Shown here piece by piece: positions 1 through 64,000 of a stretch of 64,000 bases of DNA. The translations under genes were made by a program, and so were the position numbers. The notes under the pieces were generated by a model, which worked only from the letters and a program-made list of their open reading frames with translations, did not search any database and was not told the origin of the DNA. The DNA is taken from assembly GCF_013315695.1 (NCBI RefSeq), contig NZ_CP054353.1; one strand, 5' to 3'. Position 1 is the first letter of the stretch. Every line of letters starts with the position of its first letter. Origin of the DNA: Escherichia coli. GTDB taxonomy: Bacteria > Pseudomonadota > Gammaproteobacteria > Enterobacterales > Enterobacteriaceae.

Positions 1-48
1 GCCAAAGCAATAAGTCCCAAACTAAACCCGGGGAGTTTTTTCAGTTTC
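1..48 (-). CDS. Partial ORF start at window edge, product unknown
   Basis: ATG (reverse complement) at 46-48 reading out of the window; only 16 codons (MKLKKLPGFSLGLIAL...) visible; not recognised. Confidence 0.2.
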
Positions 49-449
49 ATAGATTAACCATCCATTCATTGGATTAACAAACATTCCTGGTCAAATAACC
101 TATGAGTTCAGATTACCAAAACGGAGGGTAAAGACAAAAACAAAAGCACAAGAAATTTAAATAGATAAACAGCGACAATACATAAATGATAAATAAGTCA
201 GCATTATCATTTTTCACCTTATTTTCATGACATTGATCACTTTGGAGTGACGAATTTGTTTAACAAATAACTCTTCGACATCAAAATTATTAATAGTTGC
301 CATTGGAATTATTTCGATGATATATAAAAACAACTGTGATAACACCAGGGTTGACAACTATTTGCGCAATAATACCTTTCCTTCAATGATCCAGGCGTTC
401 ACTGCCAGCAACCCATTCAGCCGCATACTGACAGTGAGAAACTGAAAGT

Positions 450-553
450 TTAGTGCTGATCCCTGTGGCTGACGAGTCTTTCCCTTAATCGATTAACCAG
501 ATTGATCGCCAGCCAAACAAGGGCATTAAGCAAATTTATCGTCACAAGCACTT
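450..553 (-). pseudogene. ymgF: ymgF 3' fragment (codons 41-72), separated from the 5' part by IS2
   Basis: Minus-strand translation (E)[33 protein letters not shown] continues in frame from the fragment at 1871-1990; together they give a 72-aa small membrane protein matching recalled YmgF. Confidence 0.7.
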
Positions 554-1456
554 TGGATTTGCCCCTATATTATCACTTAACCCATTACAAGCCCGCTGCC
601 GCAGATATTCCCGTGGCGAGCGATAACCCAGCGCACTATGCGGATGCCATTCGTTATAATGCTCGAACGCCTCTGCAAGGTTCTTTGCTGCCGTTAACCC
701 GTCTGGTTTGGGCATGATACTGATGTAGTCACGCTTTATCGTTTTCACGAAGCTCTCTGCTATTCCGTTACTCTCCGGACTCCGCACCGCCGTGTTCTTC
801 GGTTCAAGTCCCAACATCCGGGCGAACTGGCGTGTTTCATTAGCCCGGTAGCATGAACCATTATCCGTCAGCCACTCCACTGGAGACGACGGAAGATCGT
901 TGCCGAAGCGGCGTTCCACCGCTCCCAGCATGACGTCCTGTACTGTTTCACTGTTGAAGCCGCCGGTAGTGACCGCCCAGTGCAGTGCCTCACGATCACT
1001 GCAGTCCAGCGCGAACGTGACACGCAGTCTCTCTCCGTTATCACAGCAGAACTCGAACCCGTCAGAGCACCATCGCTGATTGCTTTCTTTCACGGCCACT
1101 CTGCCTGTATGTGCCCGTTTCGATGGCGGTACAGCAGGTTTTCGCTCAAGCAACAGCGCATTCTGGCGCATGATCCGGTAAACACGTTTGGCATTGATCG
1201 CAGGCATACCATCAAGTTCTGCCTGTCTGCGAAGCAGCGCCCATACCCGACGATAACCATACGTGGGCAGCTCTCCGATAACATGGTGTATACGGAGAAG
1301 CACATCCGTATCATCAGTGTGACGACTGCGGCGGCCATCCATCCAGTCATCGGTTCGTCTGAGAATGACGTGCAACTGCGCACGCGACACCCGGAGACAA
1401 CGGCTGACTAAGCTTACTCCCCATCCCCGGGCAATAAGGGCGCGTGCGCTATCCAC
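542..1456 (-). CDS. insD: IS2 transposase InsD (OrfB), variant C-terminus; ORF terminates 12 bp outside the IS end
   Basis: 304-aa ORF matching recalled IS2 InsD except the tail ...[12 protein letters not shown] (canonical recalled as ...LSDNRCLEI). Confidence 0.85.
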
Positions 1457-1870
1457 TTTTTTGCCCGTCCATATTCAACGGCTTCTTTGAGGAGTTCATT
1501 TTCCATCGTTTTCTTGCCGAGCAGGCGCTGGAGTTCTTTAATCTGCTTCATGGCGGCAGCAAGTTCAGAGGCAGGAACAACCTGTTCTCCGGCGGCGACA
1601 GCAGTAAGACTTCCTTCCTGGTATTGCTTACGCCAGAGAAATAACTGGCTGGCTGCTACACCATGTTGCCGGGCAACGAGGGAGACCGTCATCCCCGGTT
1701 CAAAGCTCTGCTGAACAATTGCGATCTTTTCCTGTGTGGTACGCCGTCTGCGTTTCTCCGGTCCTAAGACATCAATCATCTGCTCTCCAATGACTAGTCT
1801 AAAAACTAGTATTAAGACTATCACTTAAATAAGTGATACTGGTTGTCTGGAGATTCAGGGGGCCAGTCTA
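554..1870 (-). mobile_element. IS2: IS2 insertion sequence, 1317 bp, flanked by 5-bp direct target duplication CACTT (549-553 and 1871-1875)
   Basis: Terminal sequences TGGATTTGCCCC (554 onward) and GGGGGCCAGTCTA (ending 1870) match IS2 ends; insC and insD ORFs inside; identical 5-bp flanks. Confidence 0.9.
1414..1779 (-). CDS. insC: IS2 InsC (OrfA) transposase regulatory subunit
   Basis: Track ORF contains [26 protein letters not shown]...; start adjusted to conserved Met (121 aa). Confidence 0.9.
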
Positions 1871-1990
1871 CACTTCTCCCAGCCCGGTACTGGGTTTTGC
1901 AATAAGGATGACCAGGAGAGTGATCAGCATAAATGCAATGGAAAAGATGATATAGAGAGTGAAATAATCCAGATTATTACTATTGTTCAT
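1871..1990 (-). pseudogene. ymgF: ymgF 5' fragment (codons 1-40) truncated by the IS2 insertion
   Basis: Manual minus-strand translation MNNSNNLDYFTLYIIFSIAFMLITLLVILIAKPSTGLGEV ends at the IS2 left end. Confidence 0.7.
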
Positions 1991-2121
1991 GCTACTAATG
2001 GCAATCCTGTCAAAACTTTCAAACAATTATAGCAAACAAAATAATGAACAATAGTAACAAGAGGCAACGAGCTAATTAGCTGTCTATAATTACACCGCAC
2101 CATGGCCTTACTGATCAATTT

Positions 2122-3645
2122 TCACTCAACCACAACCTTCACCTTCGGTTTAGAAAGGATAATTTTGACCAGGTCGATGTATGTAACAGGTTTATAGAAA
2201 TAATAACCCTGCTGAAATGTGATATTATTTTGGTTCAGATAATCAAGTTGTTCTTTCGTTTCGACACCTTCAGCGACGATACTGATCGAAAGTTTACGCG
2301 CCAGATCCAATACACAATCCAGAATTCGGGTTGATTCTGGGTCTGCGTTGACGCGGCCAACGAAACTGTGATCAATTTTGATATAATCAATATGCAGGTC
2401 ATGCAGATAAGAAAGCCCTGAGTAGCCAGTACCGAAATCATCCAGCGCGATGACAAAACCATTTTCATGCAGAATGTTCAACCGCTGAACCAGACTTTCA
2501 TCAACATTTAATGGCTCACGCTCGGTGACTTCCAGAACGAGGTTTAAATCGCGGCGGGTAAAACTGTCACGGTAATTTAAGCACTCGTCGACAAACGTCG
2601 GCGAAATAATATGCGAGGCGCTAAAATTAATTCCAATATGAAAACCTTCCGGCAGTTTACTCGAGATAGCGTTCATCTGTCTGGCAACCTGATTCATCAG
2701 GCTTTGCGTAAGCGGAACGATTAATCCGGATTTTTCAGCAAGTGGAATAAATGCCGCGGGTGATATATATCCACCGTGAAGTTGTTTCCAGCGGGCTAAC
2801 ACCTCAACTCCCCGCAATGTCCCTTCCCGACCATTTACCACAGGTTGGTAAAAAGGGACGATCTCCCCATTATTTATTGCCCGTCGCAGGATCTCTTCAG
2901 GCGTTGCGCATTTATTGAAATACCTATCAAGCAGCAAAGCAGCGGCGCAGGCGATTAACAGAATAAATATCAAAATCCCAAAGCCTTTATCGATAAGTCT
3001 GTAGAAGCTAAAGAGTGGCGGCGGGTTAAAGATAATAGTGAAATGATATTTTGTGGAGTGAACCTTCTCGGTATAGGGATAATGTCCATTAAGCGTCATC
3101 ACATCACCCGTTGGTCCAATAATGTCATCCGCCACGCGTAATACATACCTTACCCCTTTCAAGGGTACATTAAGCGCCCCGCGAATATGCTGATCACTTA
3201 TCGTAACCAAAATGCGCGTATCTGCAAATTGGCTCTGATAGAGCAGGATAGGTAATCTATTAACGGTGTCGATTGCCGGAGCCAACAGTAAATTACTGTC
3301 CGGGACAACAGGAATACGAGACAGCAGGACCCGATTCCCCGGTAAGGATGTACACCAGACCGTTCCCTGTTTGAGAATGATGATTGTGCGCAGGTGAGGT
3401 TTCAGAGCTGCTTCAGTGCCAAGCTGATATTGCTCCTCGAGGTCGCATTCCTTCCCGGCAATGTTAACCGCTGTTTGAGTCGCCTGTGACGCTTCTTCAA
3501 GTATATGATTGATATTGTTGGCGGCATATCTCGCTCCTGCCAGGTACTCTGCTTTTGCGGAATACCAGAGCTGGATGTTCAAAATAGCGACACCGGTTAT
3601 AAACAAGCATATCGCAACGAGGATGGGTATGAGTGTATTGCGCAT
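2122..3645 (-). CDS. pdeG: CSS-domain cyclic di-GMP phosphodiesterase (EAL domain) PdeG/YcgG
   Basis: Track ORF 2122..3687; N-terminal TM, periplasmic CSS region, C-terminal EAL domain; start set at MRNTLIPILV (507 aa). Confidence 0.85.
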   Translation of the reverse strand: MRNTLIPILVAICLFITGVAILNIQLWYSAKAEYLAGARYAANNINHILEEASQATQTAVNIAGKECDLEEQYQLGTEAALKPHLRTIIILKQGTVWCTSLPGNRVLLSRIPVVPDSNLLLAPAIDTVNRLPILLYQSQFADTRILVTISDQHIRGALNVPLKGVRYVLRVADDIIGPTGDVMTLNGHYPYTEKVHSTKYHFTIIFNPPPLFSFYRLIDKGFGILIFILLIACAAALLLDRYFNKCATPEEILRRAINNGEIVPFYQPVVNGREGTLRGVEVLARWKQLHGGYISPAAFIPLAEKSGLIVPLTQSLMNQVARQMNAISSKLPEGFHIGINFSASHIISPTFVDECLNYRDSFTRRDLNLVLEVTEREPLNVDESLVQRLNILHENGFVIALDDFGTGYSGLSYLHDLHIDYIKIDHSFVGRVNADPESTRILDCVLDLARKLSISIVAEGVETKEQLDYLNQNNITFQQGYYFYKPVTYIDLVKIILSKPKVKVVVE

Positions 3646-3828
3646 TTGCTTGTCCCGGCCAAAGGGTTTAATACATGAAAATGCCATTCATTCGCTCGCG
3701 CTGGCATCTACAGAGAGCATGGTAGAGAGCATAAGAAATATCCACGCCGAAGATAAAATTTTCTCCATCTTGATCTAACCCATTAATTATTGAGCATAAT
3801 GTAGATAGAATAAAATAAATTAGGCGGG

Positions 3829-3882
3829 ATATCAGGTGTCAAGAATGGAGAGCGAGAACTCTCCATTCTTGACACCTGATAT
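3829..3882. repeat. Perfect 24-bp inverted repeat with 6-nt loop; probable bidirectional terminator or protein-binding palindrome between ymgC and pdeG
   Basis: ATATCAGGTGTCAAGAATGGAGAG-cgagaa-CTCTCCATTCTTGACACCTGATAT read directly. Confidence 0.8.
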
Positions 3883-3976
3883 TGCGGACATATTAAGAAA
3901 GCATAACGCCTGAAATGCTCACTTTGCACCAGCATGGTAATACAGCTGATGTTTATTCTATAACCTTACTCAAGTT

Positions 3977-4225
3977 CTAAGAGATCACGGATTCCCTGTC
4001 ATTAATAATGATATCCGTTAGTGTAGTCTTATGCATTTCAATGTACTGCAATATTTGCAGATAGAGATCAGAAAGAATCACACTGGTTTCATCTTTTAAA
4101 CGCAAGCGTAAAGCCTGATCAATAATATAACTATCAACATACCCATGCGTCATGAACACCTCCCTCTCGAGATTTTTAAACAAAGCACATTGCAAAATAA
4201 ATCTCTCTGGGATTGAATTATTCAT
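3977..4225 (-). CDS. ymgC: YmgC small protein (ycgZ-ymgA-ariR-ymgC operon)
   Basis: 82-aa ORF MNNSIPERFILQCALFKNLERE... matches recalled YmgC. Confidence 0.85.
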   Translation of the reverse strand: MNNSIPERFILQCALFKNLEREVFMTHGYVDSYIIDQALRLRLKDETSVILSDLYLQILQYIEMHKTTLTDIIINDRESVIS

Positions 4226-4337
4226 GTCAGCCTCGTAGAAATATTAACCCAATAAAATTATGCTGTGTATAGTCTAAAGCGACAGACAAAAATAAGATGA
4301 ATGAGTTTTCTATAAATTTATACTTAATAATTAAAAG

Positions 4338-4604
4338 TCACATATCATCCGCTGTGTATCGCAACACGATTTCCAGTGTTTTTCTGATCACATCAGCTTT
4401 GAGGATATCATTTGTTGTTTCCAGGGAGTGTATCAGACTTAAGATAATATTTTTATTATTAACATTATCGCCTGAAAGCATTAAATTGGTGACAGCCTGC
4501 CCTAACACAGCTGACTCTTCTTCTAACAAATTACCCGAACTGCGAAAGTAACTTGATAACGCTTTATCAGCTATTGCATTATGAATAGTAGTATCTTCAA
4601 GCAT
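4338..4604 (-). CDS. ariR: AriR/YmgB, biofilm and acid-resistance regulator
   Basis: 88-aa [23 protein letters not shown]... matches recalled AriR. Confidence 0.85.
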
Positions 4605-4632
4605 AGTAACCTCTCATCTTACTTATGAAATT

Positions 4633-4905
4633 TTAATGTATTCTGTTTATTTTCTTACCATTGAAAATACTTTTATTGTCAGTTATCGCTGTTCTTCTGT
4701 TTGGCCCTCCTGTATCACTGTTACTAAAATCACGAATTATGCTGTCAATTAAATCTCGTCGGAAAGCATTTTCCTCAACAGATTTCATTACGAGTAATTG
4801 CTTAATAAGAGTCTGCAACGAAAAATTTATCTTCATGCGCAGTATCTGGAGCACCGCCTGGCCAGTAATTTCATATTTTGTACTTTCATTATCAGATGTC
4901 TTCAT
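4633..4905 (-). CDS. ymgA: YmgA small regulatory protein
   Basis: 90-aa ORF MKTSDNESTKYEITGQAVLQ... matches recalled YmgA. Confidence 0.85.
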   Translation of the reverse strand: MKTSDNESTKYEITGQAVLQILRMKINFSLQTLIKQLLVMKSVEENAFRRDLIDSIIRDFSNSDTGGPNRRTAITDNKSIFNGKKINRIH

Positions 4906-4947
4906 AACGACTTCATAGCTAACCTGTTAAATAATCAGGCTGTTGCA

Positions 4948-5184
4948 TTATTCAAAAAGCAACCCAATTAGTGCATTATAATGTTTCTGTTCCTCTTCCC
5001 CTGTCGCTTGTTCCAGTCTGCCTAGAAGTTTGGCACAAAGCGACTTTCGACTCAGATTACGTCCATCTTTCAAAATCTCAGTCACAATTTCCCCGAGAGT
5101 TTCCTGCTGAGTAGGCAAGTTAGCTTTTGCAAAGTAACGAGTGATTGCTCCCGCAGAATCTAAAGTCACTGAATTTTGATGCAT
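4948..5184 (-). CDS. ycgZ: YcgZ small regulatory protein
   Basis: 78-aa ORF MHQNSVTLDSAGAITRYFAK... matches recalled YcgZ. Confidence 0.85.
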   Translation of the reverse strand: MHQNSVTLDSAGAITRYFAKANLPTQQETLGEIVTEILKDGRNLSRKSLCAKLLGRLEQATGEEEQKHYNALIGLLFE

Positions 5185-5497
5185 GCTACGCCTCTGTTAA
5201 AAATGTTAATCAATGTTAAGTAAGGTAACAATAGCAAACTTGTACGAAATATGTGTACAAAATGATAAATTAATTTTTTGCATTTAGTGCTAATACATAC
5301 AAAACAACAGGTTATGATAAAAAATATTGCATCATTTAAATAACAACCTATACAAGAATTTTCGCCAACTCATCTTCAACTTTTTCCATTTTTTATCAAT
5401 GTAAAGAAACAGTTATGTTTTGGTATTAAAAGAAAGACACCGGAAGATATGTCTGTTACCGTCTTACTCTCGCCTCTCCCATTACCCTGGACAGTTA
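5185..5497. promoter_or_regulatory. Divergent ycgZ / bluF promoter region (expected BluR-repressed ycgZ promoter)
   Basis: AT-rich 313-bp intergenic region between divergent operons; operator not located. Confidence 0.4.
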
Positions 5498-6709
5498 ATG
5501 CTTACCACCCTTATTTATCGTAGCCATATACGTGACGACGAACCTGTCAAAAAAATCGAAGAAATGGTTTCGATAGCAAATCGCAGGAACATGCAGTCTG
5601 ACGTAACAGGGATCTTACTGTTTAATGGTTCTCATTTTTTCCAGCTTCTGGAAGGTCCGGAAGAACAGGTTAAAATGATATATCGGGCTATATGCCAGGA
5701 TCCACGGCACTATAATATTGTTGAGCTGATGTGCGATTACGCGCCTGCTCGCCGTTTTGGCAAAGCGGGAATGGAATTATTTGATTTGCGCCTGCACGAG
5801 CGAGATGACGTTTTACAGGCCGTATTCGACAAAGGCACATCAAAATTTCAGCTAACTTATGATGACAGAGCGCTACAATTTTTTCGTACTTTTGTCCTTG
5901 CAACCGAACAAGCAACCTATTTCGAGATCCCTGCCGAAGACTCCTGGCTTTTTATCGCTGACGGATCTGATAAAGAACTTGATTCCTGTACCCTTTCACC
6001 AACTATAAACGACCACTTTGCCTTTCATCCTATTGTCGATCCCTTATCGCGGCGGATAATCGCTTTTGAAGCCATTGTGCAAAAAAATGAAGATAGCCCA
6101 TCAGCTATAGCGGTTGGGCAGCGTAAAGACGGGGAAATCTATACAGCGGATCTCAAAAGTAAGGCGCTTGCATTCGCGATGGCACACGCACTTGAGCTCG
6201 GTGATAAAATGATTTCAATCAATCTATTACCTATGACCCTGGTTAACGAACCTGACGCAGTCTCTTTTTTACTTGATGAAATAAAGGCCAATGCTCTGGT
6301 GCCTGAACAAATCATCGTTGAATTTACTGAAAGTGAAGTCATATCTCGGTTTGATGAGTTTGCAGAAGCGATTAAATCGCTTAAGGCTGCCGGTATCAGT
6401 GTAGCAATTGATCATTTTGGCGCAGGTTTTGCCGGTTTGTTACTCCTGTCACGCTTCCAGCCTGACAGAATTAAAATCAGTCAGGAATTGATTACCAATG
6501 TTCATAAAAGCGGGCCACGGCAGGCAATTATTCAAGCGATCATAAAATGCTGTACATCACTTGAAATTCAAGTCTCTGCTATGGGTGTGACAACACCAGA
6601 AGAGTGGATGTGGCTTGAATCTGCAGGAATTGAGATGTTTCAGGGAGATCTGTTTGCGAAAGCTAAATTGAATGGTATCCCTTCAGTTGCGTGGCCGGAG
6701 AAAAAATAA
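5498..6709 (+). CDS. bluF: Blue-light sensor BluF/YcgF (BLUF domain plus degenerate EAL domain)
   Basis: Track ORF 5420..6709; start set at MLTTLIYRSHIRDDEP (403 aa). Confidence 0.85.
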   Translation: MLTTLIYRSHIRDDEPVKKIEEMVSIANRRNMQSDVTGILLFNGSHFFQLLEGPEEQVKMIYRAICQDPRHYNIVELMCDYAPARRFGKAGMELFDLRLHERDDVLQAVFDKGTSKFQLTYDDRALQFFRTFVLATEQATYFEIPAEDSWLFIADGSDKELDSCTLSPTINDHFAFHPIVDPLSRRIIAFEAIVQKNEDSPSAIAVGQRKDGEIYTADLKSKALAFAMAHALELGDKMISINLLPMTLVNEPDAVSFLLDEIKANALVPEQIIVEFTESEVISRFDEFAEAIKSLKAAGISVAIDHFGAGFAGLLLLSRFQPDRIKISQELITNVHKSGPRQAIIQAIIKCCTSLEIQVSAMGVTTPEEWMWLESAGIEMFQGDLFAKAKLNGIPSVAWPEKK

Positions 6710-6913
6710 TTTTCAGCACATTATTTCGTATGATTTCTGAAAATCATCGTGAAAATGAATACGTTATGTTTAAATTTAATCCACATTAAAAATAATGTTT
6801 CATTCAATTTAGCTGAAATCTTATTTATACTTTGTACAATTTTAGCGTATATTGTACAAAGTATTATTGGGTCGTGTACAGGCGACGGAGATTTGTGACC
6901 GCAAGGAGGAATT

Positions 6914-7645
6914 GTGGCTTATTACAGCATTGGTGATGTTGCTGAACGTTGCGGGATTAATCCTGTCACTCTCCGGGCCTGGCAACGCCGCTACGGTTTG
7001 TTAAAACCACAGCGCAGTGAAGGCGGACACCGACTCTTTGATGAAGAAGACATACAACGCATCGAAGAGATCAAGCGTTGGATAAGTAATGGCGTCCCTG
7101 TAGGCAAAGTTAAAGCATTACTGGAAACCACCAGCCAGGATACGGAAGATGACTGGAGCCGCCTGCAAGAAGAGATGATGTCAATTCTTCGTATGGCTAA
7201 TCCTGCCAAACTACGCGCGAGAATTATTTCACTGGGTCGAGAGTACCCAGTAGATCAATTGATTAATCATGTTTACCTTCCTGTTCGCCAGCGTCTCGTG
7301 CTTGATCACAACACCTCCCGCATTATGAGCAGTATGTTTGACGGCGCATTAATTGAATACGCAGCAGCCTCGCTTTTCGAAATGCGCCGTAAGCCCGGTA
7401 AAGAAGCCATTCTGATGGCGTGGAATGTTGAAGAGAGAGCACGATTGTGGCTGGAAGCATGGCGTTTATCATTGTCAGGATGGCACATTTCTGTTCTTGC
7501 TGATCCCATTGAATCGCCGCGCCCGGAACTGTTCCCGACGCAAACATTGATTGTCTGGACAGGCATGGCACCAACGAGAAGGCAAAACGAACTTTTACAA
7601 CACTGGGGTGAGCAAGGTTATAAAGTCATCTTCCATGCCCCCTAA
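6914..7645 (+). CDS. bluR: MerR-family repressor BluR/YcgE
   Basis: 243-aa ORF with N-terminal MerR HTH ([30 protein letters not shown]). Confidence 0.85.
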
Positions 7646-7865
7646 TTTCACCTTTATCCCGCCCCTTAGACAGAATGTTATAATCTGAACCCACAACAGC
7701 GTTTGTACCGGAGCTGGTCCATTACAAAATGCTCACCGGGAGAATTCAGGTAATCCCCCTTTCACACTTTGTACATATCACAGCCAAAGGACAGACCAGA
7801 TTGAAGTGGTAAAACCGATCGTGCACACTACGCAGTCTCACAACTAACAAGAGGTTATTATCCTG

Positions 7866-8270
7866 ATGGATCAGGTCGTTGTTTTTCAAAAGATGTTTGA
7901 GCAAGTGAGAAAAGAGCAAAACTTCTCCTGGTTTTATTCAGAATTAAAACATCACCGTATTGCACATTACATTTATTATCTAGCTACGGATAACATCAGA
8001 ATTATTACTCACGATGACACGGTTTTGTTATTAAGAGGAACCAGGAACCTGTTAAAAGTTAGTACGACCAAGAACCCTGCTAAAATAAAAGAGGCCGCAT
8101 TGCTTCATATTTGCGGAAAATCTACATTTCGGGAATACTGTTCAACACTGGCAGACGCGGGCGTTTTCCGGTGGGTTACTGATGTTAATCATAACAAACG
8201 CAGTTACTACGCCATTGATAATACGCTTTTATATATTGAAGATGTAGAAAACAATAAACCATTAATCTAG
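7866..8270 (+). CDS. ycgX: YcgX, DUF1398-like protein
   Basis: 134-aa ORF MDQVVVFQKMFEQVRKEQNF... matches recalled YcgX. Confidence 0.8.
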   Translation: MDQVVVFQKMFEQVRKEQNFSWFYSELKHHRIAHYIYYLATDNIRIITHDDTVLLLRGTRNLLKVSTTKNPAKIKEAALLHICGKSTFREYCSTLADAGVFRWVTDVNHNKRSYYAIDNTLLYIEDVENNKPLI

Positions 8271-8481
8271 CTAAAGTTGGATGCTTAAAAAATGCTTCAT
8301 AATTCAGTAAGGCATTAGCATAATGGAAATAAAAGTGCAGAGACTATTCATATGGATGAGTAATACTATCTTTTTATTGCCACCCATAAATAATCACCAG
8401 ATCAATACTATCAACTTGATATTTGAAATGTGATCACTTGACTTTTGATACGTTATTTTATAGCGGTTAACATATTTATAA

Positions 8482-8530
8482 AAAACAATGGGCGTGCCAT
8501 ACGCCCGTTTCAATACTTAACGCACATGTG
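8482..8530. repeat. Hairpin-containing ~50-bp repeat, copy A (GGGCGTGCCATACGCCCG stem-loop followed by TTTCAATACTTAAC), homologous to the icd terminator region
   Basis: About 85% identical to 9343-9395 by eye; possible ycgX terminator. Confidence 0.6.
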
Positions 8531-8974
8531 TTTTGGTTTAGTCATCATCCGGTTATATGTATTTTAGCCAGGAATGGGTTAAACCATTCCTATATAACTA
8601 AAAAATTGAAACCTTATTCTCATGTCATGCTTATATTCGTCATTATCGTTATATAAAAAGGCCAACCATAATGTTTAGCAAATTGGCACAAAGTAGTATA
8701 AAGGCTATGTTTTAATTACAGGATGTTCAGTCATTTGAATGTATAACATTTTAGCTAAACAAATCTAAAACGAAGTGAATAATTTAATGTTTTCACTAAA
8801 TCTCATTTTGTTTAATATCTATTGAGATTTCTTGCTTTAAATTTTGTTTTATATAAACAATGGTTTTAATTTTTAATTAATTTGTTTTTTGAGGGGGTAA
8901 TATACTCATATGCAAAATCAAGAAATAAAAATCCTAATGAACCATATTAAATACCGTGGGATAAGACATAACAA

Positions 8975-9298
8975 ATGAAGTGGATAGTAATTGACACGGT
9001 AATTCAACCTACATGCGGTATATCTTTTTCAGCCATATGGGGTGATATGAAAATGATCATCTGGTATCAATCCACTATATTTCTTCCTCCTGGCAGGATA
9101 TTTACACCGGTTAAGTCTGGTATTATCCTTAAGGATAAAGAATATCCTATTACTATTTATAACATCGCACCATTCAACAAGGATTTATGGAGTTTACTCA
9201 AAAGCAGTCAAGAGTGTCCTCCAGGAGAAAGCAAAATAACAAATAAATGTTTGCATAATAGTTGCATTATAAAAATATGCCCATATGGGCTCAAGTAA
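8975..9298 (+). CDS. iraM: Anti-adaptor protein IraM (RssB inhibitor, stabilises RpoS; PhoP-regulated)
   Basis: 107-aa [26 protein letters not shown]... matches recalled IraM/YcgW. Confidence 0.9.
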
Positions 9299-9342
9299 TG
9301 GGCTTCATATAAATATTCTCGACATGCTATTAATAATATCCA

Positions 9343-9395
9343 CATAAATAAAACAACGGGCGTGTTATACGCCCGTTTCAATATTTAACACATGT
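9343..9395. terminator. Hairpin, repeat copy B; probable bidirectional intrinsic terminator shared by iraM and icd
   Basis: GGGCGTGTTATACGCCCG stem-loop between the iraM stop (9298) and the icd stop (9401), flanked by T/A-rich runs. Confidence 0.6.
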
Positions 9396-9400
9396 AGAGA

Positions 9401-10651
9401 TTACATGTTCTTGATGATTGCATCACCAAACTCTGAACATTTCAGCAGTTTAGCGCCTTCCATCAGACGTTCGAAGTCATAGGTTACGGTCTTGGCATTG
9501 ATTGCGCCTTCCATACCTTTAACAATCAAGTCTGCGGCTTCAGTCCAGCCCATATGGCGTAACATCATCTCAGCGGAGAGAATAATAGAGCCTGGGTTTA
9601 CTTTGTCCTGACCGGCATATTTCGGCGCAGTACCGTGGGTGGCTTCAAACAGGGCGCATTCGTCACCGATGTTTGCGCCAGGGGCGATACCGATACCGCC
9701 AACCTGCGCTGCCAGGGCGTCAGAAATGTAGTCACCGTTCAGGTTCATACAGGCGATAACATCATATTCAGCCGGACGCAGCAGGATCTGTTGCAGGAAT
9801 GCATCAGCAATCACGTCTTTAATGACGATCTCTTTGCCGGTGTTCGGGTTTTTAACTTTCAGCCACGGGCCGCCGTCGATCAGTTCACCGCCAAACTCTT
9901 CACGCGCCAGCTGGTAGCCCCAGTCTTTAAACGCGCCTTCGGTGAACTTCATGATGTTGCCTTTGTGCACCAGGGTCACAGAGTCACGATCGTTAGCAAT
10001 TGCGTATTCGATCGCTGCACGAACCAGACGTTTGGTGCCTTCTTCAGAACACGGCTTAATACCGATACCGCAATGTTCCGGGAAGCGAATTTTCTTCACG
10101 CCCATCTCTTCACGCAGGAATTTAATCACTTTCTCAGCGTCGGCAGAGTCTGCTTTCCATTCGATACCCGCATAAATGTCTTCCGAGTTTTCACGGAAGA
10201 TAACCATATCGGTCAGTTCAGGGTGTTTAACCGGGCTTGGAGTGCCCTGATAGTAACGTACCGGACGCAGGCAGATGTAGAGATCCAGTTCCTGGCGCAG
10301 AGCAACGTTGAGAGAGCGAATACCGCCACCAACCGGAGTGGTCAGCGGGCCTTTGATGGCAACGCGATATTCACGAATCAGATCAAGGGTTTCAGCAGGT
10401 AGCCAGACATCCTGACCATAAACCTGTGTGGATTTTTCACCGGTGTAAATTTCCATCCAGGAGATTTTACGCTCGCCTTTATAGGCTTTCTCGACTGCAG
10501 CGTCGACCACTTTCAGCATGGCTGGGGTTACATCTACACCGATTCCATCACCTTCAATGTAAGGGATAATCGGATTTTCAGGAACGTTGAGTTTGCCGTT
10601 TTGCAGGGTGATCTTCTTGCCTTGTGCCGGAACAACTACTTTACTTTCCAT
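9401..10651 (-). CDS. icd: Isocitrate dehydrogenase (NADP)
   Basis: 416-aa [41 protein letters not shown]...; full length, not interrupted by prophage. Confidence 0.97.
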
Positions 10652-10822
10652 TCACCTCTCCTTCGAGCGCTACTGGTTTGCTCGTCTGCCACCACGTTGC
10701 ATATGCGTTTGCGTCCTGCGATACGGATGCGTTAGAGCAATTTTTTGTTAATGATTTGTAATTGGCTTGTCAATACTACCCTATTGTTTGCCGTCATGAA
10801 AGATGCGCGTTATTAGGCTATA
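10652..10822. promoter_or_regulatory. Divergent icd / original rluE promoter region
   Basis: 171-bp region between the icd start and the K-12-like rluE start codon at 10823. Confidence 0.5.
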
Positions 10823-10897
10823 ATGCGGCAATTCATAATCTCTGAAAATACCATGCAAAAAACTTCTTTTAGACCAAAGACAGTATTTTTCTGACCT
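10823..10897 (+). pseudogene. rluE: Remnant of the original rluE 5' end (17 K-12-like codons MRQFIISENTMQKTSFR, then out-of-context PKTVFF*)
   Basis: Read directly: ATGCGGCAATTCATAATCTCTGAAAATACCATGCAAAAAACTTCTTTTAGA; homology to recalled K-12 RluE N-terminus ends at 10873. Confidence 0.7.
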
Positions 10898-11112
10898 TCA
10901 AATAAGGTATTAAATATCAATAATTTATATCAGATTTTAAGCAATAAAAAAAACCACCAGAGATAACTAACAAGGTGCTATTTGGTCAAAATTTGACATT
11001 ACTCGATTCAGCGACTATCTCACTTTGAGCACTATTGGGAAAATTATCAAAAGTCATAGTTGAAGCGACAAGCAACGAGTAAATTATGGCATCCCCCCTT
11101 TTTGAGGTTCAC

Positions 11113-11199
11113 ATGAAACGCTTTGCACTGATAGCTGTGAAACTCGTTGCCTTTACTGGTTCTGCATCTGCTGCAACCGAAGAAATCAACTTCAAGTAA
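11113..11199 (+). CDS. Small ORF (28 aa) with signal-peptide-like N-terminus, inside the inserted segment
   Basis: MKRFALIAVKLVAFTGSASAATEEINFK*; GAGGT Shine-Dalgarno 5 nt upstream of the ATG. Confidence 0.35.
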   Translation: MKRFALIAVKLVAFTGSASAATEEINFK

Positions 11200-11232
11200 C
11201 AGAAACACTATATAACAATGGAGTGTTGACAA

Positions 11233-11682
11233 ATGGATACTACCGAAGAACGCAATGGAACATATTTCTACAGAGGACACCCGAACCTGTCCAAAATAGA
11301 ACTACTCAACGTCATATTCCTTGAAGAATTCTGTAAGGAATTGGGGATTGATTCGGTATCAGGTGCAGCAATCTTATCTGGTCAACCGTGGCTGGGTACA
11401 AGAGCGAAGCCGCAAGGGGCAACCCTGGGAACAAGTGTTGTCTCAAAGTATGCGCGTATACTGATGAGAGATGCACGCATGCCTTTTGGTATTTCTGTTC
11501 ATACACCAGTGGGTGTAAGGATGCAGAAATCTAATAAGCTTGCTGCAATTATCGCTCGTTGGGTCCCGTGGATTGGTTGGGCTTCACTGTCGATGAGTCT
11601 TTACAGGGTTTCGACTCGTACCCAGGAAAAATACAATCTGATTGCCAAACCTCAAGACCGTATTAAGTGGACTTCCTTCTAA
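11233..11682 (+). CDS. Hypothetical basic protein (149 aa), first gene of an inserted two-gene cassette; candidate toxin or effector
   Basis: Track ORF; GGAGTG upstream; net charge about +9 by residue count; no signal peptide or TM segment; not recognised. Confidence 0.6.
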   Translation: MDTTEERNGTYFYRGHPNLSKIELLNVIFLEEFCKELGIDSVSGAAILSGQPWLGTRAKPQGATLGTSVVSKYARILMRDARMPFGISVHTPVGVRMQKSNKLAAIIARWVPWIGWASLSMSLYRVSTRTQEKYNLIAKPQDRIKWTSF

Positions 11683-12017
11683 TGGCGACAACAATCACAG
11701 ACGAAGTTTTAGCACTGTTCCGTGATGAGATTCCAGGTTATCAGGATGACCACGGGAAGGAAATTCCGTTAGAACTGGACTCTGATTTGTTCGACTATCC
11801 ACGAGATGATTTAGAGGACGCTATACGGAAATACAAAGAGAGGTTTGGGATTAACCTGGATAATCTGGACTGGTCTTTGTACCTTCCATGGGAGTCTGCA
11901 CCATTGCTTCAACGATGGTTCAAGCTCAAGCGGGAAGAGGTAGAAACAACACGTTTACCGTTAACTGTACGGATGTTTGCAGAATCAGCAGAAGCGGGAA
12001 AATGGCTGTATCAGTAG
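11682..12017 (+). CDS. Hypothetical acidic protein (111 aa), second gene of the cassette; candidate immunity protein or antitoxin
   Basis: ATG overlaps the upstream stop (TAATG at 11680-11684); net charge about -10 (24 D/E versus 14 K/R); an in-frame ATG at 11667 is an alternative start. Confidence 0.6.
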   Translation: MATTITDEVLALFRDEIPGYQDDHGKEIPLELDSDLFDYPRDDLEDAIRKYKERFGINLDNLDWSLYLPWESAPLLQRWFKLKREEVETTRLPLTVRMFAESAEAGKWLYQ

Positions 12018-12036
12018 AATAAAAAAGAAGGCTGCG

Positions 12037-12099
12037 ATGCCCCTCTTATTACTGCTGATGATGGTAGTGGTAAAGCATCATCCTAAACTTGAACAGTGA
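12037..12099 (+). CDS. Tiny hydrophobic ORF (20 aa, MPLLLLLMMVVVKHHPKLEQ), speculative
   Basis: ATG preceded by GAAGG at appropriate spacing; located 20 bp after the cassette stop. Confidence 0.2.
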   Translation: MPLLLLLMMVVVKHHPKLEQ

Positions 12100-12349
12100 A
12101 GTGCTGTCACCCATCAGTAATACAGAAACACTATTTTTCATACCAGTATTTATTCAATTCATCAATGTAAAATGTGTTCATTGGGCCATATTTATCACCA
12201 TGCAGCCACACAACCGCTGCTCACTAACCCAGGTATTGATGAAACCGCGCTGAAGAGCCTGAACCCTGAACCTCTAACGAGTACCTTAAAAGTCCAATGC
12301 AATCCGACACTGTGCTACCCTCTGCGTAAAGCTCTATTTGGAATTTACC

Positions 12350-12988
12350 ATGAAATACTTTAGCGATTCTAAATCTTCTTTTAGAAAAAAACAGGTTAGT
12401 CGACTAAACTCGCAACACTCCACTAAGCGTAAACCTGAAAACCAGCCCACGCGTGTGATCCTGTTCAATAAACCCTACGATGTTCTTCCGCAGTTCACCG
12501 ATGAAGCCGGACGCAAAACATTAAAAGAATTCATCCCGGTTCAGGGCGTTTATGCAGCAGGTCGTCTTGACCGCGATAGCGAAGGGTTACTGGTGCTGAC
12601 CAATAACGGCGCGTTGCAGGCGCGTTTAACCCAGCCGGGTAAACGCACCGGAAAAATCTATTATGTGCAGGTGGAAGGTATTCCCACACAAGACGCACTT
12701 GAAGCCTTGCGCAATGGCGTAACCTTAAATGATGGCCCTACCCTGCCCGCAGGCGTAGAGCTGGTTGACGAACCCGCGTGGTTATGGCCGCGGAATCCAC
12801 CAATTCGTGAACGCAAAAGTATTCCCACCAGCTGGCTTAAGATCACCTTATATGAAGGACGTAATCGCCAGGTGCGCCGCATGACCGCCCATGTTGGTTT
12901 CCCCACGCTGCGACTGATTCGCTATGCGATGGGTGATTACTCTTTGGATAATCTTGCCAACGGCGAATGGCGAGAAGCGACAGATTAA
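12350..12988 (+). CDS. rluE: 23S rRNA pseudouridine2457 synthase RluE, mosaic allele with divergent N-terminus
   Basis: Track ORF 12338..12988 (TTG); ATG at 12350 gives [39 protein letters not shown]...; body matches recalled RluE from PENQPTRV onward. Confidence 0.85.
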
Positions 12989-12997
12989 GGACGCAAA

Positions 12998-14619
<1,622 letters not shown>

Positions 14620-14654
14620 TTATTATCTTTACTTAAAACAAGGAAGCAGTGAAC

Positions 14655-15296
14655 GTGGCAAAGAATTACTATGACATCACCCTCGCCCTGGCCGGTATTT
14701 GTCAGTCGGCACGCCTGGTGCAACAACTCGCTCACCAGGGGCATTGTGATGGCGATGCGCTACACGTCTCACTCAACAGTATTATCGATATGAACCCCAG
14801 CTCAACGCTGGCGGTTTTTGGCGGCAGCGAAGCCAACCTGCGCGTCGGGCTGGAAACCTTGCTCGGCGTACTCAATGCCAGCAGTCGCCAGGGCTTAAAC
14901 GCCGAATTAACCCGCTACACACTCAGTCTGATGGTGCTTGAGCGCAAACTCTCCTCAGCGAAAGGTGCGCTCGACACTCTGGGCAACCGGATCAACGGCC
15001 TGCAACGCCAGCTCGAACACTTCGATTTACAGTCCGAAACGCTGATGAGCGCGATGGCTGCTATCTATGTTGATGTGATTAGCCCGCTTGGCCCACGCAT
15101 TCAGGTCACCGGTTCCCCTGCTGTACTGCAAAGTCCACAGGTACAGGCGAAAGTCCGCGCTACCCTGCTGGCAGGCATTCGCGCCGCCGTGCTCTGGCAC
15201 CAGGTCGGCGGCGGTCGTCTGCAACTGATGTTTTCTCGTAATCGCCTGACCACTCAGGCAAAACAAATTCTTGCTCATTTAACCCCGGAGTTGTGA
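14655..15296 (+). CDS. hflD: High-frequency lysogenization protein HflD
   Basis: Track ORF 14649..15296; GTG start giving (M)[20 protein letters not shown] (213 aa). Confidence 0.88.
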
Positions 15297-16670
<1,374 letters not shown>

Positions 16671-16761
16671 ACTCGTATCAGTGCCGGATAGCGATGCTGT
16701 CCGGCCTGCTTATTAAGATTATCCGCTTTTTATTTTTTCACTTTACCTCCCCTCCCCCGCT

Positions 16762-16778
16762 GGTTTATTTAATGTTTA
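16762..16778 (+). promoter_or_regulatory. PhoP box (direct hexamer repeat GGTTTA-N5-TGTTTA) of the autoregulated phoPQ promoter
   Basis: GGTTTATTTAATGTTTA about 60 bp upstream of the phoP start; fits the established PhoP-box pattern. Confidence 0.75.
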
Positions 16779-16838
16779 CCCCCATAACCACATAATCGCG
16801 TTACACTATTTTAATAATTAAGACAGGGAGAAATAAAA

Positions 16839-17510
16839 ATGCGCGTACTGGTTGTTGAAGACAATGCGTTGTTACGTCACCACCTTAAAGTTCAGATTCA
16901 GGATGCTGGTCATCAGGTCGATGACGCAGAAGATGCCAAAGAAGCCGATTATTATCTCAATGAACATTTACCGGATATTGCGATTGTCGATCTCGGATTG
17001 CCTGACGAGGATGGTCTGTCACTGATTCGCCGCTGGCGTAGCAATGATGTTTCACTGCCGATTCTGGTATTAACCGCCCGTGAAAGCTGGCAGGACAAAG
17101 TCGAAGTATTAAGTGCCGGTGCTGATGATTACGTGACTAAACCGTTTCATATTGAAGAGGTGATGGCGCGAATGCAGGCATTAATGCGGCGTAATAGCGG
17201 TCTGGCTTCACAGGTCATTTCGCTACCACCGTTTCAGGTTGATCTCTCCCGCCGTGAATTATCTATTAATGACGAAGTGATCAAACTGACCGCGTTCGAA
17301 TACACCATTATGGAAACGTTGATACGCAATAATGGCAAAGTGGTCAGCAAAGATTCGTTAATGCTACAACTCTACCCGGATGCGGAGCTGCGGGAAAGCC
17401 ATACCATTGATGTACTGATGGGACGTCTGCGCAAAAAAATTCAGGCACAATATCCGCAAGAAGTGATTACCACCGTTCGCGGCCAGGGCTATCTGTTCGA
17501 ATTGCGCTGA
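16839..17510 (+). CDS. phoP: Response regulator PhoP
   Basis: 223-aa [43 protein letters not shown]... Confidence 0.97.
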
Positions 17511-18970
17511 TGAAAAAATTACTGCGTCTTTTTTTCCCGCTCTCGCTGCGGGTACGTTTTCTGTTAGCAACGGCAGCAGTAGTATTGGTGCTTTCGCTTG
17601 CCTACGGAATGGTTGCGCTGATCGGTTATAGCGTCAGTTTCGATAAAACCACGTTTCGGCTGTTACGTGGCGAGAGCAATCTGTTCTATACCCTTGCGAA
17701 GTGGGAAAACAATAAGTTGCATGTCGAGTTACCCGAAAATATCGACAAGCAAAGCCCCACCATGACGCTAATTTATGATGAGAACGGGCAGCTTTTATGG
17801 GCGCAACGTGACGTGCCCTGGCTGATGAAGATGATCCAGCCTGACTGGCTGAAATCGAATGGTTTTCATGAAATTGAAGCGGATGTTAACGATACCAGCC
17901 TCTTGCTGAGTGGAGATCATTCGATACAGCAACAGTTGCAGGAAGTGCGGGAAGATGATGACGACGCGGAGATGACCCACTCGGTAGCGGTAAACGTCTA
18001 CCCGGCAACATCGCGGATGCCAAAGTTAACCATTGTGGTGGTGGATACCATTCCGGTGGAGCTAAAAAGTTCCTATATGGTCTGGAGCTGGTTTATCTAT
18101 GTGCTCTCAGCCAATCTGCTGTTAGTGATCCCGCTGCTGTGGGTCGCCGCCTGGTGGAGTTTACGCCCCATCGAAGCCCTGGCAAAAGAAGTCCGCGAAC
18201 TGGAAGAACATAACCGCGAATTGCTCAATCCAGCCACAACGCGAGAACTGACCAGTCTGGTACGAAACCTGAACCGATTGTTAAAAAGTGAACGCGAACG
18301 TTACGACAAATATCGTACAACGCTCACCGACCTGACCCATAGTCTGAAAACGCCACTGGCGGTGCTGCAAAGTACGCTGCGTTCTCTGCGTAGTGAGAAG
18401 ATGAGCGTCAGTGATGCTGAGCCGGTAATGCTGGAGCAAATCAGCCGCATTTCACAGCAAATTGGCTACTACCTGCATCGTGCCAGTATGCGCGGCGGGA
18501 CATTGCTTAGCCGCGAGCTGCATCCGGTCGCCCCACTGTTGGACAATCTCACCTCGGCGCTGAACAAAGTGTATCAACGCAAAGGGGTCAATATCTCTCT
18601 CGATATTTCGCCAGAGATCAGCTTTGTTGGTGAGCAGAACGATTTTGTCGAGGTGATGGGCAATGTGCTGGATAATGCCTGTAAATATTGCCTCGAGTTT
18701 GTCGAAATTTCTGCAAGGCAAACCGACGAGCATCTCTATATTGTGGTCGAGGATGATGGCCCCGGTATTCCATTAAGCAAGCGAGAGGTCATTTTCGACC
18801 GTGGTCAACGGGTTGATACTTTACGCCCTGGGCAAGGTGTAGGGCTGGCGGTAGCCCGCGAAATCACCGAGCAATATGAGGGTAAAATCGTCGCCGGAGA
18901 GAGCATGCTGGGCGGTGCGCGGATGGAGGTGATTTTTGGTCGCCAGCATTCTGCGCCGAAAGATGAATAA
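17510..18970 (+). CDS. phoQ: Sensor histidine kinase PhoQ
   Basis: 486-aa [43 protein letters not shown]...; start overlaps the phoP stop. Confidence 0.97.
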
Positions 18971-19045
18971 ATATGTCCATACTTCACGCATTACGTTAAG
19001 CATCCGTTATAATCGGTTGCAGATACCAGCCTGTGGATGCTTAAC

Positions 19046-20167
19046 ATGGAATACCAACTCACTCTTAACTGGCCCGATTTTCTTGAACGTCACTGGCAGA
19101 AACGCCCGGTGGTGTTAAAACGCGGCTTTAATAATTTTATTGACCCGATCTCTCCAGACGAGTTGGCGGGTCTGGCGATGGAAAGCGAAGTCGACAGTCG
19201 ACTGGTCAGTCATCAGGATGGCAAATGGCAGGTCAGCCACGGTCCATTCGAAAGCTACGATCATCTCGGTGAAACTAACTGGTCATTGTTAGTGCAAGCA
19301 GTGAACCACTGGCATGAGCCGACCGCCGCGCTAATGCGACCGTTCCGTGAACTACCGGACTGGCGTATTGATGATCTGATGATCTCTTTTTCTGTACCGG
19401 GCGGCGGCGTCGGCCCGCATCTCGATCAGTACGACGTGTTTATCATTCAGGGTACCGGACGTCGTCGCTGGCGAGTGGGCGAAAAGCTGCAAATGAAACA
19501 GCACTGCCCGCACCCGGATCTGTTACAGGTCGATCCGTTCGAAGCCATCATCGATGAAGAGCTGGAGCCTGGCGATATTCTTTATATTCCGCCAGGATTC
19601 CCGCATGAAGGCTACGCGCTGGAAAATGCGATGAACTATTCCGTAGGTTTTCGCGCGCCAAATACGCGGGAACTGATTAGCGGATTTGCCGATTATGTGC
19701 TGCAACGTGAACTGGGCGGCAACTACTACAGCGATCCTGATGTTCCACCTCGCGCTCATCCTGCGGATGTTCTGCCGCAAGAGATGGATAAACTGCGTGA
19801 GATGATGCTCGAATTGATCAACCAGCCGGAACACTTTAAGCAATGGTTTGGGGAGTTTATATCCCAGTCACGTCATGAACTGGATATCGCGCCGCCAGAG
19901 CCGCCTTATCAGCCGGATGAAATCTACGATGCGCTGAAACAAGGTGATGTGCTGGTGCGCCTGGGTGGTCTACGCGTATTGCGCATTGGCGACGACGTGT
20001 ATGCCAATGGTGAGAAGATCGATTCCCCGCACCGTCCGGCACTGGATGCACTCGCCAGCAACATTGCGCTGACTGCGGAGAATTTTGGCGATGCGCTGGA
20101 AGATCCGTCATTCCTCGCGATGCTCGCGGCGCTGGTCAATAGCGGATACTGGTTCTTCGAAGGGTAA
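19046..20167 (+). CDS. roxA: Ribosomal protein uL16 arginine hydroxylase RoxA/YcfD (JmjC/cupin oxygenase)
   Basis: Track ORF 19037..20167; start set at MEYQLTLNWPDFLERHWQKRP (373 aa). Confidence 0.88.
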   Translation: MEYQLTLNWPDFLERHWQKRPVVLKRGFNNFIDPISPDELAGLAMESEVDSRLVSHQDGKWQVSHGPFESYDHLGETNWSLLVQAVNHWHEPTAALMRPFRELPDWRIDDLMISFSVPGGGVGPHLDQYDVFIIQGTGRRRWRVGEKLQMKQHCPHPDLLQVDPFEAIIDEELEPGDILYIPPGFPHEGYALENAMNYSVGFRAPNTRELISGFADYVLQRELGGNYYSDPDVPPRAHPADVLPQEMDKLREMMLELINQPEHFKQWFGEFISQSRHELDIAPPEPPYQPDEIYDALKQGDVLVRLGGLRVLRIGDDVYANGEKIDSPHRPALDALASNIALTAENFGDALEDPSFLAMLAALVNSGYWFFEG

Positions 20168-20178
20168 GTTTGGATTTA

Positions 20179-20250
20179 AGCCGGATGCGGCGCTGATTGC
20201 GCCTTATCGTGCCTACATGCACTGAACGCCTGTAGGCACGATAAGTATGT
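20179..20250. repeat. REP (repetitive extragenic palindromic) element cluster
   Basis: GCCGGATGCGGCG...GCGCCTTATC and CCTGTAGGCACGATAAG motifs between roxA and pepT. Confidence 0.7.
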
Positions 20251-20312
20251 GGACCAGTGTCAATATAAAGGTTTCATCCCGGTAATTGGCAGTCCACATA
20301 CGCATCGGGCAA

Positions 20313-21539
20313 TCACGACTTCCGTTGCGCCGTCAACTCGGCAATACGGACGATCACCTGCACCGCTTTTTCCATACCTTCCAGAGTCACAAACTCATGC
20401 TTACCATGATAGTTGTAACCGCCAGTGAACAGGTTCGGGCACGGTAATCCCATAAACGACAACTGCGCGCCGTCGGTACCGCCGCGGATCGGTTTCAGTT
20501 CCGGTTCAATATCGCAGTCACGCATCGCCTGCTGGGCGATATCGAGAATATGCGGATGCTCAACCACTTTCTCGCGCATATTGTAGTAACTGTCTTCAAT
20601 CACCAGTTCAATGTAGCAATCAGGATGTAACCCTTTGCCCACTTTTTTGGCGATCTCCATCATTTTACGTTTACGCGCTTCAAACTGTTTACGGTCGAAA
20701 TCACGGATGATGTAGTGCATATCGGCCCGTTCAACGGTGCCTTTCATGCTCGCCAGGTGATAGAAACCTTCATAGCCTTCTGTCATTTCCGGGCTTTCAT
20801 CCGCCGGAACTTCCGCATGAATACGTGCCGCCAGCGACAGCGCATTTACCATCACGCCTTTCGCCGTGCCCGGGTGAACATTGTTACCGACAATTTTGAT
20901 ATTGACCGACGCGGCGTTGAAGTTTTCAAACTCCAGTTCGCCTACGCCACCACCATCAACGGTGTAAGCCCAGCGGGCATCGAAGGCGTCAACATCAAAA
21001 TGCTTCGCCCCTTTGCCCACTTCTTCATCCGGGGTAAAGGCGACGCGAATATCACCATGCGGAATGTTTTTTTGTTGCAATACCGCCAGCGCGGTCATGA
21101 TTTCTGCAATACCTGCTTTGTCATCGGCACCTAACAAGGTTTTACCATCGGTGGTAATCAGCGTCTGACCCAGTAGCTGATGCAGCACCGGGAACATAAC
21201 CGGTGATAAAACTTCATCGCCGATACCCAGCGCAATATCGCCACCGCGATAGTTTTCAACAATTTGCGGATTCACATTTTTGCCGCTGCAATCCGGTGAG
21301 GTATCCACATGAGAAATAAAGCCAATCGCCGGGATATCGCCAGGGACGTTAGCCGGTAACGTCGCCATCAAAGTGCCCTTCTCACTTAAGGTCACATTGA
21401 TAAGCCCCATCTCTTCGAGCTGCTCTTTCAGCAGATGCAATAACTTCCATTGGCCTTCCGTGCTGGGAACCTGTCTCACCCCTGCCTTTGATTGGGTATC
21501 CAGAGACACGTAGTTCAAAAATCGCTCAAGTAGTTTATC
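20313..21539 (-). CDS. pepT: Peptidase T (tripeptide aminopeptidase)
   Basis: Track ORF 20313..21584; start set at [21 protein letters not shown] (408 aa). Confidence 0.93.
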
Positions 21540-21791
21540 CATGTAGTCACCCTCACTTTTTGTGACAACATTATTAAGAAGCAAGAAAAGACAAATATTG
21601 CGTCAGGTCACTTTTACCCCTGCAAGCGGGAATATTTATCAGCATTACCTTAATGAATATAAAGCTAAGCCAGTAATTCACAACAAAGATTGGCGATTCA
21701 AGCGGTTTGCCGTAGAATTACCGCCCTCATTAAGAGTCACCAAGGTGGTTAACCACAAACCCCGCATCGGTAAGCCATCCGTTGCGTTTAC

Positions 21792-22928
21792 ATGGGACAG
21801 AGTAAAAAATTGAATAAACAACCGAGTTCGCTTTCACCGCTGGTGCAATTGGCGGGAATTCGCAAATGCTTTGATGGTAAAGAGGTCATTCCCCAGCTGG
21901 ATCTGACTATCAACAATGGCGAGTTCCTCACGCTGCTTGGCCCTTCTGGCTGCGGTAAAACAACCGTTCTTCGCCTGATTGCAGGTCTGGAAACTGTTGA
22001 TTCCGGACGCATCATGCTGGATAACGAGGACATCACCCACGTTCCGGCGGAAAACCGCTATGTGAATACTGTTTTCCAAAGCTACGCACTTTTCCCCCAC
22101 ATGACCGTGTTCGAAAATGTGGCCTTTGGGTTGCGCATGCAAAAAACCCCCGCTGCTGAAATTACGCCCCGCGTGATGGAAGCCCTGCGGATGGTGCAGT
22201 TGGAAACCTTCGCTCAACGCAAACCGCATCAGCTCTCTGGTGGTCAACAGCAACGCGTCGCCATTGCTCGCGCGGTGGTTAACAAGCCTCGTCTGTTGTT
22301 GCTGGATGAGTCGCTCTCAGCGCTGGATTACAAACTGCGCAAGCAAATGCAGAACGAGCTGAAAGCGTTACAGCGTAAGCTTGGCATTACATTCGTGTTC
22401 GTAACTCACGACCAGGAAGAAGCACTTACCATGTCGGACAGGATCGTGGTGATGCGCGATGGTCGCATTGAGCAAGACGGCACGCCGCGTGAAATCTACG
22501 AAGAGCCGAAAAACCTGTTTGTTGCTGGGTTTATTGGCGAAATCAATATGTTTAACGCCACTGTCATCGAACGTCTCGACGAGCAGCGCGTACGCGCCAA
22601 CGTTGAAGGCCGCGAATGTAATATCTACGTTAACTTCGCCGTTGAACCGGGGCAAAAACTGCATGTTCTGCTGCGCCCGGAAGACTTACGTGTTGAAGAG
22701 ATTAACGACGACAACCACGCTGAAGGGCTGATTGGTTACGTTCGCGAGCGTAACTACAAAGGCATGACGCTGGAGTCGGTTGTTGAACTGGAAAATGGCA
22801 AGATGGTGATGGTCAGCGAATTCTTCAATGAAGACGATCCTGACTTTGACCACTCTCTCGACCAAAAAATGGCCATTAATTGGGTAGAAAGCTGGGAGGT
22901 CGTACTGGCTGATGAAGAACACAAGTAA
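21792..22928 (+). CDS. potA: Spermidine/putrescine ABC transporter ATPase PotA
   Basis: 378-aa ORF with Walker [10 protein letters not shown] and ABC signature LSGGQQQR. Confidence 0.96.
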
Positions 22929-23769
22929 GTTCCAGAATGTAGTGATTGTCACTATTGTCGGTTGGCTTGTGTTGTTTGTCTTTCTGCCCAACCTGATGAT
23001 CATTGGCACCAGCTTTTTGACCCGCGACGACGCCAGTTTCGTCAAAATGGTCTTTACGCTGGATAACTACACGCGTCTGCTCGATCCGCTCTATTTTGAA
23101 GTGCTATTGCACTCGCTGAATATGGCGCTGATCGCCACCCTCGCCTGCCTGGTGCTTGGCTATCCGTTTGCCTGGTTTCTGGCGAAGCTGCCACACAAGG
23201 TGCGTCCGCTGCTGCTGTTTCTGCTGATTGTTCCGTTCTGGACCAACTCATTGATTCGTATCTACGGGCTGAAAATTTTCCTCAGCACCAAAGGCTATCT
23301 CAACGAGTTTTTGCTCTGGCTGGGCGTTATTGATACACCAATTCGCATCATGTTCACGCCCAGTGCGGTGATTATCGGTCTGGTTTACATTCTGCTACCG
23401 TTTATGGTGATGCCGCTGTACTCCAGTATCGAAAAACTGGATAAGCCGTTGCTTGAGGCGGCGCGCGATCTCGGTGCCAGCAAGTTACAGACTTTTATCC
23501 GCATCATTATTCCACTGACGATGCCGGGGATTATTGCCGGATGTCTGCTGGTGATGCTGCCAGCGATGGGCCTGTTCTATGTGTCCGACCTGATGGGCGG
23601 TGCGAAAAACCTGCTGATCGGTAACGTCATCAAAGTACAGTTCCTCAATATTCGTGACTGGCCGTTTGGTGCAGCCACCAGCATTACGCTGACTATCGTA
23701 ATGGGCCTGATGTTGCTGGTTTACTGGCGCGCTTCTCGTCTGCTGAACAAAAAGGTGGAACTCGAATGA
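22912..23769 (+). CDS. potB: Spermidine/putrescine ABC transporter permease PotB
   Basis: 285-aa track ORF; the annotated K-12 start may be an internal GTG near 22942 (275 aa). Confidence 0.92.
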
Positions 23770-24560
23770 TCGGTCGACTGCTTCGCGGCGGTTTTATGAC
23801 CGCTATCTACGCGTACCTGTATATCCCAATCATTATTTTGATTGTGAACTCCTTTAACAGCTCGCGCTTTGGCATCAACTGGCAAGGTTTTACCACCAAA
23901 TGGTATAGCCTGCTGATGAACAACGACAGCCTGTTACAGGCAGCGCAGCATTCACTAACAATGGCGGTGTTTTCGGCGACGTTTGCTACGCTTATCGGTT
24001 CACTGACGGCAGTTGCGCTGTACCGTTATCGCTTTCGTGGTAAGCCGTTCGTTAGCGGAATGCTGTTTGTGGTGATGATGTCACCAGATATCGTGATGGC
24101 GATTTCGCTGCTGGTGCTGTTTATGCTGCTGGGTATTCAGCTTGGCTTCTGGTCGCTGCTGTTCTCGCATATCACCTTCTGCCTGCCATTTGTGGTAGTG
24201 ACAGTGTATTCGCGCCTGAAAGGTTTTGACGTGCGAATGCTGGAAGCGGCGAAAGATCTCGGTGCCAGCGAATTTACCATTCTGCGAAAAATCATTCTGC
24301 CACTGGCAATGCCAGCGGTAGCGGCGGGCTGGGTGTTAAGCTTTACCCTGTCGATGGACGACGTGGTGGTTTCTTCGTTTGTCACCGGGCCGAGTTATGA
24401 AATTCTGCCGTTAAAAATTTATTCGATGGTCAAAGTCGGCGTATCGCCGGAAGTTAACGCGCTGGCAACCATATTACTGGTGCTGTCGCTGGTGATGGTA
24501 ATTGCCAGCCAGCTTATTGCTCGTGATAAAACGAAAGGTAACACAGGGGACGTTAAATGA
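23766..24560 (+). CDS. potC: Spermidine/putrescine ABC transporter permease PotC
   Basis: 264-aa ORF; start overlaps the potB stop. Confidence 0.95.
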   Translation: MIGRLLRGGFMTAIYAYLYIPIIILIVNSFNSSRFGINWQGFTTKWYSLLMNNDSLLQAAQHSLTMAVFSATFATLIGSLTAVALYRYRFRGKPFVSGMLFVVMMSPDIVMAISLLVLFMLLGIQLGFWSLLFSHITFCLPFVVVTVYSRLKGFDVRMLEAAKDLGASEFTILRKIILPLAMPAVAAGWVLSFTLSMDDVVVSSFVTGPSYEILPLKIYSMVKVGVSPEVNALATILLVLSLVMVIASQLIARDKTKGNTGDVK

Positions 24561-25603
24561 AAAAATGGTCACGCCACCTGCTCGCGGCGGGTGCTCTGGC
24601 ACTGGGCATGAGCGCCGCTCACGCCGATGACAACAACACGCTGTATTTCTACAACTGGACCGAGTACGTGCCGCCAGGACTGCTTGAACAGTTCACCAAA
24701 GAAACCGGTATTAAGGTTATCTATTCGACTTACGAGTCGAACGAAACCATGTATGCCAAGCTGAAAACGTACAAAGACGGTGCCTATGACCTGGTGGTTC
24801 CTTCAACCTATTACGTCGATAAAATGCGTAAAGAAGGGATGATCCAGAAGATCGACAAGTCGAAGTTAAGCAATTTCAGCAACCTCGATCCAGACATGCT
24901 CAACAAGCCGTTTGACCCGAATAACGACTACTCCATTCCGTATATCTGGGGTGCGACGGCGATTGGCGTTAACGGTGATGCGGTGGATCCGAAATCTGTC
25001 ACCAGCTGGGCCGATCTGTGGAAACCTGAGTACAAAGGCAGCCTGCTGCTGACCGACGATGCCCGTGAAGTGTTCCAGATGGCGCTGCGCAAACTGGGCT
25101 ACTCCGGTAACACTACCGATCCGAAAGAGATTGAAGCTGCATATAACGAGCTGAAAAAACTGATGCCAAACGTCGCAGCGTTTAACTCCGATAACCCGGC
25201 TAACCCGTACATGGAAGGCGAAGTTAACCTCGGCATGATCTGGAACGGTTCTGCTTTCGTTGCACGGCAGGCGGGTACGCCAATTGACGTGGTGTGGCCG
25301 AAAGAAGGCGGCATTTTCTGGATGGACAGCCTGGCGATCCCGGCAAATGCCAAAAACAAAGAAGGTGCGCTGAAATTGATCAACTTCCTGCTGCGCCCCG
25401 ATGTGGCAAAACAGGTTGCTGAAACTATCGGTTATCCAACGCCAAACCTTGCGGCGCGTAAGCTGTTAAGTCCTGAAGTGGCGAACGACAAAACGCTCTA
25501 CCCGGATGCTGAAACCATTAAAAATGGTGAATGGCAGAATGACGTTGGCGCAGCCAGCAGCATTTATGAAGAGTATTATCAGAAGCTGAAAGCAGGACGT
25601 TAA
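24557..25603 (+). CDS. potD: Spermidine/putrescine periplasmic binding protein PotD
   Basis: 348-aa ORF MKKWSRHLLAAGALALGMSAAHADDNNTLYFYNW... with signal peptide. Confidence 0.96.
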   Translation: MKKWSRHLLAAGALALGMSAAHADDNNTLYFYNWTEYVPPGLLEQFTKETGIKVIYSTYESNETMYAKLKTYKDGAYDLVVPSTYYVDKMRKEGMIQKIDKSKLSNFSNLDPDMLNKPFDPNNDYSIPYIWGATAIGVNGDAVDPKSVTSWADLWKPEYKGSLLLTDDAREVFQMALRKLGYSGNTTDPKEIEAAYNELKKLMPNVAAFNSDNPANPYMEGEVNLGMIWNGSAFVARQAGTPIDVVWPKEGGIFWMDSLAIPANAKNKEGALKLINFLLRPDVAKQVAETIGYPTPNLAARKLLSPEVANDKTLYPDAETIKNGEWQNDVGAASSIYEEYYQKLKAGR

Positions 25604-25612
25604 TTCAGCAAG

Positions 25613-25640
25613 CGGGCGGTGGTATTACCGCCCGTTTTTT
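25613..25640 (+). terminator. Intrinsic terminator of the potABCD operon
   Basis: CGGGCGGT-ggtatt-ACCGCCCG stem-loop followed by TTTTTT. Confidence 0.75.
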
Positions 25641-25660
25641 ATTTAGCAAGGATGTGGCTA

Positions 25661-26122
25661 ATGAGTCAGGACAGTAAAGTTTTCTTTCGTATATTCTTCG
25701 GTATCGGTCTGGTACTGATCCTCATTTCTGTTGTTATCTTTTATAACCAGTTCACCTATAGCAAAGACGCGATTCATACTGAAGGCGTCATTGTTGATAC
25801 CGTCTGGCACTCCAGTCATTCTCATCGCACGGGTAAAAATGGTTCGTGGTATCCCGTCGTTGCCTTTCGTCCGACGCCAGATTACACGCTAATTTTCAAT
25901 TCGAGTATTGGCAGCGATTTTTATGAAGACAGCGAAGGCGATAAAGTTAATGTTTATTATTCTCCAGGACATCCTGAAAAGGCTGAGATAAATAACCCGT
26001 GGGTTAATTTTTTTAAATGGGGGTTTATCGGCATTATGGGCGTTATTTTTATCGCCGTCGGTTTATTAATCAGTATGCCCTCCTCTAAAAAGACACGCAG
26101 GAAACGGAAGTCCCGCCCATGA
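25661..26122 (+). CDS. ymfA: Inner membrane protein YmfA (DUF3592)
   Basis: Track ORF 25619..26122; start set at [20 protein letters not shown] (153 aa). Confidence 0.85.
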
Positions 26123-26907
26123 AAAAAATCATGATACTGCTCAGTTTACTGATGTTCCTGCCTCTGACGGCAATCAGTAAGCCCTTAATTCCAATAATGA
26201 AGACACTTTTTACGGATGTTACCGGTACCGTACCAGATGCTGAAGAGATCGCGCATAAAGCCGAACTTTTTCGCCAACAAACCGGAGTTGTACCGTTTAT
26301 TGTGGTTTTACCCGACATTAATAATGAAGCCAGTCTCAGGCAAAATGGCAAAGCGATGCTGGCGCATGCGGCATCTTCAATGAGTAATGTAAAAGGAAGT
26401 GTTCTGTTACTCTTTACTACCCGCGAGCCACGGTTAATTATGATAACCAACGGCCAGGTCGAAAGCAGTATGGACGATAAACATCTCGGCCTTCTGGTAG
26501 AAAATCACACTCTGGCTTATTTACATGTAGATCTCTGGTATCAGGGAATCAATAATGCATTGGCTGTTTTACAAGCACAGATATTAAAACAACCGACGCC
26601 ACCACTGACATATTATCCGCATCCCGGACAACAGCAGGAGAATGATCCTCCCGGCAGTACCACGACATTAGGCCTTTTTGCCTGGGCGGTTGCATTCATC
26701 GTCTTTACGGCATTTTTTAACTACACGACGCGCCTTAATTATGCATTAAAGTTTGCAGTGGCGATGACTGTTGCCAATATGGGCTATCAGGCTTTATGCC
26801 TGTATATCGATAATAGCTTTGCAATTACCAGAATATCGCCGCTCTGGGCAGGGCTGATTGGTGTCTGTACGTTTATTGCCGCGTTGTTATTGACGAGTAA
26901 ACGGTAA
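26119..26907 (+). CDS. ycfZ: Inner membrane protein YcfZ
   Basis: 262-aa [31 protein letters not shown]... Confidence 0.85.
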
Positions 26908-26934
26908 AAGAGGCAGTAAAGTGTGCGTCTATTA

Positions 26935-27034
26935 TGCCGGATGCGGCGCGAACGCCTTATCTGGCCCACAAAACCCGCAAATTCAATTAATTGCGTCCCC
27001 TTGTAGGCCTGATAAGCGTAGCGCATCAGGCAAT
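26935..27034. repeat. REP element cluster
   Basis: GCCGGATGCGGCGCGAACGCCTTATC and TGTAGGCCTGATAAGCGTAGCGCATCAGGC motifs between ycfZ and cobB. Confidence 0.8.
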
Positions 27035-27044
27035 GCTTCCCGCT

Positions 27045-27866
27045 TTATAAGCCCTTCAGCAACTTTTCAACAAATTCTGGCACCACCTGGCTTGCCGGGC
27101 CGTAATATTTCTCGGCGAATTCATTACCGACCTGACTTGGTTCAAGATTCAGTTCCACGGTGTGCGCGCCATGCAGTTTCGCTTCGTGAACAAACCCAGC
27201 CGCTGGATAAACATGCCCCGAAGTACCAATGGCAATGAAAATATCGGCCATCGACAACGCCATATAAATTTCATCCATGCCGAGTGGCATTTCGCCAAAC
27301 CACACTACGTGCGGTCGCAAGGGTGCCGGGAACTGGCAGCAATGGCATTTATCTTCTGGGGTAACGTCTCCGGTCCAGTCGAGAACCTGACCACTTTGTG
27401 AACAACGAACTTTCAGCAGTTCCCCATGCATATGAATAACATTGGTGTTACCGGCACGCTCATGAAGGTTGTCGATATTCTGCGTCACCAGCAAAAAGCG
27501 ATCGCCGAGGGCGTCTTGCAGTTTAGCCAGCGCAAGATGCGCGGCGTTAGGCTGAATTTCTGGCTGCTGCAGCTGTCGGCGACGGGCGTTATAAAACGCT
27601 TGTACCAGTTCAGGATCGCGATCGAAACCTTCCGGCGTTGCCACATCTTCAACCCGATGTTCTTCCCACAGGCCATCTGCGGCGCGAAAGGTACGAATAC
27701 CTGATTCCGCAGAAATCCCTGCCCCTGTCAGTACGAGTACTCTTGGTTTTTCCATTGCTTCCGGCACCACTTTATCTCTGAAAAAAATACGCTGACGCAA
27801 ACGCTCGCGCAGACGGCGTTTATTTTTACGAAAACGACTTAACCGATGACCCCGACGCGACAGCAT
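27045..27866 (-). CDS. cobB: NAD-dependent protein deacylase CobB (sirtuin), long isoform with arginine-rich N-terminus
   Basis: 273-aa [59 protein letters not shown]... Confidence 0.93.
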
Positions 27867-27881
27867 AGCAACCTCTGTTGA

Positions 27882-28793
27882 TTAATCGGTTAGATGTAGG
27901 AAGGCCGCACCACGCATTCCCCCCGCATCACCGTGGCGCGCGCGTTCAATGCGCGGAACACGAGCTACAGGTAAGAGATGACGAGGCAGCCTGTCCGCCA
28001 GTTGCGTTGTGATTGCCGGGAAATTCGATAAGCCACCACCAATGACAACCAGGTCAGGGTCAACAATGGTCAGGATATTTCCCAGACAAACCGCTAATAA
28101 ATCCAGATAACGCTCAACGTGCGCCCTTGCCTGCTCATCTCCTTGATCATAAAGCGCAATGATCTCAGGAGCCTGCAACGGTTGATGATAATAGTGTTGA
28201 TACAGCCACGCAAAACCGCGACCAGACAGATAATTTTCAATGCAGCCATGCTGACCACAGCCGCAGCGGCGTAACGGGAAATCCAACCCCATCATGGTTA
28301 ACGCATCAACCGGCAGACGCATATGGCCAAACTCGCCGGTAATGTAGCTTTTACCGGTAATTGGTTTACCGTTGAAAATCAGCCCACCGCCAACGCCGGT
28401 GCCGAGAATCAACCCCATCACCAGTGGATATTGAGTAAATTCATCATCCCAGGCTTCTGAAAGGGCAAAACAGTTGGCATCGTTATCAAGGCGTACATCG
28501 CGATCAAGACGTGCGCTCAGGTCGGCACGCAGCGGTTTACCGCTGGCAGCGGGGACATTGGCGGCATACAGCGTACCATCTTCTGTTTCCGGCATTCCCG
28601 GAATACCGATGCCGACAGAGCCTTTACAGCCAAAACGTTGGTCAGCTTCAGCTACCAGCTCAGACACTGCATCTAAAAATGCGTCATAGCTGTCACGCGG
28701 TGTCGGCACCCGCTTTTCCCACTGCAACTGCCGACCGCTATCAAACACGCCTAGCGCAATTTTTGTTCCACCAATATCAAACCCGTAATACAT
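27882..28793 (-). CDS. nagK: N-acetyl-D-glucosamine kinase NagK
   Basis: Track ORF 27882..28853; start set at [18 protein letters not shown] (303 aa). Confidence 0.93.
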
Positions 28794-28821
28794 TGCCGCT
28801 CCTTGTTTTAATGTACTGCCT

Positions 28822-32070
<3,249 letters not shown>

Positions 32071-32219
32071 TCAATCGACTAAAGGGCCTCATTATCTCAT
32101 TGGCCTTGTGGCCTGATCTTTATCTGAAAAATAACCAAATACAGACAGATACGCATTACACCACGCGACTGGCCCCTCAGGATCAACAGCATGTTAAATA
32201 AAAAGAGCGTGTTGTCCTG

Positions 32220-33293
32220 ATGAAACAAAAAGAGCTATGGATTAACCAGATCAAAGGGTTATGTATTTGTCTGGTGGTGATTTATCACTCGGTCATTACC
32301 TTTTATCCGCATCTCACCACTTTTCAGCATCCGTTATCGGAAGTCCTGAGCAAATGCTGGATCTATTTCAATCTTTACCTTGCCCCCTTTCGTATGCCGG
32401 TTTTTTTCTTTATTTCCGGCTATTTGATTCGCCGCTATATCGACAGCGTACCGTGGGGAAATTGTCTCGATAAACGCATCTGGAACATCTTCTGGGTGCT
32501 GGCGCTTTGGGGCATGGTGCAGTGGCTGGCGTTAAGTGCGCTGAACCAGTGGCTGGCACCTGAGCGCGATTTAAGCAATGCCTCCAATGCCGCGTATGCC
32601 GATTCCACCGGTGAGTTCCTGCACGGGATGATCACCGCCAGCACCAGCTTGTGGTATCTGTATGCGTTAATTGTCTATTTCGTGGTATGTAAAATTTTTA
32701 GCCGTCTGGCGCTGCCACTATTCGCCTTGTTTGTACTGCTGAGTGTGGCAGTTAATTTCGTTCCCACGCCGTGGTGGGGAATGAACAGTGTGATCCGCAA
32801 TTTGCCTTATTACAGCCTTGGCGCATGGTTTGGCGCAACAATAATGACCTGTGTTAAAGAGGTGCCGTTGCGCCGCCATCTGCTGATGGCTTCTTTGCTT
32901 ACCGTTCTGGCGGTCGGTGCCTGGTTGTTTACTATCTCGCTGCTGTTGTCGCTGGTATCGATTGTGGTGATCATGAAGCTGTTTTATCAATACGAGCAAC
33001 GATTCGGTATGCGCTCCACCAGCCTGCTGAATGTGATTGGTTCCAACACCATTGCTATCTACACCACCCATCGCATTCTGGTTGAAATATTCAGCTTAAC
33101 TCTGCTTGCGCAAATGAACGCAGCACGCTGGTCGCCGCAAGTCGAACTGACACTCCTGCTGGTTTACCCCTTTGTTAGTTTGTTCATCTGTACTGTTGCG
33201 GGCTTGCTGGTAAGAAAACTTTCACAGCGCGCATTCAGCGATCTGTTGTTCTCCCCGCCTTCTCTGCCCGCGGCCGTCAGTTACTCCCGCTAA
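32220..33293 (+). CDS. ycfT: Inner membrane acyltransferase-family protein YcfT
   Basis: 357-aa polytopic membrane ORF MKQKELWINQIKGLCICLVVIYHSVITFYP... Confidence 0.85.
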   Translation: MKQKELWINQIKGLCICLVVIYHSVITFYPHLTTFQHPLSEVLSKCWIYFNLYLAPFRMPVFFFISGYLIRRYIDSVPWGNCLDKRIWNIFWVLALWGMVQWLALSALNQWLAPERDLSNASNAAYADSTGEFLHGMITASTSLWYLYALIVYFVVCKIFSRLALPLFALFVLLSVAVNFVPTPWWGMNSVIRNLPYYSLGAWFGATIMTCVKEVPLRRHLLMASLLTVLAVGAWLFTISLLLSLVSIVVIMKLFYQYEQRFGMRSTSLLNVIGSNTIAIYTTHRILVEIFSLTLLAQMNAARWSPQVELTLLLVYPFVSLFICTVAGLLVRKLSQRAFSDLLFSPPSLPAAVSYSR

Positions 33294-33420
33294 GCCATCG
33301 CCCCAGCCGGGGCGATTCAATTTGCTAAACCATGTCGATTACGGATAATGAACAGCATTGCTTATCAGAGATATGCCCCCATATGTTGAGGCATATCCTA
33401 ACGAGAATCTGACAACCGTT

Positions 33421-36400
33421 ATGCCTGAACAATATCGTTATACGCTGCCCGTCAAAGCGGGTGAGCAGCGTCTGCTGGGCGAGTTAACCGGCGCTGCCTG
33501 CGCGACGCTGGTGGCGGAAATTGCCGAACGTCACGCCGGTCCGGTGGTACTCATTGCACCAGATATGCAAAATGCTCTGCGTTTGCATGATGAAATCAGC
33601 CAGTTCACCGATCAGATGGTGATGAATCTGGCGGACTGGGAAACCCTCCCTTACGACAGTTTTTCGCCTCATCAGGACATTATCTCCTCGCGCCTTTCCA
33701 CCCTTTACCAGCTACCGACGATGCAGCGTGGCGTACTGATTGTTCCGGTGAATACGCTTATGCAGCGCGTTTGCCCACACAGTTTTCTCCACGGTCATGC
33801 GCTGGTGATGAAAAAAGGTCAGCGCCTGTCACGAGATGCATTACGAACCCAACTGGACAGCGCCGGTTATCGCCATGTTGACCAGGTGATGGAGCACGGC
33901 GAATACGCCACGCGCGGCGCGTTGCTGGATCTCTTCCCGATGGGGAGTGAGCTGCCTTATCGTCTTGATTTTTTTGATGATGAAATCGACAGCCTGCGGG
34001 TGTTTGACGTCGACAGCCAGCGCACGCTGGAGGAAGTAGAAGCGATCAATCTGCTGCCCGCGCACGAATTTCCGACCGATAAAGCGGCAATTGAACTGTT
34101 CCGCAGCCAGTGGCGCGATACCTTCGAAGTGAAGCGCGATCCGGAACATATTTACCAGCAAGTGAGTAAAGGCACATTACCTGCCGGGATCGAGTACTGG
34201 CAGCCGCTATTCTTCAGCGAACCGCTGCCGCCACTGTTCAGTTATTTCCCTGCCAATACGCTGTTGGTGAATACTGGCGATCTGGAAAACAGTGCCGAAC
34301 GTTTCCAGGCTGACACGCTGGCGCGTTTTGAAAATCGCGGCGTCGATCCGATGCGCCCACTGTTGCCACCACAATCGCTCTGGCTGCGGGTAGACGAGCT
34401 CTTTTCAGAGCTGAAAAACTGGCCGCGTGTGCAGCTAAAAACTGAACATTTACCGACAAAAGCCGCGAATGCCAATTTAGGTTTCCAGAAACTGCCAGAC
34501 CTGGCCGTTCAGGCACAACAAAAAGCACCGCTGGATGCGCTGCGTAAGTTCCTCGAGTCTTTCGACGGTCCGGTGGTGTTCTCGGTAGAAAGTGAAGGTC
34601 GCCGTGAAGCGCTGGGTGAACTGCTCGCGCGAATTAAAATTGCTCCGCAACGCATTATGCGTCTTGATGAAGCCAGCGACCGTGGGCGTTATTTGATGAT
34701 TGGCGCTGCCGAACATGGTTTTGTCGATACGGTACGTAATCTGGCGCTGATTTGCGAAAGCGATCTGCTCGGTGAACGCGTTGCCCGTCGTCGTCAGGAT
34801 TCTCGCCGCGCCATCAACCCCGATACACTGATCCGTAACCTTGCGGAGCTGCATATTGGTCAGCCGGTGGTCCATCTGGAGCACGGTGTCGGTCGTTATG
34901 CAGGAATGACCACGCTCGAAGCTGGCGGCATTACTGGCGAGTACCTGATGCTCACCTATGCCAACGACGCCAAACTGTATGTTCCGGTGTCATCACTGCA
35001 TCTGATTAGCCGTTACGCAGGTGGCGCGGAAGAAAACGCCCCGCTGCATAAACTTGGCGGCGATGCGTGGTCACGCGCGCGGCAGAAAGCGGCGGAAAAA
35101 GTGCGTGATGTGGCAGCAGAATTGCTGGATATCTACGCGCAACGCGCCGCCAAAGAGGGCTTCGCGTTTAAACACGATCGTGAGCAGTATCAGTTGTTCT
35201 GCGACAGCTTCCCGTTTGAAACCACGCCGGATCAAGCACAGGCCATTAATGCGGTGCTTAGCGACATGTGTCAGCCGCTGGCAATGGATCGTCTGGTGTG
35301 CGGCGATGTTGGCTTTGGTAAAACAGAAGTGGCGATGCGCGCCGCTTTCCTGGCGGTAGATAACCACAAACAGGTGGCGGTGCTGGTGCCTACCACCCTT
35401 CTCGCGCAGCAGCATTACGACAACTTCCGCGACCGTTTCGCCAACTGGCCGGTACGTATCGAAATGATCTCCCGTTTCCGCAGCGCCAAAGAGCAGACGC
35501 AAATCCTTGCGGAAGTGGCGGAAGGGAAAATCGATATTCTGATCGGTACGCACAAACTGCTGCAAAGTGACGTCAAGTTTAAAGATTTAGGCCTGCTGAT
35601 TGTCGATGAAGAACACCGCTTCGGGGTGCGTCATAAAGAGCGCATTAAAGCGATGCGCGCGAACGTGGATATTCTGACGCTTACTGCAACGCCGATCCCA
35701 CGTACGCTGAATATGGCAATGAGCGGAATGCGTGACCTGTCGATTATCGCCACGCCGCCCGCCCGTCGTCTGGCAGTTAAAACCTTTGTCCGTGAGTATG
35801 ACAGCCTGGTGGTCCGGGAGGCGATCCTGCGTGAAATTTTGCGCGGAGGACAGGTTTATTATCTCTACAATGATGTGGAAAACATTCAGAAAGCCGCCGA
35901 ACGGCTGGCAGAACTGGTGCCAGAAGCGCGGATCGCCATCGGTCACGGACAGATGCGTGAGCGCGAACTGGAACGGGTGATGAATGATTTCCATCATCAA
36001 CGTTTCAACGTGCTGGTTTGTACCACCATTATCGAAACCGGGATCGACATCCCGACAGCCAACACCATTATCATTGAACGCGCGGATCACTTCGGTCTGG
36101 CGCAGCTGCACCAGTTACGCGGTCGCGTCGGACGTTCGCATCATCAGGCATATGCATGGTTGCTGACACCGCATCCAAAAGCGATGACTACCGATGCACA
36201 AAAACGTCTTGAAGCGATTGCCTCGCTGGAAGATCTCGGGGCAGGTTTTGCGCTGGCAACGCACGATCTGGAGATTCGCGGCGCGGGTGAACTGCTTGGC
36301 GAAGAACAAAGCGGCTCAATGGAAACCATCGGTTTCTCGCTGTATATGGAGTTGCTGGAAAACGCCGTCGATGCACTGAAAGCCGGACGCGAGCCGTCGC

Positions 36401-36867
36401 TGGAAGATCTCACCAGCCAGCAAACAGAAGTCGAGCTGCGGATGCCGTCGCTATTGCCAGATGATTTCATCCCTGACGTGAACACGCGTCTGTCGTTCTA
36501 CAAACGTATTGCCAGCGCCAAAACGGAAAACGAACTGGAAGAGATCAAAGTCGAGCTTATCGATCGCTTCGGCCTGCTGCCGGATCCGGCGCGTACCCTG
36601 CTGGATATTGCCCGTCTGCGCCAGCAAGCGCAGAAACTGGGGATCAGGAAGCTGGAAGGTAATGAGAAAGGCGGCGTGATCGAATTTGCCGAGAAGAATC
36701 ACGTTAATCCGGCCTGGTTGATTGGTTTGCTGCAAAAACAGCCGCAGCATTACCGCCTTGATGGTCCGACGCGCCTGAAGTTTATTCAGGATTTGAGTGA
36801 GCGGAAAACGCGTATCGAATGGGTACGCCAGTTTATGCGTGAACTGGAAGAGAACGCGATCGCTTGA
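33421..36867 (+). CDS. mfd: Transcription-repair coupling factor Mfd
   Basis: Track ORF 33358..36867; start set at MPEQYRYTLPVKAGEQRLLG (1148 aa). Confidence 0.97.
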   Translation: MPEQYRYTLPVKAGEQRLLGELTGAACATLVAEIAERHAGPVVLIAPDMQNALRLHDEISQFTDQMVMNLADWETLPYDSFSPHQDIISSRLSTLYQLPTMQRGVLIVPVNTLMQRVCPHSFLHGHALVMKKGQRLSRDALRTQLDSAGYRHVDQVMEHGEYATRGALLDLFPMGSELPYRLDFFDDEIDSLRVFDVDSQRTLEEVEAINLLPAHEFPTDKAAIELFRSQWRDTFEVKRDPEHIYQQVSKGTLPAGIEYWQPLFFSEPLPPLFSYFPANTLLVNTGDLENSAERFQADTLARFENRGVDPMRPLLPPQSLWLRVDELFSELKNWPRVQLKTEHLPTKAANANLGFQKLPDLAVQAQQKAPLDALRKFLESFDGPVVFSVESEGRREALGELLARIKIAPQRIMRLDEASDRGRYLMIGAAEHGFVDTVRNLALICESDLLGERVARRRQDSRRAINPDTLIRNLAELHIGQPVVHLEHGVGRYAGMTTLEAGGITGEYLMLTYANDAKLYVPVSSLHLISRYAGGAEENAPLHKLGGDAWSRARQKAAEKVRDVAAELLDIYAQRAAKEGFAFKHDREQYQLFCDSFPFETTPDQAQAINAVLSDMCQPLAMDRLVCGDVGFGKTEVAMRAAFLAVDNHKQVAVLVPTTLLAQQHYDNFRDRFANWPVRIEMISRFRSAKEQTQILAEVAEGKIDILIGTHKLLQSDVKFKDLGLLIVDEEHRFGVRHKERIKAMRANVDILTLTATPIPRTLNMAMSGMRDLSIIATPPARRLAVKTFVREYDSLVVREAILREILRGGQVYYLYNDVENIQKAAERLAELVPEARIAIGHGQMRERELERVMNDFHHQRFNVLVCTTIIETGIDIPTANTIIIERADHFGLAQLHQLRGRVGRSHHQAYAWLLTPHPKAMTTDAQKRLEAIASLEDLGAGFALATHDLEIRGAGELLGEEQSGSMETIGFSLYMELLENAVDALKAGREPSLEDLTSQQTEVELRMPSLLPDDFIPDVNTRLSFYKRIASAKTENELEEIKVELIDRFGLLPDPARTLLDIARLRQQAQKLGIRKLEGNEKGGVIEFAEKNHVNPAWLIGLLQKQPQHYRLDGPTRLKFIQDLSERKTRIEWVRQFMRELEENAIA

Positions 36868-37011
36868 TGGTTAGATTAGGGGCGTTTCTGCGCCCCCATC
36901 TGCAACATTTACAAATTCTTTGCACTTCCCTGCACTATCCGACACTGTCACCATCCATAATTCAGGCTTATCTGTTTATTACAATAACCTTATATTTATT
37001 ATGGATTTTTG

Positions 37012-37974
37012 GTGATGATCAAAACGCATTTTTCTCGCTGGCTAACGTTTTTTACGTTCGCCGCTGCCGTGGCGCTGGCGCTACCGGCAAAAGCCAACAC
37101 CTGGCCGCTGCCGCCAGCGGGCAGTCGTCTGGTTGGTGAAAACAAATTTCATGTTGTGGAAAATGACGGTGGTTCTCTGGAAGCCATCGCCAAAAAATAT
37201 AACGTCGGCTTTCTCGCGCTGTTACAGGCTAACCCCGGCGTTGATCCTTACGTACCGCGCGCGGGTAGCGTGTTAACGATCCCGTTGCAAACCCTACTTC
37301 CAGACGCGCCGCGTGAAGGCATTGTGATCAACATTGCGGAGCTGCGTCTCTATTACTACCCGCCGGGTAAAAATTCGGTAACCGTGTATCCCATCGGCAT
37401 TGGTCAGTTAGGTGGTGACACGCTGACGCCAACGATGGTGACTACCGTTTCAGACAAACGTGCAAACCCAACCTGGACGCCAACGGCAAACATCCGCGCC
37501 CGTTATAAAGCACAGGGAATTGAGTTGCCTGCGGTAGTGCCGGCTGGACCGGATAACCCAATGGGCCATCATGCGATTCGTCTGGCGGCCTATGGCGGCG
37601 TTTATTTGCTTCATGGTACGAACGCCGATTTCGGCATTGGCATGCGGGTAAGTTCTGGCTGTATTCGTCTGCGGGATGACGATATCAAAACACTCTTTAG
37701 CCAGGTCACCCCAGGCACCAAAGTGAATATCATCAACACTCCGATAAAAGTCTCTGCCGAACCAAACGGTGCGCGTCTGGTTGAAGTACATCAGCCGCTG
37801 TCTGAGAAGATTGATGACGATCCGCAACTGCTGCCAATTACGCTGAATAGCGCAATGCAATCATTTAAAGATGCAGCACAAACTGACGCTGAAGTGATGC
37901 AACATGTGATGGATGTCCGTTCCGGGATGCCGGTGGATGTCCGCCGTCATCAAGTGAGCCCACAAACTCTGTAA
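37012..37974 (+). CDS. ldtC: L,D-transpeptidase LdtC/YcfS (anchors Braun lipoprotein to peptidoglycan)
   Basis: Track ORF 37009..37974 (TTG); signal peptide, LysM-like region and catalytic HG...SSGCIRL motif. Confidence 0.92.
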   Translation: MMIKTHFSRWLTFFTFAAAVALALPAKANTWPLPPAGSRLVGENKFHVVENDGGSLEAIAKKYNVGFLALLQANPGVDPYVPRAGSVLTIPLQTLLPDAPREGIVINIAELRLYYYPPGKNSVTVYPIGIGQLGGDTLTPTMVTTVSDKRANPTWTPTANIRARYKAQGIELPAVVPAGPDNPMGHHAIRLAAYGGVYLLHGTNADFGIGMRVSSGCIRLRDDDIKTLFSQVTPGTKVNIINTPIKVSAEPNGARLVEVHQPLSEKIDDDPQLLPITLNSAMQSFKDAAQTDAEVMQHVMDVRSGMPVDVRRHQVSPQTL

Positions 37975-37991
37975 AGCACGGATAAAAAAAT

Positions 37992-38016
37992 CCCCGCGAC
38001 ACGGCATGTCGCGGGG
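37992..38016. terminator. Intrinsic terminator hairpin between convergent ldtC and bhsA
   Basis: CCCCGCGAC-acggcat-GTCGCGGGG flanked by A7 runs on both sides. Confidence 0.75.
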
Positions 38017-38056
38017 AAAAAAATCAGCAGTAGCAGGCATTAATGAGGGTTAATGC

Positions 38057-38314
38057 TTATTTATAAATTACTGCTGTTCCATGGAGGGTATTCGGACCGG
38101 TTACAGAAGTAATACGGAAAGATTTTGCGCCCATCTCATCCGCTTTTTGCGCCAGCTGCTCTTCCAACGATCCCAGATTTGTCCCCGCGTTAGCACTGAT
38201 AGTACCGACTTTTTGTTGGCCTTCTGGCGTTGACTGAACTTCGACAGCCGCAAAGCTGGCAAATGACATGGAGCTTAAAATCGCCGCAGCGATGAGGGTT
38301 TTTACGTTTTTCAT
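38057..38314 (-). CDS. bhsA: Stress-resistance and biofilm protein BhsA/YcfR (YhcN family)
   Basis: 85-aa ORF MKNVKTLIAAAILSSMSFASFAAVEVQS... with signal peptide. Confidence 0.9.
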   Translation of the reverse strand: MKNVKTLIAAAILSSMSFASFAAVEVQSTPEGQQKVGTISANAGTNLGSLEEQLAQKADEMGAKSFRITSVTGPNTLHGTAVIYK

Positions 38315-38554
38315 AATAGTGGCCTTATGCAGATGAATGGCGTCGCAAGCAATTACTTAACGATCGATAACTAAATGATAGATGTGATCTGGATCACATA
38401 CAAGATATTTTTTATAACAATCATTAATTAATTTAAAAATCTTTAAATTTCAGTTAAATAGAAAGCAATTATTTTTATGGTTTGTGGACTGGTGAACGGA
38501 GGTGATTATTTTTATAATAACCTTTCATTCACAGTCACCAGGTACAACGGCATC

Positions 38555-39187
38555 ATGGCAACTGACTCAACACAATGTGTAAAAAAAAGCCGCGGCCGCC
38601 CAAAAGTGTTCGACAGGGATGCCGCGCTTGATAAGGCCATGAAATTGTTCTGGCAACACGGTTATGAAGCGACTTCTCTTGCGGACCTCGTTGAAGCGAC
38701 CGGAGCTAAAGCGCCCACGCTATACGCGGAATTTACCAACAAAGAGGGGTTATTCCGCGCCGTACTCGACCGCTATATCGATCGTTTTGCCGCTAAGCAT
38801 GAAGCACAGCTGTTTTGTGAAGAGAAAAGCGTGGAGTCTGCGCTGGCTGACTATTTTGCTGCCATCGCCAACTGCTTTACCAGCAAAGACACCCCGGCTG
38901 GCTGCTTTATGATCAACAACTGCACCACCCTCTCCCCGGATTCCGGAGATATCGGCAATACGCTGAAATCACGCCATGCGATGCAAGAGCGCACTTTGCA
39001 GCAGTTTTTATGTCAACGACAAGCGCGCGGGGAAATCCCGACCCACTGTGACGTGACGCATCTGGCAGAATTCCTTAATTGTATTATTCAGGGGATGTCG
39101 ATCAGCGCACGCGAAGGTGCATCGCTGGAAAAACTGATGCAGATTGCCCGAACGACTTTGCGTTTATGGCCCGAACTGGTGAAATAA
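38555..39187 (+). CDS. comR: TetR-family repressor ComR/YcfQ (represses bhsA)
   Basis: Track ORF 38477..39187; start set at MATDSTQCVKKSRGRPKVFD (210 aa); TetR HTH. Confidence 0.88.
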   Translation: MATDSTQCVKKSRGRPKVFDRDAALDKAMKLFWQHGYEATSLADLVEATGAKAPTLYAEFTNKEGLFRAVLDRYIDRFAAKHEAQLFCEEKSVESALADYFAAIANCFTSKDTPAGCFMINNCTTLSPDSGDIGNTLKSRHAMQERTLQQFLCQRQARGEIPTHCDVTHLAEFLNCIIQGMSISAREGASLEKLMQIARTTLRLWPELVK

Positions 39188-39199
39188 GGCGCAAAAAAT

Positions 39200-39226
39200 G
39201 CCCCTCAGCCTGAGCGAATGAGGGGC
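39200..39226. terminator. Intrinsic terminator hairpin between convergent comR and ycfJ
   Basis: GCCCCTCA-gcctgagcgaa-TGAGGGGC stem-loop with adjacent A/T runs. Confidence 0.7.
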
Positions 39227-39248
39227 CAAATTGCAGAGTACAGCCTTG

Positions 39249-39788
39249 TTATACTTTGTTATTCAAAATCAGTTGCCCGTTGCTATCTAGCGGGATCTGC
39301 GTACCCGGATCGCGGTCCATGCGGATTTTGCCCTGCTGATCGCCAATCTTATAGGTCACATCATAACCGAGCATTTTTTCTGACTTGTCATACACCGTTT
39401 TACAACGCTGTTGCGTAGTCGTGTAAGTATCGCTTTCCTGGAGAGAGCCCTGGATCTGGTTACCGGCATATCCACCACCCAGCGCCCCCACAACAGTGGC
39501 GACATCTTTACCGCGACCACCACCAAACTGATGCCCTATCACGCCACCAGCAACAGCGCCGAGCACCGACCCGGTAATGCGATTTTCATCCTGCACCGGT
39601 CGACGATGGGTCACTGTGACGTTGCGACACTCCTGACGCGGTGTTTTAACCGTTTCCTTGATTGGGATTGCAGAAACAACCTGAGCGTATTGCGGGCCAC
39701 GTTCAAACACGTTCAGACTGGCCACTGCCGCTACGCCCAGCGCAGCTGCGACACCAATCCCGATACCCGCCAACATTGATTTATTCAC
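39249..39788 (-). CDS. ycfJ: Glycine-zipper membrane protein YcfJ
   Basis: Track ORF 39249..39926; GTG start giving (M)NKSMLAGIGIGVAAALGVAA (179 aa). Confidence 0.82.
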   Translation of the reverse strand: MNKSMLAGIGIGVAAALGVAAVASLNVFERGPQYAQVVSAIPIKETVKTPRQECRNVTVTHRRPVQDENRITGSVLGAVAGGVIGHQFGGGRGKDVATVVGALGGGYAGNQIQGSLQESDTYTTTQQRCKTVYDKSEKMLGYDVTYKIGDQQGKIRMDRDPGTQIPLDSNGQLILNNKV

Positions 39789-39997
39789 GGGAACACCTCC
39801 TTCTTTGCTGTTATGCCAATCATGCAAGCGAAGGAGAAAAGCAGCTATCAGACAGAAGATGAAAAGCGCGGGAAGAGCAGAAAAAACTGAGGGATTCAGA
39901 AGAGTCTGAAAGGATGCCTGATACAACGCGGCTACCCATCGCGCTGTTCCTCAAGGGCGGATGAGGCGTTTATGCCCCATCCGCCAGTACAAGCCGA

Positions 39998-41302
39998 TTA
40001 ATGCAACTTCAAACGTGGGCGGATAACGCGGTTAATACTCCCCACCAGCATCATTAATCCGGTTTTAAAGTAACCATGCAGCGCAATCTGGTGCATTCGG
40101 TACAACGAGATGTATACAAAGCGCGCAATTCGTCCTTCAATCATCATTGAGCCGCGCGTCAGGTTACCCATCAGGCTACCGACGGTGGAAAAGTTCGACA
40201 GCGATACCAGCGAACCGTGATCTTTATACTGATAATTTTTCAGCGGCTTACCGTTCATCTGCGCCAGAATGTTGTTCATTGCGCAAGTTGCCATCTGGTG
40301 TGCAGCCTGAGCGCGCGGCGGAACAAAGCCCCCTTCCGGACGCGGGCATGACGCGCAATCGCCAATAGCGTAAATGTCTGGATCGCGGGTGGTTTGCAGC
40401 GTCGGTTCCACCACCAGCTGGTTGATACGGTTGGTTTCAAGACCACCAATATCTTTCAGGAAGTCTGGCGCTTTGATCCCGGCTGCCCACACCATCAGAT
40501 CAGCCTCAATATATTCGCCATCTTTAGTGTGCAGGCCGCCTTCATCAGCACTGGTGACCATGGTTTGCGTCAGCACGCGAACGCCAAGTTTCGTTAGCTC
40601 GTTGTGTGCCGCAGCAGAGATACGTGGCGGTAATGCAGGCAAAATACGTTCTCCCGCTTCTACCAGCGTTACGTTCAGGGCTTCGTTGGTCAGACCTTTA
40701 TAACCGTAACTGTGCAGTTGCTTGACCGCGTTGTGCAATTCAGCGGAGAGTTCTACACCCGTCGCGCCGCCGCCGACAATCGCAATGTTTACTTTGCCAT
40801 TCGCGCCCAGGTTGGCGGAGTATTTCAGGAACAGATTCAGCATCTCCTGGTGGAAGCGACGCGCCTGGTGCGGGTTATCGAGGAAAATGCAGTTCTCTTT
40901 GACACCTGGTGTATTGAAATCGTTAGAGGTGCTACCCAGCGCCATTACCAGAGTGTCATAGGCGATTTTACGTTCCGGAACCAGCAGTTCACCTTTCTCG
41001 TCGCGCAGTTCTGCAATAGTGATTGTTTTCGCTTCACGATCAATATCAATGACGGAACCCAGCTGGAACTGGAAACCATGATTACGCGCATGGGCCAGAT
41101 AGCTCAACGCATCGACGCCTTCATCAAGCGAGCCAGTCGCCACTTCGTGCAGCAGCGGTTTCCACAGGTGGCTGTGGTTACGATCGACCAGCGTGATTTT
41201 GGCTTTTTTCTTGCGTCCCAGCTTATGCCCCAGCTGTGTTGCCATTTCCAGCCCACCAGCACCGCCGCCGACAATCACAATTTTTTTCAATGGCGTAGTC
41301 AA
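39998..41302 (-). CDS. ndh: Type II NADH:quinone oxidoreductase NDH-2
   Basis: Track ORF 39998..41329; TTG start giving (M)[20 protein letters not shown] (434 aa); two GxGxxG dinucleotide-binding motifs. Confidence 0.95.
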
Positions 41303-41571
41303 CGTGACCCCCTTAAATTTATTAACCAATTGTTAATTAATGGTTATTAACATAGCTCTTAATTAACAACAGGTTACAGTAATGAAAATGTTCTTCGCTA
41401 ATGAGAATAACATGAATGGTGCATTGGTCATACCAAAATTGATGTTAATCAAGTTTTGTTGCTGAAAAGATAGGCGACTTTACCGGGTGAGATCAAAAAA
41501 CAGAGTTTGTTGTTTATTATTTGAGCTGATTTGTGAGAATGATATAGAGTGAGGTGTGTATGGAGGGCGTT

Positions 41572-41695
<124 letters not shown>

Positions 41696-41701
41696 GGGCA
41701 T

Positions 41702-42244
41702 TTACCCGAGGGTTTTGAACGCTTTAATGCGCTGTAAATGCGGGGAGATATTCTTGAATTTGTGCGTCTGCTCTTCGTCCCAGACAATCTCGTAATAATG
41801 ATGCAACTCTTCAGATGTCCGCTGGCTGTTAAGCGCTTCATCATTACGCGACAAAATCACCAGGCAACGATCGCGATTCTTTTCGCGGAAGTTGGTCACA
41901 CACTTAGTGGCAATATCGGCATACTCTTCCGGGCGATCAATCTTGCCTTCCATGTTCTCATAAGGGAACAAATTAGGGTTGAAGATCACCTGCCGGATAT
42001 CACAGAGAAAACCAATCCGCTCAGCCCAATAACCGCCCAGACCAACACCACAAATGAGCGGGCGCTCGTCGACGTTCAGTTGCAACATTTTGTCCACTTC
42101 TTTGAGCAAATGCTGCATATCATGTTTCGGATGCCGCGTACTGTAGCTTATTAGCCGTACATCCGGGTCAATAAACTGCAATTGTAAGACTTTCTCGTGG
42201 TTACCCGGACTGTTAGAGTCAAAACCGTGCAAATAGATAATCAT
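41702..42244 (-). CDS. ycfP: UPF0227 alpha/beta-hydrolase-like esterase YcfP
   Basis: Track ORF 41702..42301; start set at [18 protein letters not shown] (180 aa). Confidence 0.88.
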
Positions 42245-42266
42245 CGCTTCCTCACATAAGCCAGGG

Positions 42267-44107
<1,841 letters not shown>

Positions 44108-44127
<20 letters not shown>

Positions 44128-44749
44128 CTTTACCTGACCAGATAATTTCGCCCGTCTGCACCAGCATCAGCTGCATTTGTAGGGTCGGAGCGTTAACGTT
44201 GCCAGAGGCGCTGGAGTACAGCACGTAATGAGCGCCAACATTGCGGGCAATGCCTATGGCTTTACTACGGGTGCCTAAACTGTCCTGCGGCGACAAACCT
44301 AATTGTTGCTTAGCCATCGACAGCTGCTGGGCGGAAACCAGGGTAAATTTACCGTTATTAGCCAGCGCATTTCGCAGCGTTTCGGTCGCTTCTGCGGCAT
44401 TCAGCGAACCGTTAGTACGGTTGTTAACGCTATCAACCAGAAGGACGCTACCCGCAGTCACGCCATCAGCCCCAAGCATCTTACTGACCATCGGCTGCAT
44501 TGCGCCATTCCAGTCATAATGGCGAATATGCGGCGCAGGCGGTGCAGTTTGATCTTCGTGCTCAATTGGGCCTGGCTGCTGCGGTATCGTCGGCACCGAT
44601 GGCACTGTGGGGACAGGCTGTTGTGGCTCGGCAGGTTGTTCCGGCGCTGGTTTCACTTCTTCTACCGGTGCAGGTTCACGTTGCCCCACACACCCGGCGA
44701 GAAACATCGCCAGCGCGGTAATCAAGGCGTAGCGACTCATTTTTGTCAT
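44108..44749 (-). CDS. lpoB: Outer-membrane lipoprotein LpoB (activator of PBP1B)
   Basis: Track ORF 44108..44752; [20 protein letters not shown] lipobox; proline-rich linker. Confidence 0.9.
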
Positions 44750-44762
44750 CAAGATTCACCCC

Positions 44763-45140
44763 TTACAAATATAGATAAAGTCTGACTTTGTGCGCCCCCA
44801 GAAAATTGGCGCTGCCGTACAGCGTTACCGCCGAATGTGCGGGAATGGTAACGCTGCGTGGCCTTTCCAGAGGATGCATCTCCAGCCCTCTGGCGTCATA
44901 CCAGTAAAAACGATAATGAACGGTAACGGGTTCTTGCCTTTCGTTATAAAGCGTTGAGGATGCTGAAGGTTGAATATCAGATGTCGAAAGGACGGGCTTT
45001 TCTGCACTGATGCCCGCAGCCAATAAAGATGACTCCATCACCAGCGATTGCTCATCATTCACCGGAATTTCCGGATGTGAACGACAGCCCACCAGCACTA
45101 ACAACGCCAGAGACACCAGCCCAAAGCATCCTTTTCTCAT
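44763..45140 (-). CDS. ycfL: Lipoprotein YcfL
   Basis: 125-aa ORF MRKGCFGLVSLALLVLVGC... Confidence 0.85.
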   Translation of the reverse strand: MRKGCFGLVSLALLVLVGCRSHPEIPVNDEQSLVMESSLLAAGISAEKPVLSTSDIQPSASSTLYNERQEPVTVHYRFYWYDARGLEMHPLERPRSVTIPAHSAVTLYGSANFLGAHKVRLYLYL

Positions 45141-45142
45141 CG

Positions 45143-45502
45143 TTACAGACCTTTATGCGCCAGCATTGGTCCAAGCGGACGGCCACCCAACAAGTGCATA
45201 TGGATGTGGTAAACCTCTTGTCCGCCGTGGCGGTTGGTGTTCATGATCAGACGATAGCCATCTTCGGCAATACCTTCTTGCTCAGCAATTTTTGCCGCTA
45301 CGGTGATCATGCGTCCCAGCGCCTGCTCATGCTCAGCAGACACGTCGTTCACAGTCGGAATGAGGATATTCGGAATGATCAGAATATGCGTTGGCGCTTG
45401 CGGCGAAATATCGCGAAACGCCGTTACCAGATCATCCTGGTAGACGATATCGGAGGGGATCTCACGACGAATAATTTTGCTGAATATAGTTTCTTCTGCC
45501 AC
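45143..45502 (-). CDS. hinT: Purine nucleoside phosphoramidase HinT (HIT family)
   Basis: Track ORF 45143..45520; GTG start giving (M)[17 protein letters not shown]; HIT motif HIHMHLL. Confidence 0.9.
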
Positions 45503-45779
45503 GACATTTTCCTTTTTCAAATAGCCATGCGTTGCGCCATGCTACGCCGCGCCACACTGCGAGTATAGAGTATGGTCGAGTTAAACCTGCTCTTTCAACC
45601 TTAACTCACGATTTCTTAAGCAAAAAATCGTTTTGCTGCCGTATATATCGCCATTATTCCCATTTCTGCCTGCGAATGCGCTGAAAAGACATTCTCTGTT
45701 TGGTTTACACACTAAATATAACCGCTCATCACCCTGCTCCGGCATGAGCCTGACGCCAACATAAACCAAGAGATTTCAA

Positions 45780-47969
45780 ATGCTTTCGACACAATTTAAC
45801 AGGGATAATCAACATCAAGCCATCATCAAACCGTCACTCCTTGCCGGTTGCATAGCACTGGCACTATTACCTTCCGCCGCTTTTGCTGCACCAGCCACTG
45901 AAGAAACGGTGATTGTTGAGGGTTCAGCCACAGCCCCAGATAATGGCGAAAATGATTACAACGTAACGTCTACCTCTGCGGGTACAAAAATGCAGATGAC
46001 TCAACGTGATATTCCTCAGTCGGTCACTATTGTTAGCCAGCAGCGGATGGAAGATCAGCAGTTACAAACGCTGGGCGAAGTGATGGAAAACACGCTGGGG
46101 ATCAGCAAAAGTCAGGCGGATTCCGATCGTGCTCTTTATTATTCCCGCGGATTCCAGATCGATAACTATATGGTTGATGGTATCCCCACCTATTTTGAAT
46201 CGCGCTGGAATCTGGGCGACGCACTTTCTGATATGGCACTGTTTGAACGCGTAGAAGTAGTGCGTGGCGCGACAGGACTCATGACCGGGACGGGTAATCC
46301 ATCTGCGGCAATTAATATGATTCGAAAACACGCGACCAGTCGTGAATTTAAAGGCGATGTCTCGGCGGAATACGGTAGCTGGAACAAAGAACGGTATGTG
46401 GCGGATTTACAAAGCCCACTCACCGAAGATGGTAAAATCCGCGCGCGAATTGTCGGCGGCTACCAGAATAACGACTCATGGCTGGACCGCTACAACAGTG
46501 AAAAAACCTTCTTCTCCGGCATTGTCGATGCTGATTTAGGCGATCTTACGACGCTTTCAGCCGGTTACGAATATCAGCGCATTGATGTTAATAGCCCAAC
46601 CTGGGGCGGTTTACCGCGCTGGAATACTGATGGCAGCAGCAACAGTTACGATCGCGCACGCAGTACCGCACCTGACTGGGCGTATAACGATAAAGAGATC
46701 AACAAGGTCTTTATGACCCTCAAGCAGCGGTTTGCTGATACCTGGCAAGCGACACTGAATGCCACCCACTCCGAAGTCGAATTTGACAGTAAAATGATGT
46801 ATGTCGATGCCTATGTAAACAAAGCGGATGGTATGCTGGTTGGGCCATACAGTAATTATGGACCTGGTTTTGATTATGTCGGCGGCACCGGTTGGAACAG
46901 CGGCAAACGTAAAGTTGATGCGCTGGATTTGTTTGCTGACGGTAGTTATGAATTGTTTGGTCGTCAGCACAATCTAATGTTTGGTGGCAGTTACAGCAAA
47001 CAAAACAATCGTTACATCAGTTCATGGGCCAACATCTTCCCGGATGAAATTGGCAGTTTCTACAACTTTAATGGCAATTTCCCACAAACCGACTGGTCAC
47101 CACAGAGCCTGGCGCAGGACGATACCACACATATGAAATCGTTATATGCTGCCACTCGTGTCACCCTTGCCGATCCGCTGCATCTGATCCTCGGCGCTCG
47201 TTATACCAACTGGCGGGTTGATACGCTGACTTACAGCATGGAGAAAAACCACACCACGCCTTATGCTGGTCTGGTGTTTGACATCAATGACAACTGGTCG
47301 ACCTACGCCAGCTATACCTCTATTTTCCAGCCGCAAAATGATCGTGACAGTTCAGGCAAATATCTGGCTCCAATCACCGGTAACAACTACGAGTTGGGTC
47401 TGAAATCGGACTGGATGAATAGCCGTCTGACCACCACGTTAGCCATCTTCCGTATTGAGCAGGATAATGTCGCTCAGTCCACCGGTACACCTATCCCCGG
47501 CAGCAACGGCGAAACCGCCTATAAAGCGGTGGATGGGACAGTCAGTAAAGGTGTGGAATTTGAACTCAACGGCGCAATTACCGACAACTGGCAGCTGACG
47601 TTTGGCGCAACGCGCTATATTGCAGAAGATAACGAAGGAAACGCCGTTAATCCTAATCTGCCACGCACCACGGTTAAAATGTTCACCAGCTATCGGTTGC
47701 CTGTCATGCCAGAGTTGACGGTCGGCGGTGGTGTTAACTGGCAAAATCGCGTGTATACCGACACCGTGACACCGTATGGCACCTTCCGCGCCGAGCAAGG
47801 TAGCTACGCGCTGGTGGATCTCTTCACCCGCTACCAGGTGACGAAAAACTTCTCGTTACAGGGGAACGTCAATAACCTGTTCGACAAAACCTACGATACC
47901 AACGTGGAAGGTTCTATCGTCTACGGCGCACCTCGTAATTTCAGCATTACCGGCACGTATCAATTCTGA
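45780..47969 (+). CDS. fhuE: TonB-dependent outer membrane ferric siderophore (coprogen/rhodotorulate) receptor FhuE
   Basis: 729-aa ORF with signal peptide, TonB box and C-terminal ...TGTYQF. Confidence 0.95.
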   Translation: MLSTQFNRDNQHQAIIKPSLLAGCIALALLPSAAFAAPATEETVIVEGSATAPDNGENDYNVTSTSAGTKMQMTQRDIPQSVTIVSQQRMEDQQLQTLGEVMENTLGISKSQADSDRALYYSRGFQIDNYMVDGIPTYFESRWNLGDALSDMALFERVEVVRGATGLMTGTGNPSAAINMIRKHATSREFKGDVSAEYGSWNKERYVADLQSPLTEDGKIRARIVGGYQNNDSWLDRYNSEKTFFSGIVDADLGDLTTLSAGYEYQRIDVNSPTWGGLPRWNTDGSSNSYDRARSTAPDWAYNDKEINKVFMTLKQRFADTWQATLNATHSEVEFDSKMMYVDAYVNKADGMLVGPYSNYGPGFDYVGGTGWNSGKRKVDALDLFADGSYELFGRQHNLMFGGSYSKQNNRYISSWANIFPDEIGSFYNFNGNFPQTDWSPQSLAQDDTTHMKSLYAATRVTLADPLHLILGARYTNWRVDTLTYSMEKNHTTPYAGLVFDINDNWSTYASYTSIFQPQNDRDSSGKYLAPITGNNYELGLKSDWMNSRLTTTLAIFRIEQDNVAQSTGTPIPGSNGETAYKAVDGTVSKGVEFELNGAITDNWQLTFGATRYIAEDNEGNAVNPNLPRTTVKMFTSYRLPVMPELTVGGGVNWQNRVYTDTVTPYGTFRAEQGSYALVDLFTRYQVTKNFSLQGNVNNLFDKTYDTNVEGSIVYGAPRNFSITGTYQF

Positions 47970-47986
47970 ATAACACCTGTAAAAAA

Positions 47987-48006
47987 GGCAGCCATCTGGC
48001 TGCCTT
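47987..48006. terminator. Intrinsic terminator hairpin between convergent fhuE and ptsG
   Basis: AGGCAGCC-atct-GGCTGCCT preceded by A6 (a T-run on the ptsG strand). Confidence 0.75.
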
Positions 48007-48028
48007 AGTCTCCCCAACGTCTTACGGA

Positions 48029-49462
48029 TTAGTGGTTACGGATGTACTCATCCATCTCGGTTTTCAGGTTATCGGATTTAGTACCGAAAATCGCCTGAAC
48101 ACCAGAACCAGCAACCACTACGCCCGCTGCGCCCAGTTTCTTCAGGCCAGCCTGATCCACTTTAGACACATCAGCAACGCTGACGCGCAGACGGGTAATA
48201 CATGCGTCGAGGTTAGTAATGTTTTCTTTACCACCAAATGCAGCAACCAGAGCCGGTGCCATTTCGCTGGTACCTGTCGCTTTTGCATCTTCAGTCGCAT
48301 CTTCACGACCCGGCGTTTTCAGATCCAGTGCTTTAATCAGCACGCGGAAGATGGTGTAGTAAACAATCGCATAACCGATACCGACGATCGGGAACAGCCA
48401 CAGTTTGCTGCTGTTACCAGACAGAACGATGAAGTCGATCAGACCGTGCGAGAACGACGTACCGTCACGCATCCCCAAAAGAATACAGATTGGGAATGCC
48501 AGGCCTGCCAGAATCGCGTGGATGATGTACAGGATCGGCGCAACGAACATGAAGGAGAACTCGATCGGCTCGGTGATACCGGTCAGGAACGAGGTCAGCG
48601 CTGCGGAGATCATAATACCGCCCACTTTCGCGCGGTTTTCTGGTTTAGCAGAGTGCCAGATAGCAATTGCGGCAGCTGGCAGACCGTACATTTTGAACAG
48701 GAAGCCACCAGACAGTTTACCCGCAGTCGGGTCACCCGCCATATAACGCGGAATGTCGCCGTGGAAAACCTGACCTGCTGCGTTGGTGTATTCACCAATT
48801 TGCATCTGGAAAGGTACGTTCCAGATGTGGTGCAGACCAAACGGTACCAGGCAACGTTCGATGAAACCGTAAATGCCAAACGCAACTACCGGGTTCTGGT
48901 AAGCAGCCCACTGAGAGAAGGTCTGGATTGCAGAACCAATCGGCGGCCAAATGAAGGACAGCACAACGCCAGTAAAGATGGCAGCCAGGCCAGAAATGAT
49001 CGGCACAAAGCGTTTACCGGCAAAGAAGCCAAGATACTCAGGCAGCTTAATACGGTAGAAACGGTTAAACATATACGCTGCAATCGCACCGGAGATAATC
49101 CCTCCGAGTACGCCAGTATCCGCCAGGTGTTTAGAGGCGATTTCTTCAGCAGGTAAATGCAGTACCAGTGGCGCAACCACGGCCATGGTTTTAACCATGA
49201 TGCCATAGGCAACAACTGCGGCCAGCGCGGATACGCCATCGTTATTGGTAAAGCCGAGGGCGACACCGATCGCAAAAATCAGTGGCATGTTTGCAAAGAC
49301 GGAACCGCCTGCTTCTGCCATAACATGCGATACAACGGCGGGCAGCCAGCTGAAATTCGCGGAACCGACGCCCAGCAGAATACCTGCGATAGGCAGTACG
49401 GATACCGGCAGCATCAGCGATTTACCGACCTTTTGCAGGTTAGCAAATGCATTCTTAAACAT
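48029..49462 (-). CDS. ptsG: Glucose-specific PTS enzyme IICB PtsG
   Basis: 477-aa [36 protein letters not shown]... Confidence 0.97.
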
Positions 49463-49565
49463 AATTGAGAGTGCTCCTGAGTATGGGTGCTTTTTTTACG
49501 TTCTCACGCGTGGCAAGGGGGGAGAGCCTCGCCGTGTACAGGGCATCTAAGCGCCCTTTATTTAT
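49463..49565 (-). promoter_or_regulatory. ptsG 5' untranslated leader (established site of SgrS sRNA base-pairing around the ribosome-binding site)
   Basis: Position immediately upstream of the ptsG start; pairing site itself not mapped here. Confidence 0.5.
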
Positions 49566-49756
49566 TACACAGAGTAAAATAATTCAGTGCCAATTTGTTT
49601 GACGGCTATCACGTTTCAACTTCAGATCATTGGAGAAGTTGCACATTTTGACAAAACATATGTCACAATATTTCAAACGTGGTTATTCACCGCCCAATTT
49701 TCGGCGGTGAACTTTACTCGTTTTAGCAATTAATTACGAGCTTTAAAAAAACTCAT

Positions 49757-50554
49757 TCAACGGATGGATTGAAGGCGGGAAGCGTCGATGTGAAACAGAC
49801 GGGCGAAGTTATCGGTGGTTACCTGCGCCAGTTCTTCAACGGCAACACCTTTCAACACAGCCATGTATTCTGCAACGTCACGAACCATCGCAGGTTGATT
49901 CTCTTTTCCTCGATGCGGTACCGGCGCAAGGTAAGGTGAGTCAGTTTCCACCAGTAACCGATCCAGGGGGACATAACGCGCAGCATCGCGCAGTTGCTCC
50001 GCATTACGGAAGGTCACAATGCCGGAAAAGGAGATGTAAAATCCGAGATCCAGTAATTTACCCGCCGTTTCTCTGTCCTCTGTAAAACAGTGTAGTACGC
50101 CACCGCAATCCGTCACTTTTTCTTCGCGCAGAATTGCCAGCGTATCGGCGCGGGCGTCACGGGTGTGGACGATAACCGGCTTGTTCAGTTCACGACCAAT
50201 CTGGATATGATGGATGAAGGACTCTTGCTGACGTACTTTAGTTTCCGGCGTGTAATAATAATCCAGCCCGGTTTCACCCAGCGCAACAACGCCCTCTTCT
50301 GCCGCCAGACGGCGTAAATCTTCTACATCGTAGGGATCATTCTGGTTGAGTGGATGCACGCCACAAGAAAATACGACGTTGTCACGTTCGCCTACCAGAT
50401 CCCGCATGTGTAAATAACCCGGTAATGTTGTGGCGACTGCCAGACAAAATTTCACATCGCGTGCGGCGGCTTTCGCCAGAACGTCATCCACGTCCTTATG
50501 CAAAGATTCATAATCCAGACCATCGAGATGGCAGTGTGAGTCGACTAAAAACAT
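49757..50554 (-). CDS. ycfH: TatD-family metal-dependent nuclease YcfH
   Basis: Track ORF 49757..50614; start set at [18 protein letters not shown] (265 aa). Confidence 0.9.
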
Positions 50555-50564
50555 GATGTCTCTC

Positions 50565-51569
50565 TTAAAGATGAGGAACCGGTAGCACAACGCCCGGTTG
50601 CAGGTAATGCTCAATACGCAGTAAAAGATCGGTGATGAGAAGCTCGCGGTTAATACCTGTGACAGACATTAACTGTTCACGAATGTGGCAAACATCCCCC
50701 AGTATAGCCTGCAGGCGCGAGGGAGAAAGATGGTTTGCCAGTTCGACGACCAGGCCCGGCACATCAACATTGGTCACCTGCGCAGCGCCATGATGGCGTT
50801 TTAGCGCATCCATCAGCAACGTTGCCAACCAGTGTAAACGCGCCGGAGCTTGTTCATGATTAAGGGCCGCCAGCAGCGAATACCAGTCGCCCGATTGCAC
50901 GCTATATGCCAACGCCTGACACAATGTTTCACGAGCCTGCCAGTTATCTCCCTGAAACAACGCCAGTGCCGCGCCAGGCGAACCGGCGCTTAAACGCAAT
51001 GCGGCAAGTAATGCATCCTGTGACATTGTCACTTCGCGTGAAAGCCAGGTCACGGCGTACTGTTCCGGCGGCGGCGCAAGGTAATGTAACCGACAACGAC
51101 TACGTAATGTTGCCAGTAAACGTTCAGGCTCGCGGGTAGCAAGGAAAAACCAGGTTTCTGCTGGTGGCTCTTCAAGCGTTTTCAGCAATGCGTTAGCCGC
51201 GGCGTCAGTCAGTAAGGCAGCATCGGTTACCCAGACAACTTTCGCACCACCTAAGCGTGCGTGCTCATTTAACTTTTCGGTGACTTCACGTACCGCATCA
51301 ATGCCCAGCGCATTTTTCCCTTTCTCGGGAGCCAGGGTGTAATAATCGGGATGCGTGCCAGCCTGCATCAACTGACATCCACGACAGTGACCGCAACTTT
51401 TGTGGCCCTGCGGTTGTTGGCAGAGTAAATAACGGCTCAGGGCGTAGATTAAAGCATCCTCGCCCATACCCGGTAACGCCTGAATGAGTAGCGCATGGTG
51501 ACCTCTTCCGGCCTGATAGCTGGCTACCAGTTTTTCGAAATCAGGTCGTAACCATGGATACCATCTCAT
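50565..51569 (-). CDS. holB: DNA polymerase III delta-prime subunit HolB
   Basis: Track ORF 50565..51590; start set at [28 protein letters not shown] (334 aa). Confidence 0.94.
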
Positions 51570-52207
51570 GCGTCCAACTCCTTCACCCAATTGGTCACGG
51601 TAGTGCGGATTGCATCCATCACGGACTCCAGCGGCTGGGTGGCATCAATGGTATGAATGCTTTTATCTTGTGCTGCCAGTTCCAGATAGCGGGCGCGGGT
51701 GCGATTAAAGAAATCGAAAGACTCTTGCTCAATACGATCCAGCTCGCCGCGAGCACGCGCACGTTTTAAGCCAACTTCCGGGGTAACATCGAGATAGAGC
51801 GTTAAGTCGGGGCGAAAATCCCCGAGAACAGCATCACGCAATGTTGCCAGCATATGTTGGTCAATACCACGTCCGCCGCCCTGATACGCCTGAGTGGAGA
51901 GATCGTGGCGATCGCCAATCACCCAGGTGCCGTTAGCCAGCGCTGGTTTGATGACCGTTTCTACCAGTTGAACGCGCGCGGCATAAAACATCAGAACTTC
52001 GGCTTTATCGGTAATGACTTCATCGCCTACCGATTTGATATCCAGCACCAGGCTTCTTAACTTTTCGGCAAGTTGCGTACCGCCAGGTTCCCGAGTGAAA
52101 ACCATGTCGCGGATACCCAGTTGCTCGAGCGTCTCAACCACCACATTACGCGCGGTAGTTTTGCCTGCGCCTTCCAGCCCCTCAATGACGATATACTTAC
52201 TGCGCAT
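51566..52207 (-). CDS. tmk: Thymidylate kinase Tmk
   Basis: 213-aa [34 protein letters not shown]... Confidence 0.96.
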
Positions 52208-53219
52208 TTTTTTCCTTAAGCACTTTCAGATAATCCTGCACAGACTTGTTATGACTGGCAAGATTGGTATTAAACGTGTGACCACCTTTACCATCGGCCA
52301 CAAAATAGAGATACGGCGTTTTTGCCGGATGCGCAGCAGCCTTCAGCGAATCCGCCCCCGGCGTCGCTATCGCACCTGGCGGCAAACCGGTAATGGTATA
52401 GGTGTTATACGCTGTCGGCGTTTCCAGGTCTGCACGAGAAAGTTTGCCATTATAACGCTCTCCCATCCCGTAAATCACGGTCGGGTCGGTCTGCAGGCGC
52501 ATACCAATGCGTAACCGGTTGATAAATACCGAGGCCACCTGATCGCGTTCACTGGCAACGGCGGTTTCTTTTTCGATAATTGATGCCATCGTCACCAGCT
52601 GGTTTTTATCTTTATAGGGCAGACCGTCCGCACGCCCTTCCCAGGCGCTATCGACCGCTTTCACCATTTTCTTGTGCGCTCGCTTGAGTAACGCGACATC
52701 GGTGGTATTGGCGGTATACATCCAGGTGTCTGGCCAGAACCAACCTTCAATCCACTCCGGGTTTTCCAGTTCAAGTGCCTGCGCTACGGTGGCGTACTTA
52801 TCGTCGCTCAGCGTATGCTTGATATACGGGGCCTCACGCAATTGCTTGAGGTAATCGCTCAGACGCATCCCTTCTACCAGTCGCAGAGGGAACTGTGCTT
52901 CTTTACCGCTTTCCAGCAATTTCAGCATCTCGCGCACGGTCATCTGCGGTGTAAAGCGGTAAGTCCCGGCTTTAAAGTGAGAAAGATCCGGTTCGATACG
53001 CAGCAGCCATTGAAAAACCCGTGGGCGATTGATGATCTTATCGGCATAAAGCTGTTCACCTAGCGCCAGACGTCCGGTCCCTGGCTTCAGGGTAAATATC
53101 GTCTCTTCTTTGATAAGCAATTTGCTGTCGGCAAGATGGCGAACCTTCCAGACGCCCACACCAGCGGCGATACCCAGTACCACCAGTAATAACAAGATAA
53201 TCAATAACACTTTTTTCAT
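52197..53219 (-). CDS. mltG: Endolytic murein transglycosylase MltG/YceG
   Basis: 340-aa [39 protein letters not shown]... Confidence 0.93.
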
Positions 53220-53221
53220 GA

Positions 53222-54031
53222 CTAATTCGGGCGCTCACAAAGTGGGGCTAAATATTCATATAACGTTGCTGACGAAAAGGAGACATCGCCACAGGCACGT
53301 ACGGGCATCACTGGCATTAACGCATTACAAATAACCATCTCATCTGCCTGCAACGCCTCTTCCAGAGAGGCTTGCACTTCGACAAGCTGATAAGAGGATT
53401 GTGCCAGCAAACGGATACAGAATTGTCGCATAATGCCGTTAACACCTGCCTGATCCAGTCGCGGCGTATAAACTACGTTGCCCTTCCGCCAGAACAAATT
53501 AGCCGCACAGCATTCCGTAACCCACCCTTCGCTGTCAAGGACCAGCGCCTCATCAGCGTTTGTCTGCTCAAGATGAGAGCGGATCAATACTTGCTCAAGC
53601 CGATTAAGATGTTTAATACCTGCAAGATGAGGATTGCGCCCCAGCCGCACCGGGCTTAGCGCCAACGTCATCCCCTCGTTACGCAAACGGTCGTAATGTG
53701 CGGGATAAACCGTAACGGAGAGAATCCGCGTTGCCGGTCCGCTGTTCAATGTGCTGTATCCTCGCCCGCCACTACCGCGACTGATCACCACTTTCAGCAC
53801 ACCATTTTGCTGTTCTGCTGTCAGCGTTTTCATCTCTAGTTCAAGCTGAGGCCAGAAGTCACAGGAAATCATCAACCGCTGACAAGCATCCTGTAGTCGC
53901 TGGATATGCGCCGATAACAAACTGACTTTACCGTCGATAACTCTGGCGGTGGTAAAACAACCATCACCAAACTGCGTTGCCCGATCGCTTACTGCCAGCG
54001 ATTCCTGCTTATGACCGTTAATTAAGAACAT
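53222..54031 (-). CDS. pabC: Aminodeoxychorismate lyase PabC
   Basis: 269-aa [34 protein letters not shown]... Confidence 0.94.
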
Positions 54032-54150
54032 ACTGGCTCCTTATCAGAGAATTGTTAGTGTGGCAGCATGTTCACTACGGAACAAGTCGGAATAAAAGCT
54101 AAGAAAAAAGGCCCGCAAGCGGACCTTTTATAAGGGTGGGAAATGACAAC

Positions 54151-55422
<1,272 letters not shown>

Positions 55423-55445
55423 CTAGTGGGACAAAAAGATAAAAC

Positions 55446-55467
55446 TCAGGCGGTCGAACGACCGCCT
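55446..55467 (-). terminator. Intrinsic terminator downstream of acpP
   Basis: CAGGCGGTCG-aa-CGACCGCCTG stem-loop 13 bp after the acpP stop, followed by a T-rich run on the minus strand. Confidence 0.7.
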
Positions 55468-55479
55468 GGAGATGTTCAC

Positions 55480-55716
55480 TTACGCCTGGTGGCCGTTGAT
55501 GTAATCAATGGCAGCCTGAACGGTGGTGATTTTCTCAGCTTCTTCGTCCGGAATCTCAGTATCAAACTCTTCTTCCAGAGCCATTACCAGCTCAACGGTG
55601 TCAAGAGAATCCGCGCCCAGGTCTTCAACGAAAGAAGCATTGTTGGTAACTTCTTCCTGCTTAACGCCCAGCTGTTCGCCGATAATTTTCTTAACGCGTT
55701 CTTCGATAGTGCTCAT
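55480..55716 (-). CDS. acpP: Acyl carrier protein AcpP
   Basis: 78-aa [54 protein letters not shown]... Confidence 0.98.
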
Positions 55717-55926
55717 ACTCTTAAATTTCCTATCAAAACTCGCTTTCGCGATGGTTTTCGTAGTGTATAAAATGTTGAAAAATTTGCAACTAAATCCCGG
55801 CAGGTCTTACCACGATTTTACGTTATTTTGAGGCCTTACCCCCCAATAACGCAAATCATTTTGCACTAATTATTACTCATAACCACGCAGACTGCGCGCA
55901 ACATGAGCATTTTGTGCAAATCGCGG

Positions 55927-56661
55927 TCAGACCATGTACATCCCGCCGTTCACATGCAAAGTTTCACCCGTGATGTAAGCTGCTTCGTCGGATGCCAGGA
56001 ATGCAACCGCGTTGGCGATTTCCTGTGCGCCGCCGAGGCGACCCGCAGGAACCTGCGCCAGGATACCCGCACGCTGGTCATCGCTCAGCGCACGTGTCAT
56101 GTCCGTTTCAATAAAGCCCGGAGCAACAACGTTTACAGTAATACCGCGTGACGCAACTTCGCGCGCCAGTGATTTACTGAAGCCGATCAAGCCCGCTTTC
56201 GCCGCAGCGTAGTTGGCCTGACCGCCATTTCCCATGGTACCAACCACAGAACCGATAGTGATAATACGACCATGACGCTTTTTCATCATAGCGCGCATTA
56301 CCGCTTTTGACAGACGGAAAACAGATGAAAGGTTGGTTTCGATAATATCGTTCCACTCTTCATCTTTCATTCGCATTAACAGGTTATCACGAGTGATACC
56401 GGCATTATTGACCAGGATATCCACTTCACCAAATTCTGCGCGAATTTTTTCCAGAACAGATTCGATAGATGCCGGGTCGGTCACATTCAACATCAGACCT
56501 TTGCCGTTGGCACCTAAATAATCACTGATCGCCTGAGCGCCATTTTCACTGGTCGCAGTGCCAATAACTTTCGCGCCACGGGCTGCGAGCGTTTCAGCAA
56601 TTGCGCGGCCAATTCCGCGGCTTGCACCGGTTACCAGTGCGATTTTTCCTTCAAAATTCAT
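55927..56661 (-). CDS. fabG: 3-oxoacyl-ACP reductase FabG
   Basis: 244-aa ORF MNFEGKIALVTGASRGIGRAIAETLAARGAKVIGTATSENG... Confidence 0.97.
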   Translation of the reverse strand: MNFEGKIALVTGASRGIGRAIAETLAARGAKVIGTATSENGAQAISDYLGANGKGLMLNVTDPASIESVLEKIRAEFGEVDILVNNAGITRDNLLMRMKDEEWNDIIETNLSSVFRLSKAVMRAMMKKRHGRIITIGSVVGTMGNGGQANYAAAKAGLIGFSKSLAREVASRGITVNVVAPGFIETDMTRALSDDQRAGILAQVPAGRLGGAQEIANAVAFLASDEAAYITGETLHVNGGMYMV

Positions 56662-56673
56662 GATTTTCCTCTT

Positions 56674-57603
56674 TTAAAGCTCGAGCGCCGCTGCCATCGC
56701 TGAAGGTTCGTTCAGCGCCGAGGCGGTCAGGGTGTCGACAATGCGTTTCGTCAGGCCAGTAAGCACTTTGCCCGGGCCGACTTCATAGAGATGTTCTACG
56801 CCTTGCGCTGCCATGTATTCAACAGACTTCGTCCACTGAACCGGGTTATACAACTGACGTACCAGTGCGTCACGGATGGCATCACCATTGGTTTCGCATT
56901 TCACATCAACGTTATTCACAACAGGAACTGTTGGTGCGTTAAAGGTGATTTTCGCTAATTCTACTGCCAGTTTGTCGGCTGCTGGTTTCATCAGCGCACA
57001 GTGAGACGGTACGCTCACTGGTAACGGTAGAGCGCGTTTTGCGCCCGCAGCTTTACAGGCAGCGCCAGCACGCTCAACTGCTTCTTTATGACCGGCAATA
57101 ACCACCTGTCCCGGAGAGTTAAAGTTTACCGGAGAAACGACCTGACCTTCTGCAGCTTCTTCACACGCTTTCGCAATAGACGCATCATCCAGACCGATGA
57201 TTGCCGCCATAGCGCCCGTTCCTTCCGGTACGGCTTCTTGCATAAACTTACCGCGCATCTCAACCAGACGCATCGCATCAGCGAAATCAATCACGCCAGC
57301 GCATACCAGCGCGGAGTATTCCCCCAGGCTGTGACCGGCCATCATTGCCGGTGCTTTACCGCCCTGCTGCTGCCATACGCGATACAGCGCAACAGATGCA
57401 GTCAACAGCGCTGGCTGGGTTTGCCAGGTTTTATTCAGTTCTTCAGCTGGCCCCTGCTGGGTCAGCGCCCACAGGTCGTAGCCCAGCGCCGCAGAAGCTT
57501 CAGCAAACGTTTCTTCGACAATTGGATAGCTCGCCGCCATATCAGCCAGCATTCCAACGGTTTGAGAACCCTGTCCAGGGAACACAAATGCAAATTGCGT
57601 CAT
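56674..57603 (-). CDS. fabD: Malonyl-CoA:ACP transacylase FabD
   Basis: 309-aa ORF MTQFAFVFPGQGSQTVGMLADMAASYPIVEETF... Confidence 0.97.
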   Translation of the reverse strand: MTQFAFVFPGQGSQTVGMLADMAASYPIVEETFAEASAALGYDLWALTQQGPAEELNKTWQTQPALLTASVALYRVWQQQGGKAPAMMAGHSLGEYSALVCAGVIDFADAMRLVEMRGKFMQEAVPEGTGAMAAIIGLDDASIAKACEEAAEGQVVSPVNFNSPGQVVIAGHKEAVERAGAACKAAGAKRALPLPVSVPSHCALMKPAADKLAVELAKITFNAPTVPVVNNVDVKCETNGDAIRDALVRQLYNPVQWTKSVEYMAAQGVEHLYEVGPGKVLTGLTKRIVDTLTASALNEPSAMAAALEL

Positions 57604-57618
57604 GTTTTAATCCTTATC

Positions 57619-58572
57619 CTAGAAACGAACCAGCGCGGAGCCCCAGGTGAATCCACCGCCAAAGGCTTCAAGCAGAACCAACTGCCCCGGCTTAATGCGC
57701 CCGTCGCGTACAGCTTCATCCAGAGCGCACGGGACAGAGGCCGCAGAGGTATTACCGTGGCGATCCAGCGTCACCACGACATTGTCCATCGACATACCGA
57801 GTTTTTTCGCCGTTGCACTGATAATACGCAGGTTAGCCTGATGCGGAACCAGCCAGTCCAGTTGAGAACGGTCAAGATTATTCGCCGCCAGCGTCTCATC
57901 AACGATGTGCGCCAGTTCTGTTACCGCAACCTTGAAGACTTCGTTGCCCGCCATCGTCAGATGAATTGAATTCTCTGGATTCACACGGTCAGCATTAGGC
58001 AGCGTCAGCAACTCACCATAGCTACCGTCGGCATGCAGATGGGTGGAGATGATTCCCGGCTCTTCAGAGGCAGCCAGCACCGCAGCGCCCGCGCCATCGC
58101 CAAAAATAATAATAGTCCCACGATCTGTTGGATCGCAGGTGCGCGCCAGTACATCGGAACCGACGACCAGAGCATACTTCACCGCCCCAGATTTCACGTA
58201 TTGATCGGCTACGCTTAATGCATAGGTGAAACCTGCGCAGGCTGCTGCAACGTCAAATGCCGGGCAACCTTTAATGCCCAGCATGCTTTGAATCTGACAA
58301 GCTGCGCTCGGGAAAGCGTGCGTCGCAGAAGTCGTTGCCACAACGATCAGGCCAATCTGGTCTTTCTCAATACCCGCCATCTCAATTGCGCGTGTCGCCG
58401 CTTCAAAGCCCATGGTTGAAACGGTTTCGTTTGGCGCGGCAATGTGGCGTTCGCGGATACCGGTACGAGTGACAATCCACTCGTCAGAGGTGTCCACCAT
58501 TTTTTCCAAATCGGCGTTTGTCCGCACTTGTTCGGGCAGATAGCTGCCAGTACCAATAATCTTCGTATACAT
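57619..58572 (-). CDS. fabH: 3-oxoacyl-ACP synthase III FabH
   Basis: 317-aa [46 protein letters not shown]... Confidence 0.97.
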
Positions 58573-58639
58573 GTACGCTCAGTCACTTTTCGGTTATATA
58601 CCGTCACTTGCAAACTGCGAGTTCGCTGGCAGCGTCCTG

Positions 58640-59710
58640 CTACCGCAGAGTTCCGCTTTTGCCACCGTCCAGCAGCTCAAAACCAGCTGGGTATACAGAT
58701 TCCAGGCGAGCGGCAATTCGCTGAGGAACTTGTCGCTGCACCGCCTGCACTGCCTGTTCAATCGCGACCGCAAAAGCTCGCTGATTGGCTGCACCATGAC
58801 TTTTTATCACCGTGCCGCGCAATCCTAACAGACAGGCGCCGTTATACTGGTCGGGGTTGAGGTGACTGAATCGCCTCGTCAGGCTCTTTTGTAGCCAACG
58901 CTTTAATAACAGTAGCCACCACGACCGTTTTTTCCCTTCACCCTGAGATTTCAGCAGAGAAAGGAACATCCTGACAACACCTTCCATCGTCTTTAATGTG
59001 ACATTTCCTATAAAGCCGTCACAAACCAGCACATCTGTCTTGCCAGTTAACAACTCATTGGCTTCAAGATAGCCGATATAATTGATAGAAGGGATTGTTT
59101 TAAGCACCGCTGAGGCATCCCGAATACTGTCGAGACCCTTTACTTCTTCTTCACCAATATTGAGCAACGCCACGCGAGGATTAGGAATTTCCACCACCTC
59201 TTCAGCCAGAACTGAGCCCATAATGGCAAATTGCACCAACATTGTACTGTCACAATCGACGTTGGCCCCTAAATCGAGGACCACCGTTTTGCCCTTTTGC
59301 TGATGCGGTAATACCGTCACCAGCGCCGGACGCTCAATCCCCTCCAGGGGCTTGAGTAATAATTTTGCCAGCCCCATCAGCGCCCCGGTATTACCGGCAC
59401 TGACACAGGCTTGCGCTCGACCTTCTTTCACCAGCTCCAGGGCCACGCGCATTGAACTCCCACGACTGGCGCGGATAGCTTGCGAAGGCCGGGCATCACT
59501 GGCGATAACTGACTGCGCAGGAATAATCTGCAGACGCGAACGTTGTTCAAAGTCAGCTTTAGCAAGTAATGGCGTGATGGCGTCGGGATTGCCGACTAAA
59601 AGAAGAGTGAGTTGCGAATTAGAATTCAGTGCCTGCAATGCTGCAGGCACTGTCACGGAAGGGCCAAAATCCCCTCCCATGACATCTAACGCCAGGGTTA
59701 GACGTGTCAA
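58640..59710 (-). CDS. plsX: Phosphate acyltransferase PlsX
   Basis: 356-aa [43 protein letters not shown]... Confidence 0.95.
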
Positions 59711-59790
59711 GGTATCGTCGCCGCCCGGTTTGGTCTTTCCCCAGTTGCCTGGGGAAAATCCTCACTAAGCTTCATCACGCAGACGCGTGA

Positions 59791-59976
<186 letters not shown>

Positions 59977-60015
59977 TCAATTACGGTTTATCCCCGATCC
60001 AACGGGGAGCACCAA

Positions 60016-60735
<720 letters not shown>

Positions 60736-61320
60736 ATGCCTAAACTTATTTTAGCCTCCACTTCGCCCTGGCGTCGCGCTCTTCTGGAAAAACTGCAAAT
60801 CTCTTTTGAATGTGCAGCACCAGAGGTCGACGAAACCCCACGCAGCGACGAATCACCGCGACAGTTGGTGCTTCGACTGGCACAAGAAAAAGCGCAATCT
60901 CTGGCGTCACGTTATCCGGATCATTTAATTATTGGTTCAGACCAGGTATGTGTTCTTGATGGCGAAATCACCGGTAAACCGTTAACGGAAGAAAATGCCC
61001 GTCTGCAATTACGCAAAGCCAGCGGCAATATCGTCACCTTCTATACTGGACTGGCGTTGTTTAATTCGGCGAATGGGCATCTGCAAACAGAAGTGGAGCC
61101 TTTTGACGTCCATTTCCGTCACCTGAGCGAGGCGGAGATTGATAATTACGTGCGTAAGGAGCATCCCCTGCACTGCGCGGGTAGCTTTAAGAGTGAAGGA
61201 TTTGGCATTACGCTGTTTGAGCGTTTAGAGGGGCGAGATCCTAACACGCTGGTTGGTTTACCGCTAATCGCGCTGTGTCAGATGTTACGTCGGGAAGGGA
61301 AAAACCCGCTGATGGGATAG
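60736..61320 (+). CDS. yceF: Maf-like nucleoside triphosphate pyrophosphatase YceF
   Basis: Track ORF 60697..61320; start set at [21 protein letters not shown] (194 aa). Confidence 0.9.
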
Positions 61321-61327
61321 TTGTTTG

Positions 61328-61405
61328 CGCCGGATGCGGTTACGTCGCATCCGGCAATCGGTGCTGGCGGCCTGATGCGGCGTAAACGCCTTATCAGGCC
61401 AACCG
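61328..61405. repeat. REP element pair
   Basis: GCGCCGGATGCGGTTACGTCGCATCCGGC and GCCTGATGCGGCGTAAACGCCTTATCAGGC between yceF and rluC. Confidence 0.8.
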
Positions 61406-61431
61406 CCCATTATCAGGTTTATATGCTTGTA

Positions 61432-62391
61432 TTAGCGCGCGTTACGCAGCTTTTGCAAACAACGCTTCAAACCTTCATCCATCGGCGCTTCGATACGCAT
61501 CACCTCTCCGGTCCCCGGATGGGTAAATTTCAACGCTGCGGCGTGCAGGAACAGACGATTTAATCCCGTGCCGGCTTCAGTGAGCTGTCTGTCAAATTCA
61601 CGGTCACCGTAGCGATCGTCAAAGGCAATCGGATGACCCGCATACTGTGTATGCACACGGATCTGATGAGTACGCCCTGTTACCGGGCTACAACGCACCA
61701 GGGTGGCAAATGCATAGCGTTCTTCCACTTTAAAGCGTGTTTCCGACGGTTTGCCTTCCTGACTGACACGCACGATACGTTCGCCGCTTTGCAGAATATT
61801 TTTCAATAACGGCGCTTGAACGCTCTTCACATGCGACTGCCACTGACCGCGCACCAGCGCCAGGTAATCTTTTTGCATCCCTTTTTCACGTAATTGCTCA
61901 TGCAGAGAACGCAACGCCGAGCGTTTTTTCGCTACCAGCAACACACCTGAAGTGTCCCGGTCGAGACGATGAACCAGTTCAAGGAACCGCGCTTCCGGGC
62001 GCAACGCCCGCAAACCTTCGATAACGCCGAAGCTTAAACCACTGCCGCCATGTACCGCCGTACCGGAAGGTTTATTCAGCACCAGGATATGGTCATCTTC
62101 ATATAAGATGACGTCCGCCAGCGCTGCCACCTTTTGCAGATGTGGCGAAACCGCCTCTTCTTCCCGTTCAGCAACGCGAACCGGTGGGATGCGTACCTCA
62201 TCACCCGCTTCGAGTTTATATTCAGGCTTAATACGTTTTTTGTTCACCCGCACTTCGCCTTTACGCAAAATACGGTAAATCATACTTTTTGGTACACCTT
62301 TCAATTGGGTACGCAAAAAGTTATCGATACGTTGCCCCGCTTCGTCAGCGGTGATAGCAACAATTTTTACGGATGGAGTCTCTGTTTTCAT
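61432..62391 (-). CDS. rluC: 23S rRNA pseudouridine955/2504/2580 synthase RluC
   Basis: 319-aa ORF MKTETPSVKIVAITADEAGQRIDNFLRTQLKGVPKSMIYRILRKGEVRVN... Confidence 0.95.
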   Translation of the reverse strand: MKTETPSVKIVAITADEAGQRIDNFLRTQLKGVPKSMIYRILRKGEVRVNKKRIKPEYKLEAGDEVRIPPVRVAEREEEAVSPHLQKVAALADVILYEDDHILVLNKPSGTAVHGGSGLSFGVIEGLRALRPEARFLELVHRLDRDTSGVLLVAKKRSALRSLHEQLREKGMQKDYLALVRGQWQSHVKSVQAPLLKNILQSGERIVRVSQEGKPSETRFKVEERYAFATLVRCSPVTGRTHQIRVHTQYAGHPIAFDDRYGDREFDRQLTEAGTGLNRLFLHAAALKFTHPGTGEVMRIEAPMDEGLKRCLQKLRNAR

Positions 62392-62963
62392 GGTGGGCGA
62401 TTCTAATTAGCCAACAGGATTCGCGCCACTCATTTTTCTATGCTTATATTTAGTTTTGCACCTTATTACTTCACTACGTGATCACTTTATTGATGGTTAT
62501 TAAACCAATCACCAGCAAGAAGTGAAAAAACTGTGAGTAAGCAGGTGATAAATGGTAAAAGTCATCTTGCTATAACAAGGCTTGCAGTGGAATAATGAGG
62601 CCGTTTCCGTGTCCATCCTTGTTAAAACAAGAAATTTTACGGAATAACCCATTTTGCCCGACCGATCATCCACGCAGCAATGGCGTAAGACGTATTGATC
62701 TTTCAGGCAGTTAGCGGGCTGCGGGTTGCAGTCCTTACCGGTAGATGGAAATATTTCTGGAGAGTAATACCCAGTCTGTTTCTTTGATAATTGCGCTGTT
62801 TTTCCGCATGAAAAACGGGCAACCGACACTCTGCGCCTCTTTGAGCTGACGATAACCGTGAGGTTGGCGACGCGACTAGACACGAGGCCATCGGTTCACA
62901 CCCGGAAAGGCGTTACTTTGCCCGCAGCTTAGTCGTCAATGTAAGAATAATGAGTAAGTTACG
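62392..62963 (+). promoter_or_regulatory. rne promoter region and long structured 5' UTR (established site of RNase E autoregulation)
   Basis: 572-bp non-coding region upstream of the rne ATG; transcript start not mapped. Confidence 0.55.
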
Positions 62964-64000
62964 ATGAAAAGAATGTTAATCAACGCAACTCAGCAGGAAG
63001 AGTTGCGCGTTGCCCTTGTAGATGGGCAGCGTCTGTATGACCTGGATATCGAAAGTCCAGGGCACGAGCAGAAAAAGGCAAACATCTACAAAGGTAAAAT
63101 CACCCGCATTGAACCGAGTCTGGAAGCTGCTTTTGTTGATTATGGCGCTGAACGTCACGGTTTCCTCCCACTAAAAGAAATTGCCCGCGAATATTTCCCT
63201 GCTAACTACAGTGCTCATGGTCGTCCCAACATTAAAGATGTGTTGCGTGAAGGTCAGGAAGTCATTGTTCAGATCGATAAAGAAGAGCGCGGCAACAAAG
63301 GCGCGGCATTAACCACCTTTATCAGTCTGGCGGGTAGCTATCTGGTTCTGATGCCGAACAACCCGCGCGCGGGTGGCATTTCTCGTCGTATCGAAGGCGA
63401 CGACCGTACCGAATTAAAAGAAGCACTGGCAAGCCTTGAACTGCCGGAAGGCATGGGGCTTATCGTGCGCACCGCTGGCGTCGGCAAATCTGCTGAGGCG
63501 CTGCAATGGGATTTAAGCTTCCGTCTGAAACACTGGGAAGCCATCAAAAAAGCCGCTGAAAGCCGCCCGGCTCCGTTCCTGATTCATCAGGAGAGCAACG
63601 TAATCGTTCGCGCATTCCGCGATTACTTACGTCAGGACATCGGCGAAATCCTTATCGATAACCCGAAAGTGCTCGAACTGGCACGCCAGCATATCGCTGC
63701 ATTAGGTCGCCCGGATTTCAGCAGCAAAATCAAACTGTACACCGGCGAGATCCCGCTGTTCAGCCACTACCAGATCGAGTCACAGATTGAGTCCGCCTTC
63801 CAGCGTGAAGTTCGTCTGCCATCCGGTGGTTCCATTGTTATCGACAGCACCGAAGCGTTAACCGCCATCGACATCAACTCCGCACGCGCGACCCGCGGCG
63901 GCGATATCGAAGAAACCGCGTTTAACACCAACCTCGAAGCTGCCGATGAGATTGCTCGTCAGCTGCGCCTGCGTGACCTCGGCGGCCTGATTGTTATCGA
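62964..64000 (+). CDS. rne: Ribonuclease E, N-terminal catalytic region (partial, runs off the window end)
   Basis: Manual translation from the ATG at 62964: [61 protein letters not shown]...; no stop within window. Confidence 0.96.

Follow-up and report, generated by a model that had tools for sequence, protein, structure and literature searches.

A 14-bp deletion in the right inverted repeat of an IS2 copy inserted in ymgF in a clonal Escherichia coli lineage

The small membrane protein gene ymgF is interrupted by an IS2 element in the genome that supplied the window (the whole 64,000-base stretch of DNA analysed), and this IS2 copy lacks 14 bp of its right inverted repeat (IRR). The reading we favor, to which we assign a probability of about 0.85, is that IS2 inserted once in ymgF in the ancestor of a clonal lineage, probably with neutral effect, and that the IRR loss followed in the window's genome alone, giving a copy that is predicted to be immobile. 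The ymgF::IS2 allele is already known from the public annotation of four sister genomes. The deletion at the donor end is absent from an earlier reading of the locus made from the letters alone (the sequence-only reading); judged by the genomes compared here, it appears to be the only new detail of the locus and private to the window's genome.

Boundaries of the IS2 element and the interrupted ymgF gene

The features of the interrupted locus are as follows.

554..1870, minus strand: IS2, 1317 bp, transposase genes on the minus strand, left inverted repeat (IRL) at 1870 and IRR at 554; from alignment to K-12 IS2A
549..553, no strand: first copy of the target-site duplication, CACTT, abutting the IS2 right end; from the sequence
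1871..1875, no strand: second copy of the target-site duplication, CACTT, abutting the IS2 left end and forming part of ymgF codons 39-40; from the sequence
1829..1870, minus strand: IRL, 42 bp, complete, differing from K-12 IS2A at positions 32 and 42; from sequence and alignment
554..580, plus strand: IRR remnant, 27 of 41 bp; from alignment, with IRR length and domains from PMC3299598
1414..1779, minus strand: orfA (IS2 InsC/TnpA repressor), 121 aa, identical to K-12 InsC1
1456..1462, minus strand: A6G (AAAAAAG) programmed -1 frameshift motif joining orfA and orfB, intact; role from PMC3299598
542..1456, minus strand: orfB, catalytic part of the OrfAB transposase, 304 codons, with an altered tail; from the open reading frame and NF006918
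1871..1990, minus strand: ymgF 5' fragment, codons 1-40 (MNNSNN...GLGEV); 'YmgF, incomplete, missing C-terminus' in relatives in RefSeq
450..548, minus strand: ymgF 3' fragment, codons 41-72 (LVTINLL...SHRDQH) and stop; 'YmgF, incomplete, missing N-terminus' in relatives in RefSeq

The IS2 right end starts at 554 as TGGATTTGCCCC..., and the element ends at 1870 with ...GGGGGCCAGTCTA, the reverse complement of the left end IRL, TAGACTGGCCCCC; read from 1870 on the minus strand, the left end is TAGACTGGCCCCCTGAATCTCC. Both of these terminal sequences are found just once in the 64-kb stretch, where chance predicts none, and no second IS2 copy or extra IS2 ends were found within the window. The sequence-only reading had identified the element as IS2 flanked by a perfect CACTT direct repeat, and both points hold: the repeat copies abut the IS2 ends, and the element differs from K-12 IS2A (NC_000913.3 381260-382590, 1331 bp) by 7 substitutions over 1317 aligned bases and one 14-bp gap. 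The probability that 5 bp would match at both ends by chance is ~1/1024. K-12 IS2A is likewise flanked by a 5-bp duplication (ATTAC), so that the 5-bp CACTT is the expected IS2 signature.

The coding content points the same way. OrfA scored 276 bits on the NCBIfam profile NF006928 ('IS2 repressor TnpA', cut-off 229), and OrfB scored 709 bits on NF006918 ('IS2 transposase TnpB', cut-off 597), matching profile positions 1-296 of 301. orfB lies in the -1 frame relative to orfA. The window copy and K-12 IS2A share OrfA, the terminal sequences, a 5-bp duplication and the position of the A6G motif (element position 409), but K-12 IS2A has the full IRR and an OrfB tail reading RCLEI, whereas the window copy has the 14-bp loss and IGANPKCL. 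OrfB also carries C152S relative to K-12 IS2A, a substitution common to the window copy and its sister genomes, whose IS2 is otherwise identical. The window copy thus shows near-identity to the reference, OrfA and OrfB with their frameshift, and the 5-bp target duplication; of the complete 42-bp IRL and 41-bp IRR described for IS2 (PMC3299598), it has the whole IRL but an IRR without positions 19-32. On this comparison it is best described as a damaged member of the IS2 family and not as a different element.

The target gene is equally well defined. From an ATG at 1990, ymgF codons 1-40 read MNNSNNLDYFTLYIIFSIAFMLITLLVILIAKPSTGLGEV (minus strand, 1990..1871). The first three IS2 left-end bases form a TAG (1870..1868) that ends the 5' fragment immediately after codon 40; codons 41-72 and the stop lie at 548..450, beyond a 1322-bp interruption made up of the IS and one repeat, so YmgF has no uninterrupted reading frame. 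ymgF is a pseudogene in the window's genome. A 72-aa ORF split after codon 40 is what the sequence-only reading had described, and it had set in advance, as its test, that removing the IS and one CACTT copy should leave a continuous ymgF. Excising 554..1875 does so, giving a 219-nt ORF that encodes the 72 aa quoted there. The reconstructed protein is 100% identical to WP_001065862.1 (from strain 2014C-3075, in which ymgF is annotated as intact) and scores 141 bits on NCBIfam NF041587 (cell division-associated protein, cut-off 100) across profile positions 1-72 of 72. In the alignment to K-12 ymgF that had been proposed as a further check (b4520, YP_588447.1), 5 of 219 nt differ and 70 of 72 residues are the same (N67S, Q72H).

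The empty site was reconstructed as 449 bp by joining window 350-553 to 1876-2120; it is identical at 449/449 positions to one contiguous stretch of strain 2014C-3075, and at least 80% of it lies in one contiguous place in 5008 of 5426 complete E. coli genomes. The gene order pdeG-ymgF-ycgH is also that of K-12 and relatives, so ymgF occupies its conserved position. The insertion call is decisive because a known gene is exactly restored on excision.

A hydropathy scan places two hydrophobic segments in YmgF, at residues ~9-31 and ~40-58, and IS2 falls between them. The 40-residue remnant is still encodable, retains the complete first hydrophobic segment and ends cleanly at the TAG, while no start signal is evident in the 3' fragment. 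Directly before that fragment, the target duplication restores the GTG of codon 40 (549-551, minus strand). The resulting 33-codon ORF (450..551), which would encode the second hydrophobic segment, is a mechanical one that shows no ribosome-binding site or promoter, and we do not claim it as a gene. Full-length YmgF cannot be made; at most the 40-aa remnant is encoded. The 'natural knockout' of the sequence-only reading therefore stands as regards disruption of full-length YmgF, but goes further as regards function: we infer the loss from the sequence, and the remnant, with its first hydrophobic segment, could retain residual or altered activity.

Carrier genomes and the neighborhood of ymgF

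The same insertion, at the same site and in the same orientation, is present in four RefSeq genomes: MSB1_4I (NZ_LR898874.1), AF3 (NZ_OZ547117.1), AF14 (NZ_OZ546925.1) and NZ_OZ546911.1. These came from a search of 5426 complete RefSeq E. coli genomes, a set outside which the window's own genome lies. All four match window 350-2120 in a single piece, with 99.2% identity over 1785 bp, and the entire difference consists of 14 gap positions. PGAP annotates them with two genes for 'cell division-associated protein YmgF, incomplete' around an 'IS3-like element IS2 family transposase'. They share with the window the CACTT duplication, the variant of the IS2 sequence and the genes on either side; they differ from it in having a full 1331-bp IS2, an intact IRR and the normal OrfB stop. 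MSB1_4I is from a rectal swab in Australia, and AF3 and AF14 are from blood cultures in the UK.

Similarity extends well beyond the insertion. AF3 is base-for-base identical to window 1-4800 apart from the deletion, and over the 1785 bp that match window 350-2120 there is no difference between AF3 and MSB1_4I. Against the whole 64,000-base window, MSB1_4I shows three SNPs (6888, 32064 and 48602) and the single 14-bp gap. These SNPs fall in the bluR-bluF spacer (6888), the ycfT-lolC spacer (32064) and a third codon position of ptsG (48602). AF14 has 6 mismatches to the window over 21.8 kb. AF14 also has no counterpart of window 1-310, and the annotation gives its autotransporter gene as lacking the N-terminus, although ymgF::IS2 is kept; its bluF is annotated as frameshifted, which may be a sequencing error. 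Because MSB1_4I and the window differ by only three SNPs in 64 kb, the sequences indicate that ymgF::IS2 is one inherited event in a clonal lineage. IS2, an IS3-family element that moves by copy-out/paste-in, would have entered ymgF once, in the ancestor of this human-associated E. coli lineage, and would in doing so have duplicated the 5-bp CACTT and cut ymgF between its two hydrophobic segments.

Were the site an IS2 hotspot, the five genomes might instead have acquired the insertion independently. Other lineages do carry IS2 copies that inserted independently close to ymgF, in pdeG or at one of at least two ycgH sites, and 62 of the 5426 genomes have IS2 within ~1.4 kb of ymgF, the four ymgF::IS2 carriers included. 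The carriers, however, share site, orientation, duplication, IS2 variant and near-identical flanks, and no IS2 at the ymgF site with different flanks was found among the 5426 genomes, in which the only single-piece full matches were the four carriers. We therefore consider repeated insertion extremely unlikely.

Genomes of other lineages with independent IS2 insertions near an intact ymgF include ACN002, 2 HS-C, S1-NGR-02-A and 201609. One of the nearby insertions is in pdeG, where kdgR and not the rest of pdeG is annotated just past IS2, and at least two sites are in the ycgH/autotransporter gene. The common orientation of these insertions reflects search bias, as only same-strand pieces were joined.

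Two genes flank the interrupted locus.

2122..3645, minus strand: pdeG (cyclic-di-GMP phosphodiesterase), intact, directly upstream of ymgF; from the open reading frame and the annotation of relatives
1..50, minus strand: 5' end of an ECIAI39_1904-family autotransporter adhesin gene, at the ycgH position, cut by the window edge; from the AF3/MSB1_4I annotation WP_001571261.1

The sequence-only reading had placed IS2 directly downstream of pdeG on the same strand, in agreement with the position of pdeG on the minus strand immediately upstream of ymgF. The mechanical pdeG ORF (2122..3687, 521 aa) is 14 codons longer than the one that begins at the relatives' start (3645, 507 aa), probably owing to an in-frame upstream ATG. 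The adhesin gene has its start codon at 50..48, and its minus-strand sequence there is ATGAAACTGAAAAAACTC. It runs in the same direction as IS2 and ymgF, starting ~500 bp downstream.

Elsewhere in the window, iraM (8975-9298) is the immediate neighbor of icd (9401-10651, minus strand). In K-12 the e14 prophage sits at icd, so its absence from the window follows from this arrangement. A gene pair annotated as belonging to the STM2901 and DUF1493 families lies between rluE and icd, at about 11233-12017. At gathering score, Rfam matched the window in only two places, the SraB sRNA (60574-60742, minus strand, 209 bits) and the 5' UTR element of RNase E (62603-62939, plus strand, 260 bits), both expected for this chromosomal region.

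YmgF is described in PMC4446571, which cites Karimova et al. 2009, as a 72-aa integral membrane protein that emerged from a two-hybrid screen with FtsL and localizes to the septum; in that account, its overexpression suppresses an ftsQ(Ts) mutant, and deletion of ymgF in K-12 gives no growth or division phenotype. The characterization of YmgF in the sequence-only reading, as a non-essential inner membrane protein associated with division, agrees with this description. YmgF has many two-hybrid partners, among which, according to PMC7648144, there may be false positives. A literature search for ymgF together with IS2 returned nothing relevant. Because the K-12 deletion is reported to be without growth or division phenotype, the simplest reading is that ymgF::IS2 is a neutral or near-neutral natural null allele, most likely just inherited.

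On the other hand, the insertion could have been selected, either through the YmgF(1-40) remnant or through IS2 read-out toward the adhesin gene, with the end deletion then locking the state in. Such selection would fit the persistence of the allele in five isolates, from the UK and Australia and from blood and rectal swab; the remnant, with its complete first hydrophobic segment and clean stop; and the shared direction of IS2, ymgF and the adhesin gene. Persistence within a clone, however, requires no selection, and AF14 retains the insertion though the 5' region of its adhesin gene is gone. When 1-2300 was scanned for promoter and terminator patterns, the promoter-like sites numbered 3 in total, an uninformative yield versus the 3.3 expected by chance; all were on the plus strand and none on the minus strand that carries ymgF and the adhesin gene. 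Given also the account of the phenotype-free K-12 deletion in PMC4446571, selection seems very unlikely. A more specific proposal, that the insertion is adaptive in an extraintestinal E. coli clone because the remnant alters the divisome or because IS2 alters expression of the ECIAI39_1904-type adhesin, with the 14-bp loss as a first fixing step, is in our judgment a long shot.

The 14-bp deletion in the right inverted repeat

The IS2 copy is 1317 bp long versus the canonical 1331 bp, and the 14 bases TCCAGACATCTGTT are gone from the IRR (positions 19-32 of 41). Read from the outside inward, the canonical IRR is TGGATTTGCCCCTATATT TCCAGACATCTGTT ATCACTTAA, and that of the window is TGGATTTGCCCCTATATT ATCACTTAA. 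The outer positions 1-18 and the inner positions 33-41 are thus retained, joined at window 571/572, with the inner block shifted 14 bp outward. A TT on both sides of the gap means that the deletion boundaries can slide by up to two bases. Within the reading of a single inherited insertion, the 14 bp would have been lost later and in the window's genome only, possibly via slippage at this 2-nt TT microhomology, which is too short to establish the mechanism.

The junction was sought widely. A 60-nt query across it found no match among 9837 IS2 right ends in the 5426 complete E. coli genomes, nor among 1518 IS2 right ends on PLSDB plasmids, with a maximum coverage of 73% in both sets; other IS2 right ends match the query only inward of the deletion point. 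An exact 29-mer across the junction likewise had no match in GTDB species-representative contigs or in JGI metagenome contigs.

A gap of this kind could also arise as an artefact of assembly, consensus calling or polishing, the real genome then having the intact 1331-bp IS2 found in MSB1_4I and AF3. That the window is otherwise almost identical to MSB1_4I and that the junction was found nowhere else searched are both compatible with an artefact, as is the presence of many IS2 copies in such genomes (7-18 matching places per record), a complication for both assembly and polishing. But the missing bases form neither a homopolymer nor a simple repeat, and are therefore unlike the errors typical of long or short reads; the deletion is absent from every other IS2 copy in the searched genomes, so mis-mapping had no template; and the remaining element is base-perfect relative to those of the relatives. 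An artefact is accordingly unlikely.

The deletion also changes the end of OrfB: its five C-terminal residues, RCLEI, give way to IGANPKCL, and the reading frame now runs past the IS end to a stop in ymgF DNA (542-544). A fusion of OrfB to the YmgF C-terminus was considered and ruled out, as orfB enters the flank out of frame with ymgF and reaches its stop after three flank codons (KCL*).

Predicted mobility and significance

IS2 transposition is described as a two-step process, in which a figure-of-eight is followed by a minicircle and the right end is the sole donor end (Lewis et al. 2012, PMC3299598). The same source divides both repeats, the 42-bp IRL and the 41-bp IRR, into a cleavage domain and a protein-binding domain, and reports that single-base deletions at IRL position 14, 26 or 29 abolish minicircle formation; its mutational data for the inner binding domain come mostly from the IRL or from the IRR B element, a different lesion from a 14-bp deletion. 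The transposase-binding domain spans IRR positions 12-41, and the 14-bp loss takes most of it, including a CCAGACA block that is conserved in the IRL-IRR alignment. In our own reading of that alignment, the CCAGACA block would be element II by position, the variable bases after it element C, and ATCACTTAA element III.

The loss may also affect expression from the circular intermediate. The junction promoter needs a 17-bp spacer, which is created by the 1-bp minicircle spacer. With TAGACT (IRL positions 1-6) as the -10 box, the -35 box would by our reading be IRR positions 17-22, TGGAAA; in the window copy this hexamer becomes TGATAA. Because the loss hits the sole donor end, the binding domain and this putative -35 box, the window copy is probably unable to form the figure-of-eight or minicircle or to act as donor, and would be fixed in place.

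OrfAB with a C-terminal GFP fusion is reported in PMC3219604 to be as active in vivo as the native protein, and the altered OrfB tail is for this reason probably tolerated. The transposase with its altered 8-residue tail may thus remain able to mobilize or otherwise work on IS2 copies elsewhere in the genome, even if its own element is immobile.

The ymgF::IS2 junction is a marker of a small clonal lineage (4/5426 complete RefSeq E. coli genomes, with the window's genome as a fifth carrier), and the 14-bp end deletion is a marker of one isolate. Beyond strain typing, the value of the insertion is slight; it is an ordinary IS2 insertion in a dispensable small gene. The loss of YmgF would provide a natural null allele of a divisome-associated protein, for which laboratory deletions exist already. 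If the deletion is real, the locus is a natural case of an IS copy decaying to an immobile remnant that is possibly still a source of transposase, and it would offer a ready in vivo test of the published IS2 right-end maps, which are in vitro or plasmid-based.

Follow-up and report, generated by a model that had tools for sequence, protein, structure and literature searches.

We asked whether an IS2 copy in an Escherichia coli genome has truly lost part of its right inverted repeat (IRR), when such a loss could have occurred, and whether a copy with this end could still move. The window, by which we mean the whole stretch of 64,000 nucleotides analyzed, carries a single insertion sequence at its left edge, an IS2 copy of 1317 bp on the minus strand (554-1870). 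Its ends were located by a search for the terminal tips and by full alignment to our reference, the IS2A copy of E. coli K-12 MG1655 (NC_000913.3, 381260-382590), which is 1331 bp long and has an insD1 of 301 aa. Window position 554 is the outer end of the IRR, with the tip TGGATTTGCCCC, and position 1870 is the outer end of the left inverted repeat (IRL), where the window reads the reverse complement of TAGACTGGCCCCC. A search of the 64-kb window for both end tips returned no second IS2 copy with which the ends could be compared.

Compared to K-12 IS2A, the window copy has 7 substitutions over 1317 aligned bp (99.5% identity) and one 14-bp gap near the right end. The canonical right end of K-12 IS2A is TGGATTTGCCCCTATATTTCCAGACATCTGTTATCACTTAA, in exact agreement with the sequence given in the preliminary description, whereas the window copy reads TGGATTTGCCCCTATATTATCACTTAA, with a clean gap of 14 bp and identical sequence on either side. 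Because a TT dinucleotide is repeated at both edges, the gap can be placed equivalently at IRR positions 17-30, 18-31, or 19-32. One TT is retained at window positions 570-571, and the deletion junction can be drawn at 569/570, 570/571, or 571/572. The window copy shares with K-12 IS2A the outer 16-18 bp and the inner 9-11 bp of the IRR but is without positions 17-30, leaving a repeat of 27 of the 41 bp at 554-580 (minus strand). The preliminary description had proposed a 14-bp deletion inside the IRR and a length of 1317 bp rather than the canonical 1331 bp. Alignment to K-12 IS2A and to the same-site IS2 of E. coli AF3 and MSB1_4I bears out the deletion, and the length follows from the ends at 554 and 1870 and the annotation of K-12 IS2A. 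As the comparison with the reference copies is direct, chance is not at issue for the reality of the deletion.

The rest of the element has the features of K-12 IS2A: a 42-bp IRL, orfA, the A6G site, orfB with an rve core, and a 5-bp target-site duplication. The IRL (1829-1870, minus strand), delimited by the tip search and the alignment to K-12 IS2A, is complete and differs from that of K-12 at element positions 32 and 42. The orfA frame (InsC; 1414-1779, minus strand) encodes 121 aa and is intact, both as an open reading frame and in its HTH_Tnp_1 domain. Also intact is the A6G programmed -1 frameshift site AAAAAAG (1456-1462, minus strand; element positions 409-415), the role of which has been described for IS2 (PMC3299598).

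These observations allow the copy to be classified. Elements that share 95% or more of their nucleotides with the reference usually count as isoforms under ISfinder; the window copy, at 99.5% identity to K-12 IS2A, lies above this threshold. It has the two overlapping frames with the A6G frameshift, the HTH domain, and the DDE/rve core that characterize IS2. Its 42-bp IRL begins TAGACTGGCCCCC, with two substitutions relative to K-12, and it is flanked by a 5-bp target-site duplication, CACTT, from which the reconstructed empty site is an intact ymgF. The complete 41-bp IRR and the 1331-bp length of IS2 are lacking, the corresponding values being 27 bp and 1317 bp. From its sequence, we classify the window copy as IS2 (IS3 family, IS2 group) by descent, and as a defective derivative rather than a functional IS2.

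The seven substitutions relative to K-12 IS2A include element position 32 and positions 42-43 at the left end. At positions 42-43 (window 1828-1829), the window copy has CACTTATTTAAGTG and K-12 IS2A has CACTTAAATAAGTG, a change that flips the central dinucleotide of a 14-bp palindrome. The flipped dinucleotide falls inside the OrfA repressor binding region, which spans IS2 positions 39-48 (PMC3299598). The intact sister copies described below carry the same change, and it is therefore unrelated to the deletion.

The canonical orfB stop codon lies inside the IRR, and after the loss of 14 bp, reading continues in a shifted frame as far as a TGA at 542-544. The orfB (InsD) frame consequently occupies 542-1456 on the minus strand and ends 12 bp outside the element, its final 12 nt (542-553) being within ymgF DNA. 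Its product is 304 aa long, compared to 301 aa in the intact copy, which ends in LSDNRCLEI; in place of the last 5 canonical residues, RCLEI, it has IGANPKCL. The extension of InsD into flanking DNA had been noted in the preliminary description, and both the lengths and the position of the stop agree with our reading. The predicted OrfAB fusion is 412 aa in the window copy vs 409 aa in the intact form. All of the Pfam domains found (HTH_Tnp_1, HTH_21, rve, and rve_3) are intact, with rve/rve_3 ending at residue 389 of the 412-aa OrfAB and the changed tail starting at residue 405. OrfAB carrying a C-terminal GFP fusion is fully active (PMC3219604). Given this activity and the position of the tail downstream of all Pfam domains, the short altered tail is an improbable cause of disablement, and we regard the DNA end as the defect.

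The copies of CACTT that flank the element lie at 549-553 on the right-end side and at 1871-1875 on the left-end side, and the insertion divides ymgF into a 3′ fragment (450-553, minus strand) and a 5′ fragment (1871-1990, minus strand). Both fragments were assigned from the annotation of the same locus in relatives and from the restored reading frame: taking out the element and one CACTT copy in silico restores a YmgF ORF of 72 aa. The product of ymgF is a cell division-associated inner-membrane protein. In the relatives' annotation, pdeG and the ymgC-ariR-ymgA-ycgZ / bluF-bluR cluster beside ymgF are intact.

Used as a query against 5,426 complete E. coli genomes, the junction region yielded 18,372 matches to the IS2 right end. 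Only in four places did a match also cover 24 bp of the ymgF flank, and all four are 14 bp longer than the window copy, that is, full-length IS2. The genomes with a full-IRR IS2 at this identical ymgF site are AF3, MSB1_4I, OZ546925, and OZ546911. Their insertions share site, orientation, duplication, and IS2 sequence with the window copy; unlike it, they measure 1331 bp with the whole IRR present, and their annotation is that of a normal IS2 transposase. Except for the gap, the window IS2 is identical to the same-site copies in AF3 and MSB1_4I, and the identity with AF3, where the element measures 1331 bp, extends over window positions 1-3140. Over the first 25 kb, the window has 1 substitution relative to MSB1_4I and 3 relative to AF3, and over the whole 64 kb it differs from MSB1_4I, the closest genome, by 3 substitutions and one 14-bp gap.

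As near-identical genomes carry full-length IS2 at the same site, the insertion is older than the divergence of these strains, and the deletion came later. These alignments show that the element lost the 14 bp where it now stands, in a very recent lineage. The CACTT duplication was inherited from the intact ancestor, so it provides no evidence that the short form can transpose.

IS2 at the exact ymgF site is found in only 4 of the 5,426 complete E. coli genomes and can therefore serve as a marker of the clone. Country of origin was looked up for two of these four genomes and is Australia and the UK. The sole three substitutions between the 64-kb window and MSB1_4I are at window positions 6888, 32064, and 48602, the first of which is in the bluF-bluR intergenic region according to the annotation of the relative.

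The short allele was then sought in larger collections. No match of 100% across the junction was present among the 18,372 IS2 right-end matches in the 5,426 E. coli genomes or among 5,182 IS2 right-end matches in 72,556 plasmids, and an exact 40-nt scan of metagenome contigs for the junction gave 0 matches. By exact look-up in a collection of 15 billion proteins, we found no record of the 304-aa orfB product, the 412-aa OrfAB, or a 266-aa internal-start form; the corresponding intact products of this allele, of 301 aa and 409 aa, do occur in the collection. The short-end allele is a singleton in all collections searched. That no second copy was found anywhere is consistent with immobility, but the argument is weak, the allele being very young and the search within its own genome being confined to the 64-kb window.

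The expected consequence of the deletion can be read against the published biochemistry of IS2, the ends of which are a 41-bp IRR and a 42-bp IRL (Lewis et al. 2012, PMC3299598). In step I, the formation of the figure-of-eight and the minicircle, only the IRR acts as donor, and the IRL is no substitute for it (PMC3299598). Positions 1-11 of the IRR constitute the cleavage domain and positions 12-41 the transposase-binding domain, with elements B, II, C, and III. Transposase protection is strong over the cleavage domain and element B and weaker over the inner elements; a footprint obtained earlier covers IRR positions 16-41, and elements B and II are the proposed targets of the OrfAB DNA-binding domain (PMC3299598). 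Minicircles no longer form when a single base is deleted from the IRL at position 14, 26, or 29 (PMC3299598). By analogy, these positions may be taken as equivalents that bear on the lost IRR bases, the data themselves concerning the IRL and not the IRR.

Alignment of the IRL with the IRR identifies TCCAGACA and TATCACTTA(A) as the conserved blocks between the two ends of the window copy. With element boundaries assigned from our own reading of this alignment, the gap would take out element II (TCCAGACA) and the divergent stretch after it, element C. The last conserved block is now 14 bp nearer to the tip, or ~1.3 helical turns. The cleavage domain (IRR positions 1-11, window 554-564) is intact, and together with the strongly protected element B it may allow some residual binding. 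Because the IRR is the only donor end and elements of its binding domain are lost, we infer on good grounds that the copy is immobile: in agreement with the published IS2 biochemistry, it probably cannot transpose and is stranded at this site. That the short right end still works as a donor end, with element B and the cleavage domain being enough and elements II and C dispensable, strikes us as highly improbable; if it were true, the published bipartite-end model for IS2 would need revision.

The deletion also bears on the minicircle junction promoter. This promoter depends on an outward-reading -35 in the right end, which must lie exactly 17 bp from the -10 that the left end provides, the two ends being joined by a 1-bp spacer (PMC3219604). 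Taking the left tip TAGACT as the -10, we deduce that the -35 would correspond to IRR positions 17-22. The hexamer at these positions is TGGAAA in the intact element vs TGATAA in the window copy, and the deletion probably destroys the -35 of the junction promoter.

We considered whether the 14-bp gap could be a sequencing or assembly error, the true locus having a normal IS2. The allele is a singleton in every collection searched, as an error would be, and the relatives have many IS2 copies (6 to 17 places per record), repeats being the commonest trouble spots in assembly. We nevertheless judge an error unlikely. Apart from this gap, the 64-kb alignment with the closest genome is free of indels, showing that the assembly is not prone to them, and the gap falls outside any homopolymer or simple repeat. 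Moreover, by our own reasoning, mis-polishing with reads of other IS2 copies would make the end canonical again; a novel deletion would not result. If the gap is real, the perfect 5-bp target duplication and the complete coding capacity of the copy could be taken to mean that the short end belongs to a natural IS2 isoform, competent for transposition, which already had this end when it entered ymgF. This reading is hardly credible: sister genomes that are nearly identical carry the same duplication beside a full-length end at this site, placing the duplication before the deletion, and no other copy with such an end is present in about 23,500 IS2 right-end matches from E. coli genomes and plasmids. 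The missing bases, furthermore, sit in the mapped transposase-binding domain.

The mutational mechanism was most plausibly an ordinary small spontaneous deletion, with nothing special about it. The deleted segment does contain a palindrome, CAGA-CA-TCTG, and is bounded by TT, as might be expected had an aberrant transposase reaction or slippage across an IRR hairpin, rather than a random small deletion, removed it. Single-stranded DNA folding of the canonical segment, however, gave only -0.6 and -1.1 kcal/mol (z about -0.4 vs shuffles), which is not a meaningful hairpin, and we rejected hairpin-mediated slippage because the folding is no better than that of the shuffled controls. The microhomology at the gap is the 2 bp of TT only, as much as chance would provide; the sequence beside the gap shows no CA-3′ pseudo-end, the signature of transposase cleavage; and the deletion is unique in the E. 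coli genomes, plasmids, and metagenome contigs searched. A special mechanism is accordingly very unlikely. Recombination with a short-ended IS2 relative was also rejected, as both sides of the gap are 100% canonical and the relatives carry different deletions.

The reading that we favor, and consider likely as a whole, is that an intact IS2 inserted into ymgF, that a private spontaneous deletion later removed part of its IRR, and that the copy has since been fixed in place. An intact 1331-bp IS2 entered ymgF in an ancestor of this E. coli clone, making the usual 5-bp duplication. Afterwards, and solely in the line of descent that leads to the window genome, IRR positions 17-30 were lost in a deletion of 14 bp, probably spontaneous, with the 2-bp TT repeat at its edges. 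The element kept its left end, the 11-bp cleavage domain at the outer tip, orfA, the frameshift site, and every recognized transposase domain. What it lost is the central part of the transposase-binding domain at its one donor end; the inner block left over lies 14 bp closer to the tip, and the putative -35 of the minicircle junction promoter has changed from TGGAAA to TGATAA. The deletion itself, its origin in place, its uniqueness in the collections searched, and the intactness of the coding capacity are shown by our comparisons, whereas the immobility, the -35 loss, and the way in which the deletion arose are inferences. A right end of this form is expected to be unfit for proper binding and cleavage; no figure-of-eight or minicircle would then form, and the copy would stay where it is. 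OrfA, and OrfAB with its slightly altered C-terminal tail, may still be expressed.

Damaged insertion sequence ends are commonplace, and the case in the window is routine mobile-element decay, an event of a known kind that adds nothing new on how insertion sequences work or decay. What our analysis contributes beyond the preliminary description is the post-insertion origin of the deletion, its uniqueness, and the probable loss of the junction-promoter -35. For annotation, the copy should be labeled as IS2 with a defective right end and with an orfB stop outside the element. The private 14-bp marker could serve for fine-scale strain typing within the clone, and the copy, as a natural IRR mutant with positions 17-30 deleted, could be used to probe the published map of the binding domain.

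Two other groups of IS2-derived sequences likewise have small deletions within the IRR or at its edge. A degenerate IS2 right end is conserved on many Shigella/EIEC virulence plasmids (e.g., the pINV-like NZ_CP011417.1). The remnant on NZ_CP011417.1 has a 12-bp alignment gap at the inner edge of the IRR and the adjacent 3′ end of orfB, and it is annotated as a frameshifted integrase-core pseudogene adjoining icsP and ospB. Plasmids from poultry-associated E. coli (e.g., NZ_CP182388.1) carry an IS2-like pseudogene with a third, independent IRR deletion. The deletions in both groups differ from that in the window and arose independently, and the sequences that bear them are frameshifted or truncated, whereas the window copy is otherwise intact. 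The pseudogene on NZ_CP182388.1 has lost 15 bp (IRR positions 11-25) and reads TGGATTTGCC|ATCTGTTATCACTTAA across the junction.

Follow-up and report, generated by a model that had tools for sequence, protein, structure and literature searches.

In the 64-kb stretch of Escherichia coli DNA analyzed here (the window), the 331-bp spacer between ymgC and pdeG holds a palindrome of 54 bases. It lies 94 nt past the ymgC stop and 184 nt ahead of the pdeG start, and both genes are on the - strand (table 1). At this locus, the window is 97.9% identical to K-12 and the hairpin corresponds to MG1655 coordinates 1,217,091-1,217,144. Homologous annotated loci place the ycgZ-ymgA-ariR-ymgC operon upstream and pdeG downstream, as the first-pass annotation of this DNA had it. 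The operon is induced by blue light and by cold, is controlled by BluR/BluF, and encodes small proteins that modulate Rcs signaling and biofilm formation. The palindrome marks the border between this operon and pdeG, whose regulation is poorly understood. A 50-aa ORF that runs across the hairpin (3783-3935, - strand) was rejected as coding, since it has no RefSeq annotation and a common 4-nt indel would shift its frame.

Table 1. Features in and around the ymgC-pdeG spacer (positions are those of the window)
Feature	Position	Strand	Remarks
pdeG (ycgG), c-di-GMP phosphodiesterase	2122..3645	-	RefSeq-type start (MRNTLIP...) at 3645
-10-like hexamer TATTTT	3812..3817	-	19 bp downstream of the -35-like hexamer; TGTTTA in insertion types
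pdeG-proximal arm	3829..3852	-	forms the 3' arm in gene-strand RNA; almost fixed in E. coli; T at position 3837 in the window
-35-like hexamer TTGACA, inside pdeG-proximal arm	3837..3842	-	pdeG -35 as predicted by Shimada et al. 2014; TTGACG in K-12; MG1655 1,217,131-1,217,136
6-nt loop, cgagaa on the + strand	3853..3858	-	closing U.G pair in gene-strand RNA leaves a 4-nt loop
ymgC-proximal arm	3859..3882	-	5' arm in gene-strand RNA; middle part hypervariable, with a 4-nt insertion and substitutions in about one-third of genomes
Mirror hexamer TTGACA, in ymgC-proximal arm	3869..3874	+	followed by TATTAA after 16 nt; promoter-like candidate, antisense into ymgC
Small hairpin GAGCAU...AUGCUU	3899..3920	-	-5.1 kcal/mol; UCUUAAUAU comes next; in the spacer on the ymgC side of the palindrome
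Small hairpin CAUCAGC...GCUGGUG	3927..3951	-	-8.6 kcal/mol; just past the ymgC stop; without a U-tail
ymgC	3977..4225	-	final gene of the ycgZ-ymgA-ariR-ymgC operon; 3' UTR assigned to include the hairpin

An inverted-repeat search of the window bears out the perfect palindrome with 24-bp arms and a 6-nt loop that had been described at first pass, and the string read from the window is identical. The pdeG-proximal arm is ATATCAGGTGTCAAGAATGGAGAG, cgagaa follows, and the second arm is the exact reverse complement of the first (24 of 24 positions complementary). Chance is ruled out as its source by uniqueness, by length relative to shuffled sequence, and by fold z-scores. When loops of up to 12 nt are allowed, it is the longest perfect hairpin in the window at 24 bp, the runner-up has 14 bp, and the longest hairpins in shuffled windows (n = 20) measure 8-14 bp. 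No second match to an arm exists in the window at three or fewer mismatches, and 0 of 100 shuffles gave two matches. The fold z-score is -10.1 for a 197-nt gene-strand RNA that includes the palindrome and -12.0 for an 82-nt DNA segment that includes it.

The spacer occurs at a single locus per genome, in about 4,835-4,950 of the 5,426 complete genomes of E. coli. Where searches reported two places in a genome, the palindrome had most likely matched itself, once on each strand. Across the searched E. coli genomes there is no annotated feature under the hairpin, and MG1655 has no repeat feature here. No phage matches the palindrome, the arm pattern GATATCAGGNGTCAAGAATGGA has no match in ~100,000 species-representative genomes, and a locus search of species-representative genomes based on the YmgC protein returned pattern matches of which 0 passed tblastn. 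The plasmid collection yielded 14 matches. All are E. coli records, non-mobilizable and bearing the same alleles of the hairpin, and several are chromosome-sized; these records look like chromosomal fragments rather than true plasmids. At a permissive E-value, no Rfam family reaches its gathering threshold (best match 29.3 bits vs. a gathering score of 86). The sub-threshold matches, which are to eukaryotic and viral miRNA precursors, a snoRNA, the Pseudomonas sRNA P8, and the PrfA thermoregulator, are what any long hairpin would be expected to give. No paper that prints the sequence string of the hairpin turned up in a literature search. The hairpin is a single-copy, E. coli-specific element outside any repeat family. 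We regard it as an unannotated, new regulatory or structural element of an already known type, which leaves current understanding standing.

These distributions bear on whether the palindrome could be a relic or a member of a mobile or repeated element, such as a MITE, a pair of IS ends, a REP-like unit, or a recombination site. Its symmetry resembles long terminal inverted repeats, the genes ymgC, ycgG, and ymgF are missing from other enteric bacteria (Tschowri et al. 2012), and in one strain an IS3 is inserted in the ymgC-proximal arm. However, an element that occurs once per genome and nowhere else in the window, in phages, or in the species representatives, that has only non-mobilizable plasmid matches, and that lacks both a repeat annotation in MG1655 and a target-site duplication flanking it in the window sequence is exceedingly unlikely to be of this kind.

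The comparison of alleles drew on six BLAST-selected genomes, on 80 metagenomic loci, and on identity bands from searches of the whole collection. In the K-12 type (~3,000 complete genomes), 23 of 24 pairs are complementary and a C at window position 3837 is opposite an A, giving C.A on the + strand and G.U in gene-strand RNA. The window type, found in ~151 of 4,953 genomes, is perfect by virtue of a C to T change at 3837. A second perfect type (~69 complete genomes) instead has an A to G change in the other arm. Insertion types account for ~1,700 complete genomes (~34%) and comprise at least four sub-variants; in them, the middle of the ymgC-proximal arm has a 4-nt insertion as well as several substitutions, the other arm has GGAAAA for GGAGAG, and the loop is changed. 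Rare intermediates, L025 (also strain 13E0780) and L056, are present in few genomes.

Because every lineage and allele class except the window type has C at 3837, the T in the window is derived. As no outgroup was obtained, the ancestral state follows from parsimony within E. coli; L025, at only 2-4% divergence, falls within the species and was therefore rejected as a possible outgroup. On this reconstruction, a common near-palindrome gave rise to the perfect form, which is a derived allele of low frequency. Genomes of the window type form a separate cluster of flanking haplotypes and those of the second perfect type have flanks identical to K-12 over ~520 nt; these different backgrounds imply that perfection arose twice independently. 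By the same haplotype evidence, it was reached once per arm, both times at the sole mismatched pair. Among the K-12-like alleles sampled, variation in the arms is limited to these two perfecting changes.

The perfect alleles probably originated by template-switch correction of a quasi-palindrome. At the sequence level, the change from an ancestral C/A mismatch to either T/A (~151 genomes) or C/G (~69 genomes) is the hallmark of a quasi-palindrome hotspot. Template switching in quasi-palindromes is a well-established mutational mechanism of E. coli, and its known hotspots include those in the thyA and lacZ reporters (the Ripley model and work of the Lovett laboratory). As in those hotspots, a single mismatch was converted to perfect complementarity in either arm and in independent lineages; unlike them, the case here is known from natural-population alleles alone. 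Ordinary transitions followed by drift or selection could also have produced the perfect alleles.

Energetics of the two corrections differ between nucleic acids. In gene-strand RNA, replacing the G.U pair by A-U or G-C adds 0.4-1.9 kcal/mol of stability, a gain so small that selection at the RNA level fails to explain the two corrections. The same corrections gain 3.9-5.4 kcal/mol on the other strand or in DNA (from -36.7 to -40.6 or -42.1 kcal/mol), and this larger gain points to a process at the DNA level, namely template switching in the quasi-palindrome.

Folding of both strands, a check proposed at first pass, predicts a very stable hairpin and favors the gene strand in every allele. In the window, gene-strand RNA forms an uninterrupted helix of 24-25 bp at -42.7 kcal/mol. 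Continuous pairs likewise number 24-25 in the K-12, L078, L047, and L056 alleles, and 14 in the insertion types. In 10 of 10 allele classes, gene-strand RNA is more stable than the opposite strand, by 1.6-13.6 kcal/mol. Standard pairing holds in 95.0% of cells on the gene strand versus 88.8% on the + strand, and the upper 10-bp helix is paired in 100% of cells on the gene strand through G.U wobbles. This asymmetry is in keeping with an RNA hairpin that is read from the strand of ymgC and pdeG. Counted by site, it is just 5 versus 2 and no measure is above shuffled controls, and we have therefore downgraded the argument. A C-to-T mutation bias on the non-template strand could be the source of the same pattern.

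A hairpin at the end of an operon invites comparison with intrinsic terminators, and the first-pass annotation had suggested a strong terminator that insulates pdeG. As in Rho-independent terminators, a stable stem-loop is located downstream of the last gene of a transcription unit. The stem, which had been described as much longer than typical, is indeed about three times the typical length (24 bp vs. roughly 5-15). Conversely, no U-tract directly follows the stem: its 3' flank reads CCCGCCUAAUUUAUU and has a d'Aubenton-Carafa tail score of 0.08, whereas textbook terminators, included for scale only, score 1.3-4.2. The stem has an A/U-rich base with CCCGCC after it, which is the opposite of terminator architecture. 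A scan of positions 3600-4300 for consensus terminators found 0 sites. Because it lacks a U-tract, the hairpin is not a canonical intrinsic terminator. By its tail score of 1.87, the small hairpin at 3899-3920, which does not vary among the six BLAST-selected genomes, may be a weak alternative candidate for one.

The ycgZ-ymgABC operon is poorly expressed at 37 °C. The Term-seq tables of Adams et al. (2021), which are from 37 °C cultures, list no 3' end at MG1655 1,2170xx-1,2171xx and no bicyclomycin-sensitive end at the locus. Supplements of SMRT-Cappable-seq have no entry for the locus and the tiling-array paper of Stead (2011) does not mention it. Polyadenylation was reportedly linked to Rho-independent terminators by Mohanty and Kushner in 2006. 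Polyadenylated ymgC mRNA was not detected (Mohanty and Kushner 2006); taken with that reported link, this would be a weak argument against a Rho-independent terminator here. The suggestion of a strong terminator is thus unsupported by U-tract, terminator scan, or Term-seq 3' end.

Northern blots show ycgZ-ymgABC to be a single polycistronic mRNA (Tschowri et al. 2012), which implies that the 3' end of the operon must form in or near the spacer. The palindrome could act as an atypical but strong terminator or insulator that does without a canonical U-tract, for example, by making polymerase pause at the hairpin and so favoring termination by Rho. The great stability of the hairpin and its position directly past the last gene of an operon with a discrete Northern band would suit this, as would a U-rich stretch, UUUAUUUUAUU, that starts 9 nt past the stem. 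We consider it decidedly unlikely, given the near-zero tail score, the empty scan, a stem some threefold too long with the wrong base composition at its foot, and the lack of either a Term-seq or a bicyclomycin-sensitive end in the 37 °C tables.

The palindrome also overlaps predicted promoter elements. Genomic SELEX detected binding of RpoD holoenzyme and of H-NS to the ymgC>ycgG spacer in vitro, at the resolution of the spacer only, and a sigma70 promoter of pdeG/ycgG was assigned in silico as TTGACG-19-TATTTT (Shimada et al. 2014). The C to T change at 3837 that perfects the palindrome also converts this predicted -35 from TTGACG to the consensus TTGACA. In the window, the predicted promoter matches consensus at 6 of 6 positions of the -35 and 4 of 6 of the -10, with a 19-bp spacer that passes the 17 +/- 2 rule of Shimada et al.; it fails a standard sigma70 scan with 16-18-bp spacers. 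Under the same criteria, it has the best -35 among gene-strand candidates in spacers of both the K-12 and window types. Insertion-type alleles have no usable -10 for it, even those with an intact pdeG. On the + strand, the top-scoring antisense candidate uses the mirror hexamer and reads TTGACA-16-TATTAA in the window and TTGACA-17-AATAAG in K-12. Text matches to 'pdeG' in papers on tandem promoters and tagRNA-seq were false, being 'kpdeg' and 'PdegP'.

One may thus ask whether the locus is mainly a DNA-level promoter of pdeG, in which the conserved arm supplies the -35 and upstream contacts, perhaps with a regulator or H-NS site, and the other arm supplies a mirror -35 to form a back-to-back divergent pair. 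Binding of RpoD holoenzyme and H-NS in vitro, the placement of the assigned -35 inside an arm, its consensus sequence in the window, the rank of the mirror hexamer among antisense candidates, and the far greater conservation of the pdeG-proximal arm all speak for it. But the hexamers were assigned in silico across a 19-bp spacer, both -10 candidates are weak (the antisense one has no T at position 6), insertion-type alleles with an intact pdeG do not have the promoter, and promoter function leaves 24 bp of symmetry unexplained. We judge this explanation unlikely.

A binding site for a dimeric regulator had also been proposed at first pass. This is disfavored: arms of 24 bp exceed any operator half-site, and about one-third of genomes have the 4-nt indel. 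Rather than half-sites kept together at a fixed spacing, the alleles show an indel between invariant outer segments and unequal conservation of the two arms. The inner 10-bp arms keep their spacing across the 6-nt gap and could form a small inner operator.

As for conservation across E. coli, which the first-pass annotation had named as a check, the locus is widespread, the hairpin is less conserved than its flanks, and its perfect form is rare. Relative to insertion-type lineages, the 54-nt hairpin is 13-17% diverged, in addition to the 4-nt indel, compared with 3-9% for the alignable flanking spacer and 2.8-5.6% for ymgC. The hairpin diverges faster than its flanks and is the fastest-changing part of the spacer. 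Change is not evenly spread. Conservation is far higher in the pdeG-proximal arm than in the ymgC-proximal arm, whose middle is hypervariable, and compensatory changes were never seen in the alleles sampled. All that remains in the ~1,700 genomes with insertion types is an upper helix of 14 bp with a short base, and there is no compensatory restoration; the full-length helix is therefore dispensable in about one-third of the species. Covariation in the arms does not exceed shuffled controls among the alleles sampled.

Such a pattern would suit a neutral quasi-palindrome, an old inverted duplication that template switching has re-symmetrized in some lineages and that is decaying in others, with any overlap with RNA or promoter signals incidental. 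The hairpin is the fastest-changing segment of the spacer, a third of genomes have a badly degraded version, several variants in the middle of an arm are uncompensated, and covariation is never above controls. Correction of the mismatch once in each arm is a classic quasi-palindrome signature, and its energy gain is greater in DNA or on the + strand than in gene-strand RNA. The lack of an annotation, an Rfam family, a paper that prints the sequence, or a Term-seq 3' end is likewise in line with neutrality. Drift alone sits less easily with the retention of the pdeG-proximal arm, the outer 7 bp, and the upper 10-bp helix in every allele seen, or with gene-strand RNA that is always better folded than the opposite strand. 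Moreover, the 3' end of the operon has to arise somewhere in the spacer, and a transcribed helix would block 3' exonucleases. Neutrality is the main rival to the reading favored below, though we would still call it somewhat unlikely.

Of the interpretation made at first pass, the location and gene context stand, and the strong terminator and the regulator site do not. An RNA-stability element is the most plausible of the options it offered. The reading we favor, tentatively and at somewhat short of an even chance, takes the palindrome to be a transcribed stem-loop of the ymgC 3' UTR that serves as a barrier to 3' exonucleases or as an RNase III site, with its pdeG-side arm doubling as the predicted -35. 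The hairpin would be transcribed within the 3' UTR of the ycgZ-ymgA-ariR-ymgC mRNA. A helix of about -42 kcal/mol would inevitably block 3' exonucleases if transcribed. Transcripts that extend past ymgC, whether by read-through or up to Rho-dependent ends, would then be trimmed by 3'-to-5' exonucleases back to the foot of the helix, which in this way would define and protect the 3' end of the operon. RNase III, for which ~22 bp are needed, may also cut the helix and separate the ymgC and pdeG segments of the RNA. In DNA, the pdeG-side arm would provide the -35 of the predicted pdeG promoter, should that promoter be used. Perfection itself would not be a functional feature under this proposal; it would have been derived by templated, strand-switch mutation at the mismatched pair.

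Known systems offer precedents for the favored stem-loop. The REP/BIME hairpins, such as that of malE-malF, are 3' stabilizers of mRNA that block PNPase and RNase II, and so are the hairpins at which trimming of Rho-terminated transcripts stops. By analogy, an intergenic hairpin past the last gene of an operon and without a U-tract would block the same enzymes here. It differs from REP/BIME in that it is single-copy rather than one of a family of hundreds, and hence outside the REP family, and in that it has perfect 24-bp arms rather than an imperfect palindrome of ~35 nt; its stabilizing role is predicted. RNase III accommodates ~22 bp of double-stranded RNA and its cleavage sites are enriched in intergenic regions within transcripts (Altuvia et al. 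2018). A near-uninterrupted duplex of ~20-22 bp is available in the alleles with 24-25 bp and unavailable in the insertion types, with 14. The palindrome resembles the RNase III hairpins of lambda sib, in retroregulation of int, and of the rnc and pnp leaders in having an uninterrupted duplex of at least ~22 bp in an intergenic position within a transcript. It differs from these in that about one-third of strains have a continuous helix of only 14 bp, and cleavage here is a prediction.

A more elaborate scheme would have the same 24 bp act as a dual-use switch, being an arm of the terminal helix in RNA and the -35 of pdeG in DNA, with the mirror -35 facing ymgC. Read-through from the operon or supercoil-driven extrusion of a cruciform would then occlude or expose the pdeG promoter. 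With the -35 inside the palindrome, extrusion would remove it from duplex DNA. Horwitz and Loeb are said to have described synthetic cruciform-controlled promoters in 1988. Those promoters and the locus share a perfect palindrome that holds a promoter hexamer, a predicted one in our case; unlike them, the palindrome here has a center that is not A/T-rich and a promoter that is only predicted. We think a switch very improbable. If it were true, signaling through BluR/BluF would be coupled to degradation of c-di-GMP, and the natural alleles with TTGACG, TTGACA, or a degraded sequence would be tuned states.

Variation at the locus leads to predictions under the favored stem-loop as well. Should the hairpin determine where the operon mRNA ends or how stable it is, or should its arm provide the -35 of pdeG, the perfect, one-mismatch, and degraded alleles would predict differences between strains in biofilm-related expression. 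Independently of function, the locus is a clean natural quasi-palindrome whose mismatch has been corrected once per arm, and it may be useful for the study of templated mutagenesis outside reporter genes.

The second-longest perfect hairpin of the window lies ∼50 bp upstream of the bluR ORF. The hairpin carries two copies of the motif TTGTACAA, each with a GTACA core, and this core is reported to be the recognition motif of BluR/MlrA (Tschowri et al. 2012). The hairpin is probably a MerR-type operator, for BluR or MlrA, at the bluR promoter.

Coordinates of features discussed in the text (window positions unless a locus is named)
Feature	Position	Strand	Remark
IS2-size element, about 1.3 kb, inside ymgF	~554-1870		
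InsC/InsD-like ORFs of the IS2-size element	542-1824	-	
ymgA, ariR, and ymgC mRNAs	3977-4905	-	
Hairpin, 14-bp arms and 10-nt loop, ATACTTTGTACAATTTTAGCGTATATTGTACAAAGTAT	6827-6864		Second-longest perfect hairpin of the window
bluR ORF	6914-7645	+	
IS3 element	L088 (Escherichia coli A29, NZ_CP028746.1) 3501-4735		Locus positions

Control of the operon mRNA at the posttranscriptional level is already known because ariR, ymgA, and ymgC are among the RprA sRNA targets common to TRIC-seq (preprint) and RIL-seq. Just past the ymgC stop, the stem of a small hairpin (3927-3951) has a U.G pair in the window (CAUCAGC/GCUGGUG) versus a U-A pair in K-12 (second arm GCUGAUG), and pairing on the gene strand is retained despite this difference.

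The 54-bp palindrome between ymgC and pdeG, or its neighborhood, can be an endpoint for IS insertion and deletion, since in strain A29 an IS3 adjoins the palindrome just past the loop, inside the ymgC-proximal arm, and the DNA running from ymgC into the 5′ region of bluF is deleted. The 5′ part of pdeG cannot be aligned, or is cut short, in alleles of the EcPF18 type (L003, the locus of E. coli EcPF18, 601-1494; window equivalent, 3100-3645), and RefSeq labels this pdeG "missing N-terminus." A pdeG of this kind corresponds to "ycgG2," an allozyme reported from neonatal-meningitis E. coli (NMEC) (PMC6385356). Degradation of the hairpin is shared with those other lineages of the insertion type (4-nt insertion in the ymgC-proximal arm) that have an intact pdeG; hairpin degradation and the change at the 5′ end of pdeG are therefore independent.

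Within pdeG, Term-seq tables list antisense 3′ ends at 1,218,619, 1,218,676, and 1,218,730 of MG1655 (- strand), one of which is in the bicyclomycin comparison table (Adams et al. 2021). These ends indicate that an antisense transcript runs into pdeG from the ymgF side. Relative to K-12, ymgF itself is interrupted in the window by the IS2-size element, with a 5-bp target duplication; the insertion cuts off YmgF after residue 40 and leaves a 52-aa ORF (1868-2026).

Follow-up and report, generated by a model that had tools for sequence, protein, structure and literature searches.

Direct repeats around iraM at the icd 3' end of Escherichia coli are probably stacked attachment-site scars

The stretch of Escherichia coli DNA analyzed here, referred to as the window, is 64,000 nucleotides long (contig NZ_CP054353.1) and includes, on the plus strand, the genes bluF, bluR, ycgX, ymgL, ymgK and iraM, followed by icd on the minus strand and then by rluE. 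Two direct repeats, designated copy A and copy B, enclose ymgK and iraM and no other gene. The features that bear on the origin of this arrangement are as follows:

7866 to 8270, plus strand: ycgX (DUF1398), identified as an ORF and by annotation (PHROG 413, E 1e-41), outside the repeats
8323 to 8433, plus strand: ymgL, a small ORF of 36 aa, annotated in related genomes, whose 3' end adjoins the arm relic
8431 to 8472, minus strand: putative relic of a decayed e14-type arm (P' arm), recognized by alignment to e14-type arms and containing three degenerate TTATCAAAA-like repeats
8477 to 8524 (profile match 8472-8534), minus strand: copy A, a probable displaced and decaying icd spacer and terminator module
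8525 to 8974, plus strand: cassette interior, AT-rich and non-coding, including ymgK (8671-8715); presumed iraM promoter region
8975 to 9298, plus strand: iraM, RssB anti-adaptor (PmrD-like, PF11183), the putative cargo gene
9345 to 9392 (profile match 9342-9404), minus strand: copy B, a functional-looking icd intrinsic terminator module, 8 nt past the icd stop
9401 to 10651, minus strand: icd, the last ~160-165 nt of which (9401 to ~9565) is the part carried by integrating elements as a substitute 3' end

In a repeat search of the window the two copies were recovered as a 48-nt direct-repeat pair (8477-8524 and 9345-9392) with a spacing of 868 nt, identical at 41 of 48 positions (85%), and the similarity covers 53 nt once one 2-nt indel is allowed. 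These results confirm an earlier note on this DNA, made from the sequence alone, which had reported hairpin-containing repeats of ~50 bp and ~85% identity in the same orientation around iraM; its limits were right to within a few bases and the sequences it quoted were correct, as was its placement of copy B against the icd 3' end, given that copy B ends 8 nt from the icd stop codon. Local alignment of the two intergenic regions gave a score of 36, compared with 13.9 +/- 2.0 for shuffled sequences (maximum 26, n = 2000). Each copy has a 9-bp G+C-rich stem and resembles an intrinsic terminator on the minus strand (the sense of icd) only. Within the window, the homology between the copies comprises the hairpin together with ~20 nt of spacer and, on the side of the T-run, ~10 nt; it ends within the spacer, and none was found into the icd coding sequence. 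Both a mismatch scan and an nhmmer profile identified only two copies of the unit in the 64 kb, and an Rfam scan returned sub-threshold chance matches only. A REP/BIME-like interspersed repeat family was considered and rejected, as many dispersed copies would be required of it and there were only two in 64 kb and no Rfam family above threshold. Among the sub-threshold matches was one to the sRNA family tpke11, over copy B at 9327-9396 on the minus strand (22.3 bits versus a gathering score of 43, E 0.15), which most likely reflects only the terminator hairpin.

Two further observations concern the surroundings of icd. An insertion of ~1.5 kb is present between icd and rluE (10652-12337), with ORFs at 11233-11682 and 11667-12017 on the plus strand; its genes belong to the STM2901 family (NF045926, PHROG 21993) and to DUF1493 (PHROG 20802), and it was found in only 373 of 5426 E. 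coli genomes, the icd-rluE gap in most strains being ~170 bp. Downstream of icd, IS200C and IS1A are annotated in the intergenic region of other E. coli (NZ_CP086623.1 and NZ_CP010152.1), and this region is thus also an IS target.

The same sequence unit is carried by mobile elements that integrate at icd. Approximately 28 Escherichia (lambda-like) phages, including phage 21, have 93-97% identity to the window from 9600 to 9330 (queried in the icd sense), over a span that extends from ~160 nt upstream of the icd stop codon through the spacer and hairpin to the T-run. This homology starts at query position 37-42 and ends at window position ~9348, which is the outer edge of the direct repeat; in the lysogen MS 21-1, identity to the window stops at 9559, and the attachment core of icd-integrating elements lies near 9559-9565. 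The order annotated in phage 21 (OL657228) is an icd' pseudogene, a terminator, three attP arm subsites (P1P2P3) and int. The icd 3' end that e14 contributes in K-12 precedes a diverged hairpin belonging to e14 itself and then repeated TTATCAAAA motifs; the displaced icdC is then followed by copy B, with copy A further out, past iraM, and as such K-12 has three modules. A module with 21-type or e14-type arms also adjoins icd in O157:H7, E. albertii, two Citrobacter genomes and one MAG, and the hairpins of phage 21, O157, E. albertii and the Citrobacter elements are identical to that of copy B. Because phages and e14-type elements carry this series of icd', spacer, hairpin and T-run, the repeat unit is, judged by sequence, recognizable as the putative far portion of an attachment-site module, one that elements targeting icd bring with them and duplicate on integration. 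When such an element integrates at icd, its own copy lands beside icd and the previous copy is pushed to the far end in the same orientation. For e14 in K-12, the resulting icd/icdC duplication is that of Hill et al. (1989), as summarized in PMC6379469 and bioRxiv 10.64898/2026.06.14.732165.

One contig in this material, DYWT01000019.1 (5.2 kb, from a MAG labelled Sporosarcina psychrophila), has the module and an e14-type arm behind an icd 3' end of E. coli type, which is 100% identical in amino acids over 88 residues. The icd and module in this Firmicute MAG are almost certainly the result of contamination or mis-binning.

Alignment places the flank past the T-run of copy A (~8431-8472, icd-sense strand) opposite e14-type arms, with an equal offset from the hairpin in both. 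The score of this flank against the Citrobacter e14-like arms was 17-19, a level reached by none of 2000 shuffles (8.2 +/- 1.4, maximum 16), and against the K-12 e14 arm it was 14-16, which was reached by 2-6 of 2000 shuffles. Two controls, the copy A flank against the phage 21 arm and the copy B flank against either arm type, gave background scores. No homology was found past the arm between ycgX-ymgL and the interior of e14-like elements. We assign copy A with its outer flank as a putative decayed e14-type attL, and hence it would date from an integration before the one that brought iraM; the armless flank of copy B is as expected if its arm was deleted. ycgX, a phage-family gene, is possibly a leftover of the older e14-type layer, and ymgL had no PHROG match.

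Among the features by which an attL/attR pair is recognized, the locus has same-orientation direct repeats around foreign DNA beside the target gene, arm-type repeats beside the module at copy A (as a sequence match), and a natural empty site with a single copy and identical flanks. The repeat matches the icd 3' segment carried by the elements in its spacer, hairpin and T-run, and the icd' coding part is missing beside the window copy A. No integrase, excisionase or other recognizable phage DNA was found between the repeats, where ymgK and iraM are the only genes; with no element genes in this interval, the locus can only be the relic of an element and not the element itself.

The earlier note had proposed a search for an icd 3'-end remnant in copy A. 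In the window, comparison at both the DNA and protein levels revealed no icd coding remnant beside copy A, while one was identified in a second haplotype, which we reached via an IraM relative of 74% identity and which occurs in named cryptic Escherichia species as well as in ~19 complete genomes of E. coli. Haplotype 2 is filled and has copy A at the same place. From its copy A the similarity extends ungapped across the spacer and the icd stop codon to ATCAAGAATATG, corresponding to the last four icd codons, and the repeat in this haplotype is at least 75 nt long. The remnant is only ~13 nt, and its alignment has 23 of 30 positions matching the O157 allele, a result reached by 2 of 1000 shuffles. 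Beside the icd' remnant is a decayed IS3-family fragment, which is plausibly the agent that trimmed the displaced icd fragment. The 270 nt specific to haplotype 2 were considered as phage DNA and rejected, as they had no phage genome match and correspond to the IS3-like fragment. Haplotype 2 is ~20-25% diverged and differs from the window only from inside ycgX onward, where the recombination breakpoint between the two is located: identity to the window is 82-88% in the ycgX 3' half, 52-71% around ymgL, 74% in the cassette interior and 80% in iraM.

In R32_14_1F (NZ_CP074749.1), haplotype 2 lies in the same slot within an island of ~6.5 kb, whose order is ycgX, copy A, a ymgB/AriR-like gene, an iraM variant, trkG, an IS5 fragment, a 455-aa hypothetical protein, an e14-type arm, a module and icd. 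The 455-aa protein had no homolog in the e14-like loci compared. As the e14-type arm beside icd in this island could derive from a later, independent integration, it was not used to tie iraM to an e14-type element.

The gene between the repeats has relatives in phages. IraM is assigned to PF11183 (PmrD-like) and matches PHROG 4407 (E 4.5e-51); its family is small and was found in Escherichia only. All other family members examined (62-74% identity) are encoded by reverse-oriented genes in lambdoid late regions, in a slot between Q or stx2AB and nanS-p or a holin gene, and this setting holds in phage genomes, IMG/VR contigs and the chromosomes of E. coli and E. albertii. At the DNA level, the chromosomal iraM is homologous to the phage copies in its coding sequence only, and the cassette interior (8525-8974) had no match to any phage genome. 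The phage homologs, which were always beside nanS-p, do not share the hairpins that flank iraM here, and none is within 10 kb of icd' or int; given their late-region position, never near icd' or int, at least two large deletions must be assumed. By these homologies IraM is classed as a phage-family protein and would be foreign cargo between the repeats, and iraM is most likely leftover prophage cargo. Both iraM and iraL have been treated as horizontally acquired, CFT073 being without iraM and having IraL on an island (PMC4045071).

We also noted a short match between iraM and icd: positions 9087-9114 (iraM sense) and 10436-10463 (antisense of icd) are identical at 24 of 28 nt (CTCCTGGCAGGATATTTACACCGGTTAA versus CTCCTGGATGGAAATTTACACCGGTGAA), in different reading frames. 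The score of this match was reached by 2 of 1000 shuffles, and since it was found in a scan of many repeat pairs, it is probably due to chance.

The cassette (8525-9344) was present, with uniform size, in 3871 of 5426 complete E. coli genomes, and a precise single-copy empty junction was present in 1074 (~20%), including the type strain DSM 30083, MS20673 and Eco-15. The empty junction consists of the copy A outer flank, one module and icd'. At the empty sites the single module is wholly of copy-B type; this was considered as a sign of an ancestral empty site and rejected, as such a module would also result from a crossover within the ~15 identical nt at the left end. An empty-site strain had the window-type flank at 93-100% identity. 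A neighbor-joining tree was built from the shared flank with haplotype 2 as its root; the two strains with empty sites in it were monophyletic in 200 of 200 bootstraps and nested among filled strains in 159 of 200. With the filled haplotype 2 as root placing the empty sites within the filled strains, the empty sites most likely arose by deletion between copies A and B, a conclusion for which there is moderate support. As a correction to the earlier note, iraM is not uniformly present, the precise empty site in ~20% of complete genomes having most likely been produced by deletion.

Species-representative genomes were scanned with the module for native outgroup sites. The scan returned four matches (E. 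albertii, two Citrobacter and one probably contaminated MAG), all of them prophage-borne beside icd, with no native site from another Escherichia species, and these matches give no direct polarity. At the empty site of Eco-15, the spacer of the module is of the subtype GTTAAAAACGGTAACGGG, as in the Citrobacter e14-like elements and not the usual E. coli subtype, which suggests module swapping between host and elements across genera.

The two copies differ in the state of their hairpins. The stem of copy B showed no variation across 35 loci, and on the icd-sense strand, where it has 9 bp (6 of them G-C pairs) and the tail GTTTTATTTA, its folding energy is -16 to -22 kcal/mol; the same hairpin is also kept in phage 21-type and Citrobacter e14-like elements, whereas that of K-12 e14 is diverged. 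In contrast, six sites segregate within the 23-nt hairpin of copy A, whose stem departs from that of copy B by substitution in 28 of 33 loci, and on the minus strand this copy folds at only -8 to -11.5 kcal/mol in 27 of 33; in the K-12 copy A, both sides of one base pair are changed, resulting in a mismatch. The terminator pattern of copy A in the window fits the minus strand, yet no minus-strand gene ends there. Copy B is predicted to be the icd intrinsic terminator, and copy A looks like a decaying relic, which may nevertheless weakly terminate plus-strand ycgX-ymgL transcripts. The proposal in the earlier note that the repeats now serve as terminators thus has support for copy B only.

Three independent substitutions in the copy A stem (8487-8509), namely those of the window (column 49), of a 14-locus allele (column 53) and of a single-locus allele (column 64), are all C-to-T on the plus strand. 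Such changes keep G-U pairing in the plus-strand RNA, whereas the minus strand acquires A-C mismatches; three agreeing cases out of three do not reach significance, but the pattern hints at residual selection for a plus-strand hairpin.

Taken together, the repeats are probably two generations of the icd attachment-site module, left as stacked scars around iraM. We infer the following order of events. An e14-like element would have integrated first, with copy A and its arm as the attL scar and ymgL and ycgX perhaps as remains. A second element at icd would then have displaced the first module and brought iraM, and its decay would have left the ~0.8-kb ymgK-iraM cassette, with the displaced icd fragment trimmed and the IS3 fragment lying there in haplotype 2. 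In some strains a third element would have displaced copy B together with icdC, this element being e14 in K-12, a 21-like prophage in O157 and the sitABCD prophage in MS 21-1. In the lineage that now has the single-copy empty site, recombination between copies A and B would have deleted the cassette. This reading upholds the suggestion in the earlier note of an old integration at the icd 3' end, to which the repeat as a segment of icd-targeting elements, the icd remnant in haplotype 2 and the phage-family membership of IraM all conform; the same note's notion of a target-site-like duplication does not hold in the transposon sense, the copies being instead successive copies of the attachment-site module, with copy A from an earlier integration. 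The points against stacked scars are that there is no phage DNA inside, that the homology to phage iraM is coding-only, that the window has no icd remnant and that there is no native outgroup site.

The main rival, which we consider unlikely, is that the cassette was inserted in one step at an ancestral empty site, a small circular DNA with iraM and its own terminator copy having recombined with the icd terminator in a Campbell-type homologous or unknown site-specific event, and the empty sites of B2-type strains being ancestral. Such an insertion would account for the exactness of the empty sites (copy A left flank, one module, icd) and for a cassette that is uniform in size across 3871 genomes and without phage remnants, and it would also fit the wholly copy-B type of the single module, except that this does not discriminate, given that a crossover in the leftmost ~15 identical nt yields the same module. 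It is more difficult to reconcile with the ~20-25% diverged haplotype being filled as well, with copy A at the same place, while the empty sites share the window-type flank (93-100%) and form one clade nested among filled strains (159 of 200 bootstraps), and it leaves the icd stop codon and four codons beside the haplotype 2 copy A unexplained. A quite improbable reading is that the ymgK-iraM cassette is a still excisable unit with the two modules as its recombination sites, the branch of RpoS stabilization in Mg2+ starvation being lost with it at appreciable frequency and regained via a circular intermediate; on this view, copy A would be retained to insulate against or terminate plus-strand read-through from ycgX-ymgL, a role with which the three C-to-T stem changes, as they preserve G-U pairing on that strand, would agree.

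The idea that a transposon carrying iraM duplicated ~48 bp of target at the icd terminator has in its favor that direct repeats in the same orientation lie directly around a foreign gene, and that IS200C and IS1A do insert in this intergenic region in other strains. However, known target duplications (2-14 bp) are much shorter than a repeat of 48-53 nt (75 nt or more in haplotype 2), and the identity of the copies is no more than 85%. Inside the repeat boundaries neither terminal inverted repeats nor a transposase ORF are present, and the repeat unit coincides with the module of integrase-type elements; a transposon origin is thus highly improbable and effectively excluded. Least probable of all, and likewise effectively excluded, is that the two hairpins are independent, generic terminators whose similarity is convergent or due to chance, as might be supposed from both being G+C-rich stem-loops with T-runs, like any intrinsic terminator. 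The earlier note had stated that its own reading would fail if the similarity were confined to a generic terminator hairpin, but the similarity goes beyond the stem into the loop, the spacer and the T-run side and is 11 sd above shuffles; moreover, there are only two copies in 64 kb, and the flanks have attachment-site features (the e14-type arm and the icd' remnant).

Stacked attachment-site scars would give iraM, whose product regulates the general stress sigma factor and whose occurrence is restricted by lineage, a definite origin as prophage cargo stranded between two module generations. They would also explain why iraM is absent, at a precise junction, from roughly one complete E. coli genome in five, namely in B2-type strains, of which the species type strain is one. 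The icd attachment site would then keep a readable, layered record of integrations, with three module copies in K-12. For annotation, it would follow that iraM should be counted neither as an e14 gene nor among the core genes, and that a working terminator should not be taken for granted at copy A. Attachment-site duplication, prophage decay and repeat-mediated deletion are textbook mechanisms, and as such the result is of use for the origin and patchy distribution of iraM and would not surprise a specialist. The older scar at copy A seems not to have been described previously: in the literature on iraM with icd and e14, and with icdC, we found no discussion of this locus, and in that on IraL and the e14 icd/icdC duplication no description of a copy A relic.

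The locus resembles several known systems in part. As with the lambdoid accessory genes ("morons") of the IraM/IraL family (PHROG 4407), an example of which is the iraM-like gene between stx2B and nanS-p, chromosomal iraM is a small stand-alone gene with its own presumed promoter region that is horizontally distributed within Escherichia, and it belongs to the same protein family at 62-74% identity. Unlike those genes, with which it shares homology in the coding sequence only, it sits at an attachment-site scar and not in a late operon. Compared with the attP region of phage 21, the icd', spacer, hairpin and T-run are 93-97% identical and the repeat has the same boundary at the end of the T-run, whereas neither window copy is followed by phage 21-type CCCCAAAA arm repeats and phage 21 has no iraM near its attP.

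The nearest parallel in arrangement is with attL and attR of e14 in K-12, where the element enters the icd 3' end, supplies a substitute 3' end and terminator and leaves the original as a far-end direct repeat, and where recombination between the copies deletes the intervening DNA; the outer flank of copy A, in addition, matches the e14-type arm. In contrast to e14, copy A has lost the 165-nt icd fragment (13 nt survive, in haplotype 2 only), and no integrase or element genes are left at the iraM locus, where only a 0.8-kb cassette is enclosed. The copy A scar also forms a layer distinct from, and older than, the e14/icdC pair annotated in K-12, where that pair is located to the icd side of copy B. 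A comparable layering is seen in stacked islands at tRNA-gene attachment sites, where each integration duplicates the 3' end of the gene (DLP12 at argU, for instance) and successive integrations at one attB leave direct repeats of the target 3' segment between foreign layers. The placement of DLP12 at argU as an example of integration at a tRNA-gene attachment site follows PMC6379469. At icd, unlike at the tRNA genes, the target is a protein-coding gene together with its terminator, and the older layers are down to one or two genes.

What the first reader, a model, noticed from the sequence alone, without database searches (positions are those of the whole stretch)
9299..9400. icd is intact with no e14 prophage; iraM lies 102 bp beyond the icd stop
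In K-12 the e14 element is integrated into the 3' end of icd. Here icd (416 aa, full length) is followed directly by a terminator hairpin and iraM, so this is an unoccupied e14 attachment site.
Basis: partly seen in the sequence, partly recalled or inferred. Interest (0 to 1): 0.3.

Follow-up and report, generated by a model that had tools for sequence, protein, structure and literature searches.

The report
Empty prophage site at E. coli icd
The isocitrate dehydrogenase gene here is whole and carries no inserted prophage, which is the ordinary state of this site in more than half of sequenced E. coli strains.

Summary
An intrinsic terminator hairpin lies between them (stem-loop 9355-9377, T-run 9345-9354). 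The window is 100% identical to the chromosome of E. coli MSB1_4I.

In K-12 the same 102-bp spacer (99/102 identical) joins the icdC pseudogene to iraM, on the far side of the 15.2-kb e14 element. The window is therefore the arrangement expected with nothing inserted. No e14 DNA and no e14-type or phage-21-type integrase is in the window, and the MSB1_4I chromosome holds no intE-like DNA and no second icd 3' fragment.

The state is common. Of 5426 complete E. coli genomes:
- 3015 have icd and iraM contiguous.
- 157 have icd with neither prophage nor iraM.
- 385 have an e14-type junction.
- 1686 have a phage-21-type integrase next to icd.

Three refinements apply. The attachment site lies inside icd (about 9529-9565), not in the spacer, and phage 21 relatives share it. 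The last 165 nt of icd are about 2.5 times more polymorphic than the rest, with alleles shared with phages. iraM sits in an 868-bp cassette bracketed by two copies of the icd terminator.

Verdict: already known, low interest.

The parts
9401..10651 (-). icd, NADP-dependent isocitrate dehydrogenase, 416 aa, intact
   Evidence: ORF. NCBIfam equivalog NF005425 over 1-416/416, 859 bits. Pfam Iso_dh. RefSeq protein WP_000444487.1 in the identical genome.
9401..9565 (-). Last 165 nt of icd, the segment that e14 and phage 21-type phages carry as their own copy. Phage/chromosome homology begins at about 9559-9565, so the recombination site (attB) lies at this upstream edge, roughly 9529-9565.
   Evidence: K-12 attL/attR comparison and phage 21, ev017 and D2 attP alignments. 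K-12 annotation places the e14 left end at icd nt 1087.
9348..9400 (-). First 53 nt after the icd stop, holding the icd intrinsic terminator (stem-loop 9355-9377, T-run 9345-9354). This stretch is also carried by phage 21-type phages, and homology to them ends at 9348.
   Evidence: Terminator scan, fold, phage matches ending at query position 273 = window 9348. The same boundary holds for E. albertii and Citrobacter icd loci.
9299..9400 (.). 102-bp spacer between the convergent stop codons of iraM and icd (the finding's coordinates)
   Evidence: It is 99/102 identical to the K-12 icdC-iraM spacer.
8975..9298 (+). iraM, anti-adaptor protein IraM, 107 aa
   Evidence: NCBIfam NF007393, 171 bits against a cut-off of 121. 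104/107 identical to K-12 IraM.
9345..9392 (.). Copy 2 of a 48-nt direct repeat (the working icd terminator module)
   Evidence: the repeat finder family D1, 85% identity, spacing 868.
8477..8524 (.). Copy 1 of the 48-nt direct repeat: a second terminator-like hairpin in the icd orientation, on the far side of iraM
   Evidence: D1. Terminator scan hit 8506..8490 on the minus strand. Conserved in all iraM-bearing strains examined, K-12 included.
8525..9344 (.). AT-rich iraM + ymgK cassette between the two repeat copies (GC 0.25-0.33). Together with one repeat copy it forms an 868-bp presence/absence polymorphism.
   Evidence: Strain KN93 has a single repeat copy joining the ymgL flank directly to icd. 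157 genomes share that junction. Composition.

Best explanation
This is the empty bacterial attachment site (attB) in the 3' end of icd that e14 and the lambdoid phage 21 family use, in E. coli strain MSB1_4I. icd is transcribed on the minus strand to its native stop codon and ends at its own intrinsic terminator. 102 bp from that stop lies the stop codon of the convergent chromosomal gene iraM.

In lysogens, a tyrosine integrase recombines the phage with icd about 165 nt before the stop. The phage supplies a replacement copy of those 165 nt plus the terminator, and the original 3' end is displaced to the far end of the prophage as icdC. None of this has happened here, or it has been cleanly reversed.

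Shown: gene integrity, contiguity, absence of prophage DNA, and population frequency. Inferred from published work on e14 and phage 21, not tested here: that the site is still usable by these integrases.
For: - The window is 100% identical over 3001 bp to NZ_LR898874.1, E. coli MSB1_4I.
- Gene order bluF-bluR-ycgX-ymgL-ymgK-iraM-icd matches K-12 with e14 and icdC removed.
- The spacer is 99/102 identical to the K-12 icdC-iraM spacer.
- icd is full length by the equivalog model.
- There is no e14 DNA and no IntE, XisE, 21-type Int or Xis similarity in 64 kb.
- Anchor plus intE in distant blastn gives one place in the MSB1_4I chromosome. Anchor plus 21-type int in megablast also gives one place.
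- Tally over 5426 complete genomes: 3015 contiguous iraM-icd, 157 contiguous ymgL-icd, 385 e14-type junction, 1686 21-type int next to icd.
- IntE and the 21-type Int are 60% identical over 372 aa. The literature states that both insert at the same icd site (PMC12803456, text and reference 55; PMC6379469).
Against: - The first 11 nt of the e14 attL/attR identity in K-12 (ATGCTGCGCCA) read ATGTTACGCCA here, two synonymous changes. Usability by e14 integrase specifically is therefore not shown. The same TTA variant sits at the chromosomal side of 21-type junctions in O157:H7 and ECOR38.
- One sequence distantly related to the 21-type int exists somewhere else in the chromosome. I could not locate it.
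- Plasmids of the strain were not examined.
Confidence: 0.95

Rival explanations
1. The site is empty now but 'healed'. A phage 21-type prophage was once integrated here and left its own version of the icd 3' end and terminator behind, by homologous exchange between the phage-borne copy and icdC before loss. On this reading the present 3' end of icd is partly of phage origin.
For: - In 8 prophage-free alleles, nucleotide diversity is 0.045 in the last 165 nt against 0.018 in the first 1086 nt.
- Across the aligned 601-nt junction segment (15 chromosomal and phage sequences), there are 49 variable columns in the 218 nt that phages carry, against 19 in the 235 nt of icd just upstream.
- The window's 218 nt differ at 7 sites from phage ev017 and from the ECOR38 phage 21 junction. 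In the 165 coding nt alone, the window differs at 12 sites from K-12 icdC and 17 from the e14-borne copy.
- At sites 253/265/268 of that alignment the window shares the C/C/A haplotype of phage 21 and ev017 attP.
Against: - The closest allele is a chromosomal, prophage-free one (strain 042, 5 differences).
- The same haplotypes circulate in both phages and chromosomes, so direction of transfer cannot be read from them.
- The spacer beyond 9348 is the ordinary chromosomal one.
- This reading does not conflict with the site being unoccupied today.
Confidence: 0.35
2. An e14-like element is present in this strain but sits at another locus, so the empty icd site does not mean the strain lacks e14.
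For: One extra place appears in the MSB1_4I chromosome when a 21-type int gene is added to the query in distant mode.
Against: - Adding intE alone gives no extra place in distant blastn.
- The 21-type int gives no extra place in megablast.
- No second icd 3' fragment exists in the chromosome, and every e14-type or 21-type element examined here carries one.
- The extra place is therefore a distant integrase relative of another specificity.
Confidence: 0.03
3. The contiguity is an assembly artefact: a prophage was collapsed out of the sequence.
For: None found.
Against: - Four independent complete genomes share the junction at 99.9-100% identity.
- 3015 genomes have the same arrangement.
- Reading frame, spacer length and terminator are all intact.
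Confidence: 0.01

Closest known systems
E. coli K-12 icd / e14 / icdC / iraM locus (attL and attR of e14)
   Same: - Same flanking genes.
- Same 102-bp icdC-iraM spacer (99/102).
- Same terminator hairpin next to iraM.
- Same 48-nt second terminator copy beyond iraM.
   Different: - The 15.2-kb e14 element and the displaced 165-nt icdC are absent.
- The icd 3' end differs at 12 nt from icdC and 17 nt from the e14-borne copy.
- ICD has E398 and K414 where K-12 has D398 and E414.
Phage 21-type lambdoid prophages integrated in icd (ST131, O157:H7, LF82, NC101 NC-SV)
   Same: They use the same point in icd. Their own copy of the icd 3' end plus terminator is 93-97% identical to the window's and ends at the same base, 9348.
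   Different: In those strains an integrase gene starts about 110 bp after the icd stop. Here that position is the chromosomal spacer and iraM.
Prophage-free, iraM-free icd locus of some B2-type strains (KN93, some ST131)
   Same: - Intact icd.
- Identical ICD protein (WP_000444487.1).
- Same terminator.
- Same ymgL-ycgX-bluR flank.
   Different: Those strains have a single terminator copy and lack the 868-bp iraM + ymgK cassette.

Membership tests
Unoccupied attB(icd) of the e14 / phage 21 integrase family | Full-length icd continuous with the native chromosomal sequence downstream | tested here: met
   416-aa ORF. Equivalog match over 1-416/416. Spacer 99/102 identical to the K-12 chromosomal spacer beyond icdC.
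Unoccupied attB(icd) of the e14 / phage 21 integrase family | No integrase, excisionase or other prophage DNA between icd and the chromosomal neighbour | tested here: met
   tblastn of IntE, XisE and 21-type Int and Xis against the window gives only chance hits (E >= 0.06). blastn of e14 finds nothing. Annotation of the identical genome agrees.
Unoccupied attB(icd) of the e14 / phage 21 integrase family | No displaced duplicate of the icd 3' end (icdC) in the genome | tested here: met
   No repeat of the icd 3' end was reported in 7500-12500. The anchor holding all of icd gives a single place in the MSB1_4I chromosome in distant blastn.
Unoccupied attB(icd) of the e14 / phage 21 integrase family | Core sequence at the crossover point matches one that the integrases are known to use | tested here: inconclusive
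   The window reads ATGTTACGCCATATGGGC where K-12 reads ATGCTGCGCCATATGGGT. The TTA variant is present at 21-type junctions in O157:H7 and ECOR38, so it is compatible with 21-type phages. No e14-type junction with this variant was examined.
Unoccupied attB(icd) of the e14 / phage 21 integrase family | Site supports integration in vivo or in vitro | not testable with these tools
   Needs a lysogenisation or integrase assay.
NADP-dependent isocitrate dehydrogenase (Icd) | Full-length match to the curated equivalog model above its cut-off | tested here: met
   NF005425 859 bits (cut-off 490). TIGR00183 801 bits (cut-off 567).
IraM anti-adaptor | Match to the curated IraM model above its cut-off and near-identity to the characterised K-12 protein | tested here: met
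   NF007393 171 bits (cut-off 121). 104/107 identical to K-12 IraM. RssB binding was not tested.
Intrinsic (rho-independent) terminator | G+C-rich hairpin immediately followed by a T-run on the transcribed strand | tested here: met
   9-bp stem with 6 G-C pairs, 5-nt loop, tail GTTTTATTTA on the icd strand. Spacer fold z = -3.55. Termination itself was not tested.

The most novel reading that the evidence does not exclude
The iraM + ymgK cassette (8525-9344) may itself be the last remnant of an ancient phage that integrated at icd. On this reading copy 2 of the terminator (9345-9392) came in with the phage-borne icd 3' end, and copy 1 (8477-8524) is the original chromosomal terminator. iraM would then be a domesticated phage gene.

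The evidence fits but does not prove it:
- The cassette is AT-rich and is bracketed by two copies of the icd terminator module.
- It is missing, with a single copy left, in 157 genomes.
- iraM has 65%-identical homologues next to stx2 in lambdoid phages.
- No icdC relic is detectable beside copy 1, and the outgroups found were all occupied or too short to decide polarity.
Probability: 0.25. Interest if true: 0.3.

Novelty: already known. Interest (0 to 1): 0.08.

Why it matters
It matters little. Integration of e14 and phage 21 into icd, the duplicated 3' end, and the existence of strains without a prophage there have been described since the late 1980s and 1990s. The empty state is the commonest one in E. 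coli.

Three uses remain. First, the locus shows plainly that iraM is chromosomal and lies outside e14, which corrects a statement in the IraL paper (PMC4045071). Second, the tally gives an occupancy figure for this integration hot spot across 5426 complete genomes. Third, the repeat-bracketed iraM cassette gives a simple account of why some lineages lack iraM.

Tried and rejected
- Looked for an icdC relic beside terminator copy 1 (8525-8800) by local alignment to the icd 3' end. The score of 20 was at the shuffle mean of 20.5, so there is no relic.
- Searched Rfam across 7600-12500. Nothing neared a gathering score. The best hit in the spacer was tpke11 at 22 bits against 43, E = 0.19, taken as chance.
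- PADLOC found nothing for IraM, YcgX or the STM2901/DUF1493 pair.
- Tried to read Hill et al. 1989, Wang et al. 1997 and Mehta et al. 2004. They are not held, so the exact crossover nucleotides are taken from sequence comparison, not from those papers.
- Used the one genome-contig scan with the terminator pattern to find outgroups for the polarity of the iraM cassette. It returned E. albertii (decayed 21-type int at icd), three Citrobacter loci (two with e14-type int, one with only 1.1 kb of downstream sequence) and one likely contaminant contig. Polarity is unresolved.
- Could not locate the one distant 21-type-int relative, or the probable iraM paralogue, elsewhere in the MSB1_4I chromosome. 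The BLAST tool shows only the best place per record.

Full report
**What is at the coordinates.** The ORF list and the sequence show icd on the minus strand at 9401-10651 (416 aa). iraM is on the plus strand at 8975-9298 (107 aa). The two genes converge, and 9299-9400 is the 102 bp between their stop codons.

The icd product matches the curated NADP isocitrate dehydrogenase equivalog over all 416 model positions (859 bits, cut-off 490). The iraM product passes the curated IraM model (171 bits, cut-off 121). On the icd strand the spacer holds a 9-bp, G+C-rich hairpin (9377-9355) followed by GTTTTATTTA. The spacer folds well below shuffled controls (z = -3.55).

**Where the window comes from.** A 3-kb stretch around the finding is 100% identical to the chromosome of E. 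coli MSB1_4I, a human rectal-swab isolate from Australia. Its annotation covers the rest of the window and lists ordinary chromosomal genes from ymgF to rne. The only mobile element is an IS2 inside ymgF.

**Comparison with K-12.** In MG1655 the order is rluE, icd, e14 (1196209-1211412), icdC (165 bp), 102 bp, iraM, ymgK, ymgL, ycgX, bluR, bluF.
- The window has the same order without e14 and icdC.
- Its 102-bp spacer is 99/102 identical to the K-12 spacer between icdC and iraM.
- blastn of the whole e14 element against the window finds nothing.
- tblastn with IntE, XisE and a phage 21-type Int and Xis gives only chance-level hits, best E = 0.06.

The site is therefore empty.

**The rest of the genome.** The BLAST tool reports only the best place per record plus the number of places. 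I therefore joined an anchor (window 9299-10999, for which MSB1_4I ranks first or among the tied 100%-identical top hits) to the genes to be tested.
- Anchor plus intE, in the sensitive blastn mode, gives one place in the MSB1_4I chromosome. There is thus no intE-like DNA and no second copy of the icd 3' end elsewhere.
- Anchor plus the 21-type int gives one place in megablast.
- Anchor plus both int genes gives two places in the sensitive mode. One distant integrase relative therefore exists somewhere.

That relative has no icd fragment with it, so it is not an icd-targeting element. I could not locate it.

**How common the empty state is.** Junction-specific queries against 5426 complete E. 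coli genomes gave the following.

| Arrangement at icd | Genomes |
|---|---|
| iraM and icd contiguous | 3015 |
| ymgL and icd contiguous (no prophage, no iraM) | 157 |
| K-12-type icd/e14 junction (many are laboratory K-12 derivatives) | 385 |
| Phage 21-type integrase gene next to icd (ST131, O157:H7, LF82 and others) | 1686 |

The four classes account for 5243 genomes. An empty site is the majority state, and when the site is filled it is usually by a phage 21 relative, not e14. A 2019 survey of 638 genomes reported e14 at this locus in 19% (PMC6379469).

**Where the attachment site really is.** K-12 attL and attR become identical at icd nt 1087 (window 9565). Phage 21 and ev017 attP become identical to icd a few bases further on. 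The recombination site is therefore inside icd, about 165 nt before the stop, not in the spacer.

The phage-borne copy runs through the stop codon and the terminator and ends at window 9348, right after the T-run. IntE and the 21-type Int are 60% identical. The literature states that both insert at the same icd site (PMC12803456).

At the edge of the homology the window reads ATGTTACGCC where K-12 reads ATGCTGCGCC, two synonymous changes. The same variant is on the chromosomal side of 21-type junctions in O157:H7 and ECOR38. It is thus compatible with 21-type integration. Use by e14 integrase was not tested.

**The 3' end is a mosaic.** Among eight prophage-free alleles, nucleotide diversity is 0.045 in the last 165 nt of icd against 0.018 in the first 1086 nt.
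- The window's 165 nt differ at 12 sites from K-12 icdC and at 17 from the e14-borne copy.
- Over the 218 nt that phages carry, it differs at 5 sites from the prophage-free strain 042 and at 7 from phage ev017 and from the ECOR38 phage 21 junction.
- Haplotypes are shared between chromosomes and phages.

This fits repeated swapping of this segment through integration and recombination, which, as I recall, was described for icd in the 1990s. GenBank record AF017626 appears to come from that work. It does not change the verdict that the site is empty now.

**The iraM cassette (noticed in passing, partly followed).** A 48-nt direct repeat (85% identical) lies at 8477-8524 and 9345-9392. Both copies are terminator hairpins in the icd orientation. 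They bracket the AT-rich iraM + ymgK segment, and the pair is conserved in every iraM-bearing strain examined, K-12 included.

Strain KN93 has one copy, which joins the ymgL flank directly to icd. 157 genomes share that junction. iraM is therefore part of an 868-bp presence/absence polymorphism bounded by the repeats.

iraM homologues (70/107 aa identical) lie next to stx2B in Stx2 phages. The flank of copy 1 resembles the arm region that follows the terminator in e14-type elements. A phage origin of the cassette is possible. However, no icdC relic is detectable beside copy 1, and the outgroup loci I could retrieve did not settle which state is ancestral.

Whatever its origin, the locus shows that iraM is not part of e14, contrary to a remark in the IraL paper (PMC4045071).

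**Verdict.** The feature is a well-known, very common state of a well-known integration site. Interest is low.

Noticed in passing
window 8477-8524 and 9345-9392 (cassette 8525-9344): Two 85%-identical copies of the icd terminator module bracket iraM and ymgK. 157 complete genomes (KN93, some ST131) have a single copy and no iraM, so iraM is an 868-bp insertion/deletion polymorphism bounded by direct repeats. Which state is ancestral is not settled.
   Followed up: partly
window 8975-9298; L016 5004-5327; L017 5004-5327: iraM has homologues (70/107 aa, 71.6% nt) in many Stx2-converting lambdoid phages, lying between stx2B and the yjhS-like gene. One record annotates it as iraM.
   Followed up: partly
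window 8431-8476: The flank of terminator copy 1 resembles the sequence that follows the terminator in e14-type elements of K-12 and Citrobacter, a region with repeated TTATCAAAA motifs. Identity is 76% over 100 nt with the hairpin included.
   Followed up: partly
window 10874-12370 (ORFs 11233-11682 and 11667/11682-12017): A 1.5-kb insertion between icd and rluE carries an STM2901-family gene and a DUF1493 gene. It is flanked by 20-nt direct repeats (10859-10878 / 12371-12390). It is absent from K-12, O157 and ST131 and present at this place in 373 of 5426 genomes. No defence-system match; function unknown.
   Followed up: partly
window ~436-1990: ymgF is split by an IS2 insertion (IS2 transposase at about 551-1779), according to the annotation of the identical genome.
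   Followed up: no
MSB1_4I chromosome outside the window (location unknown): Composite BLAST queries indicate one sequence distantly related to the phage 21-type int gene. They also indicate one further place that matches the iraM-containing stretch, probably an iraM paralogue.
   Followed up: partly
L020 3866-4492; L021 9179-10132; L024 55-1179; L023: Findings from the genome-contig scan:
- The E. albertii type strain has a truncated 21-type integrase next to icd.
- Citrobacter sp. Cu233 and C. braakii ATCC 51113 carry e14-type integrases (94-97% aa identity to IntE) downstream of icd, so e14 relatives are not confined to E. coli.
- A 5-kb contig labelled as a Sporosarcina MAG carries an E. 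coli-like icd end and an e14-type int, and is probably contamination.
   Followed up: partly

Follow-up and report, generated by a model that had tools for sequence, protein, structure and literature searches.

The question raised by this locus is how about 1.55 kb of foreign DNA came to lie within the start of rluE, and how the gene was rebuilt around it. In the window, that is, the whole 64,000-nucleotide stretch of Escherichia coli DNA that was analysed, the alignment with K-12 MG1655 runs up to position 10873 (273/274 identical) and resumes at 12371 (601/627). The preliminary description of this DNA had proposed an insertion of about 1.5 kb in the 5′ end of rluE, and the K-12 alignment bears out every one of its coordinates: the rluE start, 171 bp from the icd start, is K-12-identical and breaks off after 10873, and the icd–rluE interval of K-12, on whose shortness the proposal hung, is indeed 171 bp. 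The insertion and its flanks are composed as follows.

9401–10651, minus strand: icd, the left conserved flank (416-aa ORF; annotated as icd in the identical genome AF3)
10796–10824, plus strand: native rluE promoter-like site, ATGAAA-17-TATAAT, 10/12 consensus matches, K-12-identical
10823–10873, plus strand: native rluE 5′ end, now displaced, with 17 annotated codons, K-12-identical
10859–10873, plus strand: junction repeat, left copy AAAACTTCTTTTAGA, with the exact 11-mer at 10863–10873
10874–12427: inserted unit (the islet and the patch that follows it), about 1.55 kb of foreign DNA within the rluE start
12350–12374, plus strand: islet-borne substitute rluE start, MKYFSDSK..., annotated by PGAP as the rluE start
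12371–12385, plus strand: junction repeat, right copy AAATCTTCTTTTAGA
12386–12427, plus strand: foreign 42-bp patch, 14 residues replacing 14 native ones
12350–12988, plus strand: rebuilt rluE, 212 aa, running from the substitute start through the patch into the native catalytic body
12998–13459, plus strand: nudJ, the right conserved flank

On the left side, the displaced native frame opens with the ATG at 10823, reads MRQFIISENTMQKTSFR and continues as PKTVFF to a stop codon at 10892–10894 (full translation MRQFIISENTMQKTSFRPKTVFF, then stop). The conserved native rluE start is probably the second ATG (MQKTSFR), since many Citrobacter have a stop in the upstream MRQ frame. The native promoter-like site has become separated from the rluE body and, to judge from the sequence, would be the promoter of the whole co-oriented islet; as all the islet genes are co-oriented with rluE, the remnant, the cargo and rluE are probably now transcribed from it together, in a single transcript. 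In the window strain, iraM adjoins the icd 3′ end, which indicates that no e14-type prophage is present there.

On the right side, the preliminary claim that the gene end had been replaced by a divergent copy is in agreement with the structure found, in which rluE is rebuilt from an islet-borne start. This substitute start (MKYFSDSK) resembles no native rluE start in 78 species and is homologous to the substitute start MSNTRKYHNNSK of an island in Enterobacter cloacae M-7. The patch that follows carries 13 mismatches to K-12 between 12388 and 12426 (69% identity), the next mismatch lying at 12547, and is at most 29/42 identical to the native tails of other sampled species; the K-12 tail agrees with the family-wide consensus RNH.V.RFSS. 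No donor taxon with a patch-type native RluE tail was found among 80 species, and a protein search for a donor with the variant RluE N-terminus returned fragments of ordinary RluE only. The rebuilt protein matches the NCBIfam RluE equivalog with 469.6 bits over residues 8–212 (cut-off 284) and PDB entry 2OLW, to which it is near-identical across the aligned region; the core construct that was crystallised, 2OML, starts at query residue 24, and the replaced part of RluE therefore lies mostly outside the crystallised core. By these matches the product is a 23S rRNA pseudouridine(2457) synthase with an intact catalytic body and is predicted to be functional. The two length classes of RluE in RefSeq, 212 and 217 aa, are explained by the islet.

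The empty site is ancestral. A contiguous native, K-12-type rluE start is present in 78 of 80 Enterobacteriaceae species representatives, including E. albertii, and in about 5050 (~93%) of 5426 complete E. coli genomes, the site being occupied in 374 (~7%); the possibility, considered beforehand, that the occupied arrangement is the general state in Escherichia is thereby removed. The patch is present in all 374 carriers, in complete linkage with the islet; IAI39 and ST648 strains are among the carriers. Two further E. coli genomes carry excision-scar alleles, both patch-bearing: the HS-02 scar is a clean join, the exact product of a crossover inside the 11-mer, and the scar of O157:H7 TR01 retains CC, the first two islet bases. 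The islet is a stable chromosomal polymorphism of low frequency, phylogenetically stable rather than invasive.

The junctions are marked by an imperfect 15-bp repeat (14/15 identical), within which the exact 11-mer CTTCTTTTAGA, already pointed out at both junctions by the preliminary description, occurs at both breakpoints and nowhere else in the window (0.01 expected from shuffles), and at both junctions in 374/374 carriers. Aligned locally, the attL and attR regions score better than 299 of 300 shuffles, and the empty K-12 site has a single repeat copy, the occupied site one per junction. The presence of the 11-mer was thus upheld in every E. coli carrier; a simple crossover there in an E. 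coli target, however, does not yield the observed structure. Recombination at the 11-mer is supported by the HS-02 scar and by the M-7 island at the same site, but not by the foreign 42-bp patch to the right of attR, and the 11-mer as the edge of the exchange had to be given up, as the segment shared with Escherichia sp. E1V33 ends at 12427–12429 instead. In E1V33, islet and patch are 96–99% identical to the window and the adjoining rluE body 90.9%; the end of the unit lies no more than 3 bp from that in the window, and host-specific bases begin at 12430.

The second relative, the 13.4-kb island of M-7, has different cargo and breaks rluE at exactly the same nucleotide (...TTTTAGA). Since an island of unrelated cargo interrupts the gene after the same bases, the rluE insertion site is special. 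Both the left arm and the substitute start of the M-7 island are homologous to those of the E. coli islet. Compared with its closest relatives, M-7 differs at 3 of the final 21 bp of the remnant and, to the right of the island, at 6 of the first 38 bp and at none of the following 57; its patch is mildly divergent and Enterobacter-like, unlike the E. coli patch. This divergence on both sides of the island reads as the signature of a donor flank brought in by homologous recombination. The E. coli islet itself contains the following parts.

10874–11112, plus strand: non-coding left arm, homologous to the left end of the M-7 island
11113–11199, plus strand: truncated signal-peptide ORF (MKRFALIAVKLVAFTGSASAATEEINFK, then stop), remnant of the first island gene
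11199–11211, plus strand: 13-bp exact repeat ACAGAAACACTAT, left copy, one of two that flank the cargo pair
11233–11682, plus strand: STM2901-family/DUF8209 gene, 149 aa (NCBIfam NF045926, 156 bits against a cut-off of 110)
11682–12017, plus strand: DUF1493 gene, 111 aa (Pfam PF07377, E = 1.3e-29)
12018–12349, plus strand: non-coding right part upstream of the substitute start, with no ORF with a family match
12122–12134, plus strand: 13-bp exact repeat ACAGAAACACTAT, right copy

The left arm is 70.9% identical to the M-7 island in an alignment of 265 bases that begins at the junction, is the most variable islet part among E. coli carriers (at most 24 differences in 359 bp), and has, about 40 bp from the core, an IHF-consensus-like ATCAAnnnnTTA that is conserved with M-7, as read from the alignment. 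An Rfam scan of 10500–12600 at permissive thresholds gave no match. The truncated ORF, which shows 6-bp indels among carriers, aligns with the start of the M-7 gene at the same position, which encodes a 143-aa secreted protein whose homologues form a single cluster; a relationship of the latter to DUF1493 was ruled out by comparison, and no C-terminal remnant of it was found in the window. The repeat ACAGAAACACTAT has only two copies in the window (0.01 expected), reaches 19 bp with AGTAA, and is also present in E1V33. A division of the islet into three tandem units with left-arm-like motifs was discarded (attL versus 11199, p = 0.8; attL versus 12122, p = 0.2), the shuffle comparison of the candidates attL, 11199 and 12122 leaving the pair 11199/12122 as the only real repeat. 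In the right non-coding part, no sigma-70-like site with at least 8/12 matches and no homology to the M-7 island were detected, and a scan of the islet found neither a plus-strand terminator nor an internal promoter-like site. In strain 24A16CRGN010, an IS3-family element inserted at about 12129 leaves rluE intact, so some rluE expression signal may lie within the last 220 bp of the islet.

The cargo is a compact pair, the DUF1493 start overlapping the STM2901 stop (TAATG). The NF045926 match is full length, and relatives of the STM2901 protein carry PF26636; the DUF1493 protein covers positions 3–107 of the 108 in the PF07377 model. The AF2 model of the STM2901 protein (pLDDT 72) found no fold match in the PDB, and that of the DUF1493 protein (pLDDT 87) gave weak, non-significant acyl-carrier-protein-like matches. 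Neither PADLOC nor a PDB sequence search returned anything for the cargo, the PHROGs matches were to families of unknown function only, and the literature on DUF1493, STM2901 and DUF8209 yielded no functional treatment and no toxin or immunity reports. The pair is kept in all five contexts examined. An orphan hcp directly precedes it, between housekeeping genes, in two unrelated genomes, that of a Citrobacter and that of 'Enterobacteriaceae bacterium 89', an hcp 3′ remnant lies beside it in Lelliottia, and in Cronobacter it has no hcp, vgrG or PAAR neighbour; in the window, no hcp or hcp remnant was found upstream of STM2901. Because the closest relatives follow an orphan hcp, the gene neighbourhood points to a small type VI secretion effector carried by Hcp, together with an immunity or accessory partner, as the most likely nature of the cargo.

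Signs of mobility were sought in the islet, in M-7 and in sequence collections. STM2901 and DUF1493 are the only family matches in the islet, neither of them an integrase, and the absence of an integrase from the segment, noted in the preliminary description, was found again, with no integrase-like ORF present; no nuclease or homing-endonuclease family match was obtained either, and no recombinase Pfam family is recorded among the genes of the M-7 island. A 120-mer query for an attP-like or circular junction found none in 5426 genomes, in assemblies that rarely capture circles. The islet resembles an integrative element in having a core repeat at both junctions and in sharing its site with the M-7 island, and departs from one in that the sequence outside the core is not that of the recipient, the 42 bp that follow the attR repeat being foreign. 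A single left-arm match in a phage collection proved to be an icd-3′ prophage prediction including host flank, and a single one in a plasmid collection, 96.9% identical to the chromosomal islet, is presumably a chromosomal segment; both were set aside as evidence of mobility. In IMG/VR, the conserved left-arm motif had no matches, and the substitute start plus core motif had 8, none with rluE, which were attributed to chance. A metagenome scan with the left-arm motif recovered three contigs, all with the same E. coli islet. In the searchable literature, no paper was found that ties rluE to an island or an integration site.

The reading preferred here, to which a probability of about 0.55 is given, is that 10874–12427 was acquired horizontally and belongs, in reduced form and without an integrase, to a family of islands that vary in cargo and sit at a single nucleotide of the rluE 5′ end in Enterobacteriaceae, and that its ready-made junction was imported by homologous recombination. 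This import is suggested by the foreign patch in 374/374 carriers, by the E1V33 end past the 11-mer, and by the lack of an attP junction. The junction would have been created once, or by a recombinase since gone, in another enterobacterial host, and Escherichia would have received it ready-made through homologous recombination in the conserved flanks, with the left crossover in icd and the remnant and the right one in the DNA encoding the conserved RluE domain; 42 bp of the donor rluE tail would have been retained in the process. The native promoter and first codons are severed from the gene and survive beside icd as a 51-bp remnant, and rluE is restored by an islet-borne ATG and 12-codon leader joined in frame at the SFR codons, with only the basic N-terminal tail of RluE, mostly outside the catalytic core, being replaced. 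The islet would then have been exchanged as one unit between Escherichia lineages and, now and then, lost when its short junction repeats recombined.

Several observations sit less easily with such an import. Among 80 species, no donor taxon with the patch-type native tail came to light; that two genera have their junction at the same nucleotide, next to a conserved left arm, would also be expected from a site-specific recombinase; the left remnant in E. coli is without any donor-type bases; and host sequence resumes right at the patch edge in both E. coli and E1V33 with zero residual donor bases, which means that recombination between sequences about 80% identical must have resolved exactly at the homology limit.

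Direct site-specific integration into E. coli rluE is possible, though not probable. The recombinase, acting in trans or since deleted, would have recognised the AAAACTTCTTTTAGA core, and the islet would be a decayed or satellite integrative element with the left arm as its attP arm. In its favour are the junction nucleotide, identical in Escherichia and Enterobacter although the cargo differs, the short repeats at both junctions, the conserved left arm with its IHF-consensus-like motif, and the scar variants AA and CC beside the core, which fit segregation of a heteroduplex overlap region. Conservative recombination, however, predicts native sequence to the right of attR, where all carriers are foreign; the E. 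coli and M-7 patches resemble relatives of their hosts and not each other, so they are not an arm of the element; M-7 has donor-like bases to the left of the junction as well; and neither an integrase family match in either island nor an attP-like junction was found. A broader, speculative and rather doubtful reading is that an unrecognised site-specific insertion mechanism, either a trans-acting recombinase or a homing-type break-and-copy process, acts on rluE codon 17; it would install integrase-less variable-cargo islands that bring a gene start with them, co-converting the adjacent 42 bp. If true, a family of 'gene-start-swapping' cassettes would be active across enterobacterial genera.

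A one-off, homology-facilitated illegitimate recombination appears improbable. Here the cargo would natively precede rluE in the donor and the substitute start would be that of the donor gene itself, the right end being anchored in rluE, the left joined illegitimately, and the Enterobacter case a coincidence. This would account for a substitute start and patch that together form a complete in-frame basic RluE tail, about 69% homologous to native tails, for a right boundary coinciding with the start of the conserved-domain DNA, and for the missing integrase; two independent illegitimate joins, however, would not meet at the same recipient base and a homologous first left-arm base, none of 78 native rluE genes starts like MKYFSDSK or KYHNNSK, and the M-7 substitute start is related to that of the islet. 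Still harder to sustain is a homing-like spread, in which a nuclease, encoded outside the island or once within it, would cut the naive rluE tail, and repair from an occupied allele would co-convert the island and a cleavage-resistant patch beside it: full linkage of the islet to a highly divergent patch directly at the insertion point and sharp unit boundaries, identical in two species, would be explained, whereas the islet is without nuclease matches, is of low frequency and not invasive, and the M-7 patch is only mildly divergent. Finally, although the scar alleles demonstrate that deletion between the repeats does happen, an ancestral occupied layout from which K-12 arose by such deletion is refuted by the outgroup survey of 80 species, by a deletion product that is the patch-bearing scar allele of only two genomes and not the K-12 allele, and by the fit of the K-12 tail to the family consensus.

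The locus presents an insertion hot spot in the start of a ribosome-modification gene, used to the nucleotide by two genera, in a gene whose structure keeps it working through a swap of its start. It also offers a natural example of a short foreign patch locked to an indel, both in 374/374 carriers, of repeat-mediated islet loss that leaves recognisable scars, and of a stable presence/absence marker within E. coli; and the uncharacterised families STM2901/DUF8209 and DUF1493 gain a testable type VI secretion context.

Among known systems, the e14 and phage 21-type prophages at the icd 3′ end are similar in that the insertion lies in a housekeeping gene, which a non-identical substitute end keeps functional, and the native end that was displaced survives at the opposite junction as a remnant; the e14 feature of K-12 begins 165 bp inside icd, and its substitute-end mechanism is said to have been described by Hill et al. 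in 1989. In contrast to e14, the rluE islet replaces a 5′ end together with its start codon and, probably, the context of its promoter, has neither integrase nor excisionase, with no free attP seen in 5426 genomes, and leaves a remnant that stops at a short repeat and not at the end of a homology block. The genomic islands installed by tyrosine integrases at tRNA and tmRNA 3′ ends share a fixed point that is used again by islands with other cargo, short direct repeats of target origin, and the common occurrence of decayed, integrase-less remnants; the target in rluE, however, is a protein-coding 5′ end, neither of its two members has an integrase, and on the chromosomal side foreign rluE sequence reaches past the repeat. 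Strain-variable loci that lie between conserved genes and move by homologous recombination in those flanks, among them the O-antigen and capsule loci and further hot-spot islets, likewise have no mobility genes, the same boundaries across backgrounds, donor flank stubs and exchange between lineages as a unit, but the rluE boundary lies inside a gene and required a duplicated, re-engineered gene start, and the rluE islands with different cargo share the left arm and substitute start only. The orphan hcp–effector–immunity islets show the same two families after an orphan hcp in two genomes, a first protein of 149 aa, a size compatible with Hcp-lumen cargo, and an overlapping second gene; the E. 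coli islet differs in having no hcp, in an STM2901 protein without a fold match, and in a DUF1493 protein whose model is weakly acyl-carrier-protein-like and not a known immunity fold. The best reading of the rluE islet is that of a fossil of the variable-cargo island family, not a new kind of element.

The icd-rluE locus of the window is interrupted in the 5' end of rluE by an islet of foreign DNA (10874-12427), within which rluE restarts, with the features listed here.

9401-10651, minus strand: icd, left flank of the islet
10823 onward: remnant ORF of rluE, starting 171 bp from the icd start codon and reading MRQFIISENTMQKTSFR, then PKTVFF-stop
10859-10873: junction repeat, left copy, AAAACTTCTTTTAGA
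10874-11112: left arm, 239 bp, non-coding
11113-11199: signal-peptide-only ORF, 87 bp, 28 codons plus stop
11199-11211 and 12122-12134: 13-bp exact direct repeat ACAGAAACACTAT on either side of the STM2901-DUF1493 pair
11233-11682: STM2901-family (DUF8209) gene, NCBIfam 156 bits, cut-off 110
11682-12017: DUF1493 gene, its start overlapping the STM2901 stop, Pfam E = 1.3e-29
332 bp between the DUF1493 gene and the substitute rluE start: non-coding
12350-12374: substitute rluE start, joined in frame to the junction repeat
12350 onward: restarted rluE, from its ATG; RluE equivalog model 469.6 bits, cut-off 284
12371-12385: junction repeat, right copy, AAATCTTCTTTTAGA

K-12 MG1655 has the gene order hflD-mnmA-nudJ-rluE / icd, with the short icd-rluE interval (171 bp) expected in the preliminary description, and it aligns with the window at 273 of 274 positions as far as 10873 and again from 12371 (601/627). 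The two alignments share 15 K-12 bases, and so the islet junctions carry an imperfect direct repeat, the exact 11-mer core of which (10863-10873 and 12375-12385) is found in the 64 kb at these two places only, against 0.01 expected. All the features first described, a K-12-like rluE start that breaks off, a functional rluE resuming downstream and an 11-mer common to both junctions, thus exist in the window. Among the rluE loci of 80 Enterobacteriaceae species representatives, the native start (...ENTM[QK]KTSFR...) is continuous with rluE in 78, E. albertii and two more non-coli Escherichia among them, and icd lies about 150-270 bp from it where the contig extends that far; likewise, 5050 of 5426 complete E. 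coli genomes have the uninterrupted K-12-type junction. The layout of the window is therefore, as had been supposed, an insertion rather than the universal ancestral state, and the insertion is real and ancient-looking. It is present in 374 of the 5426 genomes (about 7%), with no third state of the junction seen among them. The blood isolate AF3, at 100% identity to the window, is one of the carriers looked at, along with MS 69-1, IAI39 and a strain named ST648.

The foreign DNA extends beyond the right-hand repeat as a 42-bp patch (12386-12427), where 13 mismatches to K-12 fall within 12388-12426, the next one occurring only at 12547, and 14 RluE residues of K-12 type are swapped for 14 different ones; the patch is identical at no more than 29 of 42 positions to the native tail of any other sampled species. 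When the attR repeat joined to the K-12 tail was run against the carriers, all 374 matched at only 90-95% identity and none higher, so the patch is present in every one of them. In Escherichia sp. E1V33, a separate species with an rluE body only 90.9% identical to that of the window, identity to the window is 96-99% across the islet, substitute start and patch, and E1V33-specific bases, common to other non-coli Escherichia, begin at 12430. The linkage of the patch and this boundary therefore define a transferable unit, foreign patch included, whose boundaries are fixed at 10874 and 12427-12429 in both species. Such a unit cannot result from conservative crossing-over at the 11-mer of an E. coli target, and the proposal that the 11-mer was the simple crossover point is not supported, since foreign DNA runs past it in 374/374 carriers and in E1V33.

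Regarding the protein, the crystallised core construct 2OML starts at RluE residue 24 as numbered in the window (K-12 residue 29). Most of the replaced segment therefore belongs to the basic N-terminal tail and is not part of the crystallised catalytic core. In many Citrobacter (eleven loci) an in-frame stop falls within the annotated 10-codon extension MRQFIISENT (window 10823-10852), and the NCBIfam RluE profile begins at the second ATG, both of which point to MQKTSFR as the probable conserved RluE start; the K-12 protein may be shorter than the 217 aa annotated, and with this start the remnant would probably hold only seven true codons.

A sister island separates icd and rluE by 13.4 kb in Enterobacter cloacae M-7, with a cargo that includes a YadA-type adhesin, a Bor homologue, an Aca2-like protein and small ORFs, and with no recombinase family recorded on any of its genes. 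The M-7 remnant ends ...GCTTTTAGA and rluE resumes AAAACTTCTTTTAGA, at the same junction base as in E. coli; the first ~260 bp past the junction show homology with the left arm of the E. coli islet (70.9% over 265 aligned bases) and lead into a gene for a 143-aa secreted protein, whose truncated counterpart in E. coli is the 28-codon ORF; and the substitute start, MSNTRKYHNNSKTSFR, is related to that of the E. coli islet and unlike every native start. The shared junction base, left arm and substitute start therefore make the two islands one family with different cargo. The nearest relatives of M-7 belong to the E. hormaechei group, at about 95% identity. Against them the M-7 remnant has 3 mismatches in its last 21 bp, preceded by >150 identical bases, while on the right 6 mismatches lie within 38 bp of the repeat and the next 57 bases are identical; the M-7 patch is Enterobacter-like, unlike that of E. 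coli. Extra divergence close on both sides of an island is the mark left when homologous recombination brings in donor flank along with it, not the mark of site-specific integration.

We infer that the junction originated elsewhere: it would have arisen once, or been built by a recombinase in another host, and Escherichia would then have acquired it via homologous recombination in the conserved flanks. No recombinase or free form of the islet was found. The main rival, direct site-specific integration in E. coli by a recombinase acting in trans, fits the identical junction in E. coli and M-7 and the conserved left arm, but the foreign patch, the donor-like bases to the left and right of the M-7 island and the lack of any reciprocal attP-type junction in the 5426 complete E. 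coli genomes all weaken it.

Loss by recombination between the repeats is rare. A search with the left flank joined to the patch gave exactly two genomes with this contiguous sequence, HS-02 (100%) and O157:H7 TR01 (99.1%). The HS-02 join is clean, inside the 11-mer, in a haplotype (icd to phoQ) resembling that of the window and the islet carriers, and TR01 reads TTTTAGA-CC-AAAACAGG, with the first two islet bases retained. These are two independent deletions between short repeats, and they prove that rluE with the patch works in the absence of the islet. Between icd and mnmA, TR01 (NZ_CP033605, locus 4642-9900; window equivalent about 9425-14524) and EDL933 differ at dozens of sites; TR01 has an imported recombination tract of ~5 kb, from an unsampled lineage, carrying the patch-bearing, islet-less rluE with the CC scar. 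Save for one place on a plasmid-typed record, the islet is confined to the rluE locus. Among carriers, the left arm shows up to 24/359 differences, plus indels in the truncated ORF, the STM2901 gene 0-3/450, and the substitute start with the patch 0-1/78. Compared over 10874-11232 with four other loci and E1V33, the left arm exists as two haplotypes ~7% apart, with 6-bp indels in the signal-peptide ORF, the cargo genes differing by <1%, and E1V33 has the MB53/R32-type arm, which is one of the two found in E. coli. IS3-family insertions break up STM2901 in IAI39 (locus 3332-5094) and, in 24A16CRGN010 (locus 5322-6499), the right 13-bp repeat at ~12129, with rluE intact in both; the cargo is therefore dispensable, and rluE withstands an IS inserted 233 bp ahead of it.

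The ACAGAAACACTAT repeat around the cargo, also found in E1V33 and as unlikely to arise by chance as the outer repeat, grows to 19 bp with AGTAA and one gap; it suggests that the cargo pair entered an older island, or displaced earlier cargo, in a second event associated with repeats. All of the closest STM2901 relatives (68-88% identity) have a DUF1493 partner; an orphan hcp directly precedes the pair, between housekeeping genes, in 'Enterobacteriaceae bacterium 89' and a Citrobacter genome, the Lelliottia copy retains the last hcp bases, the Cronobacter copy is without hcp, and the Citrobacter STM2901 protein is recorded on well over 100 contigs. The STM2901 model (pLDDT 72) shows a long helix at the C-terminus and matches no fold in the PDB, the DUF1493 model (pLDDT 87) gave weak acyl-carrier-protein-like matches only, PADLOC gave no match for the cargo, and the literature search found no functional work on these families. 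The gene neighbourhood suggests a small Hcp-carried type VI secretion effector and its partner, here without hcp. Two database proteins (P0056, P0064; 153-189 aa) hold PF07377 (DUF1493) and PF26636 (DUF8209) in one chain, which may reflect a gene fusion or faulty gene calling; a real fusion would speak against a simple toxin/immunity relationship. The islet has 30-46% G+C (about 50% in the flanks), and all its genes are co-oriented with rluE. The best promoter-like site of the region is the native rluE site (10796-10824); no terminator-like site was found on its plus strand, nor any promoter-like site with at least 8/12 matches in the 332 bp ahead of the substitute start. The native promoter would thus drive the cargo, reading through it into rluE.

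An ECIAI39_1904-family autotransporter adhesin gene ends near position 36, and an IS2 element (436-1990, transposase about 551-1779, per the AF3 annotation) splits the small gene ymgF. As iraM (8975-9400) directly adjoins the icd 3' end, the window strain is without an e14/phage 21-type prophage there. HS-02 (NZ_CP172818) has an e14-like one (lit, intE, ymfD, ymfE), as in K-12, and in IAI39 and the genome behind phage record ON470584, both islet carriers, an icd prophage adjoins the islet; carriers thus occur with and without it, and the insertions on either side of icd are independent of each other. Furthermore, nudJ is further from rluE than in E. coli in Citrobacter (~1 kb, six loci), Kluyvera (~5 kb, five loci) and loci L056 and L079, which makes the rluE-nudJ junction a second variable spot of the cluster. 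Gene-end-replacing islets at hot spots are of a kind already known, and the one at rluE is a fresh example, tidy in detail.

Follow-up and report, generated by a model that had tools for sequence, protein, structure and literature searches.

The window, i.e., the whole 64,000-nt stretch of Escherichia coli DNA analysed here, carries icd (9401..10651, minus strand) followed by rluE, nudJ, mnmA, and hflD on the plus strand from 12350 onward. Alignment to the K-12-type empty site places an insert of about 1.5 kb (10874..12385) inside the 5′ end of rluE and not in the icd–rluE spacer. The insert is carried by 374 of 5426 complete E. coli genomes, the remainder having the empty site; in 5051 of the 5425 matching genomes, icd adjoins rluE, and the stretch that starts at 10874 is missing. 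Besides the start of rluE, PGAP annotates within the insert just two genes, one of the STM2901 family and one encoding a DUF1493 protein. The insert is framed by the following features.

10823..10873, plus strand: orphaned native 5′ end of rluE, its first 17 codons (MRQFIISENTMQKTSFR), matching the K-12-type empty site with 99.5% identity as far as 10873
10863..10873, unstranded: left copy of an 11-bp core, CTTCTTTTAGA, forming an attL-like junction; the same core flanks the intact element described below
11233..11682, plus strand: STM2901-family gene, 149 aa, the first cassette gene (NCBIfam NF045926, 156 bits against a cutoff of 110; PGAP)
11682..12017, plus strand: DUF1493 gene, 111 aa, the second cassette gene (Pfam PF07377, E = 1e-29; PGAP)
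12350..12385, plus strand: replacement 5′ end of rluE, brought by the element, with the right copy of the core, CTTCTTTTAGA, as its last part (PGAP rluE start at 12350)
12386..12427, plus strand: about 42 nt of rluE diverged from the K-12 type, after which identity resumes (alignments to the empty site and the intact element)

The two cassette genes are widespread. A comparison of 49 STM2901-family loci, with one genome per species, showed that the STM2901 and DUF1493 genes are linked in about 30 genera, with 65–80% identity at the nucleotide level. Matches to the 360 bp upstream of the pair and to the 330 bp downstream of it are confined to Escherichia. In 25 of the 41 loci from other genera, an hcp gene (Pfam T6SS_HCP, E = 1e-26 to 1e-31) ends about 10 nt before the STM2901 ATG, and because of this recurrent order, hcp-STM2901-DUF1493 is taken as the ancestral module. 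A remnant of hcp was sought in the insert of the window, and no trace of it was found. Similarity to the hcp–STM2901 junction of other genera starts at about 11216 (AATGGAGTG), i.e., about 16–20 nt before the STM2901 ATG. Since the upstream similarity across genera begins only at this point, the DNA preceding it must differ in origin from the gene pair. Being linked to hcp elsewhere, STM2901 and DUF1493 are probably a type VI secretion effector/immunity pair; literature searches on DUF1493 and STM2901 returned nothing functional.

It is in the upstream DNA, between the left junction and STM2901, that a small ORF of 28 codons is found on the plus strand. It starts with the ATG at 11113, ends with the TAA at 11197–11199, and encodes MKRFALIAVKLVAFTGSASAATEEINFK. 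The preliminary description of this DNA had located it in host DNA just upstream of the cassette, but it sits 240 nt within the inserted segment 10874..12385. PGAP puts no annotation on the ORF, and it is called as a gene in some assemblies (P0067–P0070). The ORF and its DNA are absent from 47 other STM2901/DUF1493 loci representing about 30 genera. Its features are listed below.

11104..11107, plus strand: Shine–Dalgarno sequence GAGG, separated from the ATG by 5 nt (TTCAC), as read from the sequence
11113..11199, plus strand: the 28-codon ORF, very likely the 5′ relic of a gene for a 116-aa exported protein (homology to the protein cluster P0074–P0088)
11113..11172, plus strand: codons for a predicted Sec signal peptide, residues 1–20, with cleavage after A-S-A (filter for n-, h-, and c-regions)

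The peptide has the charged N-terminus, hydrophobic core, and ASA motif earlier ascribed to it, namely, K2 and R3 in the n-region, the core FALIAVKLVAF, and the site A18-S19-A20 before A21. According to a rule-based filter, it possesses everything expected of a substrate for Sec signal peptidase I: a positive n-region, an h-region of 10–12 residues, and A-x-A at −3/−1. Residue K10 of the core is replaced by T in most other alleles. As to the ribosome-binding site, the distance of 5 nt that had been given for GAGGT is correct for GAGG, while GAGGT lies 4 nt before the ATG.

How exceptional is such a combination? The same simple filter was run on every ATG frame in the 64-kb window that encodes 20 aa or more, 1122 in all; six of them passed, three being long ORFs with typical export signals. 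When a Shine–Dalgarno sequence was also demanded, two ORFs were left, the 28-codon ORF and an 85-aa ORF at 38314 on the minus strand, which we take to be BhsA. By chance, ORFs with both a signal-peptide-like sequence and a Shine–Dalgarno sequence are expected at a rate of about 0.1 per 64 kb, and at least one appeared in 6 of 60 Markov simulations. Thus, the combination is unusual, though not decisive by itself, given that the whole window was scanned.

An alternative in-frame ATG at 11086, upstream of that at 11113, would give a 37-aa version of the product. The run of C residues between the two ATGs varies among strains (C6, C5, or CCACCC) and shifts the 37-aa frame in about one quarter of the carriers. 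Because of this variation, the 37-aa frame is not a stable reading, and the 28-aa version alone is consistent across strains.

Database searches with the peptide itself gave little. Pfam, NCBIfam, and PADLOC contain no family for the 28-aa peptide, an exhaustive HMMER search of 1.84 billion representatives with the 37-aa frame retrieved its own allele cluster only, and tblastn of the 28-aa peptide against plasmids found one E. coli record, which carries the same locus. A profile was then built from the natural alleles of the ORF, read through the stop as in the allele of Escherichia sp. E1V33. Besides the allelic short ORFs, this profile detected one longer protein, P0071. It is encoded on a contig of 555 nt (L057) that begins with the same rluE junction and is about 75–80% identical to 10874..11211 of the window. 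A word-indexed search with the native part of P0071 returned P0071 alone, although the cluster to which the search for relatives eventually led is present in that collection.

On the 555-nt contig, the frame runs for 23 further native codons and is then interrupted by ISSen4. That its greater length merely reflects read-through into the insertion sequence was considered and rejected, since these native codons precede ISSen4 and the frame is intact on two other contigs, L058 and L060. The former, a 12.8-kb contig of Enterobacter wuhouensis, was retrieved with a DNA pattern spanning the stop position (TAY in place of TAA). Here, the same junction, upstream region, Shine–Dalgarno sequence, and ATG open an intact ORF of 116 aa, MKRFSLIALVLLTGTASA followed by ATEGINFKYQKHYSC...SSCIEVE. 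It is succeeded by an 88-aa ORF, two ORFs of phage families, and a large serine recombinase with Resolvase, Recombinase, and Zn-ribbon domains (PHROG integrase, E = 5e-64). The recombinase gene is divergent from rluE and adjoins its replacement start, lying 40 nt from rluE in the intact elements.

The element is found in E. coli as well. In the E. coli drafts L060–L064, the gene for the 116-aa protein is the first gene of an element of about 13.5 kb located at icd/rluE and flanked by the same core; it carries capsid, S49 protease, and tape-measure-like genes along with a 555-aa serine recombinase. The core CTTCTTTTAGA stands on both sides of the intact element (positions 2306 and 15989 of L064), a shorter version, (C)TTTTAGA, flanks the Enterobacter element, and the junction nucleotide is identical in the window, L057, L058, L060, and L064. 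In the window, the second copy of CTTCTTTTAGA is at the right junction, 12375..12385; thus, the attachment point and the short core repeat typical of an integrative element that uses a large serine recombinase are seen at both junctions. The replacement rluE start of the window has its homologues in MSDARKYYNDSKTSFR and MSNARKYYNDSKTPFR of the intact elements. A literature search found no paper in which integration into rluE is described.

The 116-aa protein belongs to a cluster of 15 members (P0074–P0088) from several Enterobacter species, Serratia, and E. coli drafts, exemplified by WP_326471248.1 (Enterobacter wuhouensis) and EFM6520596.1 (E. coli). It consists of an 18-aa signal peptide and a 98-aa mature part with two cysteines, near both ends. 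Comparison of the intact gene between L058 and L060 revealed 25.5 synonymous and 9.5 non-synonymous differences (pN/pS = 0.11), so the gene is under purifying selection. Two full-length members are labelled in UniRef as “C-type lysozyme inhibitor domain-containing”, a label that Pfam and PDB sequence searches did not reproduce: Pfam gave no family even at E ≤ 10, and phmmer against PDB gave a chance match only (E = 0.6). The AlphaFold model, in which mostly β-strands are predicted, has a pLDDT of 53 and is too poor for fold comparison. Searching phages by tblastn with the full-length protein gave no match other than a predicted prophage whose span runs on into host DNA. PADLOC had no match for the STM2901/DUF1493 pair, the 116-aa protein, or an 89-aa protein, and the assignment of any of them to a defence system was dropped.

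With the intact gene at hand, the following parts of the insert can be assigned.

10874..11211, plus strand: left-end segment of what appears to be a decayed phage-like element, with the upstream region, Shine–Dalgarno sequence, start, and first 33 codons of its first gene (homology)
10993..10998, plus strand: TTGACA, candidate −35 sequence of the relic gene promoter (conserved block, consensus match only)
11197..11199, plus strand: derived nonsense codon TAA at codon 29 (TAC in Escherichia sp. E1V33, TAT for Tyr in the intact genes)
11212..11217, unstranded: novel joint between the relic and the ribosome-binding region of STM2901 (homology to the intact element ends at 11211)
12224..12310, minus strand: putative, weakly assigned decayed 5′ remnant of a serine recombinase gene (short resemblance to the recombinase N-terminus)

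The left-end segment is about 75–80% identical to L057, L058, and L060/L064, and it is missing from the STM2901 loci of all other genera. Its identity to L058 rises from 73% in non-coding DNA to 81.5% in the signal-peptide codons and 92.5% in the first 13 mature codons, and the 9 nt from the Shine–Dalgarno sequence to the ATG are the same (9/9) in the window and in the intact E. coli and Enterobacter versions. At the protein level, the 28 residues of the ORF align to the N-terminus of P0074 with 81% identity, and P0081 has an identical ATEEINFK; the shared N-terminus comprises the signal peptide and ATE(G/E)INFKYQKHY. The signal peptide of the window is homologous to MKRFSLIALVLLTG(T/S)A(S/F)A of the intact proteins, relative to which it has an insertion of two residues (V-K/T). 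The position agrees too, the relic being the first gene inside the element, beside the orphaned rluE 5′ end and the core CTTCTT(T/A)TAGA. Beyond 11211, there is no similarity between the window and the intact element, and a full-length mature domain of about 98 aa with a cysteine near both ends is absent from the window. The match to the intact gene ends at this breakpoint in all 374 complete-genome carriers, which thus share one truncation point. By homology, the ORF of the window is best regarded as a pseudogene fragment of the 116-aa family and not as its functional member.

These alignments bear directly on two other origins of the ORF. One is that it arose as a chance open frame in AT-rich non-coding DNA, without any coding ancestry. 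It is indeed short and lacks PGAP annotation, the region around it is AT-rich, and the expected 0.1 such frames per window is not negligible over many windows. However, the ORF is homologous, in both its nucleotide and its protein sequence, to the beginning of a gene that is under purifying selection and lies at the same junction, and its codons are better conserved (81–92%) than the flanking non-coding DNA (73%). The idea is thereby refuted and deserves next to no credence. The other origin is a host gene for an exported protein, cut by the insertion of the cassette. The ORF does look like a 5′ stump adjoining acquired DNA, but the empty site of 5051 of 5425 genomes has no such gene, and its alignment refutes the proposal, whose probability is practically nil: the stump belongs to the mobile element itself. 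One proposal of the preliminary description was that the insertion had displaced a gene for an exported protein, of which the ORF would be the truncated 5′ remnant. The remnant part is borne out by the alignment to the first 28 residues of the 116-aa protein, and the longer exported protein that it presupposed does exist in Enterobacter, Serratia, and E. coli drafts; the displacement part is wrong, as the ORF came with the inserted DNA, the insertion cut a host gene for a cytoplasmic protein, RluE, and the truncation arose within the element.

The present stop codon of the ORF is younger than the truncation. TAA at codon 29 is confined to E. coli. The four codons after it (QKHY) remain homologous to the intact gene, and Escherichia sp. 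E1V33 has the same junction with codon 29 still TAC; because of this, the nonsense mutation postdates the truncation. The aligned relic alleles differ by the substitutions K10T, V12I, and E24G, i.e., three non-synonymous and no synonymous ones, plus the stop change. This pattern differs from that of the intact gene (Fisher p = 0.03, or 0.01 with the stop change counted). Two relic alleles are frameshifted, that of E1V33, with a 5-nt indel after codon 14, and P0072. Each was seen only once, one in a draft genome and the other in a contig assembled from reads, and may reflect a sequencing error.

In all sampled complete E. coli carriers, a frame of 26–30 codons is open, with indels of +6 and −6 nt, and another assembly has a relic allele with +3 nt. 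The conservation of the reading frame at occupied loci, earlier put forward as a touchstone, therefore holds for the sampled complete E. coli carriers and fails in E1V33 and in one metagenome-derived allele. An open frame with in-frame indels could hint at selection for translation. As evidence for selection, however, it is weak, because the indels lie in a triplet/hexamer repeat of the TCT/GCA type, where in-frame slippage is expected.

A functional small peptide had also been proposed, and two forms of it can be imagined: a 28-aa pre-peptide releasing periplasmic ATEEINFK, or an uncleaved form inserted in the membrane. A canonical signal peptide behind a strong Shine–Dalgarno sequence, rare enough by chance (about 0.1 per 64 kb), retention in 374 genomes, and the predictions of gene callers in some assemblies (P0067–P0070) would all suit it. 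Yet the signal features are fully accounted for by descent from the 116-aa exported protein, and the mature part amounts to just eight residues closed by a recent nonsense mutation (TAY in relatives). Coding constraint is not apparent either: all three substitutions are non-synonymous, the C-terminal half is replaced in the frameshifted alleles, no homologue beyond its own alleles occurs among 1.84 billion representatives, and there is no family for it in Pfam, NCBIfam, or PADLOC. A function of the peptide as such is, hence, very improbable, and a signalling role for the cleaved signal peptide or the octapeptide is still more speculative. Instead, the product of the relic would be a predicted signal peptide followed by the octapeptide ATEEINFK, and it would itself serve no function.

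Expression of the relic is another matter. The candidate −35 sequence TTGACA lies in a conserved block together with the palindrome GTCAAAATTTGAC (10985..10997). By consensus match only, the aligned site in the intact element is a promoter-like TTGACA-17-AATCAT (10/12), and the −10 sequence of the window, TATCTC, is weaker. A promoter-like site of the orphaned rluE (10796..10824), likewise recognized by consensus match only, points into the relic and the cassette. Since the Shine–Dalgarno sequence and the ATG are intact, TTGACA is conserved, and the orphaned rluE promoter points inward, the relic is probably still transcribed and probably, or at least possibly, translated.

Might the translated relic serve the genes behind it? 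A leader peptide regulating the cassette was among the earlier proposals, and in the form of an attenuator or riboswitch-type leader it was rejected: the RNA 11080..11260 folds no better than its shuffles (−30.9 kcal/mol, the shuffles averaging −33.8; z = +0.75), the plus strand has no terminator-like site, and Rfam has no match at E ≤ 1. Joint conservation of a leader ORF with the regulated genes across taxa was not observed either. In another variant, co-option has turned the relic into a translated upstream ORF, so that its translation, and not its peptide, promotes expression of the hcp-less STM2901-DUF1493 pair by translational coupling, by opening a weak AACACT/AGTGTT hairpin over the STM2901 Shine–Dalgarno sequence, or by mRNA protection. 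Several observations are consistent with this: the Shine–Dalgarno sequence and the ATG are perfectly kept, none of the sampled complete E. coli carriers has a closed frame, their indels being in-frame only, the orphaned rluE promoter-like site reads into the relic, and the ORF ends close to STM2901, its stop now standing 33 nt ahead of the STM2901 ATG. Prior to the nonsense mutation, a state represented by E1V33, the frame would have ended at the TGA 11227–11229, only 3 nt ahead of this ATG. But by creating TAA, the mutation shifted the stop away from the STM2901 start (from 3 to 33 nt), which is the opposite of what coupling would require, and STM2901 has its own Shine–Dalgarno sequence, GGAG. 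The RNA folding and Rfam results also speak against it, as do the broken frames of E1V33 and P0072; the exclusively non-synonymous substitutions do so too, although a pure upstream ORF need not conserve its peptide. On balance, co-option is unlikely, if somewhat less so than a functional peptide. Were it true, a captured type VI effector/immunity-like pair would owe its expression module to what was left of the beginning of a prophage gene.

The right end of the insert is consistent with the same origin as the left one. The non-coding region 12018..12349 has no relative outside Escherichia apart from a short recombinase-like stretch within 12224..12310. Of 16 residues in its translation, 9 match MCVAIGYMRYSSKLQGAGST, with which the recombinases of L058 and L064 begin their catalytic domain at the N-terminus, and its orientation and 40-nt spacing from the rluE ATG are as in these two elements. 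The similarity has an E value of 5e-4 against the 361-nt segment but of 0.74 against the whole window, which is statistically weak, and whereas L058 and L064 have the full domains, the window retains only this weakly matching 16-residue N-terminal resemblance; the stretch is a probable, though weakly supported, decayed 5′ remnant of the recombinase gene. The icd–rluE “cassette” is probably a mosaic in which two decayed element ends surround the STM2901/DUF1493 pair. K-12-type sequence resumes immediately after the intact E. coli element but not after the relic of the window, and the approximately 42 nt of diverged rluE after the right core suggest that E. coli acquired the relic from a diverged donor through homologous recombination.

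Taken together, the comparisons make it very probable that the 28-codon ORF is a functionless fossil, the truncated 5′ relic of an element-borne gene for an exported protein. On this reading, the course of events was as follows. A phage-like element integrates in the 5′ end of rluE by means of its large serine recombinase, bringing a replacement rluE start and having the gene for the 116-aa exported protein as the first gene at its left end. In the lineage leading to the window, the interior of such an element was lost, and the STM2901/DUF1493 pair was joined, about 20 nt upstream of the STM2901 start, to codon 33 of the exported-protein gene. Later on, the Tyr codon 29 (TAY) mutated to TAA, producing the present ORF of 28 codons. 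The comparisons directly show the homology, the common insertion point, the breakpoint, the derived stop, and purifying selection that acts on the intact gene and not on the relic. The relic DNA would now serve at most as a 5′ leader of the STM2901-DUF1493 transcript.

The ORF itself is, therefore, an ordinary gene fossil, and any annotation given to it should be that of a pseudogene fragment. It also gives a word of caution for small-ORF discovery, since a Shine–Dalgarno sequence, an ATG, and a textbook signal peptide can outlast the death of a gene in its stump. More interesting than the ORF are the context of the element and the effector/immunity-like pair devoid of hcp. That the 5′ end of rluE is an attachment site of a phage-like element which has a serine recombinase and rebuilds the start of the gene is of moderate interest to specialists.

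The closest known relatives of the relic are the proteins of the 116-aa family (P0074–P0088), with which it shares the Shine–Dalgarno sequence, the start, the signal peptide, the first eight mature residues, and the chromosomal position; reading through the TAA extends the homology of the DNA to 13 mature codons. The difference is that the window keeps only 28 of the 116 codons (33 with read-through), the mature domain with its two cysteines being gone. The 116-aa protein, in turn, resembles MliC/PliC (PF09864) in its small size, export signal, two cysteines, predicted β-strands, and UniRef label, but it has no Pfam or PDB sequence match to support the resemblance, and the relic in the window lacks the mature domain altogether.

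As for the cargo, the STM2901 and DUF1493 genes are orthologous to those of the orphan modules of Enterobacterales in which hcp, a small protein gene, and DUF1493 stand together, putative Hcp-linked effector/immunity pairs of type VI secretion, as suggested by their gene neighbourhood. In contrast to these modules, the E. coli copy has no hcp, in place of which there are the unrelated relic and its upstream region.

Finally, the locus can be compared with remnants of the e14/icd type. In E. coli K-12, icdC is a leftover icd fragment beside the e14 element. In both cases, the target is a housekeeping gene, the element supplies a replacement end, and an orphaned fragment of the gene is left; after decay, end fragments and cargo genes remain. 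Unlike e14, however, the element described here targets the 5′ end of its gene, rluE, so that it supplies a new start codon and presumably a promoter; moreover, it uses a large serine recombinase instead of a tyrosine integrase, and the cargo found at the locus today is an Hcp-type effector/immunity-like pair.

A phage-like element that encodes a large serine recombinase uses the 5′ end of rluE (10823..10873 and 12350..12427 in the window) as its attachment site, a role for which our literature search found no paper. Insertion of the element orphans the first 17 native rluE codons, and the element itself provides the new start codon and N-terminus. Two of the intact copies are:

L064, 2306..15999: intact element in an E. 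coli draft (size in E. coli drafts about 13.5 kb)
L058, about 7958..12650: intact element in Enterobacter wuhouensis (about 4.7 kb)

The insert in the window holds these non-coding and vestigial features:

10985..10997: perfect palindrome GTCAAAATTTGAC, overlapping a TTGACA hexamer
12018..12223: AT-rich non-coding DNA of about 200 bp, separating the DUF1493 gene from the recombinase-like stretch
12224..12310, minus strand: short stretch similar to the N-terminal catalytic part of the serine recombinase encoded by the element

In the element of Enterobacter and in the intact one of E. coli, the palindrome is kept with its central base alone differing, within non-coding DNA that is otherwise 73% identical. 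A possible role is that of operator or promoter element for the 116-aa exported-protein gene, of which the 28-codon ORF at 11113..11199 is the truncated 5′ end.

At the right end, the minus-strand stretch shares 9 of 16 residues with the recombinase N-terminus, reads RYSL in place of the active-site RYSS, and lies 40 nt from the rluE ATG, a spacing equal to that in intact elements. This is probably what decay has left of a recombinase gene, though the match is statistically weak. The adjacent AT-rich DNA has no detectable relatives outside Escherichia and no match in Rfam; the promoter now driving rluE presumably lies within it.

Immediately 3′ of the right copy of the 11-bp core repeat, about 42 nt of rluE (12386..12427) are diverged from the K-12 type, whereas the remainder of the gene beyond 12427 is near-identical to it, and the intact E. 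coli element does not have this patch. Such a pattern suggests that the relic was imported via homologous recombination from a diverged donor.

The same locus has entered a phage collection as ON470584.1, titled “Escherichia phage vB_EcoM-689R6, partial genome”, which contains host chromosome (icd, the insert, rluE, nudJ, mnmA, and hflD). This record appears to be a prophage prediction overrunning the element boundary, and the “alpha-amylase” and “hypothetical protein” that it annotates in the host/insert stretch are likely artefacts.

The STM2901-family and DUF1493 genes (11233..12017) gave zero matches in PADLOC, and nothing on their function was found in the literature search. In other Enterobacterales, hcp stands directly 5′ of the pair in 25 of 41 loci; orphan Hcp/effector/immunity modules of type VI secretion are laid out in this way. 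From the E. coli copy, hcp has been lost. The cassette itself is decaying in some E. coli carriers (NZ_CP027437.1, NZ_CP019029.1, and NZ_CP123059.1): in strain 2012C-4221 the STM2901 gene carries a frameshift annotation, and in two further strains the locus is broken up by IS1 or IS3-family elements.

The other flank of icd holds a separate gene group:

7866..9400: ycgX (DUF1398), ymgL, ymgK, and iraM, on the 3′ side of icd

The 3 kb inspected past icd in an E. coli record identical to the window showed no e14-type prophage; E. coli K-12, by contrast, carries such a prophage beside icd.
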